Numbered from the stretch's first letter, positions 1-64,000 are shown. The stretch is DNA of 64,000 nt from Mycobacteriales bacterium (GCA_035548125.1 DASZTV010000024.1:3231-67230), one strand, 5' to 3'. Notes: generated by a model not told the origin, from the sequence alone. Made by a program: numbers and translations.

Positions 1-965
1 CAGTACGTCAGGACGATTCCGGCGCCGGCGCGCTTGATCGAACTGACCATCTCCGCGACTGCGCGGTCCCGATCCAGCCAGCCGTTCGCAGCCGCCGCCT
101 CGACCATCGCGTACTCCCCCGACACGTTGTAGGCCGCGACCGGTACGTCGACCGCGGCCGCGACCGCACTCACCACATCGAGGTAGCCGATCGCCGGCTT
201 CACCATCACGATGTCGGCTCCTTCGGCGACATCGAGACGCGCCTCTGCGACGGCCTCGGCCACGGACCGCGCCGGGTCCTGCTGGTAGGAAGACCGGTCG
301 CCGAACTGCGGCGCGCACTCCGCTGCGTCTCGGAACGGGCCGTAGAACGACGACGCGTACTTCGCGGAGTACGCCATGATCGCGACGTCCGTGCGCCCGG
401 CGCCGTCGAGCGCCGAACGGATCGCAGCGACCTGCCCGTCCATCATTCCGCTGGGCCCGACGACCTGCGCACCGGCCGCCGCCTGCGCAAGGGCGATCGA
501 CGCGTAGCGCTCGAGAGTCGCGTCGTTGTCGACGTCGCCGTCGTCGGTGAGCAGCCCGCAGTGACCATGGTCGGTGTACTCGTCGAGGCAAAGATCCGCC
601 ATCACGACGAGGTCCTGGCCGACCTCGGACACCGCGTCGCGCAGCGCGAGCTGCACGACGCCGTCCGGGTCGTCGGCGCCGCTGCCGCGCGCGTCCTTCA
701 CCGCCGGGATCCCGAACAGGATCACGCCGCCGACGCCGGCAGCCGCCGCCTCGGCGACCGCCTTCCGCGCCGAGTCCCGGGTGTGTTGCACGACGCCGGG
801 CATCGACGCGATCGGGACCGGCTCGCTCACGCCCTCCTTGACGAACAGCGGAAGCACGAGATCCGAGGGGTTGACGTCGACGTCGGCCACGAGCCGGCGC
901 AGCGCCGCCGTACGCCGCAGCCGACGGGGCCGCGACGACGGGAACGACGCCGAATCGTTGGTCAT
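1..965 (-). CDS. hemB: porphobilinogen synthase (delta-aminolevulinate dehydratase); 3' end runs off the window
   Basis: Not in the ORF track because it has no stop inside the window. Hand translation from ATG 965-963 gives MTNDSASFPSSRPRRLRRTAALRRLVADVDVNPSDLVLPLFVKEGVSEPVPIASMPGVVQHT, a typical HemB N-terminus. ATGA overlap with the upstream gene. hem operon context. Confidence 0.85.
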   Translation of the reverse strand, partial: MTNDSASFPSSRPRRLRRTAALRRLVADVDVNPSDLVLPLFVKEGVSEPVPIASMPGVVQHTRDSARKAVAEAAAAGVGGVILFGIPAVKDARGSGADDPDGVVQLALRDAVSEVGQDLVVMADLCLDEYTDHGHCGLLTDDGDVDNDATLERYASIALAQAAAGAQVVGPSGMMDGQVAAIRSALDGAGRTDVAIMAYSAKYASSFYGPFRDAAECAPQFGDRSSYQQDPARSVAEAVAEARLDVAEGADIVMVKPAIGYLDVVSAVAAAVDVPVAAYNVSGEYAMVEAAAANGWLDRDRAVAEMVSSIKRAGAGIVLTY

Positions 966-2542
966 TTCGTCCGCTTGCTCCTCGCGACGACGCGTGCCTT
1001 GTTGGCCTTGCCGGGCGGGAACGTCTCGCCTCCCTCGCGGCGCTCACGGCCGAACGCGGCCAGCGCGTCCGCGAGCACCGTCGCCGACGGTGACGGCGCA
1101 GTCACGTCCACCCGCAAGCCGAGTTCTGCTGCGGCCTTCGCGGTCTGCGGGCCGATCACGGCGATGATGCTCGACGCGTGCGGCTTGCCGGCGATACCGA
1201 CCAGGTTGCGGACCGTCGACGACGACGTGAACACCACTGCGTCGAAGCCGCCTGCCTTGATCGCCTCCCGGGTCTCGGCCGGCGGCGGTGCGGCGCGAAC
1301 CGTCCGGTACGCCGTCACGTCGTCGATCTGCCAGCCGCGCTCGAGCAGTCCTGCGGCGAGCGTCTCGGTCGCGATGTCCGCCCGCGGCAGCAACACCCGG
1401 TCGAGCGCGTCATAGGTCGCGTCGTACTGCGGCCAGTCGGCAAGGAGACCCTCGCTGGACTGCTCACCGCTCGGGAGCAGATCAGGCCGAAGCCCCCATG
1501 CCTCAACCGCCGCAGCGGTCTGGTCACCGACGCACGCGATCTTCACACCGGCGAGTGCCCGCGCGTCCAAACCGAGCTCTTCGATCTTCTCGCGGATCGC
1601 CTTCACCGCGTTGACCGATGTCAGCGCCACCCACGCGTAACGCCCCTGAACCAACCCGCGGATCGCGCGATCGACCGCCTGCGGGGTGCGGGGCGGCTCG
1701 ACCGCGATCGTCGGCACCTCCACCGGGACGGCGCCATAGGACGCCAGCCGGTCCGACAGCGGCCCGGCCTGATCCTTGGTACGAGGGACGAGGACCTTCC
1801 AGCCGAACAGCGGCTTGCTCTCCCACCACGAGAGCTTGTCCCGCAGCCGGACCACCTCGCCGACGACGGCGAGAGTCGCGCCGTCGAAGACTGCGCTGTC
1901 CCGCTCGACCGTGTCGAGCGTCGAAACCACCGTGTACTGCGAGGTCGTGGTGCCGTCGGCGGTGACGGCGACGGGGGTGTCGCCCTTCCAACCGTGCTCC
2001 ACCAGAGACGCCGCGACCTTGCCCAGCACCTTCGCGCAGTTGAGCAGGACCAGGGTCTGCCGCGGGCCGGCGAGTGACGCCCAGTCGGGCTCGTCCACCC
2101 CTTCGGCAACGTCGACCACGTGAACCGACCGATGCTTGCGGTCGGTGACGGGCACCCCTGCGTAGGCAGGCACCGCGAAGGCGGAGCTGATACCCGGGAC
2201 CAGCTCGAACCCCACCTTTGCCTTGGCGCAGGCGTCTGCCTCCTCGGCGAAGTCGCACAGGACCGTCGGGTCGCCCGGCAGTACCCGGGCAACCAGCTTG
2301 CCGGCCTTCGCTGCGGCGGCGATCGCCTTGCCGCTCACCGCACCGTCGTGGCCGTGGATGTCGAGCACCTCGACATCCACCCGGCAATGCGGAAGGAGCG
2401 TTGCGTGCAGCATCTCGGGCATCGCGACGGCGTCGGCTTCGCGCAGCACGTCGACGGCACGCAGCGTCAGCAGTCCGGGGTCGCCGGGGCCGGCGCCGAT
2501 GAAGACGACAGTGCCGGTCTTTGCTTTGGGGCGTGTGGTCAC
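962..2542 (-). CDS. hemD: bifunctional uroporphyrinogen-III C-methyltransferase / uroporphyrinogen-III synthase
   Basis: 526-aa ORF. N-terminal VVFIGAGPGDPGLLTLRA CobA/CysG-type SAM-methyltransferase motif and a HemD-like C-terminal half. Start/stop overlaps with hemC and hemB. Confidence 0.9.
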   Translation of the reverse strand: MTTRPKAKTGTVVFIGAGPGDPGLLTLRAVDVLREADAVAMPEMLHATLLPHCRVDVEVLDIHGHDGAVSGKAIAAAAKAGKLVARVLPGDPTVLCDFAEEADACAKAKVGFELVPGISSAFAVPAYAGVPVTDRKHRSVHVVDVAEGVDEPDWASLAGPRQTLVLLNCAKVLGKVAASLVEHGWKGDTPVAVTADGTTTSQYTVVSTLDTVERDSAVFDGATLAVVGEVVRLRDKLSWWESKPLFGWKVLVPRTKDQAGPLSDRLASYGAVPVEVPTIAVEPPRTPQAVDRAIRGLVQGRYAWVALTSVNAVKAIREKIEELGLDARALAGVKIACVGDQTAAAVEAWGLRPDLLPSGEQSSEGLLADWPQYDATYDALDRVLLPRADIATETLAAGLLERGWQIDDVTAYRTVRAAPPPAETREAIKAGGFDAVVFTSSSTVRNLVGIAGKPHASSIIAVIGPQTAKAAAELGLRVDVTAPSPSATVLADALAAFGRERREGGETFPPGKANKARVVARSKRTK

Positions 2543-3480
2543 TTTCTGGACTCTCCGATCAGATCGGCGGCGCCCGCTTCGATGAGCGCCGCCGCCAGAC
2601 GATTGCCGACGTCCTCGGGTTCCCCGAGTCCGCCGGTCATGGACAACCGCACAGCGCGCGAGCCGTCGATGTCAGCGACGACCGCCCGCAGATAGATCTC
2701 TTCTTCCCCCTCATCACCAACGGCAACGTCGGCGAGTGCTCCTACCGGCGCGGTGCAGCCGGCCTCGAGCCTGGCGAGCAGCGCGCGCTCCGCCGCCACT
2801 GCCGCCCGGCTCGTCGGATCGTCGAGCGCCGCGGCCAGCTGCCCGGCCAACACCTGGTCTCCCGCTCGGCACTCGACCGCGAGCGCCCCCTGCCCGGGCG
2901 CGGGAAGCAGCTGTCCCGGGTCGAGGATCTCGGTGACGACCTCCCTGCGGCCGAGGCGGTCGAGCCCCGCCGCCGCCACGACGACGGCGTCGAGCTCACC
3001 CGACGTCACCTTCGCGACGCGGGTGTCGACGTTTCCCCTGATCGGAACGATCTCCAGGCCGTAACCGAGTGCTCGCAGCTGGGCGGCACGACGCGGCGAA
3101 CCGGTGCCGACTCGGGATCCGCCGGGCAGCTCGGTGAGCGTCGCGCCGTCGCGGGCGACCAGCGCGTCACGCGGATCCGCGCGGCGCGGAATCGCGGCGA
3201 GGACGAGATCAGCGGCAGCGGCAGTGGGAAGGTCCTTCAGCGAGTGGACCGCGAAGTCGATCTCTCCCGCAGTGAGCGCGCGGCGAAGCTCGTTGACGAA
3301 CACACCGGTGCCGAGCTCTCCGACCGGTGCCGGGGAGCGGTCGCCGTCACTGGACAGTTCGACCAGCTCGACCACGTGACCGGCGTCCCGCAAGACCTGC
3401 GCGACCAGCCCGGACTGCGCCAGCGCGAGCGCCGAGCGACGGGTCCCGAGTCGCAGCGTCCCGGTGGCGAGCGCCGTCAC
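2539..3480 (-). CDS. hemC: porphobilinogen deaminase (hydroxymethylbilane synthase)
   Basis: 313-aa ORF with LRLGTRRSALALAQS... and ...GNVDTRVAKV motifs. Overlaps the hemA stop and the hemD start. Confidence 0.93.
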   Translation of the reverse strand: MTALATGTLRLGTRRSALALAQSGLVAQVLRDAGHVVELVELSSDGDRSPAPVGELGTGVFVNELRRALTAGEIDFAVHSLKDLPTAAAADLVLAAIPRRADPRDALVARDGATLTELPGGSRVGTGSPRRAAQLRALGYGLEIVPIRGNVDTRVAKVTSGELDAVVVAAAGLDRLGRREVVTEILDPGQLLPAPGQGALAVECRAGDQVLAGQLAAALDDPTSRAAVAAERALLARLEAGCTAPVGALADVAVGDEGEEEIYLRAVVADIDGSRAVRLSMTGGLGEPEDVGNRLAAALIEAGAADLIGESRK

Positions 3481-4784
3481 GACGACGCCTCGTCTTCCTC
3501 GACCACGACAGCCGCGCGAGCAACGGCTTCCGTCGCAGACGGGTTCAGCGCGAAGAGCTCGCGCAGGACGTCGGCGTAGGAGTCGCCGCCGGGCGCCTCC
3601 GCCAGTTCCTTCACGCGGACAGTCGGTGCGTGAAGCAGCTTGTCGACGACCCGCTCGACCGCCTGGCGCAGCTCACGAACGGTGCGCTCGTCCGCATCCC
3701 TAAGCCGTCCGAGCAGGCGGCCCATCTCGGCATCGACCACCTGCTGGGCTCGCTCGCGCAGTGCGACGACGGTTGGCGCGACGCGATCGGCGCGCTGCCG
3801 TGCGAGGTAGGCGCCGACTTCCTCGTGCACGATCCGACGAACCGCCTCGACCTCCTGCGCGACCTGCGCACCGAGCAGTGCCTCGCCCAGCACGTCGAGG
3901 TCAACGACTGTCACCCCCGGCAGGTCGCGGGCAGCCGGGTCGACGTCGCGCGGCATCGCAAGGTCCAGGACGAAGACCGGTCGCGTGGCACGGTCGGCGA
4001 ACACATCGGCGGCCACGACAATTCCGAGGGCGCCGGTGCACGAGACGATGAGGTCCGATTCGGCGACGACTGACGGCAGGTCACCCGGCGTCGCGGCCTG
4101 GCCCCCAACCTGGCGGGCCAGCCGTTCCGCCCGGGACTCGGTGCGGTTGACGACCGTGACCTGCGCCGCGCCGCGCGCGGCGAGCTCGGTCGCTGCGATC
4201 GTGCTCATCGAACCTGCCCCGACGACGACGGCACGCTTGCCGGACACTCCGTCGAGGGAGGTCTCGGCGAGGTCGAGGCCCGCCGCGACGATCGAGCGCC
4301 CGGCCCGGTCGATGCCGGTCTCGGAGTGCGCGCGCTTCCCGACTCGCAGCGCGTTGTCGACCACCGAACCGAGCGCTCGCCCGATCGTGCTCTCCTCGCG
4401 TGCCAGGTTGAGCGCGCTACGCAGCTGCCCGAGGATCTGCTGCTCGCCGAGGACCATCGAGTCCAGGCCGGCGGCGACCTCGAACACGTGCTGGACCGCA
4501 CGGTCCTCGTAGTGGACGTACAGATGATCGGTGAGGACATCGAGCTCGACGCCGGTGTGAGAGGCGATCGCCTCGCCGATCTCCTTGACGCCGCCGTGGA
4601 ACTTCGTCACGTCGGCGTGCACCTCGAGCCGGTTACAGGTCGCGAGAACCAACGCCTCGGAGATGTGCTCGGCACGGACCAGGTCGTGGACCAGCTTGGT
4701 CAGCTGGTCGCCGTCCAACGCCACCCGCTCGAGCAGCTCGACCGGCGTCGACCGATGCGACAGCCCCACCGCCAGCAGGCTCAC
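3477..4784 (-). CDS. hemA: glutamyl-tRNA reductase
   Basis: Track ORF 3477..5111 carries an Arg-rich 5' extension that overlaps rex. The conserved HemA N-terminus VSLLAVGLSHRSTPVELLERV begins at GTG 4784, in a GTGA overlap with the rex stop. TCNRLE active-site motif present. Confidence 0.9.
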   Translation of the reverse strand: MSLLAVGLSHRSTPVELLERVALDGDQLTKLVHDLVRAEHISEALVLATCNRLEVHADVTKFHGGVKEIGEAIASHTGVELDVLTDHLYVHYEDRAVQHVFEVAAGLDSMVLGEQQILGQLRSALNLAREESTIGRALGSVVDNALRVGKRAHSETGIDRAGRSIVAAGLDLAETSLDGVSGKRAVVVGAGSMSTIAATELAARGAAQVTVVNRTESRAERLARQVGGQAATPGDLPSVVAESDLIVSCTGALGIVVAADVFADRATRPVFVLDLAMPRDVDPAARDLPGVTVVDLDVLGEALLGAQVAQEVEAVRRIVHEEVGAYLARQRADRVAPTVVALRERAQQVVDAEMGRLLGRLRDADERTVRELRQAVERVVDKLLHAPTVRVKELAEAPGGDSYADVLRELFALNPSATEAVARAAVVVEEDEASS

Positions 4785-5512
4785 GGCCGCCACCCCGCCC
4801 GCTGGCCGACCGCAGCGTCGGCTTCGCCGGCACCTCCCGTGGCCTCCGAGACGAGCGACTTGCGCTGCTCGTGGAACGCCAGGATCTGCAGCTCGATCGA
4901 CAGGTCGACCTTGCGCACGTCGACCCCCTCGGGCACCGACAGCACGACGGGTGCGAAGTTCAGGACGCTCGTCACGCCGCTCGCGACGAGGCGGTCGCAG
5001 ACCTCCTGTGCGGCTCCGGCGGGAGTCGCGATCACCCCGATCGAGACCTCGTGCTCGGCAACGATCGCCTCGAGCTCGTCGACGTGACGGACCTCGAGGC
5101 CGGCGATGCACTCCCCGACCCGCGCCCGGTCGGCGTCGACCAGTGCGGCCACCCGGAAGCCGCGGGTTCCGAAACCCGCATACCCGGCGAGCGCGTGGCC
5201 GAGGTTGCCGACGCCGACGATCACCACGCTGTAGTGCTGGGTGAGGCCGAGCACGCGGGAGATCTGGTAGATCAAGTACTCCACGTCGTACCCCACGCCG
5301 CGGGTTCCGTAGGAGCCGAGGTGGGACAGGTCCTTGCGGAGCTTCGCCGGACCCACGCCGGCCGCCTGGGCGAGCGTCTCGGAGGAGACGGTCGACACCC
5401 CGGTCTCGGCGAACCCGGTGAGCACTCGTAGGTACACCGGAAGCCGGGCGACGGTGGCTTCCGAAATCGCGCCTCGCCGCGCGGCACGGCGCGGCAACTC
5501 GGTCACGGACAC
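4781..5512 (-). CDS. rex: redox-sensing transcriptional repressor Rex
   Basis: 243-aa ORF. Winged-helix segment ATVARLPVYLRVL followed by Rossmann motif IVGVGNLGHALAGY. First gene of a rex-hemACDB arrangement as in Streptomyces. Confidence 0.92.
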   Translation of the reverse strand: MSVTELPRRAARRGAISEATVARLPVYLRVLTGFAETGVSTVSSETLAQAAGVGPAKLRKDLSHLGSYGTRGVGYDVEYLIYQISRVLGLTQHYSVVIVGVGNLGHALAGYAGFGTRGFRVAALVDADRARVGECIAGLEVRHVDELEAIVAEHEVSIGVIATPAGAAQEVCDRLVASGVTSVLNFAPVVLSVPEGVDVRKVDLSIELQILAFHEQRKSLVSEATGGAGEADAAVGQRAGWRP

Positions 5513-5582
5513 TGCAGGCTCATTTGAGCGAGGACTCCAAACCGCGCGCCCGACAAGGCGGCAGAGGGTGACGATAACTCGA

Positions 5583-5600
5583 TTGTGAACGCGTGCACAA
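5583..5600. promoter_or_regulatory. Rex operator (ROP) upstream of rex
   Basis: TTGTGAACGCGTGCACAA lies 71 nt upstream of the rex start. It differs at one position from the palindromic consensus TTGTGAA-N4-TTCACAA. Confidence 0.8.
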
Positions 5601-5670
5601 AACGGTTGTGCGTTCGTGAAAGCCCGGTTCGGGCCGCGCCACGTGCCGGACCGCGAGACTTCTAGGATCG

Positions 5671-6870
5671 ATGTCGATGAGCAGCGAGTGGGGTCGCATC
5701 GACGCCGACGGATCGGTCTATCTGAAGACTGCCGGCGGCGAGCGGCTGATCGGCTCCTGGCAGGCCGGCTCGCTCGAAGAGGGCCTCGCCTTCTACACGA
5801 AGCGCTACGACGATCTCAATGCCGACGTCGTGCTCCTCGAAGGTCGGGTGAAGTCGCCGTCGGCCGACCCGAAGGCGGTGAAGGAGGCGGCGCTCAAGCT
5901 CGCCGCAACCGTCCCCGAGGCCGCAGCGATCGGCAACCTGGAGAGCCTTACCAAGCGCCTCGAAGGCGTCGTCGCCAAGGCCGACGAACGGCTGGCGGAG
6001 CGCGCCGCGGAACGAGCGAAGGCGGCGGAAGCCGACGTCGAGCGCAAGCGGGCTCTCGTCGCCGAGGCCGAGCGGCTCGCGACGAGCGACTCCTGGAAGG
6101 CCGGCTCGGAACGGTTCCGGGCGATCGTCGAGGAGTGGAAGACGATCCGGATCGACCGCAAGACGGACTCGGCGCTGTGGGAAGCGTTCGCGGCCGCTCG
6201 ACGGTCCTTCGACGCGCGTCGCCGGGCGCACTTCGCCGAGCTGGACGCAGCGCGCGAGGCAGCCGCGGAGCGCAAGACCAAGCTCGCAGCGGAGGCCGAG
6301 AAGCTCGCCGAGTCCTCGGAGTGGGGTCCGACCGCCAAACGCTTCCGTGACCTCATGGCGGAGTGGAAGGCGGCCGGCCGAGCCACGCGCGAAGCCGACG
6401 ACCAGCTCTGGCAGCGCTTCAAGAGCGCGCAGGACAAGTTCTTCGAGCGGCGCTCGGAGGTGTTCAACGCCCGCGACGAGGAGCAGGCCACCAACCTCAC
6501 CGCGAAGCGCGAGCTCATCGCCGAGGCCGCGACGCTGGACGCCGCGAAGGACCCGGAGGGCGCCCGGAAGCGACTGAAGTCGATCCACGACCGCTGGGAG
6601 AAGATCGGCCACGTCCCGCGCGACGAGAAGGACAGACTCGAGCGCGAGCTCGGCGACATCGAGCGCGCGATCCGCGAGGCGACGAACGCGGCCCGCAAGG
6701 TCGAGGTGCCGGAGTCACCACTCGTCATCCGGTTGCGGGAATCGGTGGAGAAGCTGCAAGCACGCCTCGAGCGCGCGCGATCGGCTGGTGACGACAAGCT
6801 CGCGGCAGAGACCCAGGAAGCACTGTCCACGCAGCGCGAGTGGCTTGCCCAGGCCGAGGCCGCGAGCTAG
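5671..6870 (+). CDS. DUF349 domain-containing protein
   Basis: 399-aa helical, Glu/Arg/Ala-rich ORF with the repeated DUF349 signature (ALWEAFAAARRSFDARRRAHF, QLWQRFKSAQDKFFERRSEVF, ...IHDRWEKIGHVPR). Confidence 0.85.
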   Translation: MSMSSEWGRIDADGSVYLKTAGGERLIGSWQAGSLEEGLAFYTKRYDDLNADVVLLEGRVKSPSADPKAVKEAALKLAATVPEAAAIGNLESLTKRLEGVVAKADERLAERAAERAKAAEADVERKRALVAEAERLATSDSWKAGSERFRAIVEEWKTIRIDRKTDSALWEAFAAARRSFDARRRAHFAELDAAREAAAERKTKLAAEAEKLAESSEWGPTAKRFRDLMAEWKAAGRATREADDQLWQRFKSAQDKFFERRSEVFNARDEEQATNLTAKRELIAEAATLDAAKDPEGARKRLKSIHDRWEKIGHVPRDEKDRLERELGDIERAIREATNAARKVEVPESPLVIRLRESVEKLQARLERARSAGDDKLAAETQEALSTQREWLAQAEAAS

Positions 6871-6874
6871 CGGT

Positions 6875-7129
6875 TCAGCCCGCGAGCGCGGTTCGCAGCC
6901 GTGCCGGGTCCACGCGGAAGATGTCGTGGACCGCACCGTCGACCAGCACGACCGGCACCATCTCGCGCCACTCGCCGCGGCGAGCGGCGTCGGCAACGTC
7001 GGCCAGGTTCGTCGAGCGCCAGCCGACGCCGAGCTCGGCACATACCCGCTCGATGACGGCGACGGCGTCCTCGCACAGGTGGCAGCCCGGGTTCACGACC
7101 ACCTCGACCCGCTCGCCGGATCCGGCCAT
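6875..7129 (-). CDS. glutaredoxin-like protein (Rv0508-like)
   Basis: MAGSGERVEVVVNPGCHLCEDAVAVIERV... with a CxxC motif. The internal ATG at 7129 avoids overlap with the upstream ligase gene (stop at 7132). The track ORF extends to 7225. Confidence 0.75.
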   Translation of the reverse strand: MAGSGERVEVVVNPGCHLCEDAVAVIERVCAELGVGWRSTNLADVADAARRGEWREMVPVVLVDGAVHDIFRVDPARLRTALAG

Positions 7130-7131
7130 CG

Positions 7132-8637
7132 CTACGAGGGGGTCGACTCGCGCAGCCTGCCGCGCGCGACCTTGCCGACCAGCGAGTGGGGCAGCTCGTC
7201 GACGAACTCCACGGCCGTCGGGCACTTGAACCTGGCCAGCCGACTCGCGGCGTAGTCGATCAGCGCTTCGGCCGACGGGGAGGCACCGGAGCGAGGCACG
7301 ACCAACACCTTCACGGTCTCGCCGGTGTAGGGATGGGCCACGCCGATCGCGGCGACCTCGGCGACGTCGGGATGCTGCAACAGCGCCTCCTCGACCTCGC
7401 GCGGATAGACGTTGAAGCCGCTGACGATGATCAGGTCGCGCGCCCGGTCGACGAGGAACAAGTCGCCGTCGCTGTCGAGGTAGCCGATGTCACCGGTCCG
7501 GAACCAGCCGTTCTCGTCCGGCCCGCCCGAGCCGTCCGACCAGTACCCGGAGAACAGGTTCGGACCGCGAACGACGACCTCGCCCGCGTCGTCGCGGATC
7601 TCGTCGTCGTCGAGGTCGAGATCGGTGTCCAGCGAGATCTGAAGCTCCACGCCGGGAACCGGTCGGCCGACGCTCCCCGGCTTGGCCACCTCACTGCACA
7701 ACGTTGTCGTGAGCACCGGTGCGGTCTCTGTGAGGCCGTAGCCCTCGAAGATGTGGTGACCGCTCGCCTCCAGCACCGCGGACAGTACGGCTGGGGCAAG
7801 CGGAGCTGCGCCCGACAGCACCAGACGAACGTTCGACAGTGAGTCGCCGAGATCGGGCAGCATCGACCACGCGACGAACATCGGCGGCGCGCCGAGCAGC
7901 GCACTGACCTGCTGCTCGCGGACCAGGGCAAGCGTCTCGACCGGGTCGAAGCGGGCGGCGAGGACACCGGTTGCCGCCGTCCGGGCGATCATCCCGAGAC
8001 CGCTGTTGAGGCCGTACACGTGGAACAGCGGCAGCACGAGCAGAACCCGATCGTCCGCCTGTACGACCGGGGGGTCGATGTTCGAGAGCTGGTCGAGGTT
8101 CGCCAGGAGCGCGCGATGACTGAGCATCGCGCCGCGCGGCCGGCCGGAGGTGCCGGAGGTGTAGAGCAGCACGGCGAGGTCCTCGCCGCCGCCGGTTGCC
8201 GGGGCGGGCTGTCCATCACCCGTGCCGAGCAGCTGGCTCCACCCACCGGCGCCGCCGTCGACCACGATCGTGGTGACCTCGCCCGCCTCGGTCAGCACCG
8301 CTCGGTGCTCGTCGTCGGTGATGACCAGCGACGTCGCGGCGTCGTTCAGCTGATAGCCGAGTTCCGGCGCCGTGTAACCGGTGTTGAGCGGCACGGCGAC
8401 GAGTCCGGCACGAAGGACGCCGAAATAGGCGATCGCGAACGGGATGGAGTTAGGCAGCAGCAACCCGATCCGGGAGCCCACGTCGTACCCCGCGGCACGC
8501 AGCCCGGCGGCGCACCGTGAGACGTCACGGTCGAGCTCGGCCCATGTGACCGTCTGGTCGCCCGCCACCAGGGCGGCCTTGTCCGGCGACGCCGCCGCCG
8601 CGGCGCTCACCAGATCGGCAAGGTTGGTGGCCGCCAT
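7132..8637 (-). CDS. AMP-dependent acyl-CoA synthetase / long-chain fatty-acid--CoA ligase
   Basis: 501-aa ORF with AMP-binding motif LLYTSGTSGRPRGAMLSH and C-terminal GDIGYLDSDGDLFLVDR / GKVARGRL motifs. Confidence 0.9.
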   Translation of the reverse strand: MAATNLADLVSAAAAASPDKAALVAGDQTVTWAELDRDVSRCAAGLRAAGYDVGSRIGLLLPNSIPFAIAYFGVLRAGLVAVPLNTGYTAPELGYQLNDAATSLVITDDEHRAVLTEAGEVTTIVVDGGAGGWSQLLGTGDGQPAPATGGGEDLAVLLYTSGTSGRPRGAMLSHRALLANLDQLSNIDPPVVQADDRVLLVLPLFHVYGLNSGLGMIARTAATGVLAARFDPVETLALVREQQVSALLGAPPMFVAWSMLPDLGDSLSNVRLVLSGAAPLAPAVLSAVLEASGHHIFEGYGLTETAPVLTTTLCSEVAKPGSVGRPVPGVELQISLDTDLDLDDDEIRDDAGEVVVRGPNLFSGYWSDGSGGPDENGWFRTGDIGYLDSDGDLFLVDRARDLIIVSGFNVYPREVEEALLQHPDVAEVAAIGVAHPYTGETVKVLVVPRSGASPSAEALIDYAASRLARFKCPTAVEFVDELPHSLVGKVARGRLRESTPS

Positions 8638-8690
8638 GTGCCGAGTGTTTCACACTTGCAAGCACTCCTCGGCGGCCGAACGGTCCCTCG

Positions 8691-10019
8691 TCAGGGCGCG
8701 TCGGCGACCGGCGGCAGGGCATCCACCCACCGTCGTCCCGAGGCCATCTCGACGTGCTCGGCCGCGTCCAGCAACGCAGCCTCGTTGCCCCAAGCGGCGA
8801 GCAGCTGCAGGCCGATCGGCAGCCCGCTCGGATGCAGGCCGACCGGCACCGAGATCCCCGGCACCCCGGCGAGGTTTGCCGCGACGGCCTGCCGCAGGTT
8901 CGCCGGGTCCGCCATCGCGGGCCCCGAGGGCAGCTGGATCACGGGAGCCTCGATCGGTGGCGCGGGCGCGGGATTCGTGGGCCAGGCGAGGAGGTCGACC
9001 CGCTCGAACGCGGCCGCGAACTCCCGCCGCAGCCGGGCGCGCACCCGGTCGGCCCGAAGCAGCCGCGATGCGGGGATCGTTGTCGCATAGCCGATCATGC
9101 CGCGGGTCAGCGGGTCGAGCTCGGGCAACAGGTCCGCAGGGACCGCCGCCGAAAGCTCAACGCTCGCCCTCACCCCACCGGCGGCGGAACCGAGCTCGGC
9201 AAATCGGATCGTCACGTCCTCGGTGGCGAACCCCGCGACGTCGAGAGCGGCGGTGCAGGCGTCGGCGACCGCGGGGTCGACGTCGTCCCAGTACGGAGCC
9301 CGCACGACCCCGACGCGCAGTCGCGAACCGTCGTTGCGGGGCAGTGGACGGTGGAGGAGCGCGGCGGCGACCAGCCGCGCGTCAGCGCTGTCGCGGCCGA
9401 ACGCGCCGGGTGCCGACAACGTCGAGTTGCTCCCGGGGTACCCGTCGTACGGAAGCGCGCCGTAGGTCAGCTTCAACCCGACGACGCCGCACCATCCCGC
9501 CGGCAGCCGGGTCGAGCCACCACTGTCACTCCCCACTGAACCGCCGACCAGCCGGGCGCCGACCGCGGCCGCCGAGCCGCCCGAGGAACCCCCGCTGCAA
9601 TGCGCCGGATTCCAGGGGTTGCCCGACGGACCGTACGTCGAGACCAAACCGGTGGTGCCGAGCCCGAGCTCGTGCTGGTTGTCCACGCCGACCACGACCG
9701 CCCCCGCGTCGCGCAGCCGGCGGAACACGCCCGACGGCCCGGCCGCGCCGAGCTCGTGTGCGGTACCGCTGTGGTAGCCCCGCCAGGGCAGCGCGAACAT
9801 GTCCTTCACCGTGACGGGCACGCCGTGCAGCGGTCCGGAAGGTGCCGCCTCCGCCATCGCTCGCGACTGCTCGGGGAAGGTCACCGCGACGGCGTTGACC
9901 GTCGCGTTGCGCTCCTCGATCCGCACGAGCGTCGCCTCGAGCAGCTCCACCGACGACAGCTCGCCACGGGCGACCGCGGACGCCTGGTCACGCAGCGAAA
10001 GATCCTGCGGATGGCTCAT
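8691..10019 (-). CDS. amidase (amidase-signature family, possibly AtzE/GatA-like)
   Basis: 442-aa ORF with the amidase signature GGSSGGSAAAV and conserved upstream Lys/Ser context. Its start overlaps the stop of a 51-aa ORF (ATGA). Confidence 0.9.
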   Translation of the reverse strand: MSHPQDLSLRDQASAVARGELSSVELLEATLVRIEERNATVNAVAVTFPEQSRAMAEAAPSGPLHGVPVTVKDMFALPWRGYHSGTAHELGAAGPSGVFRRLRDAGAVVVGVDNQHELGLGTTGLVSTYGPSGNPWNPAHCSGGSSGGSAAAVGARLVGGSVGSDSGGSTRLPAGWCGVVGLKLTYGALPYDGYPGSNSTLSAPGAFGRDSADARLVAAALLHRPLPRNDGSRLRVGVVRAPYWDDVDPAVADACTAALDVAGFATEDVTIRFAELGSAAGGVRASVELSAAVPADLLPELDPLTRGMIGYATTIPASRLLRADRVRARLRREFAAAFERVDLLAWPTNPAPAPPIEAPVIQLPSGPAMADPANLRQAVAANLAGVPGISVPVGLHPSGLPIGLQLLAAWGNEAALLDAAEHVEMASGRRWVDALPPVADAP

Positions 10020-10171
10020 TCGCCGGCCTCTCCGCGGCCGACGCTGCGAGGTGCACGACCCGGATCGAGATCCGCCTCGAGGGGCAGCTCCGCAAGGTCG
10101 GCAGCGTCCAGCAGAGCCATCACCGGCTCGAAGGCCGAAGCGATCAGCCCGGTCAGGTCGTCGGTTGTCAT
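10016..10171 (-). CDS. 51-aa small protein translationally coupled to the amidase (candidate AtzG/GatC-like, DUF4089-like partner)
   Basis: Below the 60-aa track cutoff. Hand translation, checked codon by codon: MTTDDLTGLIASAFEPVMALLDAADLAELPLEADLDPGRAPRSVGRGEAGE*. The stop TGA overlaps the amidase ATG (ATGA). It starts 12 nt after the PBP stop. Most codons end in G/C. Confidence 0.6.
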   Translation of the reverse strand: MTTDDLTGLIASAFEPVMALLDAADLAELPLEADLDPGRAPRSVGRGEAGE

Positions 10172-10183
10172 GCGCAGAGTTCC

Positions 10184-12364
10184 CTAGAGCAGGCCGCGCT
10201 TCGTGGGTGAGGTGGTCGGGGTCACCTCAGGAGTCGGCTTCCCGGCCGGAGGGCTGGGAGTCGACGACGGGCTCGCGATCGCGCTCCCCGTGGCTGTCGG
10301 CTTAGCGGTCGCGCTGTACGTCGGAACCGGCGCGATCGTCGGCGCTCCCACTGCGGCGGGCGGGCCCTGCAATGTTCGGTAGTTGCTGAAGATCCGCGAG
10401 AAGATCTGGGCCGGAAGTGTCCCGCCGTAGACCGGAGCGCCGTAGGAGCTGCGGAGCTGGCGGGCGACGACCTTGCCTCCTACGCGGTGATACGGCTTGT
10501 CGTATCCCATCCACACGCTGATGCAGAGCGCGCGCGTACAGCCGGTGAACCATGCGTTGGTGAAGTCGTCCGTCGTGCCGGTCTTGCCGTAGACCGGGAA
10601 CGGCTGGCGCGCCGCCCGGCCGGTGCCGTAGGACACCACCTGTTCCATGGCCGACGTCACCTCGTCGGCGATGGTCCGCGGCAGCACTCGCTTGCCGGCT
10701 GGCTTCGCCGTCGCCCGGAACAGCTCGCCCTGAGCCGGCGTCCTCACCGACAGCACGGTCCGCACCGGGTGGTGGACGCCGCCGTCGACGAACGTCCCGT
10801 AGGCGGACGCTTCGGACAGCGGCGTGGTCGGTATGCCGAGGGCGTACGACGGGCACAGCACGCCCTTGCGCTGCCCGCAGGTGCGGCCGGAGTCCATGTG
10901 TCCGACCTCGAGGCCGGCGTGCTTGGCGAACCGGACGATCTTGTTCAGCCCCACCTCGACGCCGAGCGGCGCGAAGACGGTGTTGATCGACTGCACCAGA
11001 GCGCTTTGCAGGCTGTAGGTCCCGGCTCCGCCCTCGGCGTTGCACGGCCGGTACCCGACCGCGACCTGGATGCACTCCGGCGCGTAGTGCGTCTCGCTCA
11101 ACGTGTGTCCGTGTTGCAGCGCCACCGCGAGCGTGAACGGCTTGATGGTTGATCCCGACGAGCGCGTGATGCTGCCGGGCGGCGGGTCTGCGACGTCCTC
11201 GCCGTTCTCGACGTATCCGCCGACCTTGCGCTCGGTGAGCGCGCGCAAGTCGCCGTTGCGCGGGTCTACCGCGACGATGGCGGCGTCGAGGCCCTTCGAC
11301 TTCGGCAACACCTCGTGCAACGCGTCGACCGCGGCCTGCTGCAGGTCGAGGTTCAGCGTCGTCTTCACCTTCATACCGCCCGACTCGAACAACGTGGCGT
11401 CGCCGTAGTGCTGGAGCGACTGGCCGACGAGGTCACGGAACTCGGGGGCGATCGTCTGGGCATCCGGCTGTTCAGCGGCAACGATGGGAGGCAGTGAGTC
11501 GTGGTACGCGTCACCTGCCTGCTGAGAGCTGATGTCTCCCGCGATGAGCATCTGGTTGAGGACGTAGAGCTCCCGCGCCCGCGCCTGCTTCGGGTCCGCG
11601 ATCGGGTTCCACACCGACGGCGCCGGGGCTATGCCCGCGAGGGTGGCCGCGCGCGCCAAACCGAGCGACGGGTCTTCGACGCCGGTCTTCGGGTTGAGGT
11701 TGATCTGGTCGATCGGTACGCCGAAATAGAACCTGCTCGCGGCGTCCACGCCGGCCACGCCGTTCCCCAGATACAGCGTGTTGAGGTAGCGCGTGAGGAT
11801 GTCCGCCTTCGACAGATGCCGTTCGAGCCGAATCGCGAGGGAGGCCTCCCGCAGCTTGCGCAGCGCGGTCTGCTCGTCACCCGTGTAGACGTTCTTCACG
11901 TACTGCTGGGTGATCGTCGAGCCGCCCTGGAACGTGCCGCCCGTGACGTCGCGCCACGCCGCTCGGAGAATCGCGATCGGGTCGACGCCGGCGTTGGAGT
12001 AGAAGCTCTTGTCCTCGGCCGCGACGATCGCCTGTCGCATCACAGTCGGGATCTTGGACGCCGGCACCGGATGTTCGATCTGCGGAGAGTGGATGGTGGC
12101 GAACACCTGGCCGTTGGAGTCGAGCAGGATCACCGACTTGGGCGGTACGGGCTGGAAGTTGTAGTCCAGCGGCGCAGCGACCAGGCCGGCCGCAAAACAG
12201 ACCACGCCGACGACCACGGCGAGGACCAACCAGCCGAAGACCTGCCTGCGGCGGCGGCGAGCGTGGGCGACCCGACGGCGTCGTGCGGCGATGGCAGCCG
12301 CGGCGCTTCGCCGGATCAGCGGCCGCGGACCGGCCGGCTGGCGCGTGGGAAGGGCGCCTGGCAT
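10184..12364 (-). CDS. class A penicillin-binding protein (transglycosylase/transpeptidase)
   Basis: Glycosyltransferase motifs (AIVAAEDKSFYSNAGVD, GGSTITQQYVKN), transpeptidase SxxK (SGSTIKPF) and KTGTT. N-terminal TM helix and Pro/Thr/Ser-rich tail. Start placed at ATG 12364, which is preceded by GGGAGGTGG. The track ORF starts at 12418. Confidence 0.9.
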   Translation of the reverse strand: MPGALPTRQPAGPRPLIRRSAAAAIAARRRRVAHARRRRRQVFGWLVLAVVVGVVCFAAGLVAAPLDYNFQPVPPKSVILLDSNGQVFATIHSPQIEHPVPASKIPTVMRQAIVAAEDKSFYSNAGVDPIAILRAAWRDVTGGTFQGGSTITQQYVKNVYTGDEQTALRKLREASLAIRLERHLSKADILTRYLNTLYLGNGVAGVDAASRFYFGVPIDQINLNPKTGVEDPSLGLARAATLAGIAPAPSVWNPIADPKQARARELYVLNQMLIAGDISSQQAGDAYHDSLPPIVAAEQPDAQTIAPEFRDLVGQSLQHYGDATLFESGGMKVKTTLNLDLQQAAVDALHEVLPKSKGLDAAIVAVDPRNGDLRALTERKVGGYVENGEDVADPPPGSITRSSGSTIKPFTLAVALQHGHTLSETHYAPECIQVAVGYRPCNAEGGAGTYSLQSALVQSINTVFAPLGVEVGLNKIVRFAKHAGLEVGHMDSGRTCGQRKGVLCPSYALGIPTTPLSEASAYGTFVDGGVHHPVRTVLSVRTPAQGELFRATAKPAGKRVLPRTIADEVTSAMEQVVSYGTGRAARQPFPVYGKTGTTDDFTNAWFTGCTRALCISVWMGYDKPYHRVGGKVVARQLRSSYGAPVYGGTLPAQIFSRIFSNYRTLQGPPAAVGAPTIAPVPTYSATAKPTATGSAIASPSSTPSPPAGKPTPEVTPTTSPTKRGLL

Positions 12365-12443
12365 CCGTCCACCTCCCACCCGCCACCCGTCGCGGTGCCG
12401 GCTTGCCGGCGCTGACATTTGGACCCTATGCGCAACGCGGCCT

Positions 12444-12477
12444 GTGACTAGCCGCGCGTCACGTTGGTGACTAGTCA
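12444..12477. promoter_or_regulatory. cluster of TGAC/GTCA half-sites (candidate operator) between the PBP gene and the bldN-like gene
   Basis: GTGACtagccgcgcGTCACgttgGTGACTAGTCA contains inverted repeats GTGAC-N9-GTCAC and GTCAC-N4-GTGAC, the 10-bp palindrome TGACTAGTCA, and two CTAG tetramers. Confidence 0.25.
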
Positions 12478-12740
12478 GAAATAGCCCGGATTCGCCATGG
12501 TCCGGCCCGCTTCGTCCGGTGTGTCATGACAGGCGTCGATCGGACTCCCGGTCGCCGTAGCACCCAGGGGATGCCATGCAGTCGTGCACGGTGGGAGGCC
12601 ACCGGACCGTCGGATACGACGGCCTGTCGGCGCTCCGGCTCGCCGTCGCGATCCAGCGCGACCCCCTCGGCGGGATGCCCGCCGAGCGAGCGGCGTACCG
12701 ATCCATCCCACGCCCGCGCACCTCTCCCGCCGTCGGCGTG

Positions 12741-13412
12741 ATGCACCGCAGCACGGACGCCGCGCTCCCGAGAACCGCCGAAGCGCCTCGTCCGCGCACC
12801 CCCGTGGCGGCTCCCAAGATCCCGAGCCCGTCCCCTCCCGCCGAGCCGACCAGCGAGCAGGCTCGCATCATGGCGGCGGTCCGCGCCGCGCAGGCCGGCG
12901 ACGGCGAAGCCTTCGGTGAGCTCTATGACGCCTACGCCGACCTGGTTCACCGCTACATCGCGTATCGGGTGGGCAACTACGCGCTCGCCGAGGACCTCAC
13001 CAGCGAGACCTTCCTGCGGGCCTTGCGCCGGATCTCGACGTTCACGTGGCAGGGTCGCGACTTCGGCGCGTGGCTCGTGACGATCGCGCGGAACCTGGTC
13101 GCCGACCACTACAAGTCCAGCCGCTACAAGCTCGAGCAGCCGACCCCGGACATGATCAGCGCCGGCGCCGACAGCGAGGAGGACGGCCCCGAGACGGCGG
13201 TCCTCGCCGGCATCACGAACGCGACGCTGCTCGCCGCGGTCCGCCAGCTGGGTCAGGAGCAACAGGACTGCATCGTGCTGCGCTTCCTGCAAGGCCTCTC
13301 GGTCGCGGAAACCGCCGCGATCCTCGGCAAGAACGAAGGCGCGGTCAAAGCGCTTCAGTACCGCGCGGTCAAAGCCCTCGGACGCCTACTCCCATCGGAT
13401 CTGGTCGCATGA
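12741..13412 (+). CDS. bldN: ECF RNA polymerase sigma factor with N-terminal extension, BldN-like
   Basis: Region 2 and region 4 motifs: GEAFGELYDAYADLVHRYIAYRV, LTSETFLRALRRISTFTWQGRDFGAWLVTIARNLVADHYK, LRFLQGLSVAETAAILGKNEGAVKALQYRAVKAL. These match my recollection of Streptomyces sigma-BldN. It holds the same position relative to rex-hemA. The start is uncertain: candidates are 12576, 12738/12741 and 12870. Confidence 0.8.
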   Translation: MHRSTDAALPRTAEAPRPRTPVAAPKIPSPSPPAEPTSEQARIMAAVRAAQAGDGEAFGELYDAYADLVHRYIAYRVGNYALAEDLTSETFLRALRRISTFTWQGRDFGAWLVTIARNLVADHYKSSRYKLEQPTPDMISAGADSEEDGPETAVLAGITNATLLAAVRQLGQEQQDCIVLRFLQGLSVAETAAILGKNEGAVKALQYRAVKALGRLLPSDLVA

Positions 13413-14476
13413 GCACCTCCCTGAACAACGCGGCTGAGCGGTTCGCCCAGCTGATCGATCTGACCAACCCGCCGCTGCTGCTCGACGGCGGCGACCCCCG
13501 GATGCGCCCGGCACTGGCGCTCACCGCCGCGCTGCGCTCGGCCGCACGTGAGACAGGTCCTGCCCCGCTGTCACCGCAGGCGCGGCAGCTGATGCGCGAG
13601 CGCCTCGTGGCGGCAGCCGCTGACCGCAGCGCCGCCGCGCCGATGCCCACCATCGCTGCGCGCGTCGCCTCCGCCACCGACCGCGGGCAGCAGCGCGCGG
13701 CGGCCGCCGGCCGGCGCATCGGTCGCCGGACGTCGGCAATCGTCGGCTCGGTGATGATCCTCACCTCGATCAGCGGAGTCGGCGTCGCCGCGGCCCGCTC
13801 GGTGCCTGGCTCGCCGTTCTACGACCTGAAACGCGGAGCCGAAGCGGTCCAGCTGTGGTTCTCCTCCGGCGAGGCTGCGAAGGGCCAGCGTCATCTGGAG
13901 TTCGCGCGCACCCGGCTCGCAGAGGCCAAGCAGCTGTCGCCGGACTCGCCGTACCTCGCGGCCACGCTCCGTGCGATGAACGAAGAGACCCGTCAGGCGA
14001 ACACCGATCTCGTGAAGGCGTACCGGACGACGGGCTCGGTCAAGCCCCTCGCTGACCTGGTCCGGTTCGCTCGGTCCCAGTACGAAGACCTCGCGAAGCT
14101 CGGCGCTGCGCTCCCCAAGGAGCTCCGTGACCAGGCGACCTACTCGGCGCAGCTGCTTGCCGGCGTCGGGGTCGAGGTCAAGTCGCTGACCACCGGTCTG
14201 TGCGCAAAGTGCGGAGGCACCCACACCCCTGCGGTCAGCCCCAAGGGCGGGAAGCCGATCGTCGCGCCCACCCCCACGGCAGCCGGTACCAAGCCGGGCC
14301 ACCGTACGGCTCCCTCGACGCAGCCGTCCCGGTCACCCAAGAGCCTGCTCCCGGGCAACCTGATCCCGACGCTGCCGCCGCTCACCCATCCGAAGGGCCA
14401 GCAGGACAACAACCCGCTGCCCAAGCTCTCGCCGTTGCCGTTGCTGTCCTCCCTCGCGCAGCTGCTCGGCGGCTGA
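13409..14476 (+). CDS. rsbN: anti-sigma factor-like membrane protein (DUF5667, RsbN-like)
   Basis: ATGA overlap with the sigma gene stop. One TM helix (AIVGSVMILTSISGVGVAAA) followed by the PGSPFYDLKRGAEAVQL DUF5667 motif. Pro-rich C-terminal tail. Confidence 0.8.
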   Translation: MSTSLNNAAERFAQLIDLTNPPLLLDGGDPRMRPALALTAALRSAARETGPAPLSPQARQLMRERLVAAAADRSAAAPMPTIAARVASATDRGQQRAAAAGRRIGRRTSAIVGSVMILTSISGVGVAAARSVPGSPFYDLKRGAEAVQLWFSSGEAAKGQRHLEFARTRLAEAKQLSPDSPYLAATLRAMNEETRQANTDLVKAYRTTGSVKPLADLVRFARSQYEDLAKLGAALPKELRDQATYSAQLLAGVGVEVKSLTTGLCAKCGGTHTPAVSPKGGKPIVAPTPTAAGTKPGHRTAPSTQPSRSPKSLLPGNLIPTLPPLTHPKGQQDNNPLPKLSPLPLLSSLAQLLGG

Positions 14477-14758
14477 GGCCGCCAGCCCCCTCAGCGATCC
14501 CCCGACGATCACCTCGGCGCTTCAGCCGGGGTGATCTTATTTTCGGTGGGCGCCAACGATTTCTCCGCAATTGCCGGATTCGCGTGGATCCGCGTCGAGG
14601 TACGGCGAAAGGGGTGCCTCGGGCGCGTCACCGCCCCTCTCCTCGCTCGTTGAAGCGAAGGACGGCGACGGCCGTCTGCCCCAGCGCATGGATCGGAACT
14701 CGTTTCTCGCTGCGGCAGCACATGTTCCGGTAACCGCCGGACTTATGGAGGTAATGGC

Positions 14759-16201
14759 ATGCCCAGCATTCGAAAGCGCCGCAGCGTCGCGCTCGGCGCG
14801 TTCGCTCTCGCCAGCACCACGACGTTGGCGGCTGTGGCCGCGGCCTCGCCGGCGGCAGCGGCAAGCACGTCGCACACCGCGCCGGCGTACTACGCCGGCC
14901 AGGCGCAGGGGAACGCCCTCGGTCTGAACATCGACCTGCCGGTGAAGCTCCCGCTGCTCCCGAACCCGCTCTCGCTCAACCTGATCCATCTTGAGGGCAA
15001 GACCGTCCACGACCCGCTGCACCTGGCGGGCAACACCACGGCGATCTCGAACGCCACCGCCAGCCTTATCACCGGCAGCCTGGCCGACACGCTTCAGAAC
15101 ACGCTGCACGTCAACCTCAACCGCACGGCGCACGTCGCGCTCGGTGGGCTGACCCATCAGGAGACCTCGCTGCTCGACATCCCGGCGAAGCCGCTCGCGG
15201 ACCTGTCGATCGGCGACCTGGTCGCGAACCTCGTCAAGTCGACGAACGCGACCAACTCCGGCGCTCACAGCATCAAGGCCAACATCGCGTCGGGTAACGA
15301 CCTGCTCGGTGCGCAGACGGTGCAGCAGATCCAGAACCTGATCGACTCGACGCACCTGACCGACACCCTGCAGGGCACGGTCAACCAGGTGCTGTCGACG
15401 CTGCAGAACGTCACCAAGACCACCCCGATCGTCGGTGACGCGGTCACGACCGTCACGAACACGGTGAACGCCGTGCTCGCCAAGGTCACCAAGCTGGTCG
15501 ACAACCTCGGCACCACGCCGCTGGTCAGCATCTCCATCCACAACACCGACCAGCAGGTCACGCCGTTCGCCAGTGGGGTGAAGTCCACGAGCACCATGGG
15601 CCTCGTCGACGTCGACGTGCTCGGCGGGCTGCTCTCGATCGACGGCTTCCACAACTCGGCGACGGCGTTCGCCAACGGCAAGCCGGGTGGCGCGCACGCC
15701 GAGGTTTCGGGTGCTCAGCCGCTGATCAAGGTCAACGCCGCTGACGCGCTCTGCGCCCAGGTCGGCGCCGATGGCGTCAGCCTGTGCAACGTCGATGGTC
15801 TGGGTCTCCCGGCCTCGATCACCTCGCAGGTCAACGGCCTGCTGAAGACCCTCTCGAACGAGATCAACCAGATCACCTCGAAGATCCTCAGCGGCGTTCC
15901 CCTGATCAGCGAGACCAAGGGCAGCACCCACGTGTCGGAGGACGGCAAGAGCGCTACCGCGACCGCGCCGGCTTACAACATCTCGGTCGGCCACCTGCTG
16001 ACTGTGACCCTCGGCAACGGTGTGTCGGCCTCCGCGGCGGCGCTGCAGAACAAGCCCGCCGAGGTGACCGTGCTCAACAACCCGGAGAACACCCCGCACA
16101 GCCTCCCCTACACGGGTTCGAACTACCCGCTGATGGGCCTGCTGGCAATGGCGCTGCTCGGCATCGCCTTGGTGGTTCGCCGCCGTCTGATGGCTCACTG
16201 A
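14759..16201 (+). CDS. secreted LPXTG cell-wall-anchored surface protein, family not recognised
   Basis: 480-aa ORF with GGAGG 6 nt upstream of the ATG. Sec signal peptide (MPSIRKRRSVALGAFALASTTTLAAVAAASPAAAA). Asn/Thr/Leu/Val-rich body. C-terminal sorting signal LPYTG plus hydrophobic helix plus RRRLMAH. Confidence 0.88.
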   Translation: MPSIRKRRSVALGAFALASTTTLAAVAAASPAAAASTSHTAPAYYAGQAQGNALGLNIDLPVKLPLLPNPLSLNLIHLEGKTVHDPLHLAGNTTAISNATASLITGSLADTLQNTLHVNLNRTAHVALGGLTHQETSLLDIPAKPLADLSIGDLVANLVKSTNATNSGAHSIKANIASGNDLLGAQTVQQIQNLIDSTHLTDTLQGTVNQVLSTLQNVTKTTPIVGDAVTTVTNTVNAVLAKVTKLVDNLGTTPLVSISIHNTDQQVTPFASGVKSTSTMGLVDVDVLGGLLSIDGFHNSATAFANGKPGGAHAEVSGAQPLIKVNAADALCAQVGADGVSLCNVDGLGLPASITSQVNGLLKTLSNEINQITSKILSGVPLISETKGSTHVSEDGKSATATAPAYNISVGHLLTVTLGNGVSASAAALQNKPAEVTVLNNPENTPHSLPYTGSNYPLMGLLAMALLGIALVVRRRLMAH

Positions 16202-16212
16202 GCCTGAGCTGA

Positions 16213-16248
16213 GAAGGCCCCGGTGTCCTCGGACGCCGGGGCTTTCTC
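16213..16248 (+). terminator. intrinsic terminator after the LPXTG gene
   Basis: GAAGGCCCCGG-tgtcctcggacg-CCGGGGCTTTC: an 11-bp stem with one G-U pair, followed by a TTTCTC tract, 12 nt after the stop. Confidence 0.7.
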
Positions 16249-16288
16249 AGGTTCAGGTCCGGATCATCACGGCCACTAGGCTTGCGGG

Positions 16289-17155
16289 ATGGCAACGCGC
16301 ACGCGTTCCCGGGACAGTGCCGTCAAGGCGGGACTGGCGTCGGCAGCGGCCGCCGAGGTCGAAGCCTCGTTGGCGGTGCCGCTCGACCCGAAGGTCGCCG
16401 GCTTCTTCGACGTCGACAACACGATGATGCAAGGCGCCTCGATCTACCACTTCGCTCGCGGCCTGGCGGCGCGTGACTTCTTCACCTGGCGAGACCTTGC
16501 GACCTTCGCGTGGAAGCAGGTCGCGTTCCGGCTCAAGGGCGTCGAGGACCCGGCACACATGGAGGAGGCGAAGGAAGCCGCGCTCGGCTTCGTCGCCGGT
16601 CACAGCGTGGCCGAGGTCGTGGCGCTCGGCGAGGAGATCTACGACGAGCTGATGGCCGACAAGATCTGGTCCGGCACTCGCGCGCTCGCGCAGCTGCACC
16701 TCGACGCGGGCCAGCGGGTCTGGCTGGTCACCGCGGCGCCGGCCGAGCTCGCCTCGCTGCTCGCACGACGCCTCGGCCTCACCGGCGCGCTCGGCACCGT
16801 GTCGGAGGTCAAGGACGGCGTCTACACCGGCCGGCTGGTCGGCGAGCCGTTGCACGGCCCGGCGAAGGCGGAGGCGATCACCGCCCTCGCCGAGAAGGAG
16901 GGCCTCGACCTCTCCCTGTGCTCGGCGTACTCCGACTCCGCCAACGACCTGCCGATGCTCTCCGCGGTCGGGCACCCGGTGGCGGTCAACCCGGATGCGG
17001 CGCTGAAGCGCATCGCGAAAGAGAACGAGTGGGAGATCCGCGACTTTCGCACCGGTCGGAAGGCAGCCAAGATCGGCGTCCCGGCAGCCGCCAGTGCCGG
17101 AGCCGTCGCGGGCGGCATCGCCGTCGGTCTCTCGCTGCGCCGCAAGCGCTCCTAG
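16289..17155 (+). CDS. HAD-IB family hydrolase (SerB-like phosphatase)
   Basis: [11 protein letters not shown] (DxDxT motif I), TAAPAELA, and [10 protein letters not shown] (motif IV). C-terminal hydrophobic tail. Confidence 0.85.
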
Positions 17156-18123
17156 AAGAAGACGCTGCGACGAGCCAGCAGCAACTTGTACAGCGTCTGC
17201 TGGATCGTCTCGCGGACCTGGTCGGTGAGGTTGAACACCAGCATCGGGTCGTCGGCGCCCTCGGGGCCGATCTTGTCGGTGGCAATCGGCTCACCGAACT
17301 CGATGATCCACTTCGACGGCAGCGGGATCAGCCCGAGCGGACCGAGCAGCGGGAAGAACGGGGTGATCGGAAGGTAGGGCAGACCGAGCGCCCTAGCGAC
17401 CGCCGGGATGTTCCCGACCAGCGGATAGATCTCCTCGGCGCCGACGATCGAGCAGGGAATGATCGGTACGCCGGAGCGCAGCGCAGCGGACACGAACCCG
17501 CCTCGCCCGAACCTTTGCAGCTTGTAACGCTCGCGGTAGGGCTTGCCGATTCCCTTGAAGCCTTCGGGCCAGACCCCTACCAGCTCGCCGGCCTTCATCA
17601 ACCGTTCCGCATCCTCGTTGCATGCGAGCGTCGCGCCGGTCTTGCGCGCCATCGGCGCGACGACCGGCATCGTGAAGACGAGGTCGGCCGCGAGCATCCG
17701 CAGGTGGCGTTTGGCGGGATGGTGATCGTGCAGGGCGACGGTCGTCATCGCCGAGTCGACCGGGATCGTTCCGGAGTGGTTCGCGACGATAAGCGCGCCA
17801 CCGGTCGACGGGACGTTGTCCATCCCGCGCGCCTCGATCCGGAAGTACCGCTCGTACACCGGGCGCAGCGCCGGCAGCACCAGGTTGTCGGTGAGGTCCG
17901 CGTCGAATCCGAAGTCGTCGACATCGAAGTCCCCGGTGATCCGGCGCCGTACGAAGGCCAGCGCGCCGGCCAGCTTGCGCTCGAGGTCAGACGGCTCGGC
18001 GGCGGGCAGCGACTCGACCGGACGCGGCTCGTCCCGCTCGCCGGACGAGCGCGAACGGCGGCGCCGTGGACCCTCGGACCCGCCGTCGAGCGGGATGACC
18101 CTGGCCTCAGGCACGAGCGACAC
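17152..18123 (-). CDS. 1-acyl-sn-glycerol-3-phosphate acyltransferase family protein (Rv0502-like)
   Basis: NHSGTIPVD (HX4D-type) and FPEG-like (VWPEGFKG) acyltransferase motifs. Convergent 4-nt overlap with the HAD gene. Confidence 0.85.
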
Positions 18124-19150
18124 CTCCGAGACCGACCATTCCCGCCACCGCGCGGCCGACCCCTTCGATCCGGTCCGGATCGATGATCCGGGACAGTCCG
18201 GCGCCCTTCACGAAGTCGTCGAAGGCGCCGACGGTGTCGAACCGCGGCACGTATCCGAAGTCGTCCCGGAGCCGGGTGGTGTCGACGCCGCGGCCGAACT
18301 GCAGGAAGCGCAGCTGCTCCGGGGAGAAGTCGACCAAACCGGTACGCCGGAACAGCGAGCCCACCATCGAGACCGCCGGCGACGGGAAGGTGAGGGAGGT
18401 CCGCCCAGCCCGCCGGATCGCCTGCGAGAGCAGCAGGACGCCCGAACCGGCGACGTTGAAGGTGCCGCGATGGTCCTCGATGACGGCCCGATGCAGCACC
18501 TCGAGCCCGTCTTCGACGTGAAGGAACTGCACGCGAGGGTCGAAGCCGAGGACGGTCGGCACGACGGGAAGGGCGAAGTAGCGCGTCAGCGGGGTGTCGA
18601 TCGTCGGGCCGATGAAGTTGGCGAACCGCAGCAACGTGACGTCCACGTCCGGGCGGCGCCGGCCGAGCCCGCGCACGTAACCCTCGACCTCGACGGAGTC
18701 CTTCGCGTAGCCGGAGCGCGGCAACCCGCGCGGCTCCATGTTCTCGGTGAACAGTGCCGGGTCGCGCGAGGACGAGCCGTAGACCGCAGTGGTCGACTTG
18801 ACGACCAGCTTCCGGACCGTGGGCGCCTTCTGGCACGCCGCGAGCAGCTGCATCGTGCCGATGACGTTGATCTCTTTCATGGCGGTCCGGCCGCCGGCGC
18901 CGAACGGAGTCGCGATGACGCTCATGTGAACGACGGTGTCGACCTGCGCCGAGGCGATGACCTTCGCGATGATCGGGTTCCGGATGTCGGCGCGGACGAA
19001 CTCGGTACGTCCGACGTCCGAACGCGGCGGGACCACATCGACGCCGATCAGCCGCTCAATCGTCGGGTCGGCGGAGAGCTCAGCAGCCAGCAACCCCCCG
19101 AGGTACCGGGAGACGCCGGTGACGAGGACGACTCGGCCGCTCACCCGCAC
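18107..19150 (-). CDS. NAD-dependent epimerase/dehydratase family protein
   Basis: N-terminal Rossmann motif VLVTGVSRYLGGLLAAEL. SDR-extended architecture. Synteny with the mycobacterial galE2-like gene next to the acyltransferase. Confidence 0.85.
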   Translation of the reverse strand: MRVSGRVVLVTGVSRYLGGLLAAELSADPTIERLIGVDVVPPRSDVGRTEFVRADIRNPIIAKVIASAQVDTVVHMSVIATPFGAGGRTAMKEINVIGTMQLLAACQKAPTVRKLVVKSTTAVYGSSSRDPALFTENMEPRGLPRSGYAKDSVEVEGYVRGLGRRRPDVDVTLLRFANFIGPTIDTPLTRYFALPVVPTVLGFDPRVQFLHVEDGLEVLHRAVIEDHRGTFNVAGSGVLLLSQAIRRAGRTSLTFPSPAVSMVGSLFRRTGLVDFSPEQLRFLQFGRGVDTTRLRDDFGYVPRFDTVGAFDDFVKGAGLSRIIDPDRIEGVGRAVAGMVGLGGVARA

Positions 19151-19169
19151 CAGGCTACGGGTCGGATGA

Positions 19170-20024
19170 TCAGCGTGGCGCCTGCGGGAGCCGGGCGATC
19201 ACGATCGGCTCGCCCCGGGCGACGCGGAGCTCGTCGCTCGCGTGCCCGGCGTTGACGGCCAGCATCACCGCGCGAAACGAGTCCTCGCACAGCGTGATCC
19301 GGCCCCGCGCCACGTCGCCGTACGTCGGGTTGAACGGCATCGCGAGCGTGCGGCCGTTGCAGCGCACCTCGACGAGGTCCCCGAAGCCCATCCCCGCGGC
19401 TTCGAGGTCGGCCCGGGTGACGTTGAGCGAGACGTTGCCGAAGTGGTCCACGAGGCTGACCTCGGCGTGAACGTGGTCGTCGTCGACCTCGACCTCCCGC
19501 GCCGGCAGCCGGGCGAGGGCATCCGCGTCGACGGGCGGTCCGACGTCCGCCACCGGCGTGCCGCAGGCGAGGTGAGCAGCGACCGGGGCGAACACGTCCC
19601 TGCCGCGGAAGGTCTTGTGCACCGTCTCGCGCCACAGCGCGGGGTTGACCAGCTCGTAGGCCTGCTTGATCCCGCCTCGCTCATCCCACGCCAGCGAGAG
19701 CAGCCCGTTGTCCGGGCCGACCAGCAGCGAGCCGTCAACCGTCTCGACCACGACCCCGCGTGACGACCCGCCGTGCATCGGGTCCACGAGGGCGAGGTGC
19801 ACCCCGACCGGGAGGTAGGGGATCGCCGAGGCGAGGCTGGTTGCCCCCTGCTGTACGTCCTGCGCCATCACCTGGTGGGTGACGTCGATGATCTGCACGT
19901 GGGGCGCGAGCTGCGCGATGACGCCCTTGCAGACGCCGACGAAGACGTCGTCGAGACCGTAGTCCGACGTGAACGTCAGCCAGTCGTAGCGGCGCGATGT
20001 CGACCCGTTCTGCTTGGACGGCAT
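19170..20024 (-). CDS. SAM hydroxide adenosyltransferase / SAM-dependent halogenase family protein (DUF62)
   Basis: LTFTSDYGLDDVFVGVCKGV N-terminus, VDPMHGG and FRGRDVFAPVAAHL motifs characteristic of the 5'-halo/hydroxy-adenosine synthase fold. Confidence 0.8.
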   Translation of the reverse strand: MPSKQNGSTSRRYDWLTFTSDYGLDDVFVGVCKGVIAQLAPHVQIIDVTHQVMAQDVQQGATSLASAIPYLPVGVHLALVDPMHGGSSRGVVVETVDGSLLVGPDNGLLSLAWDERGGIKQAYELVNPALWRETVHKTFRGRDVFAPVAAHLACGTPVADVGPPVDADALARLPAREVEVDDDHVHAEVSLVDHFGNVSLNVTRADLEAAGMGFGDLVEVRCNGRTLAMPFNPTYGDVARGRITLCEDSFRAVMLAVNAGHASDELRVARGEPIVIARLPQAPR

Positions 20025-20047
20025 CCCAGCGCGCTACGCCTTCGTCG

Positions 20048-20146
20048 CTACTTCTTGTTACGGCGCTGGACGCGGGTCTTCTTCAGCAGCTTGCGGTGCT
20101 TCTTCTTCGCCATCCGCTTGCGACGCTTCTTGATGACCGAACCCAC
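20048..20146 (-). CDS. 30S ribosomal protein bS22 (actinobacterial 32-aa basic mini-protein)
   Basis: Below the track cutoff. Hand translation from GTG 20146: [32 protein letters not shown]. It lies next to the Rv0500A-like HTH gene, as in mycobacteria and Streptomyces. Confidence 0.9.
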
Positions 20147-20216
20147 GACGAGCCTTTCTTACCGACGATTCACGGAACCGGCGGTGAGTCTCTACGCGTC
20201 CGGTCGAGAGTTGAGG

Positions 20217-20420
20217 CTACCCGGCCTCGACGAACGAGTGCTGAAGGTAGTCGTGGACTGCCTGCTCGGGGACCCGGACCGAACGGCCGACCCGCACGGC
20301 GGGCAGCGTCCCGGCGTTGACCAACCGGTAGACCGTCATCTTCGAGACGCGCATCACTGAGGCGACCTCGGCGACCGTCAGAAAGCGCAGTTCACCGAGC
20401 CGCTCGGCGTCCGTGGTCAT
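20217..20420 (-). CDS. excisionase-family helix-turn-helix DNA-binding protein (Rv0500A-like)
   Basis: MTTDAERLGELRFLTVAEVASVMRVSKMTVYRLVNAGTLPAVRVGRSVRV... The ATG at 20420 is preceded by GGGAGGG. The track ORF extends to 20471. Confidence 0.88.
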   Translation of the reverse strand: MTTDAERLGELRFLTVAEVASVMRVSKMTVYRLVNAGTLPAVRVGRSVRVPEQAVHDYLQHSFVEAG

Positions 20421-20603
20421 GCGATACCGCCCTCCCACGCGGACGGCGCGCCGGCTTCCCCTCCGGCGCACGCCACCGACTGCGTGCTCATCGCAGACTG
20501 TATCGGCTGAGACGACACCGCGTCACTGTGGCTGGTGGGACGTTCACCCAAACGAGTGACACCGCTTGACTCGAACGGGCGGCCGCCGAAGCCGCCGTGC
20601 GCC

Positions 20604-21683
20604 CTACGGACGGCGGATCGTGCCATGGGCCGACAGCCGCGCTGCGTGCTTGCCGAAGTCCTGCTGGGAGAGGGTGCGGACCAGCCCGACCGAGCCGCCG
20701 CCGAGCGACGGCCGGCCATCGCCGTCGAGCAGCACGCCGTACAGCCGGCCCGTGACGAAGCCGCCCTTCGGGCCGAGCGTCACGTGCAGGATCGCGGAGT
20801 CGGCGAGGATGCCACCGCCGCCGAAGTTGTGGAAGTTGGCGAAGTTCCCGAGGCTGTAGGCGATCAGGTGGCCACGGAAGAACTCCATGCCGCGGAGCAC
20901 GTGCGGACCACTCGCGATGACCAGGCTGGCGCCGTTCTTGATCGCCAGGTGCGCGAAGTGCCGCGGGTTGCCCCGGTCCTCGCCGAAGGCGTACTCCTCA
21001 TGACCCGTGACATGGGTCTTGTCCGAGCCCTCGGCGCCGGCGTGCAGGTAGACGACGACCACCCGCGCCTCGGTACGCGCCTTCGCGATCAGCGCGGCCG
21101 CCGACTTCAGGTCGAGCAGGCTGGCGTCATAGCTGTACGGCGCGAAGCCCACGAACGCGACCTTGTGACCGCCGGCCCGCACGACGGCGATCTGGCCGGG
21201 CAGGCCGGTCTGCGCCATGCCGGCGCGATGGATCGCTCGAACCGTCTGCTGCTGACCGGGATTGCCGAAGTCGTGGGAGTGGTTGTTGGCGTCGTTGAGG
21301 ATCGTGAAGCCTGCCGCCGCGAAGATCTTGGCGTAGTGCGGCGGGTTGCGGAACGCGAAGCACTGGGTGCTCTTCGGCGGGCACTTGCTCTTCGAGGCGG
21401 TGGTGAGAGTTCCCTCGAGATTGCCGAACACGATCTGGGCGCCCGCCGTGATCACGTCGTCCACGCGGTCCAGGTAGTGACGGGGACTCGGTGGCAGCCT
21501 CGGCGTGTTGCCAAAGATCATGTCGCCGACCGCCGCCAGCGTGATGTCGCCGGAAGGAGCGGTGGACGGCGTCGTCGCCGAGCTGCGGGGGGTCGGCGAC
21601 GCGCCGCCGTTCTGAGCGGCGCAGCCGAGCGCAGCGGTGACGACTGCGGCGACCGCCGCAGCACGTCCCAGTCGGTTCATCAC
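20604..21683 (-). CDS. CapA-family metallophosphoesterase lipoprotein
   Basis: Signal peptide plus lipobox (AALGC). Metallophosphatase motifs VGDMIFG, GNLEG, NNHSHD. Start overlaps the stop of the upstream deacetylase gene. Confidence 0.85.
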   Translation of the reverse strand: MMNRLGRAAAVAAVVTAALGCAAQNGGASPTPRSSATTPSTAPSGDITLAAVGDMIFGNTPRLPPSPRHYLDRVDDVITAGAQIVFGNLEGTLTTASKSKCPPKSTQCFAFRNPPHYAKIFAAAGFTILNDANNHSHDFGNPGQQQTVRAIHRAGMAQTGLPGQIAVVRAGGHKVAFVGFAPYSYDASLLDLKSAAALIAKARTEARVVVVYLHAGAEGSDKTHVTGHEEYAFGEDRGNPRHFAHLAIKNGASLVIASGPHVLRGMEFFRGHLIAYSLGNFANFHNFGGGGILADSAILHVTLGPKGGFVTGRLYGVLLDGDGRPSLGGGSVGLVRTLSQQDFGKHAARLSAHGTIRRP

Positions 21684-22747
21684 GCAGTTGCTCCCAGGTC
21701 GGACATCGACGTCGGTGCTGCTCTACCCGTACGACGGGCAACGAACTCCCGCCACTCCGTCGGCGTCTCCGCGGTCGTGGGGACCGGATGACCTGTCGCC
21801 ACGGCGATCAGGTGCGTCCAGCTTCGCGGAACCACGTGCACCAGCTCGTATCCCCCGCCGCCGGTCGCGAGCCAACGACCCTCGCAGACCTCATGGGCGA
21901 GCTCGTGCAGCTTGGCGTGTGCCGACCGCTGCCCGTCGACGGTCAGCTCGAGATGGGCGAGCGGGTCGAGCGAATGGGTGTCGCAGCCGTGCTGCGTGAC
22001 GAGGAACTCCGGCGCGAACCGCCGCAACGCGTCCGGCACCACGGCGTCGAAGCTGCGATGCCAGGTGTCATCCGCCGCACCCGGCGGGAACGGAACGTTC
22101 ACCGCGCTGCCGCGCGCGTGGGGACCGCCGATCTCGTCCTCGAAGCCGGTGCCCGGAAACAACGTGCGCCCCGACTCGTGCAGGCTGACGGTGAGCACCC
22201 GGGGGTCGTCCCAGAAGATGGCCTGCACGCCGTCGCCGTGATGGACGTCGATGTCGACGTAGGCCACGCGTTCGTAGCCCTGCGCCAACAGCCACGCGAT
22301 CGCGACCGCGGGGTCGTTGTAGATGCAGAACCCGGAGGCGCGTCCCGCCATGGCGTGGTGCAGCCCGCCGGAGATGCTCAATCCGTGGGCCGCCCTGCCG
22401 GACGTCACCGCGCGGGCCGCTTCGACGGTCGCGCCGGCGACCAGCGCACTGGCCTCGTGCATACCGGGAAAGACCGGGTCGTCCGTCGTACCGAGACCGT
22501 GCGACGGATCGGGTGCCAGCGTCTCGCCGGCCGACCGGACCGCGTCGAGGTAACCCGCTGAGTGCACCAGGCCGAGCAGCTCGTCAGTTGCGGCCTCGAA
22601 GTCGATGACGTCGACCCGGTCGAGCACCCCGAGCGCCGCGGCGAGCTCCATCGTCAGCTCGACCCGCACCGGGTTGAGCGGGTGCGACGAACCGAAGTCG
22701 TAGTCGAGCAGCCGCCGATCCCACGCCGCCGCGACAGTGCAGGTCAC
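21680..22747 (-). CDS. histone deacetylase / acetoin utilization (AcuC)-family deacetylase
   Basis: Motifs GGLHHAMAGRASGFCIYND, DIDVHHGDG and GGGGY. Start overlaps the proC stop. Confidence 0.88.
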   Translation of the reverse strand: MTCTVAAAWDRRLLDYDFGSSHPLNPVRVELTMELAAALGVLDRVDVIDFEAATDELLGLVHSAGYLDAVRSAGETLAPDPSHGLGTTDDPVFPGMHEASALVAGATVEAARAVTSGRAAHGLSISGGLHHAMAGRASGFCIYNDPAVAIAWLLAQGYERVAYVDIDVHHGDGVQAIFWDDPRVLTVSLHESGRTLFPGTGFEDEIGGPHARGSAVNVPFPPGAADDTWHRSFDAVVPDALRRFAPEFLVTQHGCDTHSLDPLAHLELTVDGQRSAHAKLHELAHEVCEGRWLATGGGGYELVHVVPRSWTHLIAVATGHPVPTTAETPTEWREFVARRTGRAAPTSMSDLGATA

Positions 22748-23553
22748 GACTGGCCGGCAGCCAATTCCTTGGATCGGTCACGCGCGGCTTCGAGGGCCGC
22801 GAGCAGCGCGGCGCGCACGCCGTGGTCCTCGAGGGTCCGGATCGCAGCGATCGTTGTGCCACCAGGGCTGGTAACCGCCTCGCGCAACTGCACCGGATGC
22901 TCGCCGGAGTCACGCAGCATGACGGCCGAGCCGATCGCGGTCTGGATGATCAGGTCCTGCGCCACGGCGCGCGGCAACCCCAGCAGGATCCCGGCCTCGA
23001 TCATCGCCTCGACGAGATAGAAGAAGTACGCGGGGCCGCTGCCCGACAACGCAGTGACCGCGTCAAGCTGGCTCTCGGGGACTCGCACCACCTTGCCGAC
23101 CGGGCTCAGCATCGCCTCCGCGCGGGCGAGGTGATCTCCGCCGGCGTGCGCACCGGCAGAGATCGCGCTCATCGCCTCGTCGACCAGAGCAGGGGTGTTG
23201 CTCATGACACGGACGACAGGGGTGCCTTCGGGCAGCCGTGCCTCGAACCGTGCGGTGGGGATACCGGCAGCGATGCTGACAATGAGAGTGTCCGGGGTCA
23301 CCGAGCCGGAGAGCTCGTCGAGCAGGACATCGATCTCCTGCGGCTTCACCGCGACCACGAGCGTGTCTGCGCGCTTCGCGGCCTCGGCTGCACTCACCGC
23401 CTCGACGCCGTACTCGGCGGTCAGCGCCGCAGCGCGATCGTCGTGCTTCTCGGTGAACAGCAGCTCGGCTGCGGGTCGTCCCGAGCGCAGCAGGCCGGAC
23501 ATGAGCGCCTCGCCCATCTTCCCGGCGCCGAGGATCGCAACCGTCTCACCCAT
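22744..23553 (-). CDS. proC: pyrroline-5-carboxylate reductase
   Basis: 269-aa ORF with N-terminal ILGAGKMGEAL Rossmann motif and C-terminal VTSPGGTTIAA motif. Confidence 0.93.
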   Translation of the reverse strand: MGETVAILGAGKMGEALMSGLLRSGRPAAELLFTEKHDDRAAALTAEYGVEAVSAAEAAKRADTLVVAVKPQEIDVLLDELSGSVTPDTLIVSIAAGIPTARFEARLPEGTPVVRVMSNTPALVDEAMSAISAGAHAGGDHLARAEAMLSPVGKVVRVPESQLDAVTALSGSGPAYFFYLVEAMIEAGILLGLPRAVAQDLIIQTAIGSAVMLRDSGEHPVQLREAVTSPGGTTIAAIRTLEDHGVRAALLAALEAARDRSKELAAGQS

Positions 23554-23667
23554 GCGCGCAATGTTCCCACGCTCGGCCAGCTCAGGTCGCCGGCAAATCG
23601 TCCGCTCCGCGCCTCTCGGTCGCCCGTGGGCTGCCTCTTTACCTCGCTCCGCGAACGATCCGCCGAC

Positions 23668-24600
23668 TCAACCGCGCGATGCGAGAGAGCGCAGAAAGAA
23701 GCGCACGTTGGCGGGCCGCTCGGCGAGGCGCCGCATGAGGTAGCCGTACCAGTCGCTTCCATACGGCACATAGACGCGGACGGTGGCGCTTTGGTTCGCC
23801 AGCCGAAGCTGTTCCTCCGGCCGGACTCCGTACAGCATCTGGAACTCGAAGCTGTCCGCCGTCCGGCCGGTTTCGGTGACGAGCCGTTCGGCGTCGCTGA
23901 TCAGCGCCGGGTCGTGGGTCGCCACCATCGGGTAGCCCGCTCCGTGCATCAGGATCTCGAGGCACCGGCGGTAGGAGTCGTCAACCTCAGCGCGTTCGAT
24001 GAAGGCGACCGATGGCGGCTCGTCGTACGCGCCTTTGCACAGCCGCACCCGCGAGCCGGCGGTCGCGAGGTCACGGCAGTCGGCCTCGGTGCGTCTCAGG
24101 TAGGACTGCACGACGGCGCCGACCCACGGGAAGTCCTCACGGAGCTCGCCCAACGTCTCCAGCGTCGAGTCGGTCGTCGTGTGGTCCTCCATGTCCAGCG
24201 TCACCGTCGTGCCGGCGAGGGCAGCCGAGGCGCAGATCTGGCGCGCGTGATCCGTCGCGAGCGCCTGGTCGAGCGCCTGGCCGACTGCGGACAGCTTCAG
24301 CGACACCTCGACGTGGTCGGCTAGGCCGGCCTCCGCGATCACCGCGAGCAGCGACAGGTACGCCGCAGCCGCAGCATCCGCGTGCTCCGGTTCCGTGGTG
24401 TCCTCCCCCAAGTGGTCGAGCGAAACCGACAGACCGGAGGCGACCAGCTCGCTGCTCACCCGCACCGCGTCTGCAATCGCGTCGCCGGCGACGAACCGCT
24501 TCACCACGCCGCGCGAGACCGGGGCGTGCTCGACCGCATAGCGGACGCTGCTGCGACGGGAAGCATGCAGCAGCGCCGCGCGCATCCCCGCCCCGAACAT
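23668..24600 (-). CDS. proline dehydrogenase
   Basis: VKRFVAGDAIADAV..., SLDHLGE, KLSAVGQ, YVPYG..WYGYLMRRLAERPANV motifs. Start placed at ATG 24600, a 1-nt overlap with the upstream stop. The track ORF extends to 24759 through an Arg-rich stretch. Confidence 0.85.
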   Translation of the reverse strand: MFGAGMRAALLHASRRSSVRYAVEHAPVSRGVVKRFVAGDAIADAVRVSSELVASGLSVSLDHLGEDTTEPEHADAAAAAYLSLLAVIAEAGLADHVEVSLKLSAVGQALDQALATDHARQICASAALAGTTVTLDMEDHTTTDSTLETLGELREDFPWVGAVVQSYLRRTEADCRDLATAGSRVRLCKGAYDEPPSVAFIERAEVDDSYRRCLEILMHGAGYPMVATHDPALISDAERLVTETGRTADSFEFQMLYGVRPEEQLRLANQSATVRVYVPYGSDWYGYLMRRLAERPANVRFFLRSLASRG

Positions 24601-25406
24601 CAGCCGACCGGCGCTGCGAGGTGGAGTCTGGTGAACGCCAAGGCCTCTGCGACGTCGGCCTCTCGCTCGGCCCGGTCGTCGGCTCGACGGGTGTTGATCT
24701 CCACCACGATCGTCCCGTCGAACCCGTTGTCGGCGAGCGTCTCGAGCAGGGCGGCGCACGGCTGCGTGCCGCGGCCCGGCACGAGGTGCTCGTCTCGAGC
24801 ACTGCCCTCGCCATCCGCGATGTGGATGTGGGTCAGCCGGTCGCCCATCCGACCGGCCATCGCGAGCGCATCGCTCTGCGACACCGCCGTGTGAGAGAGG
24901 TCCAGCGTGAAGTGCCGGAACTCCTCTTCGCTCGGGTCGTAGTCCGGTGAGTAGGGCACGACCGCACGACCCCGGGCGCGCAGCGGGAACATGTTCTCCA
25001 CCGCAAACCGCACGTCGGTCTCACTCGCCATCCGCTCGATGCCCTGGATGAAGTCCTTGGCGTACTCGCGCTGCCAGCGAAACGGTGGGTGCACGACGAC
25101 GGTCGGGGACTGCAGCGCCTCCGCCACCGCCTGGGCCTTCACGAGCTTCCCCCACGGCTCGGTGCCCCAGACCTGGCGCGTGATGAGCAGGCAAGGCGCG
25201 TGGATCGCGAGGATCGCGATGCCGTGATAGTCCGACAGCTTGCGAAGGGCGTCGACGTCCTGGCTGACGGGGTCCGGCGAGACCATCACCTCGACCCCGT
25301 CGTACCCGAGCCGCGCCGCCATCTCGAACGCGGCTGCCGTGGATTCGGGGTAGACCGACGCCGTCGACAGGGCGACCTTGGCGTCGGGCACCTTGACGAC
25401 CGTCAC
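24600..25406 (-). CDS. sugar phosphate isomerase/epimerase (xylose isomerase-like TIM barrel, Rv0498-like)
   Basis: 268-aa ORF with LGYDGVEV..., IHAPC, and ...HIADGEG motifs of the AP endonuclease 2/xylose isomerase-like fold. Confidence 0.85.
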
Positions 25407-25458
25407 GACTCAAGAGCCTAGGCCCGGGGGCCTTCATGATCAGCGTTACGGTTGCGCC

Positions 25459-25797
25459 GTGAGCAACCGCCGGCATCGGCGCAAGCCGCTGGACGTCGAC
25501 CCTCCCGTCATCAAGCCGATGGGCTTCTGGACCCGGCTCTGGGACCGGTTCGCGCCGGTTCCGTCGATCGGTCCGGTCTGCGTCGCCGAAGTCGGCAACC
25601 GCGTCGAGGCCGACATGATGGCCAGCTACCTGAGCAGTCACGGCATCAACGCCCATGTATCGGCCGACGACGCAGGCGGCACCGATCCGATCTACCAGTT
25701 CGCGTTCGGGGTGCGGGTACTCGTGCCGTCGAGTCAGCAAGATGAGGCGCGCCGGCTGCTGGCGCAAGTCGATGAGCAAGCCCAGCGTGATGAATAG
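25459..25797 (+). CDS. DUF2007-like small protein (putative signal-transducing fold)
   Basis: The C-terminal about 70 aa (VCVAEVGNRVEADMMASYLSSHGINAHV...GVRVLVPSSQQDEARRLL) resemble DUF2007. Start uncertain: GTG 25459, ATG 25518 or track start 25378. Confidence 0.55.
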   Translation: MSNRRHRRKPLDVDPPVIKPMGFWTRLWDRFAPVPSIGPVCVAEVGNRVEADMMASYLSSHGINAHVSADDAGGTDPIYQFAFGVRVLVPSSQQDEARRLLAQVDEQAQRDE

Positions 25798-25844
25798 CCG
25801 GTGAACCGCGACGGCCTCGGGGAGGAGCCGCGTAGGGTTGGCCA

Positions 25845-26573
25845 GTGCCTGAGGTTGATCTGAACTTTCCGCGGCAATGGGTCGAGTTCGTCAATCCGGA
25901 GGACGACGAACAGATCTTCCGGTGCGACCTGACCTGGCTGCTTTCGCGGTGGACCTGCATCTACGGAAACGGGTGCAAGGGGATCCTCAAAGACCGCCCG
26001 GACGACGGCTGCTGCTCGCACGGCGCCCACTTCTCCGACCAGGACGACAAGAAGCGGGTCAAGAAGTTCGCCAAGGCCCTGACCGCCGAGGAATGGCAGT
26101 TCCGCGACGAGGGCCTGAAGAACGGCGTGACCGAACTCGACGACGGCGAGCCGAAGACCCGCCGCTATAAGGGCGCCTGCATCTTCCTCAACCGGCCGGG
26201 CTTCGAAGCAGGCCAAGGCTGCGCACTACATCTGCACGCGCTCAACAACGGGCTGCACCCGCTGGACACCAAGCCCGACGTCTGCTGGCAGCTTCCGGTG
26301 CGCCGCAGCTACGACAAGGTGACCCGGCCGGACGGCACCGAGGTGACGATGGTCAACATCGGCGAGTACGACCGCCGCGGCTGGGGCGAGGGTGGCCACG
26401 ACCTCGACTGGTACTGCAGCGGCGCCGAGGAGGCGCACGTCGCAAACGACCCGCTCTACATCACCTACGGGCCCGAGCTCATCGCGCTGATGGGGAAGCC
26501 CGGCTACGACCTCCTCGCCGAGCTCTGCGAGGCCACGCTGGCCGGGCGCTTCACCGCGCACCCGGCCGACTGA
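25845..26573 (+). CDS. conserved cysteine-rich protein of unknown function
   Basis: 242-aa ORF with good coding character. Cys/His clusters: [46 protein letters not shown]. Confidence 0.8.
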
Positions 26574-26741
26574 CCGATGGCTGAGGCGGCTCCCGAGTCG
26601 CATCACCCGCCCTTCTCCTGGGCAAGCTCCTCACTCCGCAGCGCTTCCATCGCTTCGACGCCCACATCGCATCCGGGCGCGCCGCCGAGCGCGAACCACA
26701 CTCCTGGATGGACTGAGCGCGCTACCCCGCTAGCGCGTTGG

Positions 26742-26758
26742 TACGACGAATCGTCGTA
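26742..26758. promoter_or_regulatory. 17-bp palindrome abutting the radA start
   Basis: TACGACGA-A-TCGTCGTA has perfect 8-bp arms and ends 1 nt before GTG 26760. A second inverted repeat, CGCGCTA-N6-TAGCGCG, lies just upstream at about 26717..26736. Confidence 0.3.
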
Positions 26759-26759
26759 G

Positions 26760-28142
26760 GTGAGCCCTACCGTCACGGCCATGGCATCCAAGGCAGCTGC
26801 CCGCCCGGCCTACCGGTGCGACGAGTGCGGGCTCGAGGTCGGCAAGTGGGTGGGGCGCTGCCCGGAGTGCCAGGCGTGGGGCACCATCGCCGAAGCGGGC
26901 GCCCGACCGGGGCTGACAGTCGTCGCCGGCCCGGTATCGGCACCGGCGAAGCCGATCGCGGAGGTCGAGGAGCAGGCTGCCCGCCACCGCGCGACCGGAG
27001 AACCCGAGTTCGACCGCGTCCTCGGGGGCGGGCTGGTCCCCGGCTCCGTGGTGTTGCTGGCCGGTGAGCCCGGCGTCGGCAAGTCGACGCTGCTGATCAG
27101 CACCGCCGCGAAGGTCGCACAGAGCGGTCGGCGTTGCCTCGTGGTCACCGGCGAGGAGTCGGCCGCCCAGGTTCGGCTGCGCGCCGGACGCATCGGGGCG
27201 CTCGCCGACGAGCTGTTCCTCGCCGCGGAGACCGAGCTGTCCGCGGTGCTCGGCCACGTCGACGCCGTCGCGCCCGACGTGCTGGTAGTCGACTCCGTGC
27301 AGACGATCGGCTCCGCGGAGATCGACGGCGCGACAGGCGGCGTCTCGCAGGTCCGTGAGGTTGCGAGCGCGATCATCCGGCTGGCGAAGGCGCGCGGGAT
27401 GGCGACGATCCTGGTCGGCCACGTGACGAAGGACGGCGCCGTCGCAGGCCCGCGAACGCTCGAGCACCTCGTGGACGTCGTGCTGTCCTTCGAAGGCGAC
27501 CGCCACTCGCGGCTTCGTCTGGTGCGCACCGTGAAGAACCGGTTCGGCCCCGCCGACGAGGTCGGCTGCTTCGATCTCACGGACGACGGCATCGTCGGGC
27601 TGCCCGACCCGTCCGGACTGTTCCTCGCCCACGGCAACAAGCCCGTGCCGGGCACCTGCGTAACGGTGACGATGGAGGGCCGCCGTGCCCTCGTCACCGA
27701 GGTTCAGGCGCTGGTGACAGGAAGCGAGCAGACCAACCCGCGCCGGGCGACCAGCGGTGTCGACGGGGCCCGTACCGCGATGCTGCTCGCCGTCCTGCAG
27801 CGTTCGCTCGGCATCACGCTGTCCAAGCACGAGGTCTACGCCGCGACGGTCGGCGGGGTCCGGCTGGCCGAACCGGCGTCGGATCTCGCCCTCGCACTCG
27901 CGATCACCAGTACCGCGCGCGACCTCTCCGTCGTACCCGGACTCGTGGCGATCGGCGAGGTGGGTCTCGCCGGTGAGATCCGCCCGGTGTCGTCGATGCG
28001 CGGCCGGCTGGCCGAGGCGGCGCGGCTCGGGTTCAGCGTCGCTCTCGTACCTCCCGGTTGCAGCGTCGACTCCGTACCGATCCGCACCGTCGAGGTCGAG
28101 GACATTCGCGACGCCGCGCGACGCGCCATCCCGCCGCTTTGA
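26760..28142 (+). CDS. radA: DNA repair protein RadA
   Basis: Zinc ribbon YRCDECGLEVGKWVGRCPECQAWGT, Walker A GEPGVGKST, KNRFG motif and a Lon-like C-terminal domain. Alternative start ATG 26781. Confidence 0.95.
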   Translation: MSPTVTAMASKAAARPAYRCDECGLEVGKWVGRCPECQAWGTIAEAGARPGLTVVAGPVSAPAKPIAEVEEQAARHRATGEPEFDRVLGGGLVPGSVVLLAGEPGVGKSTLLISTAAKVAQSGRRCLVVTGEESAAQVRLRAGRIGALADELFLAAETELSAVLGHVDAVAPDVLVVDSVQTIGSAEIDGATGGVSQVREVASAIIRLAKARGMATILVGHVTKDGAVAGPRTLEHLVDVVLSFEGDRHSRLRLVRTVKNRFGPADEVGCFDLTDDGIVGLPDPSGLFLAHGNKPVPGTCVTVTMEGRRALVTEVQALVTGSEQTNPRRATSGVDGARTAMLLAVLQRSLGITLSKHEVYAATVGGVRLAEPASDLALALAITSTARDLSVVPGLVAIGEVGLAGEIRPVSSMRGRLAEAARLGFSVALVPPGCSVDSVPIRTVEVEDIRDAARRAIPPL

Positions 28143-28202
28143 ATCAGTAGCGATCTCCAGCCTCACCAATAGACTCGGGCACCGAGTGAGGCGAGGAGTC
28201 CG

Positions 28203-29291
28203 GTGGCACCCGAGCGCGGGGAAAACGACCTGCTGCGGTCGACCCTTGCCAAAGTGGCGCCCGGCACGCAGCTGCGTGACGGCCTCGAGCGGATCCTGCG
28301 CGGGCATACCGGCGCACTGATCGTTCTCGGCTACGACAAGAACGTCGAGGCGCTGTGCACCGGTGGCTTCCCGCTCGACGTCGAGTTCGCGGCGACGCGG
28401 CTGCGGGAGCTCGCGAAGATGGACGGCGCGATCGTCCTGGACAGCGACCTGACCAAGATCCTGCGCGCCGCCACGCACCTGGTACCGGATCCGTCGATTC
28501 CCACCGAGGAGTCGGGCACCCGGCACCGCACGGCGGAGCGGGTCGCGCGACAAACCGGCTTCCCGGTGGTCAGCGTCAGCCAGTCGATGCGCATCATCGC
28601 GTTGTACGTCGACGGGCGCCGCTACGTGCTCGACGACTCGGCGGCGATCCTGTCGCGGGCCAACCAGGCGCTCGCGACACTCGAGCGCTACAAGCTGCGC
28701 CTCGACGAGGTGAGCGGCACGCTGTCGGCGCTCGAGATCGAAGACCTGGTGACCGCCCGCGACACCGTCATCGTCACTCAGCGGCTCGAGATGGTGCTTC
28801 GGATCGCGTCCGAGATCGACGGCTACGTCGTCGAGCTCGGCACCGACGGCCGGTTGCTGGCCTTGCAGCGCGACGAGCTGATGGCCGGCGTGCCGCAAGA
28901 GCGGGAGCTGGTGATCCGTGACTACATGCCCACCCCGCACGGCCGCCGACCCCGCACCGTCGAGCACGTGCTGACCGAGCTCGACGAGCTGTCTGGCACC
29001 GAGCTGCTCGACCTCGAGGTGATCGCGCGGGTCTGCGGGTTCGGCAGTGCCGCCGACGTGCTCGACACCCCGGTGTCACCGAGGGGCTACCGGCTGCTCG
29101 CTCGGGTACCCCGCCTGCCCTCAGCCGTCATCGACCGCCTGGTCGAGCACTTCGGCGGCCTGCAGAAGCTCCTCGCCGCGACGATCGACGACCTCCAGCA
29201 CGTCGAGGGCGTCGGCGAAACCCGCGCTCGGTCTGTGCGCGAAGGGCTGTCCCGGCTTGCTGAGTCCTCGATCCTCGAGCGGTACGTCTAG
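28203..29291 (+). CDS. disA: DNA integrity scanning protein DisA (diadenylate cyclase)
   Basis: DAC domain motifs ([21 protein letters not shown]) and C-terminal HhH ([19 protein letters not shown]). Immediately downstream of radA. Confidence 0.95.
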
Positions 29292-29312
29292 CAGGGGTAG
29301 CGGGCGGCCCGC

Positions 29313-30917
29313 TTAGAGCGTGACCCGAACCGTACGGCCGTAGCCGGGGAGTGCGTCGGCGCCGGCGATCTCGCTGGTGGGCAAGGAGGGGCCGAGGTTC
29401 AGCGTCAGCGTCCGCTTGCCGCAGCGGGGTGGCGTGGTGATCGTGACCCTGCCGGTGCCGTGGACGGTGAGGCCGTGGCAGCTGACGTCGGTCAGCCGCA
29501 GCAGCTCCGCGACCGGGCGGCGCGCCCGCACGTGCCACCCCCAGACCGTGAAGCTCGCCGCGCCGCTGAGGTAGTCGAAAGTGGTCGGGTACGGCGGCGG
29601 GCTACCGGTTCCGTCCGGGTGCCGCAGCCGGGCGTACTGCGCCGCGACCTGCGCGCGGAGCCACGGGTTCCAGTAGGTGTCCGAGTGGATGCCGGGATGC
29701 AGCTCGTAGTGCTGCGAGACATCAGCGGCGGCAAACGCCTGGTTCAGCTCGAGGTTCGTCGGCAGCACCAGATCCTCGAACGCCTGCGCGGTCAGATAGC
29801 CGGGAAGTGAGAAATCGCTCGGCTGCCGCGGAATCGTGTCGTTGGAGAAGCCACGGATCATCAACGACTGGTGCCGGCCGCGCCGCGCCACCGCGTTGCC
29901 AGCGAGGTCCACCGGTTGGCGGGCGAGGTAGTACGCCTGGTCAGCCACCGGGTCGCCGAAGGCGTACAGCACGACCGCGACGTCCTGCGCCGCGCCCGGC
30001 AGCCCGCCTAGCGGGATCGTCCCGCCGAGGGGTGCCGGCACGGTGAGCGGCGGCAGCTGGGTCGGCGGGAGCAGGCCGGCGGGCCCGCTCGGCGCCGGGG
30101 CCAGCCCCGGAGCAAGCAGGATGTTCATGATCCCGGAGTCGGCGCCGATGCTCGCCCACTCGTCCGGGTGCTGCAGACCGATCGCGTAGGAGCCGTAGCC
30201 ACCGAGCGACTCGCCGTCGAGGGCCCTGGACGCACGGCCGCGCGCCACTCCGAGATGACGCTCGACGAACGGCACCAGCTCGTCGACCACGTAGGAGGCG
30301 AAGCGGGGTGCCCGCGTCGGGTAGCGCGGATCGGCGCCGGCCTCGGCGTACTTCGGATTCCAGTCCGCCCAGAACCCGTCGAGCAGCGGTCCCGGGCCGA
30401 AGCCCCCGGGCACGGTCCTGCCATCCGGTGCGACCAGCACCAGGTCGACCGGGGAAGCCGGCTTCCACCTCCGCTGGTCGGCGTACTTCCACGGGGCATC
30501 CGTCGCATACGGGGACACCTGCGGGCGATGCGCCAACGCGGCGACCCAGGCGCTCGGCGCGTCGGGGGTGCCGAGCATGGACGTCAAATCACCGCCGAAC
30601 CCGTGCAGCAGGTAAAGCGTGGGGCACCGACGCTGGGCACACGCCGGCGGCACGAAATAGGAGAAGGCCGTGGTGCCGCCGAGCTCAGCCGCGGGCTCGC
30701 GCCGACAGGCCACCTTCCCGACAACGACCGACGCCGCGTCGGGCGCCTGACAAGCAGCGAACGGTGACACCGCGACGGCTCCACTCGCTGCCCCCGCGAA
30801 CGGTGACACCGCGACGGCTGCGCTCACTGCCGCGCTCGGCGTCAGGGCCAACACCAGGGACGCCACAACCAGCGCCGCCCCCCTCACCTTCGCGATCTTG
30901 CACTTTTGCACCTTCAC
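29313..30917 (-). CDS. secreted alpha/beta-hydrolase (putative esterase family) with C-terminal extra domain
   Basis: Signal peptide (AALVVASLVLALTPSAAVSA), LYLLHGFGGD, and nucleophile elbow GESLGG. Start uncertain (GTG 30917 or GTG 30887) because it lies inside an inverted repeat. Confidence 0.8.
   Translation of the reverse strand: MKVQKCKIAKVRGAALVVASLVLALTPSAAVSAAVAVSPFAGAASGAVAVSPFAACQAPDAASVVVGKVACRREPAAELGGTTAFSYFVPPACAQRRCPTLYLLHGFGGDLTSMLGTPDAPSAWVAALAHRPQVSPYATDAPWKYADQRRWKPASPVDLVLVAPDGRTVPGGFGPGPLLDGFWADWNPKYAEAGADPRYPTRAPRFASYVVDELVPFVERHLGVARGRASRALDGESLGGYGSYAIGLQHPDEWASIGADSGIMNILLAPGLAPAPSGPAGLLPPTQLPPLTVPAPLGGTIPLGGLPGAAQDVAVVLYAFGDPVADQAYYLARQPVDLAGNAVARRGRHQSLMIRGFSNDTIPRQPSDFSLPGYLTAQAFEDLVLPTNLELNQAFAAADVSQHYELHPGIHSDTYWNPWLRAQVAAQYARLRHPDGTGSPPPYPTTFDYLSGAASFTVWGWHVRARRPVAELLRLTDVSCHGLTVHGTGRVTITTPPRCGKRTLTLNLGPSLPTSEIAGADALPGYGRTVRVTL
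30757..30819. repeat. 24-bp perfect direct repeat (39-bp period) inside the esterase 5' region
   Basis: GCGAACGGTGACACCGCGACGGCT occurs at 30757-30780 and 30796-30819. It encodes a duplicated AVAVSPFA peptide just after the signal peptide. Confidence 0.9.
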
Positions 30918-30952
30918 GGCGCCGTCAAGACGTTGAAAAGTGCAAGATCGCG
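30891..30952. repeat. 17-bp perfect inverted repeat with 28-nt spacer spanning the cheW-stop/esterase-start junction
   Basis: CGCGATCTTGCACTTTT (30891-30907) pairs with AAAAGTGCAAGATCGCG (30936-30952). The segment is unusually AT-rich for this DNA. The spacer contains the 10-bp palindrome ACGGCGCCGT and the GTG 30917 start candidate. Confidence 0.9.
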
Positions 30953-31405
30953 TTAGAGGGAGGCGAGGTCGTCGACGTTGGCGAGCGACTCGGCCCAGCC
31001 GCTCGCCGCCACGTCGAGCATCTTCTCGAGGTCGACGAGCAGTACCGGACCGTCCGTGGCGCTTCGTACGCCGATCACGTACGACGGCAGTACCTTCGCG
31101 GGCCGATCGGTCAGCTCGGGCAGCGCCTCGGCGGGCAGCACGGCCAGCACCTGGTCGACCGCGACACCCACTGCGTCACCGTCGACCTCCAGCACCAGAA
31201 CGTCGCCCTGATCCTCGGGTGCGTCGGGGCCGCGTACGTCGAGGACCGGAAGCGGCGCACCGCGCAGCTCGATCACTCCGGCCAGTGGCGCCTGGACGCC
31301 GGGAAGCCGCTCCAGGCCGGCGAGCCGCACGATCTCGCGGACATCGTCCAACGACGTCGCGAAGGCCCGCTCCCCCAGGCGGAACATCACGTAGCCGGTG
31401 ATCAT
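30953..31405 (-). CDS. cheW: CheW-like coupling protein
   Basis: 150-aa protein from ATG 31405 (ATGA overlap with the cheR stop). CheW domain pattern FRLGERAFATSLDDVREIVRL..LPGVQAPLAGVIELRGAPLPVLDVRG. The track ORF extends to 31714. Confidence 0.85.
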   Translation of the reverse strand: MITGYVMFRLGERAFATSLDDVREIVRLAGLERLPGVQAPLAGVIELRGAPLPVLDVRGPDAPEDQGDVLVLEVDGDAVGVAVDQVLAVLPAEALPELTDRPAKVLPSYVIGVRSATDGPVLLVDLEKMLDVAASGWAESLANVDDLASL

Positions 31406-32883
31406 GAGGTCCCTTCCATGGAGGGCGTCGGTGCCACGGTCCCGGCGCGGTCTGCAAGCTGCAAGCACAGCGCCGCAAGCTCTGCCACGTCGCGGCCGCC
31501 CAGTTCGGGCGCGGTCAGGTCCTTCGGCCGCCGACCGAGCGTACTGGCGGCGGCCCGGTAGGACCGCGCCGCCGCGACACCCTCGCCGACGCGGTCGAGG
31601 GCTCCGCCGAGCATGAAATGAGCGAACCCGTGCTCGGGGTCGAGGTAGACGGTCTTGCGCAGCACGACTAGTGCATCGGCATCTCGGCCGAGGTTCGTGA
31701 GCGCAACTCCCCACAGATAGTGGGCGTCGGCGCGCAGCGGCGTGCTGCCGGCGACCTCCTCGGCGAGGTCCGCGGCCTCCGCGTACCTGCCTTCGGTGAG
31801 GGCGCTCCGCACCGACTCGAGCGGGTCCGGCGGCGCTTCCGCCGGCACGATCGCCCGCGGGACCGGCAGCGCGGGAGTGACCAGGCGCGGCAGCTTCGGG
31901 ACCTCAACCGACTTCTTCCGGTCGGGATGGCGACGGTCGGCATCCGCCTTGCGCCGCTCCGACGCGCCCGGGCGATGCGCGTCCTTGGTCCGCCGCTCGG
32001 GGACTACCCGACGCCGGTCGGCCACCTCCGCCTGCTCCTCGACGTCATCGAGCCGCCGATAGACGAAGGCGTCGCCGAGTGAGACGAGGGTGAAGTCGTC
32101 GCTGATCTGCCACAGCGTCTCTGCGTGACCCAGGAAGAGGTAGCCCCCGTCCCGCAGCCGGTCGTGCAGCCGCTTCATCAGCGTTCGGGTGGTCTCGCGG
32201 TCGAAGTAGATCGTGACGTTGCGACACAGGATCAGATCGGCCTCGCCGGCCGAGAACGCCGGCTCGTCGGTCACCAGGTTGCGGTGCTCGAACTCCACGA
32301 TCGAACGGACTTCGTCCCGGACGGTCCAGGAGGTTCCGTCGCGGTCCGGCACGAACCAGCGGTTGAGGTCCGCCTGCTCGGTCATGACGAACGACCGCTC
32401 GCCGTACCTGGCTTCGCGACCTGCGGCGAGGCCACGGGTCGAGATGTCCGTCGCGAGGACCTTGACGTCCCAGTCGGTCGTCGCCGGCAGCAGCTCGCGG
32501 ACCATGATCGCGATCGTGTACGCCTCTTCACCGGTCGAGCACCCGGCGCTCCAGATCCGCAACCGCTTGCGGTCTGCGGCTTGTCGGATGAGCTCCGGCA
32601 TCACGAACTTCCGCAACGCGCGGATCTGCGGCGGGTTCCGGAAGAAGTGAGTTTCGGGGATCGTCACCTCGTCGATCAGCCACTGCAGCTCGTCGGTACC
32701 CGTCGGGGCGCCGACCTTCGCGAGGTAGGTGCCGACGTCGGGGGTTTTGGTCGCGCGCATTCGCTCGCCGATGGAAAAGCCGAGCGAGTCGCGACGCGAC
32801 TCGTCGAAGGAAAGCCCGGCCGCGCTGTGGAGGAGCTGCGTGACCGTCGCGAACTCGGCGTCGCTCAATGCGACGCGCTTCAC
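31402..32883 (-). CDS. cheR: chemotaxis protein methyltransferase CheR with C-terminal TPR domain
   Basis: GTG 32883 (GTGA overlap with the cheB stop). Motifs TIPETHFFRNP, RIWSAGCSTGEEAYTIAI and LCRNVTIYFD. A basic linker is followed by TPR-like repeats (AHYLWGVALTNLGRDADALVVLRKTVYLDPEH...). The track ORF extends to 33306. Confidence 0.88.
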   Translation of the reverse strand: MKRVALSDAEFATVTQLLHSAAGLSFDESRRDSLGFSIGERMRATKTPDVGTYLAKVGAPTGTDELQWLIDEVTIPETHFFRNPPQIRALRKFVMPELIRQAADRKRLRIWSAGCSTGEEAYTIAIMVRELLPATTDWDVKVLATDISTRGLAAGREARYGERSFVMTEQADLNRWFVPDRDGTSWTVRDEVRSIVEFEHRNLVTDEPAFSAGEADLILCRNVTIYFDRETTRTLMKRLHDRLRDGGYLFLGHAETLWQISDDFTLVSLGDAFVYRRLDDVEEQAEVADRRRVVPERRTKDAHRPGASERRKADADRRHPDRKKSVEVPKLPRLVTPALPVPRAIVPAEAPPDPLESVRSALTEGRYAEAADLAEEVAGSTPLRADAHYLWGVALTNLGRDADALVVLRKTVYLDPEHGFAHFMLGGALDRVGEGVAAARSYRAAASTLGRRPKDLTAPELGGRDVAELAALCLQLADRAGTVAPTPSMEGTS

Positions 32884-34067
32884 TCCGACCTGCCCTCGTC
32901 CGCCGGCGAGAGGAGCCGGTGCAGCGCCACCGAGATGTCGGGCAGCGGCAGCTGCATGTCGACGGCGTCTTCGGACTTGGCGGCGGCAGGCATGCCGTAG
33001 ACCGCGCTGGTCGACTCGTCCTGGGCGATGGTGATCCCGCCCTGGTTGCGGATCCGCTTCAAGCCCGTCGCCCCGTCGCGACCCATCCCGGTCAGCAAAA
33101 CCCCGGCAGCGAGCGAGCCGTACGCGTCGGCCGCCGACGTAAAGGTCACATCGATGCCCGGCACGTGGTACTGCGTCGGAGGCGGGGTCTGCGTCGTCAC
33201 CCGCAGATGATCGTGGATCACGAGGTTCATCGCGCCCGGCGCAATCGTCACGACCCCTGGCGCCAGGCGCTTGCCATGCTCCCCGAGGACGACCGGGAGC
33301 GGACACACCTCGTCGAGCCAGTGCGTCAGTCCTTCCATGAACCCGTCGGCCATGTGCTGGACGACGACGATGGCGGTCGTCGTACGCGTCGGCAGATCCG
33401 AGAGCAAGGTCGCGAGTGCTTGCGGGCCGCCCGTCGATGCGCCGATGACGAGTACCTCGAACTCTCGTTCGGCGAGCCGCTCGATGGGGTCTGACGAGTC
33501 CGACACAGCGCGCGGCGCCGCTTTGCGCGAGGACGTGGTGCGGGGCGCCGGCTTCTCCGTGGTGCCGTCGAGCCGAGCGGTGGTGATGGCGGAACGCGAC
33601 TGGCCGAGCCGGCCTCGCGGGTGGGTGATGACCCGCACCCGGCCGGCCACCCGCAGCCGTTGGCGCAGCTCCTCGGCGTACTCCGACAGCCGTGCGCTGT
33701 CGTCCGGACCCGGCTTCGCCATCACGTCGATCGCGCCCGCCGCCAGCGCGGAAGCGGCGTTGTCGCGGTCGGCACCGTCGACGAACGCCGAATACACGAC
33801 GATCGGGGTCGGACGGTTCGCCATGATCCGCTCGATCGCCTCGATGCCGTTCATGACCGGCAGGTGCAGGTCCATGATGACCGCGGTCGGCTTGAGCTGG
33901 TCGACCAGTGCGATGGCGTCGCGCCCGGTGCGCGCTTCGCCGACGACCTGGAGCATCGGGTCTGCCGACATGGCGGCGCGGATGAAGCGCCGCTGCGTGG
34001 CGGAGTCGTCGACGATGACGACGGTGACCGGGCTGGGGAGCTCCGCCTGTGCCGTCACGTGTGACAT
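32880..34067 (-). CDS. cheB: protein-glutamate methylesterase CheB (REC + methylesterase)
   Basis: REC domain (VVIVDDS..., VIMDLHLPVMNG). Methylesterase motifs VIGASTGGPQAL, VQHM and GMGRDG. The inter-domain linker is unusually long, about 90 aa. Confidence 0.88.
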   Translation of the reverse strand: MSHVTAQAELPSPVTVVIVDDSATQRRFIRAAMSADPMLQVVGEARTGRDAIALVDQLKPTAVIMDLHLPVMNGIEAIERIMANRPTPIVVYSAFVDGADRDNAASALAAGAIDVMAKPGPDDSARLSEYAEELRQRLRVAGRVRVITHPRGRLGQSRSAITTARLDGTTEKPAPRTTSSRKAAPRAVSDSSDPIERLAEREFEVLVIGASTGGPQALATLLSDLPTRTTTAIVVVQHMADGFMEGLTHWLDEVCPLPVVLGEHGKRLAPGVVTIAPGAMNLVIHDHLRVTTQTPPPTQYHVPGIDVTFTSAADAYGSLAAGVLLTGMGRDGATGLKRIRNQGGITIAQDESTSAVYGMPAAAKSEDAVDMQLPLPDISVALHRLLSPADEGRSE

Positions 34068-34161
34068 GTCGTCGTGTCCGTTCGCCTGCTTGAGCGTGCG
34101 TGGCGCACGGTTCCCCCCAATGACCCGTCAGTGTCAGGCAGTTTGATCCGATTGAGCCCGA

Positions 34162-34755
34162 TTACTGCGTCTTCTTCGTGAAGTGGAAGGCGACCTCCTC
34201 CGCGTTGACGCCATCAATCGTGGCGCTGAGGTGATAGGTCCCGGGCTGGGCCGGCTCACCCCGCTTGCAACCCGGATCCAGCCGGTGGCCGTCCCAGGTG
34301 ATCGAGACCTGCCGACTGGCTCCGGCTTTGAGCGCACGCGTCGCCGACGTGTCCGGCTGCGGACATCCCTTGGTGGTCCACCACTGGGCGGCGCCGGAGG
34401 TCACGGTCCACTCCTCGTTGGAGGGGGAGGTCGTCAGCCGGCAGGTCGCCTGGGAAACGTTGGAGAGGGTCGCCGTGAACACCGGCTGCTGGCCGACCTG
34501 ATAGGTCGCCTCCGATGCCGAGAGCACCGCCGACAGCTGGTCCGGCGTGCACGCGCCGCCGCCCCCGGTGGTCTGGGTTGTCTGCTGCGGGTTCGGCCCG
34601 TCGGTGGAGGTGGCTCGCGGCGACTTCGACGATCCGCCGGTCGTCGCGATGACCAGCACGATGATCACGAGCAGCGGCAACCCGACCACGACGAGCCGGC
34701 GGACCCAGTACACCTGGGGTGGATGGGGTCCGACCGGAAAGAGCAGGCTGCTCAC
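34162..34755 (-). CDS. membrane-anchored DUF4232-like protein (Rv3587c-like position next to mutY)
   Basis: TM helix (LVVVGLPLLVIIVLVIA), Thr/Gly/Pro linker, and an ectodomain with spaced Cys residues (ACTPDQL..., ATCRL, KGCPQ, PGCKRG). Start uncertain: GTG 34755 or ATG 34824. Confidence 0.7.
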   Translation of the reverse strand: MSSLLFPVGPHPPQVYWVRRLVVVGLPLLVIIVLVIATTGGSSKSPRATSTDGPNPQQTTQTTGGGGACTPDQLSAVLSASEATYQVGQQPVFTATLSNVSQATCRLTTSPSNEEWTVTSGAAQWWTTKGCPQPDTSATRALKAGASRQVSITWDGHRLDPGCKRGEPAQPGTYHLSATIDGVNAEEVAFHFTKKTQ

Positions 34756-34805
34756 CCGGATGATCGTAGGGGTCGAGCAGCCCCGCCGTCCCGGCGCGGC
34801 GGAGG

Positions 34806-35693
34806 GTGGCACACTCGCCCGCAACGATGGGTACGACGTTCTCCGACCGGGTGCGCGCCTGGTACGACGCGAACGCCCGCGACCTGCCCTGGCGCGATCC
34901 GGCCGCCGATCCGTGGGGCGTGCTGGTCAGCGAGGTGATGCTGCAACAGACGCCGGTCAACCGGGTGCTTCCGGCGTGGGAGGCGTGGCTGTCGCGGTGG
35001 CCGACCCCGGCCGCCTTGGCGGCGGACTCACCCGGGGAGGCGGTGCGCGCGTGGGGCCGGCTCGGCTACCCCCGGCGTGCGCTTCGGCTGCATGCGACCG
35101 CGACCGCGATCGTGGAACGGCACGGCGGTTCGGTGCCGTCGGGCCACGACGAGCTGCTGGCACTGCCGGGAGTCGGCAGCTACACCGCCGCCGCCGTCGC
35201 CGCCTTCGGGTTCGGTGCCCGCCATGCGGTTCTCGACACCAACGTCCGCCGGGTGCACGCACGGGTGTTCCACGGCGCCGCGGACGCGCTCACGCCGTCA
35301 CCGACGAAGGCCGAGCGGGAGGCGGCGCTGGCTCTCGTGCCGACCGATGCGCCGGCGCGCCACAGCGTCGCCGTGATGGAGCTCGGCGCGCTGGTCTGCA
35401 CGGCACGCGATCCCCGGTGTCACGCCTGCCCGGTGAGCGACGAGTGCGGCTGGCTGGCCGCCGGACGGCCCCCCGCCGCGGCCACCCGCCGTACCCAGAC
35501 CTACGCCGGCACCGACCGGCAGGTCCGCGGCAGGCTGCTGGCCGTGCTGCGCGAAGCGGCGGACCTGGTCGCGAAACCCGAGCTCGACGTCGTGTGGCAC
35601 GACGAGACACAGCGCGAACGCTCGCTGGTCGGCCTGATCGAGGACGGTCTGGTCGAACCGGTCGGCGACGGCTTCTTCCGGCTTCCGACATGA
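34806..35693 (+). CDS. mutY: A/G-specific adenine DNA glycosylase
   Basis: ARDLPWR, VSEVMLQQTPV, LPGVGSYTAAAV (HhH-GPD) and the Fe-S Cys cluster C..ARDPRCHACPVSDEC. Alternative start ATG 34827. Confidence 0.92.
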   Translation: MAHSPATMGTTFSDRVRAWYDANARDLPWRDPAADPWGVLVSEVMLQQTPVNRVLPAWEAWLSRWPTPAALAADSPGEAVRAWGRLGYPRRALRLHATATAIVERHGGSVPSGHDELLALPGVGSYTAAAVAAFGFGARHAVLDTNVRRVHARVFHGAADALTPSPTKAEREAALALVPTDAPARHSVAVMELGALVCTARDPRCHACPVSDECGWLAAGRPPAAATRRTQTYAGTDRQVRGRLLAVLREAADLVAKPELDVVWHDETQRERSLVGLIEDGLVEPVGDGFFRLPT

Positions 35694-36358
35694 AGTACGC
35701 CTTCGCGCACCGAGGCGGTCGGGGGCACGGCCCCGACAACGTTCTGCCGACCTTCGCCGAGGCGTTGGCACGGGGCGCAACGGCCCTGGAAACCGACGCC
35801 TGGGTGACCGCCGACGGCATCGTGGTGCTCGACCATGACGGCGTGCACAACGCGGGGCGGCCGGATCAGGTCTCGATCACCCAGGTCCAACGCGATGCGC
35901 TCGCTCCGCACATCCCGACGCTCGCCGACCTGTACGAGCGCTGCGGTACCGACTTCGACCTCGCGATCGACATCAAAGGTGACGGTGCGGGCGAGGCGAT
36001 CAGCCGGGTCGCCGATGCGTACGGCGCGGCCGATCGCCTGTGGCTGTTCACCCCCAGTCCGGCCCGACCCGGAAAGGCCGCCCCGGCCCACCGCGGTGTG
36101 ACGGTTCCCGCGAGCGAGCTCCGGTCATCCGGCCGCGATCCGCTGCTCGAATCGCTGCGCGTCGAGGACATCCATGTGGTCAACGCACGTTGGCCGTTCT
36201 GGCGGCGGTCCGCGGTCAGGGCCGTGCACGAGCACGGAATGCTCGCGTTCGCCTGGGACGTGCAAGGGCCGCTCGCGCTGTGGTGGTGCAAACGCGTCGG
36301 CATCGACGGCATCTTCAGCGATCACATGCGCGTGTTGCGAGCCGCTCAGGCCGCGTAG
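35690..36358 (+). CDS. glycerophosphodiester phosphodiesterase family protein
   Basis: ATGA overlap with the mutY stop. MKYAFAHRGGRGHGPDNVLPTFAEALARGATALETDAWVTADGIVVLDHD is the GDPD signature. It sits inside a longer track ORF (34547..36358). Confidence 0.85.
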   Translation: MKYAFAHRGGRGHGPDNVLPTFAEALARGATALETDAWVTADGIVVLDHDGVHNAGRPDQVSITQVQRDALAPHIPTLADLYERCGTDFDLAIDIKGDGAGEAISRVADAYGAADRLWLFTPSPARPGKAAPAHRGVTVPASELRSSGRDPLLESLRVEDIHVVNARWPFWRRSAVRAVHEHGMLAFAWDVQGPLALWWCKRVGIDGIFSDHMRVLRAAQAA

Positions 36359-37098
36359 TTGCGCAGCACCCTCAACGCGGCATCGCCGTACGGGCCCGAT
36401 GTCTTCAGTCCAGAGTCTTCCGGCGACAGCCGCTGCGCCCCCACCCGGCAGAAAGCACCTGCCGCGCCGGTGATCCTGGACTCGGCGGCTGGATCGCCGT
36501 AGCTCCAGATCTCGCCGTCGGGCGAGGTGAGCTCGGCGTACACCGGTTGCGCCGACTGTCCGGCGACCTCGAAGCCGTACGGCAGCGTTCGGTGGGCCAG
36601 CCACGCGATGTGGCGCAGCCGATCGGTGTCCGGATAGTCGGCACCGAGCGGCTCGGCGATGTCGAGGGCATGCGCCCAGTGCTCGGCGAGCCGCGTAGTG
36701 GCCATGACCTGCGGCCGCAGCGGCGCCGCCGCCCACGGGAAGCGGGCGTCTGGATCGGCATGACGAAGCGCATCGACGGCGGCGCGACGAGCAGCCCGCC
36801 ACCGATCGAAGATCACGAACGGATCGCCGCGCTCCGCGCGCACCCGGTTCTCCATGATCTCGTCGAGCGTGTCGCCCGCGACGGGGATCGCGTCGATCAG
36901 CGAGACGTTCGCGCCCGTCACGCTGGAGACAACTGCTTCCTCGCTCTGGGCAAGATGCAGCACGACATCGGAGATGCTCCAGCCGGGCGCTGCCGAGGGG
37001 GACAGCCATCCCGCCTCGTCCAGCGCCGCGACCATTGCCTCGATGGCGTCCTGCTCCGCCTCGAGGTCAGCAATCACCTCGGCGCTGGCGCTCGTCAT
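36346..37098 (-). CDS. maleylpyruvate isomerase-family mycothiol-dependent enzyme (DinB-like)
   Basis: MTSASAEVIADLEAEQDAIEAMVAALDEAGWLSPSAAPGWSISDVVLHLAQSEE is a typical DinB/MDMPI N-terminal domain. Start at ATG 37098. The track ORF extends to 37251, into clpC. Confidence 0.8.
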   Translation of the reverse strand: MTSASAEVIADLEAEQDAIEAMVAALDEAGWLSPSAAPGWSISDVVLHLAQSEEAVVSSVTGANVSLIDAIPVAGDTLDEIMENRVRAERGDPFVIFDRWRAARRAAVDALRHADPDARFPWAAAPLRPQVMATTRLAEHWAHALDIAEPLGADYPDTDRLRHIAWLAHRTLPYGFEVAGQSAQPVYAELTSPDGEIWSYGDPAAESRITGAAGAFCRVGAQRLSPEDSGLKTSGPYGDAALRVLRNYAA

Positions 37099-37120
37099 CG
37101 TCCCCCCTGGGCGGACGGGG

Positions 37121-39649
37121 TCAGGCCTCGGCGGCCTTGCTGTCGCCTCCCGCCGATGCCGCACCGGCCTCGACCAGCGGCTCGTCCAGTGCCGTCGGCT
37201 TGGACTCGCCACGGAAGGTGAACCGTTCCTCGCCGTCGGTGTCCTCGACATCGACGACGACGATCTGGCCGGCGGTCAGCTCTCCGAAGAGGATCTTCTC
37301 CGACAGCGTGTCCTCGATCTCGCGCTGGATCGTGCGCCGCAGCGGCCGGGCGCCGAGCAGCGGGTCGTACCCGCGCCTGGCCAGCAGCCGCTTGGCGTCG
37401 GACGTCAGCTCGATCGCCATGTCGCGGTTCTTCATCTGCTCGTCGACGCGCGCGATCATCAGGTCGACGATCGTGACGATGTCGTCCTCGGACAGCTGGT
37501 GGAACACGATCGTGTCGTCCACGCGGTTGAGGAACTCCGGGCGGAAGTGGGTCTTCAGCTCGTCGTTGACCTTGAGCTTCATCCGCTCGTAGTTGTTCAC
37601 GTCGTGATCGCCCGCGGCGAAGCCGAGGTTCAGGCCCTTGGCGATGTCGCGGGTGCCGAGGTTCGTCGTCATGATGATCACGGTGTTCTTGAAGTCCACC
37701 GTGCGACCCTGCGAATCGGTGAGCCTGCCGTCCTCCAGCACCTGGAGCAGCGCGTTGAACACGTCCGGGTGTGCCTTCTCGATCTCGTCGAAAAGCACGA
37801 CCGAGAACGGCTTGCGGCGCACGCGCTCGGTGAGCTGGCCGCCTTCCTCGTAGCCGACGTATCCAGGAGGCGAGCCGACCAGGCGCGAGACGGTGTGCTT
37901 CTCCATGAACTCGCTCATGTCGAGCTGGATCAGCGAGTCCTCGTCACCGAACAGGAACTCGGCAAGCGTCTTGGACAGCTCGGTCTTCCCGACACCGGAC
38001 GGGCCGGCGAAGATGAACGAGCCGCCGGGGCGCTTCGGGTCCTTCAGACCGGCACGGGTACGACGGATGGCCTGCGCGACCGCCTTGACGGCCTGCTCCT
38101 GGCCGATGACGCGCTTGTGCAGCTCGTCCTCCATGCGAAGCAGCCGGGCGGTCTCTTCCTCGGTCAGCTTGAAGACCGGGATGCCGGTCCACGTCGCGAG
38201 GACCTCGGCGATCTCCTCGTCGGTGACCTCGGCGACGACGTCCATGTCGCCGGCCTTCCACTCGCGCTCTCGATCGGCCTTCTGCGCGAGCAGCTGCTTC
38301 TCGTTGTCGCGAAGGGCGGCAGCCTTCTCGAAGTCCTGCGCGTCGATCGCGCTCTCCTTCTCGCGACGAACCGACGCGATCTTCTCGTCGAACTCCCGCA
38401 GGTCCGGCGGCGCGGTCATCCGCCGGATCCGCATCCGGGAGCCGGCCTCGTCGATCAGGTCGATCGCCTTGTCCGGCAGGAACCGGTCGGAGATGTAGCG
38501 GTCGGCCAGCTGAGCCGCGGCGACCAGGGCGGCGTCGGTGATCGAGACCCGGTGGTGCGCTTCGTACCGGTCGCGCAACCCCTTGAGGATCTCAATGGTG
38601 TGCGCGAGGGTCGGCTCGCCGACCTGGATCGGCTGGAACCGGCGCTCGAGCGCAGCGTCCTTCTCGAGGTACTTGCGGTACTCGTCGAGGGTCGTCGCCC
38701 CAATCGTCTGGAGCTCACCGCGAGCAAGCATCGGCTTGAGGATCGACGCGGCGTCAATCGCACCCTCGGCCGCGCCCGCACCGACCAAGGTGTGAATCTC
38801 GTCGATGAAAAGAATGATGTCGCCGCGGGTGCGAATCTCCTTGAGCACCTTCTTCAGGCGCTCTTCGAAATCACCGCGGTAACGGCTTCCGGCGACCAAG
38901 GCGCCGAGGTCGAGCGTGTAAAGCTGCTTTTCTTTGAGGTTCTCAGGGACCTCGCCCTTCACGATTCCCTGCGCGAGACCTTCGACAACCGCGGTCTTTC
39001 CGACGCCGGGCTCCCCGATCAGGACCGGGTTGTTCTTGGTACGGCGCGACAGCACCTGCATGACGCGCTCGATTTCCTTTTCGCGCCCGATGACCGGGTC
39101 GAGCTTTCCCTCGCGCGCCGCCTGCGTCAGGTTGCGGCCGAACTGGTCGAGGACAAGCGAGGTGCTCGGGGCGCCCTCGCCGACACCGCCGGCGGCCGCG
39201 GGTTCCTTGCCCTGGTAGCCGGACAGCAGCTGGATGACCTGCTGGCGCACCCGGTTGAGGTCCGCGCCGAGCTTGACGAGCACCTGCGCGGCGACACCTT
39301 CGCCCTCGCGGATCAGCCCGAGCAGGATGTGCTCGGTCCCGATGTAGTTGTGCCCAAGCTGCAGGGCCTCGCGGAGGCTGAGCTCGAGAACCTTCTTGGC
39401 GCGGGGCGTGAAGGGGATGTGGCCGCTCGGTGCCTGCTGGCCCTGGCCGATGATCTCTTCGACCTGCTGACGCACGCCTTCGAGCGAGATGCCGAGCGAC
39501 TCGAGCGCTTTGGCGGCAACACCTTCGCCCTCGTGGATCAGGCCGAGCAGGATGTGCTCGGTCCCGATGTAGTTGTGGTTGAGCATCCTGGCCTCTTCCT
39601 GAGCCAGGACAACGACCCGACGTGCGCGGTCGGTAAATCTTTCGAACAT
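37121..39649 (-). CDS. clpC: ATP-dependent Clp protease ATP-binding subunit ClpC1
   Basis: 842-aa ORF with a duplicated Clp-N repeat ([14 protein letters not shown] twice), two AAA+ modules ([16 protein letters not shown]) and a UVR linker. Confidence 0.97.
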
Positions 39650-39823
39650 GCTCGCTCCTCGACCGAAGCGGGTCGCCCCGTCTTTCGCATGCTAGCCCCG
39701 GGCAGTGAGCGTCGTGTGCCGCTGTCCAGAACCTTCACCCTTAAAGACGCAACAAGCCGTGAAGCTGGTTCGATTTCCGTTTCAGCCGCTGGCGAAACGC
39801 CACGAAACATGAAGATTCAGTTG

Positions 39824-40156
39824 CTAATGACCCGCAGCCGTGTACCGCTCGATGACGTCCGCGGCGACGCGGCCGCGCTCGCTGACCTTGATGCCGTTGG
39901 ACTTCGCCCAGGCGCGGACCGCTGCGGGGTCCACCCCCGTCGCGACCTTGCGACGTCCGGCGCCCGAGCTGACCCGACCGGCTCGGCGGGCACCGCCGAC
40001 GTAGGTCGCAAACGCGTCGCGCAGCTGTGCCGCGTGCGCCGCGCAGAGGTCGATCTCGTAGGCCGCACCGTCCAATGAGAACCGAATCGTCTCGGTGCCT
40101 TCGGTGTCGTCGTCGTGGAGGTCGCAGACGAGCAACACCTGAACGCGCTGAGCCAT
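39824..40156 (-). CDS. lsr2: nucleoid-associated protein Lsr2
   Basis: MAQRVQVLLVCDLHDDDTEGTETIRFSLDGAAYEIDLCAAHAAQLRDAF... with C-terminal ...VRAWAKSNGIKVSERGRV AT-hook-like DNA-binding motif. The track ORF extends to 40222. Confidence 0.93.
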   Translation of the reverse strand: MAQRVQVLLVCDLHDDDTEGTETIRFSLDGAAYEIDLCAAHAAQLRDAFATYVGGARRAGRVSSGAGRRKVATGVDPAAVRAWAKSNGIKVSERGRVAADVIERYTAAGH

Positions 40157-40218
40157 GGGGAAGTCTCCTCGTGAGGGCGAAATGCTGAGGGAAAAGTACG
40201 TCACTGTTTCGTCGACAC

Positions 40219-40246
40219 ACAAATGCCGTACTTAACCGGCATTTGT
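40219..40246 (-). terminator. hairpin immediately after the lysS stop (candidate terminator upstream of lsr2)
   Basis: ACAAATGCCG-tacttaac-CGGCATTTGT is a perfect 10-bp stem. It sits 2 nt from the lysS TAA, in an AT-richer spacer. There is no clear U-tract on the minus strand. Confidence 0.5.
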
Positions 40247-40248
40247 CG

Positions 40249-41736
40249 TTATTCGGGTCGTACGAAGGGGAACGTAATCGTCTGCCGTAGGTTTTCGCCG
40301 GTCAGCAATGCGAGTAATCGGTCGATTCCCATCCCCATTCCGCCCATCGGCGGGGCACCGTGTTCGAGGGCGCGGAGGAAGTCCTCGTCGAGCTGCATCG
40401 CCTCGGCGTCCCCGCCCGCGGCCTTCATCGACTGCTCGGTGAGCCGCCGACGCTGCTCGACCGGGTCGACCAGCTCGGAGTACGCCGGGGCGAGCTCGAC
40501 CCCGTTGACGACCAGGTCCCACGCCTCGGCGAGCCGCGGGTCGTCGCGGTGCGGCCGAGCGAGCGGACGAACCGACGCCGGGTAGTCCCGGACGAACGTC
40601 GGCTCGATCAGGGCGTGCTCGACCAGCTGCTCGTAGAGCTCGAGGACGATCTCGCCTTCGTCCCACCCCGGCTGCAGCGCCACGTCGCGGGAGCCGGCCA
40701 GCCGGACGAGCTCTTCCTTCGAGGTGTCGATCGTCACCTCGCTGCCCAGCGCCTCGCTGACCGCGCCGAAGACCGTCACGGATCGCCACGGCACGTCGAG
40801 GTCGATCTCCCCGCCGCCGGTGCGGGGCACCACGGTGCTCCCGGCGGCGCGCGCGGCGTTGATCACCAGGTCCCTGGTCAGCTCCGCCATCGTGTCGTAG
40901 TCGCCGTACGCCTCGTACGCCTCGAGCATCGAGAAGTCGTTGGCGTGCGTCGCGTCGACACCCTCGTTGCGGAAGGTGCGACCGATCTCGTAGACGCGTT
41001 CGATGCCGCCGACGACCAGGCGCTTCAAGTACAGCTCCAAGGCGATCCGCAGGTAGACCGGGACGTCGAAGGCGTTCATGTGGCTCTCGTACGGTCGAGC
41101 CGAGGCGCCACCATGCAGCGGCTGCAGGATCGGCGTCTCCACCTCGATGTAGCCGCGGGCACCGAGCGTCTGTCGCAGCGACGCGAGCACGGTCGCCCGC
41201 AGCTCGACGATCCGACGCGAATCCGGGTTGACGATCAGGTCGACGTAGCGGCGCCGGACCCGTGACTCCTCGTCGACCAGGCCCTTCCACTTCTCCGGTA
41301 GCGGTCTCAGCGCCTTGCTCGCAAGCGTCCACGACTCCGCCATCACCGACAGCTCGCCCCGCCGGCTGCACACCACCTCACCGTCCACGCTGACGTGGTC
41401 GCCGAGATCGATGTCGCGCTTCCAGGCATCGAGCAGGTCCGCCCCCAACCGGTCCAGCGACAACATCACCTGCAGGTCTCCGCTGCCGTCGCGCAGCGTG
41501 GCAAAGCACAGCTTCCCGCCGTCGCGCTTGAGCATCACCCGGCCGACGACGCTGACCCGTTCCCCGGTAGCGGCGTCCGGCGTCAGGTCCGGGTAGGCCG
41601 CGCGCAGCGCCGCGTTGGTCGTCGTGCGGCGAACGGAGACGGGATATCCCTCGACGCCGGCGGCCTGGATCCGGTCGAGCTTCTCGCGACGGATGCGTTC
41701 CTGCTCGGAAAGCTCGTCCTGCTCAGCCACGTTCAC
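40249..41736 (-). CDS. lysS: lysine--tRNA ligase (class II)
   Basis: 495-aa ORF with an OB-fold N-domain and class II motifs (FRNEG, GGMGMGIDRL). Confidence 0.96.
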   Translation of the reverse strand: MNVAEQDELSEQERIRREKLDRIQAAGVEGYPVSVRRTTTNAALRAAYPDLTPDAATGERVSVVGRVMLKRDGGKLCFATLRDGSGDLQVMLSLDRLGADLLDAWKRDIDLGDHVSVDGEVVCSRRGELSVMAESWTLASKALRPLPEKWKGLVDEESRVRRRYVDLIVNPDSRRIVELRATVLASLRQTLGARGYIEVETPILQPLHGGASARPYESHMNAFDVPVYLRIALELYLKRLVVGGIERVYEIGRTFRNEGVDATHANDFSMLEAYEAYGDYDTMAELTRDLVINAARAAGSTVVPRTGGGEIDLDVPWRSVTVFGAVSEALGSEVTIDTSKEELVRLAGSRDVALQPGWDEGEIVLELYEQLVEHALIEPTFVRDYPASVRPLARPHRDDPRLAEAWDLVVNGVELAPAYSELVDPVEQRRRLTEQSMKAAGGDAEAMQLDEDFLRALEHGAPPMGGMGMGIDRLLALLTGENLRQTITFPFVRPE

Positions 41737-41799
41737 CTCCCACCTGCCGCCCGACGTCGGTGCCGGCTTCGCCGGCGCGGATTTTTCGCGGGAAGTATT

Positions 41800-42570
<771 letters not shown>

Positions 42571-42597
42571 CCCTCGTACCCCGTTCGGGTTGCGAGC

Positions 42598-43020
42598 TCA
42601 GTGGTTGCCGGCGATGGCATCGCCGCGCATCAGATCCATGCCCGCGAGCGCTTCGGCCGGGTCACTGCCGGTCCCGACGATGCGGTTCTCGGAGTCGACG
42701 AACACCACGCTCGGCTTCAGCTCTCGCGCCTCCGCGTCGGTGACCGTGCAGTAGCTGATGATGATCACCAGGTCGCCCTCGTGCACCAGCCGCGCCGCGG
42801 CGCCGTTGATGCCGATCACGCCACTGCCGCGAGGTCCGGCGATCACGTACGTCTCCAGCCGCGAACCGTTGTTGATGTCGACGATCGCCACCTGCTCGCC
42901 GGCAAGCAGATCCGCCGCGTCCATCAGGTCCTCGTCGATCGTGACCGACCCGACGTAGTGCAGGTCGGCCTGCGTCACGGTGGCGCGGTGCAGCTTGCTC
43001 TTGAGCATGGTGCGAAACAT
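42598..43020 (-). CDS. panD: aspartate 1-decarboxylase
   Basis: [33 protein letters not shown] contains the self-processing Gly-Ser site. Confidence 0.96.
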
Positions 43021-43072
43021 CGAACGTGCTCCTCCGGTCCTTCAGCCCACCAGGGGTGCCGAGGCACTCTTT

Positions 43073-43912
43073 CTATCGCGCGAGCAGCGCGACATCTCCA
43101 TTGTCAATCAATCTGGTCCCGCCGACACGCGCGGCCACCAAAATCTTTCCGAACCGCGTTCTGTTTCCGGCCCGCTCCCAGGTCTCCGGATCGACGATCT
43201 CGGCGTAGTCGAGGGAGAGCCCGGGCTCCCGCTGGAGCCGTTCGCGAACCGCCTCGATGACCGCTTCCGGACCGTCGGCAGCCCGCGCCTCGCCCGCTCG
43301 GATCGCCTGCGGGATCGCGCCTGCGATCCGGCGCTCCGCTTCGCTCAGGTAGCGGTTGCGGGACGACATCGCAAGGCCGTCCGGCTCGCGGACGGTCGGT
43401 ACGCCGATGATCTCGACCGCGCGGGCCTGTTCGGCGACCATCCGCCTGATGACCGCAAGCTGCTGGGCGTCCTTCTCACCGAACACCGCGACGTCGGGAC
43501 GCGTGAGGTCCAGCAGTCGTGACACCACCGTCGCCACCCCGTCGAAGTGGCCGGGCCGGTGCGCGCCCTCGAGAACCGTCGCGAGCGGGCCCGCCGTGAC
43601 CACAGGGACCTCTTCGCCGGCCGGATAGATCTCCTCTACCGAAGGCGTGAAGGCAACCGCCACTCCGCGCGACCGACACAGCTCCAAGTCGGCGTCGAGG
43701 GTCCGCGGGTAGCGGTCGAGGTCCTCGCCCGCCCCGAACTGCCGCGGGTTGACGAAGATGGTCGCGATCACCTGATCGGCGTGCTCGCGCGCGACCTCCA
43801 TGAGCCGGCCGTGGCCTTCGTGCAAGGCCCCCATGGTCATCACAACGCCCACCCGGCCGGCCAACGCGGCGCGAGCAGCCTCGAGCTCCGACCGGGTCGT
43901 GACGCTAATCAT
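43073..43912 (-). CDS. panC: pantoate--beta-alanine ligase
   Basis: MGALHEGH (HxGH) motif, FVNPRQF, and GEKDAQQL. Start placed at ATG 43912. The track ORF starts at 43936. Confidence 0.93.
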   Translation of the reverse strand: MISVTTRSELEAARAALAGRVGVVMTMGALHEGHGRLMEVAREHADQVIATIFVNPRQFGAGEDLDRYPRTLDADLELCRSRGVAVAFTPSVEEIYPAGEEVPVVTAGPLATVLEGAHRPGHFDGVATVVSRLLDLTRPDVAVFGEKDAQQLAVIRRMVAEQARAVEIIGVPTVREPDGLAMSSRNRYLSEAERRIAGAIPQAIRAGEARAADGPEAVIEAVRERLQREPGLSLDYAEIVDPETWERAGNRTRFGKILVAARVGGTRLIDNGDVALLAR

Positions 43913-44804
43913 GGTCTGGCCTGGTCGCCAGCGCATCGAGCAGCGTCGCGGCGGCGTCGACGTCGAGCAAACCTGCGGCGAGGGCGCGCGTTGCGGTCAG
44001 TCGGGCCATCGCAACGTAGGCGTCCACCGACTCCGGCGCGCGGGTCGCAAGCGTCACGAGATGCTTGGCGACGGTGCCGGCGTCCCCGCGCGCCACCGGA
44101 CCGGTCAGCGCTCGGTCGCCGCTGCGCAGCGCGTTGTCCAAGGCTGCGCCGAGCAGCGGGCCGAGCATTCGTTGCGGCTCCTCGACCCCCGCCGCGGCCA
44201 ACAGCTCCGCCGACTGGGCGACGAGGGTCACCAGGTGGTTCGCTCCGAACGCGAGACCTGCGTGGTAGAGCGGTCGAAGGGCTTCCGTGACCCAGCTCGG
44301 CTCCCCGCCCATCTCGACGACGAGGGTCTCGGCGACCGGGCGGAGCACCTCCTCGCTCGTCACTCCCCACGCCGCGCCGGTGAGGCGCTGCAGGTCGACC
44401 TCGGTGCCGGTGAACGTCATGACCGGATGCAGCGCGAGCGGCAATGCGCCGCGTTCGGTCAGCGGATCGAGGACACGGGTGCCGTGCGCCCCGCTGGTGT
44501 GCATCACGAGGGTTCCGCGCCGAACCACATCAGCCGTCGCGAGTCCCCCGACGAGCGGCGCCAACGCGTCGTCCGGCACCGCGAGCACGAGGAGATCGGC
44601 CACGCCGGCCACCTCGTCCGGCGGACGGACGGCCACGCCGGGAAGCAGATCAGCTGCCCGACGACGGCTCGCATCCGAGACTCCCGCAACCGCCACGACG
44701 CGATGACCCGCACGCGCCAGCGCCGCGCCCAAGGTCGCACCTACCCGACCGGCGCTGATCACGCCCACGGCAAGTCGCGCCGGACGATCGGCTGGCGTGG
44801 TCAT
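43905..44804 (-). CDS. Rossmann-like/DUF2520 domain protein (Rv3603c-like, ketopantoate reductase-like)
   Basis: N-terminal VGVISAGRVGATLGAALARAGH dinucleotide-binding motif. Conserved position upstream of panC. Confidence 0.8.
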   Translation of the reverse strand: MTTPADRPARLAVGVISAGRVGATLGAALARAGHRVVAVAGVSDASRRRAADLLPGVAVRPPDEVAGVADLLVLAVPDDALAPLVGGLATADVVRRGTLVMHTSGAHGTRVLDPLTERGALPLALHPVMTFTGTEVDLQRLTGAAWGVTSEEVLRPVAETLVVEMGGEPSWVTEALRPLYHAGLAFGANHLVTLVAQSAELLAAAGVEEPQRMLGPLLGAALDNALRSGDRALTGPVARGDAGTVAKHLVTLATRAPESVDAYVAMARLTATRALAAGLLDVDAAATLLDALATRPDHD

Positions 44805-44904
44805 GTCGAAGGTCGTTCCAGTCCTGTGAGGGTCCCGGACGGAACGCAGCCTACGACGTACGGTCAGATCAGCAGAGCGACGGCGAGGCGGGTGGAAGCG
44901 AAAC

Positions 44905-45846
44905 GTGGCGTGGCGTACCTGGCGGCAGGCGATGGCCGACGCTCTGTACGGCGACGGCGGGTTCTACGTCGGTACCGACGTCCCCGCCCGGCACTTTCGG
45001 ACTGCTGCGCATACCGGCCAGGTGTGGGCGACCGCGATGGCGGAGCTCGGCCGACGAGTCGACTCGGCACTCGGCGAGCCGGACGCCTTCACGTTCGTCG
45101 ACGTCGGTGCCGGCGGCGGCGAGCTGCTCACCCGGCTCGCCGAGCTTGCACCGCCGAGGTGGTCGCTCCTGGGCATCGATGTCGCACGGCGACCGCCGGC
45201 GCTACCCGCGCGAGTCGGCTGGCAACGCCAGTTCCCGGACGAGGTCCACGGCGTCGTGCTCGCTGTCGAGTTGTTGGACGTCGTTCCCCTGGACTCGGTC
45301 GAGCTCACGGCCGACGGGATGCGGGTGGTCGAGGTCGACGATGAAGGGCTCGAGCGGATCGGAGCAAAGGCGGAACCGGCCGACCGCGACTGGATCGCTC
45401 GCTGGTGGCCGTTGCGCGCGCTCGGTGAGCGGGCCGAGGTCGGGCACCCGCGCGAGGCGATGTGGCGGGAGATCACCGATCGGATCTCGTCAGGCCTGGC
45501 ACTTGCGGTCGACTACGCCGCGAACCCGGCCGAGCATCTTGCGGGCACGCTGACCGGCTACCGGAACGGCCACCCCCGTACGCCGGTGCCGGACGGCTCG
45601 ATGGACCTCACCTCGCATGTGCTGTTCGAGTCACTCCTGTCCGCGGGCGACACGCTGCTCGCGCAGCGAGAGGCGCTGCGCCGGCTCGGTGTCGTCGCGA
45701 CGCCGCCCGACTATCGCAACGATCCGGAGGTCTATCTCACCGAGCTCACCAGGGCCTCCGAAGCGGCGGAACTGATGAATCCCTACACGTTCGGCGGCTT
45801 CACCTGGCTGCTCCATCCGGTCGGCATCCCGCAGCTATTCCGTTAG
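44905..45846 (+). CDS. SAM-dependent methyltransferase, MidA/NDUFAF7 (DUF185) family
   Basis: ALYGDGGFY N-terminus, SAM motif I FVDVGAGGGELL, ...AVELLDVVP..., ...ALAVDYA..., GTLTGYRNGH and DLTSHVLFESL. This is the pattern I associate with DUF185/MidA. Confidence 0.75.
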   Translation: MAWRTWRQAMADALYGDGGFYVGTDVPARHFRTAAHTGQVWATAMAELGRRVDSALGEPDAFTFVDVGAGGGELLTRLAELAPPRWSLLGIDVARRPPALPARVGWQRQFPDEVHGVVLAVELLDVVPLDSVELTADGMRVVEVDDEGLERIGAKAEPADRDWIARWWPLRALGERAEVGHPREAMWREITDRISSGLALAVDYAANPAEHLAGTLTGYRNGHPRTPVPDGSMDLTSHVLFESLLSAGDTLLAQREALRRLGVVATPPDYRNDPEVYLTELTRASEAAELMNPYTFGGFTWLLHPVGIPQLFR

Positions 45847-46197
45847 CGGCCAGCCGTTCGCGAGACGGAACTCGCGGTTGAGGAACTTCGGCACGCACAT
45901 CGTCCACGCGTCGAGAACCAGCTCGCGCATCTCCTCGACGTCGATCGCCGCGAGGCGGACGACGACCCAGTTGAAGCGCAGATCCGACTCGCGCGGCATC
46001 AGGAACTTGTCGGGCTCGCCCGCGACCAGCGCCGCCCGCTCCGCCTTCGGGAAGCCGAAGCCCATCACCTGCTCGTCCCGGGAAACACCTGCGTACACGA
46101 TCTGCTTGATGCGATACCGCGCGCTGCCGCGGACGTACCCCAACTCGGTTCGCGGCAGGGTCACCGCGAAGTCCCGAACGTCGAGTGCGCTGACCAC
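45835..46197 (-). CDS. MmcQ/YjbR family DNA-binding protein
   Basis: 120-aa ORF whose length and pattern (…FAVTLP…YRIKQIVYAGVS…FGFPKAERAALV…) are typical of YjbR-like proteins. Convergent 12-nt overlap with the methyltransferase gene. Confidence 0.7.
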   Translation of the reverse strand: MVSALDVRDFAVTLPRTELGYVRGSARYRIKQIVYAGVSRDEQVMGFGFPKAERAALVAGEPDKFLMPRESDLRFNWVVVRLAAIDVEEMRELVLDAWTMCVPKFLNREFRLANGWPLTE

Positions 46198-46205
46198 TCC
46201 GCGAC

Positions 46206-46856
46206 CTACCGCGCGAGGCCGGTTCGAAACGCCCAGGCGACGGCGGCTGCGCGGTCGTTCACGTCGAGCTTTGCGAAGACGTTGTTGACGTGCGTCTTCA
46301 CCGTCGCCTCGGTGACGAAGAGGCGGCCGGCGATCTCACGGTTGGACAGGCCTTCGGCCATCAGTGCGACGACCTCGGTCTCACGCTCGGTCAGCGCGCC
46401 ACCGGGAGGCACCGGCCCGGGCGCGCTCGCGGCCGGACCCGAGGTCACCAGCTCGACGAGCCGCTCCTGCACAGTCGGGTCGAGACGGGTGCGGCCGGCG
46501 GCAGCGTCCCGAATGGCCCGCTCGATCTCCTCCGACGTCGCATCCTTCGTGAGATAGCCACGCGCTCCCGCCCGGAGCGCGGCCATCACCGACTCGTCGT
46601 CGGCGTAGGTCGTGAGCACCACGACCTCGATGTCCGGGAGTTGCCTCCGCAGCCGCTTGGTCGCCTCGACGCCGTCGACTCTTGGCATCCGCAGGTCGAG
46701 CAGCGCCACATCCGGACGTTCGGCGAGCGCGATCGCGACCGCCGTCTCCCCGTCCTCCGCGGCGCCGACGACCTCGACGCCCTCCATCAGGCCGAGCATC
46801 AGCGTCAGACCTTCCCGCACCAGCGTCTGGTCGTCGGCGAGCAGTACCCGGATCAC
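46206..46856 (-). CDS. two-component response regulator, NarL/LuxR family
   Basis: REC domain (IRVLLADDQ..., ALLDLRMPRVDG) and C-terminal LuxR HTH (LTERETEVVALMAEGLSNREIAGRLFVTEATVKTHV). Confidence 0.93.
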   Translation of the reverse strand: MIRVLLADDQTLVREGLTLMLGLMEGVEVVGAAEDGETAVAIALAERPDVALLDLRMPRVDGVEATKRLRRQLPDIEVVVLTTYADDESVMAALRAGARGYLTKDATSEEIERAIRDAAAGRTRLDPTVQERLVELVTSGPAASAPGPVPPGGALTERETEVVALMAEGLSNREIAGRLFVTEATVKTHVNNVFAKLDVNDRAAAVAWAFRTGLAR

Positions 46857-48037
46857 GTGTCGACGGTAGTGATCGGAAGCCGCAGCTCGACGCGATAGCC
46901 GGCGACGCCCGGTCCTGCGGTGAGCCGCCCTCCGGCAAGCTCTGCGCGCTCTCGCATCCCGCGCAGCCCGTTACCGCCATCGGACGCGGGGCCGGCACTC
47001 CCTCTTCCGTCGTCGTCGACCCGCAGCACGACCTCCGCGTCGAGCCACTCCACAGTGACCGTGACCGTCCTCGCCGCGGCGTGCTTGGCGACGTTCGTCA
47101 GGGCTTCCTGTGCCGCCCGGAACAACGCGACGCGCGCCTCAGGTCCAAGCGGTCGAGGCGTCCCGGTCTCGACGAAGCTTGCCGCAACCCCGCTGTCGCG
47201 CCCGAAGTCGTCGACCAGCTGCGGGAGGCGGGTCGGGCCCGGCAGCGCGTCGTCCCGCAGCGTGCCCACGGCGCTGCGCGCCTCCTCCAGCCCGGTGCGC
47301 GCCAGGGAGACCGCCCGGTCGATCCGCTCCATGACCTCGCTTTCGACATTGCGCGACAGCGCCAACATGCGCGTCGACTCCAGGTGCAGCGACAGGCTCG
47401 ACAGGGTGTGCGCGAGGACGTCATGCAGTTCGCGAGCCAACCGTGCTCGCTCGGCGGCGAGCGCGTTGCGCTGCTCCGCCTCGCGGCTGTCCCTCAGCTC
47501 GTGGGACAGCTCGCGGTTCCGATAGTTCTCCCGGAGGACGCGGCGTCGGTATGCCATCGCCGCACCGAGCCCGACGGCACCCGCGGCCTGGCCGAGCCCG
47601 CCGATCGGGTCGTGCCGGCCGACGTAGGCCGTGGCGAGTCCCACCGCGACCACTCCGAGTCCGGCCGGGACCAGTCCCCAGGGGAGGCCGTACCAGTACA
47701 TCGAGACGAAGACGGCGGAATAGCCGGCGATGAACACCTGGCCGTGACCGGTGAAGACGTGCAACCCGGCGCCGGCCGCGATCACCAGGATCATCGCGAT
47801 GTGATCGACCAGGTCGCCCTGCCGGCGGTGAGTGAACGTGACGGCACCGCCGACCGCCACCACGAGCAGGCCCAGCGTCCCGAGCAGGGTGCGGGTGTCG
47901 AGACCGTCGAGCCCGGTCAGCGTCTGGACCAGCAGGACGATCGACAGCGTGTTGCGCAAGACGATGCGCGCCCGATGCGGCCAGTGCTCGGTGAGCAGCG
48001 GGTCGATCCCGCGCGGTTGGCAGGCTGAGTTCTGCAT
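46853..48037 (-). CDS. sensor histidine kinase (HisKA_3 type, multi-pass membrane, no large extracytoplasmic domain)
   Basis: Several TM helices, then the H-box ARELHDVLAHTLSS and HATPase motifs (NVAKHA, DDGRG, GNGLRGMRERA). Start placed at ATG 48037. The track ORF starts at 48145. Confidence 0.88.
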   Translation of the reverse strand: MQNSACQPRGIDPLLTEHWPHRARIVLRNTLSIVLLVQTLTGLDGLDTRTLLGTLGLLVVAVGGAVTFTHRRQGDLVDHIAMILVIAAGAGLHVFTGHGQVFIAGYSAVFVSMYWYGLPWGLVPAGLGVVAVGLATAYVGRHDPIGGLGQAAGAVGLGAAMAYRRRVLRENYRNRELSHELRDSREAEQRNALAAERARLARELHDVLAHTLSSLSLHLESTRMLALSRNVESEVMERIDRAVSLARTGLEEARSAVGTLRDDALPGPTRLPQLVDDFGRDSGVAASFVETGTPRPLGPEARVALFRAAQEALTNVAKHAAARTVTVTVEWLDAEVVLRVDDDGRGSAGPASDGGNGLRGMRERAELAGGRLTAGPGVAGYRVELRLPITTVDT

Positions 48038-48193
48038 GGCCCCGACCGTAGGTCTGGCGACGCCCGCTGCGCATCGACTCCAAGGTGGACAACGATCTCC
48101 ACCCGGTCTCCAACCATCACCCGAAGAAACCGTTAGTGACGGCAAGTAGCGTCAGGTCCGTTAGCCCAGACGACCACGAAAGGCAGCTTGTTG

Positions 48194-49183
48194 ATGGCAG
48201 CGATCGTGGTGGAGGACCTCCGCAAGAGCTACGGCAACACCCATGCCGTGCAGGGGGTCAGCTTCACCGTTGACGAAGGGCAATGCGTGGCCCTGCTCGG
48301 CCCGAACGGCGCCGGAAAGACCACCACGCTCGAGGTGCTCGAGGGCTACCTGCGGCGCGACAGCGGCACGGTCGAGGTGCTCGGCACCGACCCCCAGCAC
48401 GCAACCCGGGCGTGGCGCGAGCAGGTCGGGATCGTCCTGCAGGGAACCGCGGTGGATCCCTACCTCACGGTGCACGAGACGTTGTCCCGCACCGCGGGCT
48501 TCTACGCCAACCCGCGCGACGTCGACGAGGTGATCGGCCTGGTCGGCCTCGAGGAGAAGACGCACTCCCGGATCAACAAGCTGTCCGGCGGGCAGCAACG
48601 GCGTCTTGATGTCGCGTACGGGATCGTCGGCAACCCCAAGCTGCTGTTCCTCGACGAACCGACGACCGGCTTCGACCCGTCTGCCCGTCGCGGTGCGTGG
48701 GACCTGGTCAACGACCTGCGCGGTCTTGGGACGACCATCGTCCTGACGACGCACTACATGGACGAGGCGCAGGCTCTGGCAGACAACATCGTGGTGATCG
48801 GCTCCGGTCAGATCGTCGCCACCGGTACGCCGGACTCGCTCGGCGGGCGGGACACCGCCGCACTACAGATCAGGTTCCGGCTGCCGGGGGGCGTTGACCC
48901 CGCCACGCTCCCCGTCCCCGTCACCGTCGACCATCACGGCTTCTGCCAGCTCACCACCAACGACGACATCAAGGACCTCAACACGCTCACGTCCTGGTCG
49001 TTGAAGCAACGCGTACCCCTCGAAGGGCTGGTCGCCACGCGACCGAGCCTCGAAGACATCTACCTCTCACTCGTCGGTCGCGACCTGCTCGACGAGGAGG
49101 CGCTCCCAGACCCCGCCGGTAGCCCGAGCGGCGCGGCCGCATCAGGTCCCTCGAACGGGCGGAAGGTAGGGCAGCGCGCATGA
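48194..49183 (+). CDS. ABC transporter ATP-binding protein (DrrA-like, ABC-2 subfamily)
   Basis: Walker A GPNGAGKTT, signature LSGGQQRR and Walker B LLFLDEPT. The track ORF uses TTG 48188; ATG 48194 is more likely. Confidence 0.92.
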   Translation: MAAIVVEDLRKSYGNTHAVQGVSFTVDEGQCVALLGPNGAGKTTTLEVLEGYLRRDSGTVEVLGTDPQHATRAWREQVGIVLQGTAVDPYLTVHETLSRTAGFYANPRDVDEVIGLVGLEEKTHSRINKLSGGQQRRLDVAYGIVGNPKLLFLDEPTTGFDPSARRGAWDLVNDLRGLGTTIVLTTHYMDEAQALADNIVVIGSGQIVATGTPDSLGGRDTAALQIRFRLPGGVDPATLPVPVTVDHHGFCQLTTNDDIKDLNTLTSWSLKQRVPLEGLVATRPSLEDIYLSLVGRDLLDEEALPDPAGSPSGAAASGPSNGRKVGQRA

Positions 49184-49956
49184 CGGACCTCGCACTCGTC
49201 GGTACCCAGATCCGGTACGAGCAGAAGAGCTACTGGCGCAACCCGCTGGCGGCGGGCTTCACCTTCCTGTTCCCGCTGGTGCTGTTCTTCATCCTGGTGG
49301 GGGTCACCAAGGGGTCGACGGACGCCAAGGAGCTCGGCAAGGGCGTGCACCTCGCGCAGTACCTGACGCCGAGCGTTCTCAGCTACGCGGTGATGAGCGC
49401 GTGCTTCATGTCCGTCTCGATGACGCTGGTGCGGCAGCGCGAGATGGGCGTCCTGAAGCGCCTCCGCGGGACGCCGGTACCTTCTTGGGCGGTCATCGGC
49501 GGCGTGATCGGCAATGCGGTCATCGTGTCGACCGCGCTGTCGGTCGTCAGCATCGTGTTCGCGGTGGTCGCCTACGGGGTGTCGTTCCCGGCCAAGGACG
49601 TACTGCCGACGATCGTGACGATCGCGCTTGCCTCGGTGACGTTCTGCGCCCTGGGGGTCGCGGTCACGTCGCTGATCCCCAACGTCGACTCCGGGCCGGC
49701 CATCGTCAACGTGCCGTACTTCCTGCTGGTGTTCATCTCGGGCACCTACTTCCCGATCAGCGGGACCATGGCCCACATCGCCGCATGGCTTCCGCTTCGG
49801 CCGTTCATCGTGGCGCTCTACTACCACGGTGCGTTCTCGCCGCTGAACTCCGGAAGCGCGTGGGCCTGGCACCAGCTCGGCAGCCTGCTGCTCTGGGGTA
49901 TCGGCTCGACGGTGTTCGCGGTGCGTCACTTCCAGTGGACGCCCCGAAGGGGGTAG
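49180..49956 (+). CDS. ABC-2 type transporter permease
   Basis: 258-aa, six-helix hydrophobic protein. ATGA overlap with the ATPase stop. Confidence 0.88.
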
Positions 49957-49981
49957 CCGCCCTCACGACTACCGTTGCCGC

Positions 49982-51130
49982 GTGGCAGAGCGGCTCACCG
50001 TGTCGACCGGCCCGCTCGAGACGGCGGACGTGGTCCTCACGCTGCCGCCGCACCATCCGGCTGCGCACGGTGTCCTGCGCCTGGCGCTCACGGTCGACGA
50101 CGACCGGGTCGTCACCGCCGACCCGGTCGTCGGCTACATGCACCGTGGGGCGGAGAAACTGTTCGAGGCGCGAGACTTCCGCCAGATCCTGGTGCTGGCC
50201 AACCGGCACGACTGGCTGTCCGCGTTCGGCAGCGAGCTAGGGCTGGTGCTCGCCGTGGAGCGCATGCTCGGCATCGAGGCACCGGAGCGAGCCGTCTGGC
50301 TCCGCACCCTGCTCGCAGAGCTGAACCGCGTGCTGAGCCATTTGATGTTCCTCGCCGGGGCAACGCGCAGCTTCGAGCCCGGTGCCCCCGCGGCGACGGC
50401 ACTGACCGCCCGGGAGGTCGTGCAGGAGCTGATGGAGGAGGTCAGCGGCGGGCGGATCCACTTCATGTTCAACCAGGTCGGCGGGCTCAAGGAAGACCTC
50501 CCGGATGGCTGGTTGTCCCGGGCGCGCAACGGCATCGCGACGGTCCGGGCAGCCGCTGACGGCGCGCTCACGGACCTGGTGAGAACGGATGAGAGCTTCC
50601 GGGCGGCGCACCGCGGAGTCGCGGTTCTCACCGCCATGGACGCCGCCGGCTACGGCGTGTCCGGTCCGATCGCGCGCGCCGGCGGACTCGACCTGGACCT
50701 GCGACGCGACGATCCGTACCTCGCCTACGCCGAGCTTCCGCCGGACGTGTTTCGCGTCGTCACGCGCGAGGCGGGCGACGCGTTGGCTCGGTACGAGTGC
50801 CTGCTCGAGCAGATCGAGGTGTCGCTCGCGATCGCCGGCCACTGCGTCGGCGTGCTCGAGGACCTGCCGAGCGGGCCGGTCAACGTCCGGCTACCCAACG
50901 TCGTCCGCACGCCGGAGGGCGAGACGTACGCCGCGACGGAGAACCCGCTCGGGATCAACGGCTACTACCTGGTCTCACGAGGCGAGCGTGCGCCATGGCG
51001 GCTGAAGCTGCGAACCGCCTCGTTCAACAACGTGCAGGCGTTGGCGGTCGCCCTGCCCGGCACTCACGTGCGGGACCTGACGACCGCCATGGCCAGTTTC
51101 TTCTACGTCATAGGCGACGTCGACAAGTAG
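49982..51130 (+). CDS. stand-alone NuoD (complex I 49-kDa / Nqo4)-like protein
   Basis: Full-length similarity to NuoD: [57 protein letters not shown], and C-terminal [10 protein letters not shown]. No other nuo genes are nearby. It starts 26 nt after the permease stop on the same strand. Confidence 0.85.
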
Positions 51131-51164
51131 CTGCCACCGAGAACGCCGCCAGCGTGCGTCTGAG

Positions 51165-52154
51165 TTAGCTCAGCTCCTGGGAGACGAACTGTTCGGCGAC
51201 CTGTTCCGGCGTGCCCTTGTCGACGACGACCGCCGCGTTGAGCTTCTGCAGCGTCTCCTGGTCGAGCTTCGCGGACACCGCGTTGAGCGCGCTCGCAGCG
51301 GCCCCTGTCGCGAGCGACTTGGCGACGAGCGGCACGACGTTGTCGGACGCCTGCAAGTTCTTGTCGTCGGTGAGCACGGTCAGGCCAAGGCTCGTCAGGT
51401 CGCCGTCGGAGGAGAACACCAGCCCGACGTCCGCCTTGCCGCTGGTCAGCGCCTTACGGGTGAGCGGGCCGTCGGCGTCGGTCTGCCGGAACTTGCCGAT
51501 CGTCATCCCGTAGGTCTGCTTCAGGCCCGGCTCACAGAACGGCCGGGTCGGGCACTCCGGCGGACCGGCGAGCGTCAGCGGGTGGGTCTTCGAGTAGGCC
51601 GCCAGCTCGGACAGCGTGGTGATGTTGTTGGCCTGCGCGAGCGATGTCTTGATCGCGAACGCGTTGCGGTCGGTCGCGTCGGCCGGGTTGAGCACTGTGA
51701 GCGACGCAGGCAGCTCTCCCTTGAGATTCGCGATCGTCGTGTCGATGTCGCCGGAGGCCTTGCTCGGCGCGTCGGACCCGTTGGCCGCGAAGTTGATGAA
51801 GTCGGTCAAGGTCGCGGCGTACTCCGGAACGGCCTGGATCTTGCCCTTCTTCACGAGCGGGTAGTAGGCCTCACGGCTGGCGAAGCTGCGCGTCGAGGCG
51901 TCATAGCCGCACGCCTTGAGAACGTCGACGTAGATGTGCGCGAGCGTCTCGTTCTCGGCGAACTGCGCGGAGCCGACGAGCACCTTGCCGCTGCCCTGCT
52001 GACCACCGCAGTACGACGGCAGGCTGGACGCGGTGCTCGAGCCCGTGCCCGGGCTGCCACCACTGCTCGATGAGCCGCACGCGGCGGCGGAGAATGCGAT
52101 CACGACGCCGGCCGCGGCCAGCGCAATCGCGGGGGTACGACGACGGAGAAGCAT
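51165..52154 (-). CDS. glycine betaine/choline-type ABC transporter substrate-binding lipoprotein (OpuC/OpuB-like)
   Basis: MLLRRRTPAIALAAAGVVIAFSAAC lipobox. VLVGSAQFAENETLAHIYVDVLKACGYD is typical of the OpuAC-fold SBP. Start at ATG 52154. The track ORF (to 52982) is a spurious extension. Confidence 0.85.
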   Translation of the reverse strand: MLLRRRTPAIALAAAGVVIAFSAAACGSSSSGGSPGTGSSTASSLPSYCGGQQGSGKVLVGSAQFAENETLAHIYVDVLKACGYDASTRSFASREAYYPLVKKGKIQAVPEYAATLTDFINFAANGSDAPSKASGDIDTTIANLKGELPASLTVLNPADATDRNAFAIKTSLAQANNITTLSELAAYSKTHPLTLAGPPECPTRPFCEPGLKQTYGMTIGKFRQTDADGPLTRKALTSGKADVGLVFSSDGDLTSLGLTVLTDDKNLQASDNVVPLVAKSLATGAAASALNAVSAKLDQETLQKLNAAVVVDKGTPEQVAEQFVSQELS

Positions 52155-52303
52155 CCGAACCTGCCTTCTGTGTCCCGCGACGGCCCGCTGCCCTCGCGCG
52201 TGTCCGGCGGGCCCGGAGCCCGCGTCTTTCCACTCTTGCACGCGTCGCCGACAGGTTCCACCCCGCCAGATCACGGATTGGTCACCATCGCGGGGGCGCT
52301 CGT

Positions 52304-52999
52304 TCACCCGATGGCGGCTGCGGCTCCGTAACGCCGGCGCACGACCCGCTGAGCGCGTTGCATCACGGTGTCCAGCGCGATGGCGGTGACGGCGATCACG
52401 ACAACCCCGCCGTACACCTCCCCGTAGTACTGGGTGGCATAGCCGACGGTGATCAGCTGACCGAGCCCCCCACTCCCGATGATCGCCGCGATCGTCGCCG
52501 TGGCCCAGATCTGCACGGTCGCGAGCCGCAGACCGGTCGCGATCAAGGGAATCGCGAGCGGCAGCTCGACCCTCAGCAGGACCTGCAAGCGCGTCATGCC
52601 CATGCCGGTCGCCGCCCGCGTGGTCTCGGTGTCGACGCCGGTGATACCGGTGTAGGTGTTGGTGAGGATCGGTGGCAACGCGAAGATGACCAGAGCGATC
52701 ACGGCCGGCTTGGTCCCGATGCCGATCGGACCCACGGCGAGCAGCAGCAAGACGCCGACGATCGGTATCGATCGAGCCGCGTTGGCGACGCTGGTCACCA
52801 CGAGTCCCCCACCGCGCCAGCGCGTCAGCGCCGCAGCGAGCGGGATGCCGATGGCACAGGTGATGGCAAGCGACAGCGCCGAGATCCAGATGTGCTGAAC
52901 CAGCAGATGCAGCACACCCGCCGCACCGTTCGCTCCGAGCCAGCTGCCCTTGGTGGTGAACCAGGTCGTGAACTGATGCCACGTGGATCCGCTGTTCAT
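52304..52999 (-). CDS. ABC transporter permease (BPD/OpuB-type)
   Basis: Polytopic membrane protein with the EAA-loop region (ATGMGMTRLQVLLRVELPLA). Start at ATG 52999. The track ORF starts at 53101. Confidence 0.85.
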   Translation of the reverse strand: MNSGSTWHQFTTWFTTKGSWLGANGAAGVLHLLVQHIWISALSLAITCAIGIPLAAALTRWRGGGLVVTSVANAARSIPIVGVLLLLAVGPIGIGTKPAVIALVIFALPPILTNTYTGITGVDTETTRAATGMGMTRLQVLLRVELPLAIPLIATGLRLATVQIWATATIAAIIGSGGLGQLITVGYATQYYGEVYGGVVVIAVTAIALDTVMQRAQRVVRRRYGAAAAIG

Positions 53000-53039
53000 G
53001 CCTGCCTCACCCGGCAGCGGTGACGACCATCGCGCCCAC

Positions 53040-53726
53040 TCATGCCGCGGCCGCCCTTCGCCAGGGCGTGAGCATGCGCTGCGCGAGCAGAAGCAGCGCA
53101 TCGGCGACGAGGGCGAGCAGGACGGTCAACACGATGTACGTCGTGAGCTCGGTGTGCGACCGCGAGGAGAACGCGTCGAAGATCTTCGACCCGTAGCCGC
53201 CCTGCCCCACGTACCCGCCGATGACCACGAGTTCGATCGTCGACACCACCGCAAGCCGCAGCCCGGCCATGACGGCCGGCAGGGCGATCGGCAACCGGAC
53301 CTTCACGAAGACCCGGGCATTGGACATCCCCATGCCGCGTGCCGCGTCGACCGCCTCTGCGTCCACCTCGTCCAGCCCGGTCAGGATGTTGCGTACCAGG
53401 ATCACCAGGGAGTACGACGCGAGCGGAATCACCACGGTCAACGGGCTCAGCTCGAAGAACCTGATCATCGCCACCACGAAGGCGAGCGACGGGATCGCGT
53501 AGATCGCGGTACTGAGATTCAGTACCGCGCTGCGGAGCCACGGGCGCTGCCGCGCCAACGCCGCAAGCGGGATCGCAACCAGCAGACCGAGCGCCACCGA
53601 CTCGAGGGTCAAGGTGACATGCGTCCGGGTTGCCGACAGGATGGCGTCACTGTTGGCTGTGATGTAGTGCCAGCTCAGCCAGGGGTCAGCCTGTCTGTGA
53701 AACGTGAAGTCGCCAGGAAGGCGCAT
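53040..53726 (-). CDS. ABC transporter permease (BPD/OpuB-type)
   Basis: 228-aa polytopic protein with EAA loop AARGMGMSNARVFVKVRLPIA. Confidence 0.88.
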   Translation of the reverse strand: MRLPGDFTFHRQADPWLSWHYITANSDAILSATRTHVTLTLESVALGLLVAIPLAALARQRPWLRSAVLNLSTAIYAIPSLAFVVAMIRFFELSPLTVVIPLASYSLVILVRNILTGLDEVDAEAVDAARGMGMSNARVFVKVRLPIALPAVMAGLRLAVVSTIELVVIGGYVGQGGYGSKIFDAFSSRSHTELTTYIVLTVLLALVADALLLLAQRMLTPWRRAAAA

Positions 53727-53779
53727 CCATGCAACCTAGTGCCTTCATTGAAAGCAGCGGCTCGCCTACCGACGAGCCG

Positions 53780-54871
53780 ATGATCTCGCTCGACCGGGTG
53801 CACAAGGCGTACCCGGACGGGACAGTTGCGGTTCAGGAGCTGTCGCTCGATGTGGCTTCCGGCGAGATCGCGGTGCTCGTCGGGCCGTCCGGGTGCGGCA
53901 AGACGACGACGATGCGGATGGTGAACCGGCTCGTCGAGCCGACCTCCGGTCGGATCACAGTCGACGGCGAGGACATCTCGACCATCGACGCGGTGCGGCT
54001 GCGGAGACGCATCGGCTACGTGATCCAGCAGGTGGGGTTGTTCCCGCACCAGACGGTCGCGGCCAACGTCGCGACGGTGCCGAAGCTGCTGGGATGGGAG
54101 CGCGCGAAGATCAGTGCTCGCGCCGACGAGTTGCTGGAGCTGGTCGGGCTCGACCCTGCCGTCCACGGCAAGAGATACCCCCATCAGCTCTCAGGGGGTC
54201 AGCGGCAGCGTGTGGGGGTCGCCCGAGCACTCGCCGCCGATCCGCCGGTGCTGCTCATGGACGAGCCGTTCGGCGCGGTGGACCCGGTCGCCCGCGACCG
54301 GCTGCAGGTCGAGTTCCTCAGGTTGCAGGATCAGGTCCGCAAGACCGTCGTGTTCGTCACCCACGACGTGGACGAGGCGATCCGGCTGGGTGACCGGATT
54401 GCCGTGATGCGCGAAGGCGGGCATCTCGAGCAGTACGCGGAGCCCTCGGCCGTGCTGTCCGACCCGGCGACGCCCTACGTCGCCGAGTTCGTCGGCGCCG
54501 AGCGCACGCTACGCCGGTTGTCAGTGGCTCCGGTCAGCGCGGCGCAGCTCGTCGCGTGGCCGAGCGTCCGCCCCGACGCCAGCCCCGCCGACTGCGTGTC
54601 GGTCATGGATCGGGCCGATGCGCAGTGGGCGGTCGTCGACGCGTCCGGCTCCTACGCCTGGCTGTCCAGGACAGCGGCCGTCGACGGCACCGGACCCGCG
54701 TCACAGCTGGCCGAGCCGGCCACCAGCGTCGCGGTCGGCGAGTCGCTGGAGAAGGCGCTCGCGGCGATCCTGGCCGGCAACGCTCCGGGAGCGATCGTGA
54801 CTGATGACAGTCGCTACGCGGGAGTGCTGCTCGCGACCGACGTCGTCACCGCGGCGCGCTCGAGGACGTAG
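53780..54871 (+). CDS. ABC transporter ATP-binding protein with C-terminal CBS-like region (OpuCA/ProV-like)
   Basis: Walker A GPSGCGKTT, Q-loop, LSGGQRQRVGVARAL, LLMDEPFGAVD, and a C-terminal regulatory domain of about 120 aa. It is on the opposite strand to its presumed permeases. The track ORF starts at 53729. Confidence 0.9.
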   Translation: MISLDRVHKAYPDGTVAVQELSLDVASGEIAVLVGPSGCGKTTTMRMVNRLVEPTSGRITVDGEDISTIDAVRLRRRIGYVIQQVGLFPHQTVAANVATVPKLLGWERAKISARADELLELVGLDPAVHGKRYPHQLSGGQRQRVGVARALAADPPVLLMDEPFGAVDPVARDRLQVEFLRLQDQVRKTVVFVTHDVDEAIRLGDRIAVMREGGHLEQYAEPSAVLSDPATPYVAEFVGAERTLRRLSVAPVSAAQLVAWPSVRPDASPADCVSVMDRADAQWAVVDASGSYAWLSRTAAVDGTGPASQLAEPATSVAVGESLEKALAAILAGNAPGAIVTDDSRYAGVLLATDVVTAARSRT

Positions 54872-55159
54872 CTACTCGCTCTTCAACAAGTAGTCGATGT
54901 AACGGGCCCGCAACATCGGCTCCGCGGCGCTCTCGTGCTGCCCGAGCAGCTCGCGGACCAGGTTGATCGCGCCGGTGATCCCCTCGCCGAGGCCGCCGGC
55001 GGATCCGTCATCCGACCCGATCTCCTCGCTCGCGCGCAGGTGCTTGACCAGATCCCAGAAGAACCCGATGTCGTGGGACCGGTCGGCCTTGTCGAAGGCT
55101 CGTTCACGCAGCTCCGCGGTGGTCAACGCGTCGAGGGTCGCGAAGTCGTCGGCTGACAT
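54872..55159 (-). CDS. small acidic hypothetical protein
   Basis: 95-aa protein from ATG 55159: MSADDFATLDALTTAELRERAFDKADRSHDIGFFWDLVKHL... The longer track ORF (to 55765) overlaps the DUF3180 and folK genes and is rejected. Confidence 0.55.
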   Translation of the reverse strand: MSADDFATLDALTTAELRERAFDKADRSHDIGFFWDLVKHLRASEEIGSDDGSAGGLGEGITGAINLVRELLGQHESAAEPMLRARYIDYLLKSE

Positions 55160-55170
55160 GCCAGCGAAGC

Positions 55171-55626
55171 CTACGCGCGGTCGCCTTGATCGTCGTCGTC
55201 GGCGCGCACCCGACCGATCCACTCGAGGTAGAGCGCGCCGGCGACGAGTGCGAGGCCGGCCACGATGCCGACGGCGGCAGTTCGTACGTCGTGGTGAGCG
55301 GTCGTCGAGACCAGCTGCGCGACCCAGCCGAGGAAACCGGCGTAGGCCCCGGCAGCGATCGCACCGACGAGTGAGGACGCCTTGGCCAGAGCGACCAACC
55401 GGGCGACGAAGATCGGCGGTACCGGTCGGGTGCCGGGCCGTCCGTCGAGCCGCGCCTTGGTCACCGCGGCGAGATAGGCCTCTGCGATCGCAAGAGCGAA
55501 CAACGAGACCTGCGCGTAAAGCGTGGGCGAGGGCAGATCCGAGTAGCGGGCGCGCGTCAACAGATAGCCGACCCCGCCGGCGAGGATGCCGGCGACGACG
55601 AGGACGTACCAGCGGGTGGGTCTCAC
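55171..55626 (-). CDS. DUF3180 membrane protein (Rv3605c-like)
   Basis: Four predicted TM helices. GTGA overlap with the folK stop at 55623-55626. Conserved position downstream of folK. Confidence 0.8.
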   Translation of the reverse strand: MRPTRWYVLVVAGILAGGVGYLLTRARYSDLPSPTLYAQVSLFALAIAEAYLAAVTKARLDGRPGTRPVPPIFVARLVALAKASSLVGAIAAGAYAGFLGWVAQLVSTTAHHDVRTAAVGIVAGLALVAGALYLEWIGRVRADDDDQGDRA

Positions 55627-56102
55627 CGGAGTGGCCTCGCCACACGTCGCACCCCTGCCGCACCGATTCGCTCGAGCTCGCGACGCACCGGACCGACACG
55701 GGGTAGCTCGGCGACCGGGTCGACCTCGAGCCAGGGGATGAGGACGAACGCGCGCTCGCGGGCACGCGGGTGCGGTAACGTCAACCGCGGGTCGTCGCTG
55801 ACCTGACCGGCCACGTCGATGACGTCGACGTCGAGGCTGCGAGGACCCCAGCGACGACCGCGCAGCCGTCCCTGCGCCGTCTCCGCGGCCTGCGCGGCAA
55901 CGAACGCCGCCTCCGCGTCCTCGGTGCCGAGCGTTGCGACCACGTTGAGGAAGTCCGGCTGGTCGGTCAGCCCGACCGCGGCCGTCTCGTAGACGCTGGA
56001 CACGGTCAGCACCGGAAGGTGTAGCGAGAGCACCTCGAGGCCGCGGCGCAGCTGTGCGAGCCGGTCTCCGAGGTTGGAACCGAGCGAGACGACAGCGGTC
56101 AT
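55623..56102 (-). CDS. folK: 2-amino-4-hydroxy-6-hydroxymethyldihydropteridine diphosphokinase
   Basis: MTAVVSLGSNLGDR... and PRSLDVDVI motifs. Overlaps the folB stop. Confidence 0.93.
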   Translation of the reverse strand: MTAVVSLGSNLGDRLAQLRRGLEVLSLHLPVLTVSSVYETAAVGLTDQPDFLNVVATLGTEDAEAAFVAAQAAETAQGRLRGRRWGPRSLDVDVIDVAGQVSDDPRLTLPHPRARERAFVLIPWLEVDPVAELPRVGPVRRELERIGAAGVRRVARPLR

Positions 56103-56467
56103 GACGTCGTACGGTCCCGGGTGATCGTGACCGTGACGTCGGCGACCGCGACACCCGTCGGAGCGTCGGGCTTGTGGACCGTGATCTCGACCTCGGACAC
56201 CCGGTCCGACTCGAGGCAGACGTCGGCCAGCCGCTGCGCGAGCGTCTCGATCAGGTTGACCGCCTCGCCCTCGACCACGCCGACCAGGCGCTGCGCCAGT
56301 CCGGCGTAGTCCACCGTGTGGACCAGGTCGTCGCTCGCCGCCGCGAAGCGGGTGTCCACCGACAGGGTCGCGTCGACGATGAACAGCTGCCCTTCGCGAC
56401 GTTCCTGAGGCAGCACGCCGTGGTAGCCGAACGCCCGCAGTCCGACCAGCGCGATCCGGTCCGCCAT
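56099..56467 (-). CDS. folB: dihydroneopterin aldolase
   Basis: DRIALVGLRAFGYHGVLPQERREGQ, DDLVHTVDY and VTVHKP motifs. Confidence 0.93.
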   Translation of the reverse strand: MADRIALVGLRAFGYHGVLPQERREGQLFIVDATLSVDTRFAAASDDLVHTVDYAGLAQRLVGVVEGEAVNLIETLAQRLADVCLESDRVSEVEITVHKPDAPTGVAVADVTVTITRDRTTS

Positions 56468-56505
56468 CGCTACTCCATCCCCTCAGATCCTGCGTCGTCA
56501 GCCGT

Positions 56506-57336
56506 TCAGGCGCCGGCCCGGACCGCCGCCACGACCCTCACCGCGTCCGCACTCGCCGACGTTTCGTGCACCCGCACCCCCCACACGCCGGCCGCGGCTG
56601 CGAGCGCGGTGATGGCGGCGGTGGCTGCATCCCGGCCGGCCATCGGCCGTGGCCCGCTCTCCTCGGCCAGCAACGAGCCGAGGAAGGACTTCCGGCTGGC
56701 ACCGATGAGCACCGGCGGTCCGAGCGCGACGAGCCGGTCGAGGTGGCCGAGCAGCGCCCAGTTGTGTTCCGCGCGCTTCGCGAACCCGATGCCGGGATCG
56801 ACGATGACCGCGTCGGCATCGACGCCGGCCGCGACCACCTCCTCCAGCCGCGCGGACAGCTCGGCGCAGACCTCGGCGACGACGTCGCCGTACGTCGCCT
56901 TCTGGTACATGTCCGCGCTGTGCCCCCGCCAGTGCATGACCACGTACGGAACCTTCGCATCAGCGACCAGGCGAGGCAGCTCGGGGTCGGCAAGTCCGCC
57001 GGACACGTCGTTGACGATCCGCGCGCCTGCGTCGAGCGCCGCGGCTGCGGTCTCGCGCCGCATCGTGTCGATGCTCACCAGCAGGCCCTCGGCGCTCAGC
57101 GCGGAGACCACCGGAAGCACCCGGCGCAGCTCCTCGGCCGCCTCGACCCGCGCCGCACCCGGCCGGGTGGACTCGCCGCCGACGTCGAGGATGTCGGCAC
57201 CCGACGCCGCCAGGGCAAGACCGTGCGAGATGGCGACGTCCGTGTCGAAGTGCGCGCCGGACTCGCTGAACGAGTCGGGTGTGACGTTGACCACGCCCAT
57301 GACCGCGGTACGACCGAGGTCGGGCAGACCCGACAC
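56506..57336 (-). CDS. folP: dihydropteroate synthase
   Basis: VMGVVNVTPDSFS, GADILDVGGESTRPG, VSIDT, DPGIGFAK motifs. Confidence 0.95.
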   Translation of the reverse strand: MSGLPDLGRTAVMGVVNVTPDSFSESGAHFDTDVAISHGLALAASGADILDVGGESTRPGAARVEAAEELRRVLPVVSALSAEGLLVSIDTMRRETAAAALDAGARIVNDVSGGLADPELPRLVADAKVPYVVMHWRGHSADMYQKATYGDVVAEVCAELSARLEEVVAAGVDADAVIVDPGIGFAKRAEHNWALLGHLDRLVALGPPVLIGASRKSFLGSLLAEESGPRPMAGRDAATAAITALAAAAGVWGVRVHETSASADAVRVVAAVRAGA

Positions 57337-57338
57337 GC

Positions 57339-59495
57339 TCAGGCGGTGGTCCCGGGTGCTTGCCGGCGAGTCGCCCGCTTGCGCGGTGCTGGCGACTCAG
57401 GATCCTTGGCGGCCCGGTTGGCACGGCTGCGCGAGCCGGCCGCCGAGCGCGAGCCGTTGCGGCCGGTGGACTTCGACCGGGACCCGTTGCCGTTGGCGAG
57501 ACCCGCGACGTCCTTGGGACCCATCAGCGCGAGCTCGGCAGGAGTGAGAACCGGCGGGCGGCCGTTCGGGGCCTTGCGCGCCGTCACGATCTTGCGCGCC
57601 GGGCGCTTGTCGACCGACTTGAAGATCTCCTGGAGGTCCGCCTTGGACAGCGTTTCCTTGTCCAGCAGCTTCAGCACCATGTCGTCCAGGACGTCGCGGT
57701 ACTGGACCAGGATCTCCCACGCCTCGTCATGGGCCCGTTCGATCAGCTCGCGAACCTCGTCGTCGATCATCGACGCGACCTCTTCGGAGAAGTCACGCTC
57801 GTGGCCGAGGTCCCGCCCGAGAAACACGTCGCCCTCGGTACGGCCGAACTTCAGCGGGCCGAGCTTCTCGCTCATGCCGTAGGTCATCACCATCGCGCGC
57901 GCGGTGGCGGTGGCCTTCTCGATGTCGTTGGAGGCGCCGGTCGTCGGCTCGTGGAAGACCAGCTCCTCAGCCGCCCGACCGCCCAATGCGTAGGCCAGCA
58001 TGTCCATCATCTCGGAGCGGGTCTGGTTGTACTTGTCTTCCTCCGGGAGGACGAGCGTGTGGCCCAGCGAACGGCCGCGAGCGATGATGCTGATCTTGTG
58101 CACCGGGTCCGTGTTGGGCAGTGCCCACGCGACCAGGGCGTGGCCGCCCTCGTGGTAGGCGGTGACCTTCTTCTCGGCCTCGCTCATCACGCGGGTCTTG
58201 CGCATCGGCCCCGCGATCACCCGGTCGATCGACTCCTCGAGCAGGTTGGTGTTGATCTGCTTCGCGTCGGTGCGCGCGGTGAGCAGCGCGGCCTCGTTGA
58301 TCACGTTGGCCAGGTCGGCGCCCGTGAAGCCCGGCGTGCGCCGTGCGATCACGCCGAGGTCGACATCCGTGGCGAACGGCTTGCCCTTCGCGTGCACCGC
58401 AAGGATCGCCTTGCGGCCCTCGAGATCCGGGCGGTCGACGACGATCTGGCGGTCGAACCGGCCGGGCCGCAGCAACGCGGGGTCGAGGATGTCGGGCCGG
58501 TTGGTCGCGGCGATGAGGATGACGCCGCGGTTGACGTCGAAGCCGTCCATCTCGACCAGCATCTGGTTGAGGGTCTGCTCGCGTTCGTCGTGGCCGCCGC
58601 CGAGCCCGGCGCCGCGGTGACGCCCGACGGCGTCGATCTCGTCGACGAAGATGATCGCGGGGGCGTTGGCCTTCGCCTGCTCGAACAGGTCGCGCACGCG
58701 GGACGCGCCGACACCGACGAACATCTCGACGAAGTCCGAACCCGAGATCGAGTAGAACGGCACCCCCGCCTCGCCGGCAACCGCTCGGGCGAGCAGGGTC
58801 TTGCCGGTGCCCGGCGGGCCGTAGAGCAGGACGCCCTTGGGGATCTTCGCGCCGATCGCCTGGAACTTCGCGGGGTTCTCGAGGAACTCCTTGATCTCCT
58901 GAAGCTCCTCGATCGCCTCGTCGGCGCCGGCCACGTCGGCGAAAGTGGTCTTCGGGGTGTCCTTGCTGACCAGCTTGGCGCGGGCCTTGCCGAACTGCAT
59001 GACGCGGCCGCCGCCGCCCTGCATCTGGTTCAGGAAGAAGATCATCACCGCGATGATCAGCACGACCGGCAGCAGGTTCTCGAGTAGCGAGACCAGCAGG
59101 CTGGGATGGTTGACCTTCACGTTGAAGAAGGTCTTCGACTCGTTGAGCTCCTGGACGAGCGGCGTGCTGTAGTCGACCGTGAACGGAGACTGGACCTTCT
59201 GCGCTCCGTCGATCGTCACCCCGCGGCGCAGCGTGACCTGGACCTGCTGCTCCTTGTCGAGCACGACGGCGCTGGACACCTGGTGGTTGGCGATGGCGCG
59301 TTCGATGCGGGGCAGCGCGACGTTCTTGTAGCCGCCGCCGGACGCCGCGACTTCGAGCAGCCCGAAGACGACCAGGATCGCCAGGACAACCCAGAGAACC
59401 GGGCCCCGGAAGGTCCGTCGCACGTTGATTGCTCCTGCTCGCCGCAGCGGATTTGGACGGGTGATACGGCCTTTTCGGCTCATACGACGGTACAC
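57339..59495 (-). CDS. ftsH: ATP-dependent zinc metalloprotease FtsH
   Basis: N-terminal TM helices, AAA+ motifs ([17 protein letters not shown]), zinc site HEGGHAL, and a basic disordered tail. Alternative start ATG 59483. Confidence 0.96.
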
Positions 59496-59553
59496 CGGTG
59501 AGCTGAAGCCCGCCGGGCCGTGCTAACGGGCCTGGGTGGCGGCGCCACCCGGG

Positions 59554-60162
59554 TCAGTGCGTGTAGACCTCGGGGCGCAGCGTTCCCACGTACGGCAGCT
59601 CCCGGTATCGCTGGGCGTAGTCCAGGCCGTACCCCACGACGAACACGCTCGGGATGTCGAATCCCATGTACGCGACCGGCACCTGCACCTGGGCCGCCTC
59701 AGGCTTGCGGAGCATCGCCACGACCTCGACCGTGCGCGGGTGGCGCGAGCGCAGATTACGGAGCAACCAGGACAAAGTGAGCCCGGAGTCGATGATGTCC
59801 TCGACCACGAGCACGTCGCAGTCGGTGATGTCCCGGTCGAGGTCCTTCAGGATCCGAACCACTCCCGAGGAGGACGTGGCTGACCCGTACGACGACACCG
59901 CCATGAACTCCATCGACACGGGGATGGTGAGGGCCCGAGCGAGGTCGGCCATGACCATCACGGCGCCCTTCAGCACACCGACCAGGACGATCTCGCGGCC
60001 GGCGTAGTCGGCGTCGATCCGCGCCGCCAGCTCCTTGATCTTCTCGGCGATCTGCTCAGCCGAGACCAGCACCGACTCGACGTCAGGGTGGAGCCCGGCC
60101 GGGGGCACGGCAGCCTCATCCATCGGGTGCAACGACTCAACGGGCAGCAGCGGCGCGGTCAT
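59554..60162 (-). CDS. hpt: hypoxanthine phosphoribosyltransferase
   Basis: PRPP-binding motif [13 protein letters not shown]. Overlaps the tilS stop. Confidence 0.93.
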
Positions 60163-61109
60163 CGAAACGAAAGCCTGTCACACGCCCGGTGAGCCTCCAA
60201 CCCCCCGGGCAGGCTCACCGCTCCCTGACCGTGCCAGTCGATCACCAGTGCGTCGATCGACGCGACGTGCGCCGCGGTCAGCGAGCCCGCCGGCGAGCCC
60301 GCCTCGATCGCGGCACGCCGCAACACCCGGGTACGGACCGCGGCGGGCAGGTCGCGCAGCACCCCCACGTCGGTCGGGTCCGTGACGGAGGACGCCCAGA
60401 GGTCCAGGGCGTCGGCGTCCGCGCGCAACAGGTCCGCGGAACGAGCGAGCGCGGCGGGCACTGCGGGGCCGAGCGCCTCGATCAAGGCGGGCATCGCCGA
60501 GGTCCGGACCCGGACCCGGGCGAAGTCCGCGCTGGTGTTGTGCGGGTCGTACCAGGGCTCGAGCCCGAGCGCCTCGCAGGCGGCGACGGTGGTCTCCCGG
60601 CTCAGCCCGAGCAGTGGGCGAAGGAAGCGCCCGCGGCGCGTCGGCATCCCGGACAGCGAGCGCGCGCCCGACCCCCGTGCCAGGCCGAGCAGCACCGTCT
60701 CGGCCTGGTCGTCCAGGGTGTGCCCGAGCCCCACCGCTGCGGCGCCGTGCTCCGTCGCCACCCGTTCCAGCGCGTCGTAGCGCGCGGCACGAGCGGCCGC
60801 CTCCAAACCGGCCGGATCCTGACGATCGACGCTGACGGTCGCGATCTCCACAGGTGTCAGCCCCAGCTCGACGCAGGTCTTGGCGGCAACCCTGGCCTGT
60901 TCCGCCGCGCCTTCCTGCAGGTCGTGGTCGACGACGACGGCGCCAGCACGCCGGCCGCGTCGCGGCGCCTCGGCCGCGAGCGCGGCGGCAAGGGCGAGGG
61001 AGTCCGGCCCTCCGCTGCACGCGGCCAGCACCAGTGACTCCCCGGGCAGGTCGGAGATCGCAGCGCGCACCGCATGACGCACCGCCGCAACCGCGGGATG
61101 CATCTTCAT
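60159..61109 (-). CDS. tilS: tRNA(Ile)-lysidine synthase
   Basis: PP-loop [30 protein letters not shown]. Confidence 0.92.
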
Positions 61110-61121
61110 GTCGAGCCGGTC

Positions 61122-62216
61122 TCAGCTGGCGGCGGTACGCGGCGAGCCCGCCCGCTCGAGCCACAGTTTCGGCTCGCGGATCTCCGCGCCGGTCGGCAGC
61201 AGCTCCGGACTCGACCAGACGGCGTTGAGACCCGGCATCCCGATCTCCTCGATCACGGCGCGGACGAACCGCGCGCCCTCGGCGTACTGCTTCATCTTCA
61301 TCTCGATGCCCATGACACGGCGCATGACGCGGGTCAGCGGACCGCTGTCGCGACGTCGCACCTCGAAGCGCGAGCGGATCACCTCGACGCTCGGCACCAC
61401 CGACGGCCCGGCAAGGTCCATGACGACGTCGGCGTGGCCCTCGAGCAGGCTCATCAGACCGGTGAGCCGGTCCAGGACCACCTTCTGCTCCGGCGTCTGC
61501 ACCAGCTCGACGAGGCTCACGTCATCGCGACCCCGTGCCACGTCGACCAGCCCGGACAGCACCTGCCGGAGCCGAGCGAGCAGTGCGGCGGTGTCCAGCT
61601 CGGAAGCGAGCAGGAACTCGCGAAGCAGACCCTGGACGTGGCCGTGCAACCACGGCGCCGACGCGAACTGGGTGCGGTGGGTGACCTCATGCAGGCAGAC
61701 CCACAGCCGAAAGTCACCGGAGTCGACCTGCATCGCCCGCTCGGCCGCGACGATGTTGGGAGCGACCAGCGTGAGGCGACCGGGCACGTCGTCATCAGGA
61801 GAGGTACGAGGCGGTCCGAGCAGCTCGAACTGACCGAGCACGCGGGTCGCCAGGTAGCTGAGCAGCAAGCCGACCTCGACACCGGTGACCCGGGCGCCGA
61901 CGGAGACGACTGCCTTCCCCGGCATCGCCCCGCCACGCTTCTCGAGCAGCGCGTCGATCAGCGGGTCGGCGAGCAGCGCGAAGCTGTCGACATTGGCCTG
62001 GATCCACGCGGGCCGGTCGACGACCACCGTCGTGGCGCTGCCGGCGGCGACGTCGAGCCCGGTCACGGCGGCGACATGCTCGTCGGCCTGAGCGGCCTTC
62101 CTGCGGAGGTCCTCGACGGTCGCGACGGCATCGGCGAGCGGGATGCGAGGGCCCGGCGGCACGAGGCGCTTGCCGGTCTGCGCCGCGAGGCGCCAGTCGA
62201 CCACCCGCATGCTCAC
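61122..62216 (-). CDS. zinc-dependent metalloprotease (Rv3626c-like)
   Basis: 364-aa ORF with the HExxH motif LHEVTHRTQF. Conserved position between dacB and tilS. Confidence 0.85.
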   Translation of the reverse strand: MSMRVVDWRLAAQTGKRLVPPGPRIPLADAVATVEDLRRKAAQADEHVAAVTGLDVAAGSATTVVVDRPAWIQANVDSFALLADPLIDALLEKRGGAMPGKAVVSVGARVTGVEVGLLLSYLATRVLGQFELLGPPRTSPDDDVPGRLTLVAPNIVAAERAMQVDSGDFRLWVCLHEVTHRTQFASAPWLHGHVQGLLREFLLASELDTAALLARLRQVLSGLVDVARGRDDVSLVELVQTPEQKVVLDRLTGLMSLLEGHADVVMDLAGPSVVPSVEVIRSRFEVRRRDSGPLTRVMRRVMGIEMKMKQYAEGARFVRAVIEEIGMPGLNAVWSSPELLPTGAEIREPKLWLERAGSPRTAAS

Positions 62217-63619
62217 GGCTCCAGTGTGCCTGCGCCGGCGGGAGCGCCGAGTCCGGCCAGGGCCGAGGTGATGCGATCCAGGCCCTGCTCGACCTCGGCC
62301 TCGGTCCCCTGCCCTGCCGCGAGGAACGCGAACGCGATGAGCCGCCCACCGGCGTCGACGACGACTCCCGCGAGGCTGTTCACCCCGACCAGCGTTCCCG
62401 TCTTGGCGCGCACCAGTCCGGCGCCGGACTTGGCGCCGTGCCCGAGATAGCGGTCGGCGAGCGTACCGGTGAACCCGCCGATCGGCAGGCCGTCGAGCAC
62501 CGACCTCAGCACCGGGTGCTCCGGGGACGCCGCGGCACGTAGCACCGTGACGAGGGCGGCCGCGTCGAGCCGGTCGTCGTGAGAGAGCCCGCTGGTGTCC
62601 TTCAAGATCACTGAGCCGGTCTGCACCCCGAGGTTTGCCGCCTCCCTCGTCACGGCCGTCGCCGCGCCGGTGAAGTCGGTGCTCAGCCCGTCATGCGCCG
62701 CGACGGCGCGACCGAGGGCCTCCGCCAGGTCGTTGTCGCTCGCGGTGAGCAGCCGTTGGACCAGCGCGGAAAGCGGCGGGGAGGACACCTCCGCGAGCGG
62801 GGTCGCCGTATCGGGCGCCGTCGCCGCCTTCACGTCTCCTTTGATCCTGACGCCGTCGGCGCGCAGCAGCTCCTCGAACGCGCTGACCGCTTGAGCGGTC
62901 GGCGTGGGCGTGCGTTCCGAATCGAAGTTGTCCGGATGAAGCCGCCCGCCGTCCAGCTCCAGCGCGCTGGGCGGGGTGACGTCGCCCTCGGTGACGTAGT
63001 CCGGTGACCAGCCCTCCGCGAGCGCTGGCCCGCTCCACGCGGAGGTGTCGACCCGCAGCCGGACCGGCACCCCCGCCGGCAACCCGGCAGCCGTGGCCTG
63101 CGCGAGGTCGGCGAGCGTCGCGGGCTGCGGGTAGCCGGGCGCGAAAGGCGACTCGGCGCTGCCGACCAGGGTCGGGTCCCCACCGCCGACCAGGTAGACC
63201 GTGTCGCCCAGCTCTTTGGTCTCGGTGGTGAAGTGGAAGTCCGCGCCGAGTGCCTGCAACGCCGCGCAGGCGGTCAGCAGCTTGGTGGTCGACGCCGGCG
63301 CCATGGGGGTGCGGGCGCCCTGCGCCCAGAGCGTCCGGCCGCTCATCACGTCGACCACGCTGCCGACCAGCTGTTCGCCGGTCGGAAGCGACCCGACCGC
63401 GGCGTCAATCGCCGCCGTCGAGAGCGTTGCGCGCGGCGCTGCCGTCGAGGTCGCAACGGAGGCGAGAATCGTCTCCCGCGCAGCCGATGCGGTGGTCGCC
63501 GGCGACGGCGACGCCGCCGTTCCCGACCGGTCCGACTCGTTGCGGTCGACGGCGACGAAGACCGCCGCCGCGGTGACCGCAGTCGCGATCGTCAGGGGGA
63601 GAATGTTGCGCCGACGCAC
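62213..63619 (-). CDS. dacB: D-alanyl-D-alanine carboxypeptidase/endopeptidase (PBP4 family)
   Basis: SxxK (PASTTKLLT), SDN (ASDND) and KTGT (KTGTLVGV) motifs with an N-terminal anchor. Start placed at GTG 63619 (alternative 63631) so that it does not overlap ppa. The track ORF extends to 63775. Confidence 0.88.
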
Positions 63620-63668
63620 GTACAGGCACACTAATCGGCGTCCCGGTCTGCGTTCTAAGGAGTCTCGC

Positions 63669-64000
63669 GTGGAGTTCGACGTCTTCATCGAGATCCCCAA
63701 GGGATGCCGCAACAAGTACGAGGTCGACCACACCTCCGGCCGGCTCCGGCTGGATCGCACGCTGTTTACCGCCACGCAGTACCCCGCCGACTACGGCTTC
63801 ATCGAGAACACCCTCGGCGAGGACGGCGACCCGCTGGACGCGCTCGTCCTGCTCACCGAGCCGACGTTTCCCGGGTGCCTGATCCTCTGCCGGGCGATCG
63901 GCATGTTCCGGATGACGGACGAGAAGGGCGGCGACGACAAGGTCCTCTGCGTTCCGGCCAACGACCCGCGCCAGGAGCACCTACGCGACATCCACCACCT
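63669..64000 (+). CDS. ppa: inorganic pyrophosphatase; 3' end runs off the window
   Basis: Not in the track because there is no stop in the window. GTG 63669 is preceded by AAGGAG. Hand translation gives [61 protein letters not shown]... Confidence 0.9.

Follow-up and report, generated by a model that had tools for sequence, protein, structure and literature searches.

A conserved cheB-cheR(TPR)-cheW operon at a fixed chromosomal site in soil actinobacteria, probably one half of a split ACF-type chemosensory pathway

A complete chemosensory system, in the definition of Wuichet and Zhulin, consists of an MCP, CheA, CheW, and a response regulator. CheR methyltransferases that bear TPR domains are typical of non-flagellar pathways, and FrzF and WspC are examples of this type. 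The Wsp system of Pseudomonas comprises the CheR-TPR protein WspC, the CheB protein WspF, the CheW proteins WspB and WspD, the MCP WspA, the CheA-REC protein WspE, and WspR. The methyltransferase FrzF of the Myxococcus xanthus Frz system carries a TPR domain that is reported to control site-specific receptor methylation.

For the actinobacterium Acidothermus cellulolyticus 11B, an ACF row has been tabulated in which CheB, CheR, and CheW have the consecutive accessions WP_011719060-62, the ACF CheA (WP_011720708) and another CheW (WP_011720706) are found about 1,650 accession numbers away, and the genome contains a single 40H receptor (PMC10746217, Tables S3/S4). The F5 cluster of Acidothermus has its own CheB, CheR, and CheW (PMC10746217). 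Our literature searches found no dedicated study of the che genes of Frankia or Acidothermus.

The DNA analysed here, referred to below as the window, is a stretch of 64,000 nucleotides from a Mycobacteriales bacterium of an uncultured soil/rhizosphere MAG lineage. Three genes on its minus strand encode a CheB composed of a receiver domain, a low-complexity linker, and a methylesterase domain (32880-34067, 395 aa), a CheR with a C-terminal TPR domain (31402-32883, 493 aa), and a CheW adaptor (30953-31405, 150 aa). The Pfam domains, together with the GTGA overlap between cheB and cheR and the ATGA overlap between cheR and cheW read from the sequence, bear out the original prediction of a translationally coupled trio. 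On the same strand, the trio is followed by a gene for a secreted PF00756-family esterase (29313-30917) and preceded by a gene for a membrane-anchored protein with four conserved cysteines (34162-34713). The latter had been described as DUF4232-like, but DUF4232 is not demonstrable in it and the precomputed Pfam annotation of JGI gives DUF7974. It is a backbone gene found in most related loci, and we take it, from gene order, to occupy the position of Rv3587c in M. tuberculosis. The GC3 is 0.87-0.89 in cheB, cheR, cheW, and the esterase gene, the same as in radA and disA.

In CheB, Pfam places Response_reg at residues 16-121 and CheB_methylest at residues 207-380 (190.8 bits), and the protein passes the NCBIfam model NF001965 with 320 bits against a cut-off of 293. 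The linker between the two domains, thought at first to span about 90 aa and to be unusually long, measures about 85 aa (residues 122-206), some 45 aa more than in E. coli CheB; it is of low complexity and differs in length among orthologues. The acidic pocket and phospho-acceptor aspartate noticed in the receiver are indeed kept: residues D20, D21, D66, S93, and K118 are intact in the alignment with E. coli D10, D11, D56, and K109, and are retained in 73-76 of 76 orthologues. The catalytic triad S211, H238, and D331, aligned with E. coli S164, H190, and D286, is retained in at least 73 of the 76 (at least 95%), and the dN/dS of cheB is 0.10-0.17. Since receiver pocket and triad are both conserved, a phosphodonor is under selection, in line with the earlier expectation, drawn from the intact receiver, of a kinase somewhere.

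The CheR protein consists of a methyltransferase part (aa 1-277), an Arg-rich linker that is predicted to be disordered (aa 280-349, nt 31837-32046) and contains invariant RR pairs, and a helical TPR domain of about 3.5 repeats (aa 356-482, nt 31438-31818) that is conserved throughout the family. The Pfam CheR domain covers residues 77-268 with 183 bits, CheR_N reaches 26.2 bits, slightly below its cut-off of 27, and the best PDB matches are the CheR chains 5xlx, 1af7, and 1bc5 (E 5e-35). The motifs FFRN and WSAGCSTGEE show no variation among 11 diverse homologues. In the AlphaFold model, which displays the fold elements expected of CheR, the pLDDT is below 50 over residues 280-349 and 76-93 in the TPR helices 356-482. 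The Pfam models TPR_16, TPR_2, and TPR_19 match residues 358-418, all under Pfam's own cut-offs, and consensus-TPR chains from the PDB match residues 363-458. The dN/dS of cheR is 0.10-0.21. One run labelled 'RNA', of doubtful nature, matched 4% of words and gave one 179-nt contig on cheR.

CheW has a single CheW domain (72 bits in Pfam) and matches the CheW chains 2qdl and 2ho9 in the PDB. Its residues E24 and R48 are the equivalents of E38 and R62 of E. coli CheW, which we take to be receptor and kinase contact residues, and at least 95% of 75 orthologues retain them. Of the three genes cheW is under the strongest constraint (dN/dS 0.05-0.13), and to our knowledge the only established role of CheW is to bridge receptors and CheA. 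Two loci, L026 and L027, have intact cheB and cheR but have lost cheW by deletion, with a short remnant of it left in L027.

A total of 157 relatives were detected, and 80 species-level loci were fetched. The gene order mutY-(DUF7974)-cheB-cheR-cheW-disA-radA was found in all 80, and the mutY-cheBRW-disA synteny is shared by the Acidothermaceae-labelled loci L058 and L079. The reading frames of the trio are intact in every locus save those cut by a contig end, and dN/dS for cheB, cheR, and cheW is 0.05-0.21 overall, versus 0.35-0.62 for the neighboring, fast-evolving DUF7974 gene. Decay of the trio in relatives, which the original prediction had named as an outcome that would speak against it, is thus not what these frames and ratios indicate. 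The trio is an operon under strong purifying selection at a fixed site in a clade of mostly uncultured soil actinobacteria; far from being a local oddity, it occupies the same chromosomal site in at least 80 species.

Between the DUF7974 gene and cheB lies a promoter-like motif, CTCAAGCAGGCGAACGGACACGACGACA (34067-34094, minus strand), of the form CTCAAG-N15-GACGACA, which occurs once in the window versus 0.01 occurrences expected. The related loci, 1.23 Mb in all, contain 46 sites with this strict motif; 45 of them lie immediately upstream of cheB or, where an Hpt gene precedes cheB, of that gene, and the motif is thus placed ahead of the operon in 45 lineages. Published criteria for WhiG/FliA promoters search for CTCA-N16-17-GCCGA or T(A/C)AA-N16-GCCGA, with the -35 exact, at most one mismatch, the CGA core kept, and no more than 200 bp to the start codon (PMC12871210). 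The window motif reads CTCA-N17-GACGA, or equivalently TCAA-N16-GACGA, and matches this description with one mismatch outside the CGA core of the -10; it has in common with the published actinobacterial promoters a CTCA or T(A/C)AA -35, a spacer of 16-17 nt, and the CGA core, but differs in its -10, GACGACA, where A replaces C at position 2. An exact CTCA -35 is reported for the flagellum-linked WhiG1/FliA clade and T(A/C)AA as the WhiG2 form, and chemotaxis genes are often among the predicted WhiG targets of actinobacteria (PMC12871210). Because the relaxed published pattern matches 29 times in the window, weight can be given only to the strict motif with its conservation across the phylogeny. 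The motif fits a promoter of the sigma-28 family (WhiG/FliA) type, and its use as a promoter is putative. In relatives, the cheB start codon lies 9 nt downstream of it, and alignment with them indicates that the true start of cheB is probably the GTG at 34058 rather than 34067; the mRNA would then have no leader or almost none.

To look for partner proteins, E. coli CheA, Tar, and Tap were used as phmmer queries against six-frame translations, in which CheW, CheR, and CheB matched as positive controls. No homologue of CheA, Tar, or Tap was detected in the 64 kb of the window or among 89 related loci totalling 1.31 Mb, in agreement with the first reading that no CheA or MCP is encoded locally; neither was one found by phmmer up to about 10 kb away from the trio in 80 species, nor was any CheA- or MCP-like gene seen when the relatives' cargo genes were read by eye. 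No flagellar gene was found in the window or any flank. A small stand-alone Hpt gene precedes cheB in 37 of the 80 loci, all in sister clades, and the 27-member clade of the window is without it; in the window itself no match to the Hpt family HMM was obtained, and tblastn gave only weak matches at 17159-17281. A search of 1.84 billion representatives with an Hpt profile returned about 75 small stand-alone Hpt clusters followed by multi-Hpt ChpA and hybrid-CheA proteins, the named ones from Bryobacterales, Pseudomonadota, and Desulfogranum, and no actinobacterial kinase was identified among the matches. A padded query, in which the Hpt consensus was joined to E. coli CheA P2-P5 and the Hpt part was scored, found no long protein with a similar Hpt. 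The presence of Hpt before cheB in 37 of the 80 loci suggests that at least some lineages feed CheB without a conventional full-length CheA. This gain of Hpt and the deletion of cheW in one lineage make a natural experiment on the rewiring of a chemosensory module.

We consider it probable that the trio is one half, that for adaptation and coupling, of a split ACF-type pathway, and that the genes for its receptor and kinase lie at other places in the genome. In such a pathway, of the Wsp or Frz type, CheR would methylate, CheB would demethylate, and CheW would couple; other loci would encode the receptor that accepts the methyl groups, the kinase CheA, and probably a further CheW. That this genome has such a receptor and kinase, and where they lie, is an inference, as is the output of the pathway. 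The operon would be transcribed from its own sigma-28-family (WhiG/FliA-type) promoter, probably as a leaderless mRNA with its 5' end at the GTG 9 nt past the motif. Phosphorylated CheA would, via its P1 domain, phosphorylate CheB at D66 and so turn on demethylation, and the TPR tail of CheR may adjust or direct methylation in the manner described for FrzF. This reading draws support from the split ACF set published for A. cellulolyticus (PMC10746217), from the fit of the promoter motif together with chemotaxis genes being WhiG targets (PMC12871210), from the canonical residues conserved in CheW and the bridging role of that protein, from the conserved receiver pocket and triad of CheB, and from the purifying selection of the trio and its fixed synteny, which the Acidothermaceae-labelled loci share. 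The lack of CheA and MCP genes within about 10 kb and the Hpt gene in 37 of the 80 loci count against it. If true, it would be ordinary biology, in which the fixed locus, the specific promoter motif, and the TPR-CheR with its Arg-rich linker serve as a genomic marker for an unstudied pathway of the ACF type in a large, abundant clade of actinobacteria from soil and rhizosphere. A further prediction of this reading is membership in the WhiG/FliA regulon, possibly with a link to c-di-GMP.

The likeness to Wsp, a comparison by description, lies in a CheR with C-terminal TPR, a REC-CheB, CheW adaptors, and an ACF output class unrelated to motility; however, Wsp is one contiguous operon that includes receptor, kinase, and output, whereas here only B, R, and W are together. 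FrzF, also a TPR-bearing methyltransferase, is a model for the TPR tail of the trio's CheR. Frz differs in that FrzG is without a receiver domain, which in the trio's CheB is intact, in that its genes are clustered with FrzCD and FrzE, and in that an Arg-rich disordered linker with invariant RR pairs is not among its described features. A. cellulolyticus, a family-level relative from the same broad actinobacterial lineage, shares with the trio the consecutive B-R-W order, and it encodes CheA and a second CheW far away and a single 40H receptor. Unlike the organism of the window it is cultured; its set is catalogued only, and its orthology to the trio would follow from gene order, consecutive accessions, and the family labels of related loci. 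The A. cellulolyticus CheR was not among the best 120 matches of a search with the CheR orthologue of L079. The ACF class of the trio would be borrowed from the Acidothermus row (PMC10746217) and from the TPR-CheR hallmark. On this comparison, calling the trio 'not a standard architecture' was an overstatement, as the same split B-R-W block is tabulated as ACF in A. cellulolyticus (PMC10746217), and of the options first offered, receptors encoded elsewhere as the substrate is the one favored.

Other readings give the trio different partners or none. It might be a self-contained switch, free of CheA and MCPs, in which CheR and CheB reversibly methylate glutamates on a non-MCP target, CheB takes its phosphate from an ordinary two-component kinase or phosphorelay, and CheW is re-used as a scaffold for that target; this appears unlikely. 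That a WhiG/FliA-controlled cheBRW forms such a protein-glutamate methylation switch, with the Hpt of the sister clades making the relay explicit, is the same proposal and as improbable. In favor of a CheA-less switch are the lack of nearby CheA and MCP genes across 80 species and the stand-alone Hpt directly before cheB, which suggests a relay independent of CheA P1, the nearest long relatives of this Hpt being ChpA-type kinases of other phyla. The L026/L027 lineage, which lost cheW and kept cheB and cheR, also points this way, but that loss is easily explained if a second CheW exists elsewhere, as in the split pathway. Against such a switch, cheW is the most constrained gene and retains its canonical residues, the clade of the window has no Hpt, and a stand-alone Hpt also fits a split CheA with its core encoded elsewhere, CheA3/CheA4 of Rhodobacter sphaeroides being a case of split CheA. 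Moreover, an ACF CheA, a 40H MCP, and a second CheW are all listed for the one cultured relative for which a census has been published (PMC10746217). If the genomes did lack CheA and MCPs, the trio would be a rare instance of CheR/CheB/CheW machinery outside chemoreceptor arrays. Quite improbable is an auxiliary adaptation set for a flagellar F5-type array, in which the trio of a motile host stands beside or replaces the array's own B, R, and W. TPR-CheRs being typical of non-flagellar pathways speaks against it, as does the lack of flagellar genes in the window and flanks. The motif fits the sigma-28 consensus with the exact CTCA -35 of the flagellum-linked WhiG1/FliA clade, but also the WhiG2 form T(A/C)AA (PMC12871210); Acidothermus is flagellated and has an F5 system, but that system already has CheB, CheR, and CheW, and the trio is filed under ACF (PMC10746217). 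The A. cellulolyticus B-R-W split comes close to the idea that the locus is a simple split of one ordinary motility operon, though for a non-flagellar class. Finally, a decaying remnant of a lost chemotaxis system, supported only by the lack of partner genes in the vicinity, is refuted by the intact frames, the low dN/dS, the invariant catalytic residues, and the conserved promoter motif, and has next to no probability left.

The trio and the secreted esterase might also be read as a single unit in which an exo-enzyme is under chemosensory control; the shared strand, the short spacing, and a consensus scan that predicted no T-tract terminator would agree with this, yet it is very unlikely. The signal-peptide esterase reported 35 nt past cheW stands as a PF00756 protein with a GESLGG serine motif and a signal-peptide-like N-terminus, but its start is uncertain (30917 or 30887), and the gap is part of a perfect 17-bp inverted repeat (30891-30952, no strand) that begins directly after the cheW stop codon. 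The arms, CGCGATCTTGCACTTTT and AAAAGTGCAAGATCGCG (30891-30907 and 30936-30952), fold with a dG of -44.1 kcal/mol (z -5.66; 0 of 200 shuffles fold as well), and the repeat could be a terminator or an operator. A similar palindrome occurs in the esterase-bearing relative L015 and is missing in relatives without the esterase; judged from this distribution, it is part of the esterase cassette, and it separates the esterase from cheW. By tblastn against the related loci, the esterase was found only in the window's own strain, L006/L013, and L015, which leaves it present in 2 of the 80 species loci besides the window and missing in 78, the nearest relative L010 included; its distribution is patchy on the CheR tree, inside one 8-member clade. 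The linkage to cheBRW thus fails as a conserved feature, and on the present sequence comparisons the esterase is unrelated, lineage-specific cargo outside the conserved module. In other species, the cheW-disA gap is filled by many different cargo genes, and the cargo of relatives, here or between mutY and cheB, includes hydrolases, NMO, peroxiredoxin, helicase, antiporter, aminotransferases, a sigma/anti-sigma pair, and a LuxR regulator.

The cluster consists of four minus-strand ORFs, assigned by their Pfam domains: a 395-aa protein with REC and CheB_methylest domains (32880-34067), a 493-aa protein with CheR_N, CheR, and TPR domains (31402-32883), a CheW of 150 aa (30953-31405), and a PF00756 esterase of 534 aa (29313-30917). 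The originally predicted overlap of cheB, cheR, and cheW is borne out by a GTGA at the cheB/cheR junction and an ATGA at the cheR/cheW junction, together with the domain matches. The cheB product scores above the NCBIfam cut-off for a CheB subfamily, and CheB, CheR, and CheW chains are the top solved-structure matches for the three proteins. GC3 is 0.87-0.89 in all four ORFs, the value of the flanking radA and disA, in a window with a G+C content of 67-73%. These two plus-strand genes form one flank; on the other lies a minus-strand gene for a DUF7974 membrane protein and, beyond it, mutY (plus strand). The original prediction had named radA-disA and mutY correctly, but its DUF4232-like gene is this DUF7974 gene. 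Judged by eye, the remaining window (hemB, PBP, proC, radA/disA, mutY, clpC, lysS, panCD, folPBK, ftsH, hpt, tilS) is a typical actinobacterial housekeeping stretch.

Alignment with E. coli CheB (from NC_000913.3) showed that D20, D21, D66, and K118 are kept, corresponding to E. coli D10, D11, D56, and K109, in agreement with the predicted intact acidic pocket and phospho-acceptor aspartate. S93, assigned by its position within the receiver, is also kept, and the triad S211, H238, and D331 (E. coli S164, H190, and D286) is present; receiver and triad positions are conserved in 73-76 of 76 orthologues. The inter-domain linker, expected to be about 90 aa long, measures ~85 aa, ~45 aa more than in E. 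coli; it is of low complexity and differs in length among orthologues, with ~125 aa in one relative. CheR retains the FFRN and WSAGCSTGEE motifs, and its AlphaFold model, built with 11 homologues as input, comprises a methyltransferase (1-277), an Arg-rich low-confidence linker (280-349), and a helical TPR domain (356-482). The linker (window 31837-32046), predicted to be disordered, carries the invariant pairs R290/291, R297/298, R310/311, and R317/318. Such conservation is unusual for a linker, which may bind an acidic partner or nucleic acid. CheW retains the residues that correspond to E. coli E38 and R62. Pairwise dN/dS between the window genes and those of four relatives was 0.10-0.17 for cheB, 0.10-0.21 for cheR, and 0.05-0.13 for cheW, compared with 0.35-0.62 for the neighbouring DUF7974 gene; the three genes are not decaying, a possibility that had been raised for close relatives.

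The identical strain is present in several JGI soil metagenomes with unchanged gene order. There are thousands of CheR-TPR homologues at >60% identity; those with names are MAGs labelled Mycobacteriales, Frankiaceae, or Frankiales. A scan of 185,579 species genomes detected 157 relatives, the best 80 of which were used for locus comparisons. The order mutY, (DUF7974), cheB, cheR, cheW, disA, radA was found by tblastn in all loci that are not truncated by a contig end, one of them from a complete genome, that of Acidothermaceae bacterium B102 (AP028633.1). In M. tuberculosis, the place between disA and mutY is that of Rv3587c; the DUF7974 gene holds this same position and is therefore a backbone gene, not a member of the module.

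The esterase gene behaves differently from the trio. The predicted cheBRW-esterase linkage was not conserved when searched by tblastn over the fetched loci, the gene being confined to the strain of the window, L006/L013 (loci on one contig), and L015; these carriers are scattered within an 8-member clade of the CheR tree. In the nearest relative, L010, the cheW-disA gap is 53 nt. The esterase is cargo. Other species carry in this gap an NMO, hydrolases, a peroxiredoxin, a DEAD-box helicase, an antiporter, aminotransferases, a sigma/anti-sigma pair, or a LuxR regulator. Unrelated genes are repeatedly found at the convergent cheW/disA junction, a cargo hot spot that ranges from <60 nt to 5.5 kb and also holds oxidoreductases (L008, L017, L028, L035, L037, L068, L079, L086, and others).

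Between cheW and the esterase gene lies a 17-bp perfect inverted repeat (span 30891-30952), with arms CGCGATCTTGCACTTTT at 30891-30907 and AAAAGTGCAAGATCGCG at 30936-30952, which starts one base past the cheW stop and extends into the 5' end of the annotated esterase ORF. It is relatively AT-rich and folds with -44.1 kcal/mol (z -5.66). L015 has a similar palindrome ahead of its esterase gene; relatives without the esterase lack it. Since the palindrome reaches into the 5' end of the ORF and the peptide it could encode is not conserved between the window and L015, the esterase start is uncertain (30917 or 30887). The palindrome itself probably serves the esterase cassette as a regulatory or terminator element, and looks like an operator or terminator moving with it.

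Aligned regions upstream of cheB yielded the motif CTCAAG-N14-[C/G]GACGAC-A. Its strict form has a single copy in the window (34067-34094, minus strand; 0.01 expected by chance) and 46 copies across 1.23 Mb of related loci, 45 of which lie directly before cheB or, in other clades, before an Hpt gene located ahead of cheB. The actinobacterial sigma-28-family consensus is CTCA-N16-17-GCCGA (WhiG1/FliA) or T(A/C)AA-N16-GCCGA (WhiG2), with an invariant CGA core and one mismatch tolerated, and chemotaxis genes are often among the predicted targets (PMC12871210, a 2026 preprint). The window motif, read as CTCA-N17-GACGA or TCAA-N16-GACGA, falls within these limits. Many relatives have their start codon 9 nt past GACGAC, exactly the position of a GTG at 34058 in the window, and the annotated cheB ATG, three codons upstream (34058-34067), overlaps the last base of the motif. 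The mRNA is therefore probably leaderless, and this alignment of start codons suggests that CheB starts at V4, giving 392 aa.

The Hpt gene is a stand-alone 90-150-aa ORF that sister clades carry between DUF7974 and cheB, in 37 of the 80 loci (among L035-L087; for example L055:3981-4322, L038:8518-8859, and L075:8626-8901), where it sits behind the same promoter motif. It matches Pfam Hpt (30.9, 32.8, and 25.5 bits; gathering score 24.6) and has an invariant His inside a DAHTLASSA motif. No Hpt homologue was found in the window, which belongs to a 27-member Hpt-less clade of the CheR tree (support 99); Acidothermaceae-labelled clades also lack the gene. An Hpt profile searched against 1.84 billion representatives returned ~75 small Hpt clusters, followed by multi-Hpt ChpA or hybrid-CheA proteins as the closest long relatives, named examples of which come from other phyla; the small protein therefore looks P1-like. 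Neither this search nor a padded word-based one identified an actinobacterial full-length Hpt donor. Through this gene, CheB may receive input from a split CheA or a phosphorelay. Within the window's own clade, the sister species L026 and L027 have lost cheW and kept cheB-cheR intact. The deletions map to L026:5480-5660 and L027:11330-11500, an NMO gene follows cheB-cheR, and L027 retains a 12-codon cheW remnant ending in VDLKRLLDAA.

As predicted, no CheA or receptor was detected nearby: phmmer with E. coli CheA, Tar, and Tap against six-frame translations of the window and 89 fetched loci (1.31 Mb) gave no match at E <= 1e-3, while CheW, CheR, and CheB encoded at the same E. coli locus, used as positive controls, each matched 71-91 ORFs. 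With CheY as query, the matches were confined to CheB receivers and a NarL-type regulator (~46.2-46.9 kb). Genome-wide evidence comes entirely from published tables (PMC10746217, Tables S3 and S4). In Acidothermus cellulolyticus 11B, an F5 (flagellar) system equipped with a CheA, W, B, R, and X of its own stands beside an ACF system with CheA WP_011720708.1, CheB WP_011719060.1, CheR WP_011719061.1, and the CheWs WP_011720706.1 and WP_011719062.1, and the genome encodes four 38H and one 40H receptors (PMC10746217). The ACF B-R-W accessions are consecutive and lie at a distance from those of CheA and the other CheW, the same split as in the window; gene order, together with the synteny of L058 and L079, both labelled Acidothermaceae, leads us to infer that the two trios are orthologous.

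The best-supported reading, which we consider reasonably likely, is that the trio is a detached module providing adaptation and coupling in a split ACF-type pathway; a WhiG/FliA-type promoter would drive its transcription, and it would work with a receptor, a kinase, and probably a second CheW encoded elsewhere. A methylation switch operating without CheA or MCP would fit the Hpt-bearing clades and the loss of cheW, but the strong constraint on CheW and the Acidothermus census speak against it, and we regard it as unlikely. Slightly less likely still is an auxiliary set serving a flagellar array. That the trio and the esterase form one functional unit is not supported and very improbable, and a decaying remnant is refuted by the dN/dS values. 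Notable features of the module are its fixed locus, operon-specific sigma-28-type motif, Arg-rich CheR linker, and a rewiring in particular lineages by gain of Hpt and loss of cheW; no study of it was found in the literature, which has it only as a catalogue entry for a single species in a supplementary table.

Elsewhere in the window, a NuoD-like ORF (NADH dehydrogenase subunit D family; 49982-51130, plus strand), recognized by eye from its translation, follows two ABC-transporter genes and stands alone, with no further nuo genes nearby. At 14759-16201 (plus strand), downstream of an ECF-type sigma factor gene (12576-13412), a 480-aa secreted protein rich in Thr, Ser, Leu, and Asn ends in LPYTGSN, a hydrophobic tail, and RRR, and looks like a candidate sortase (LPXTG-type) substrate.
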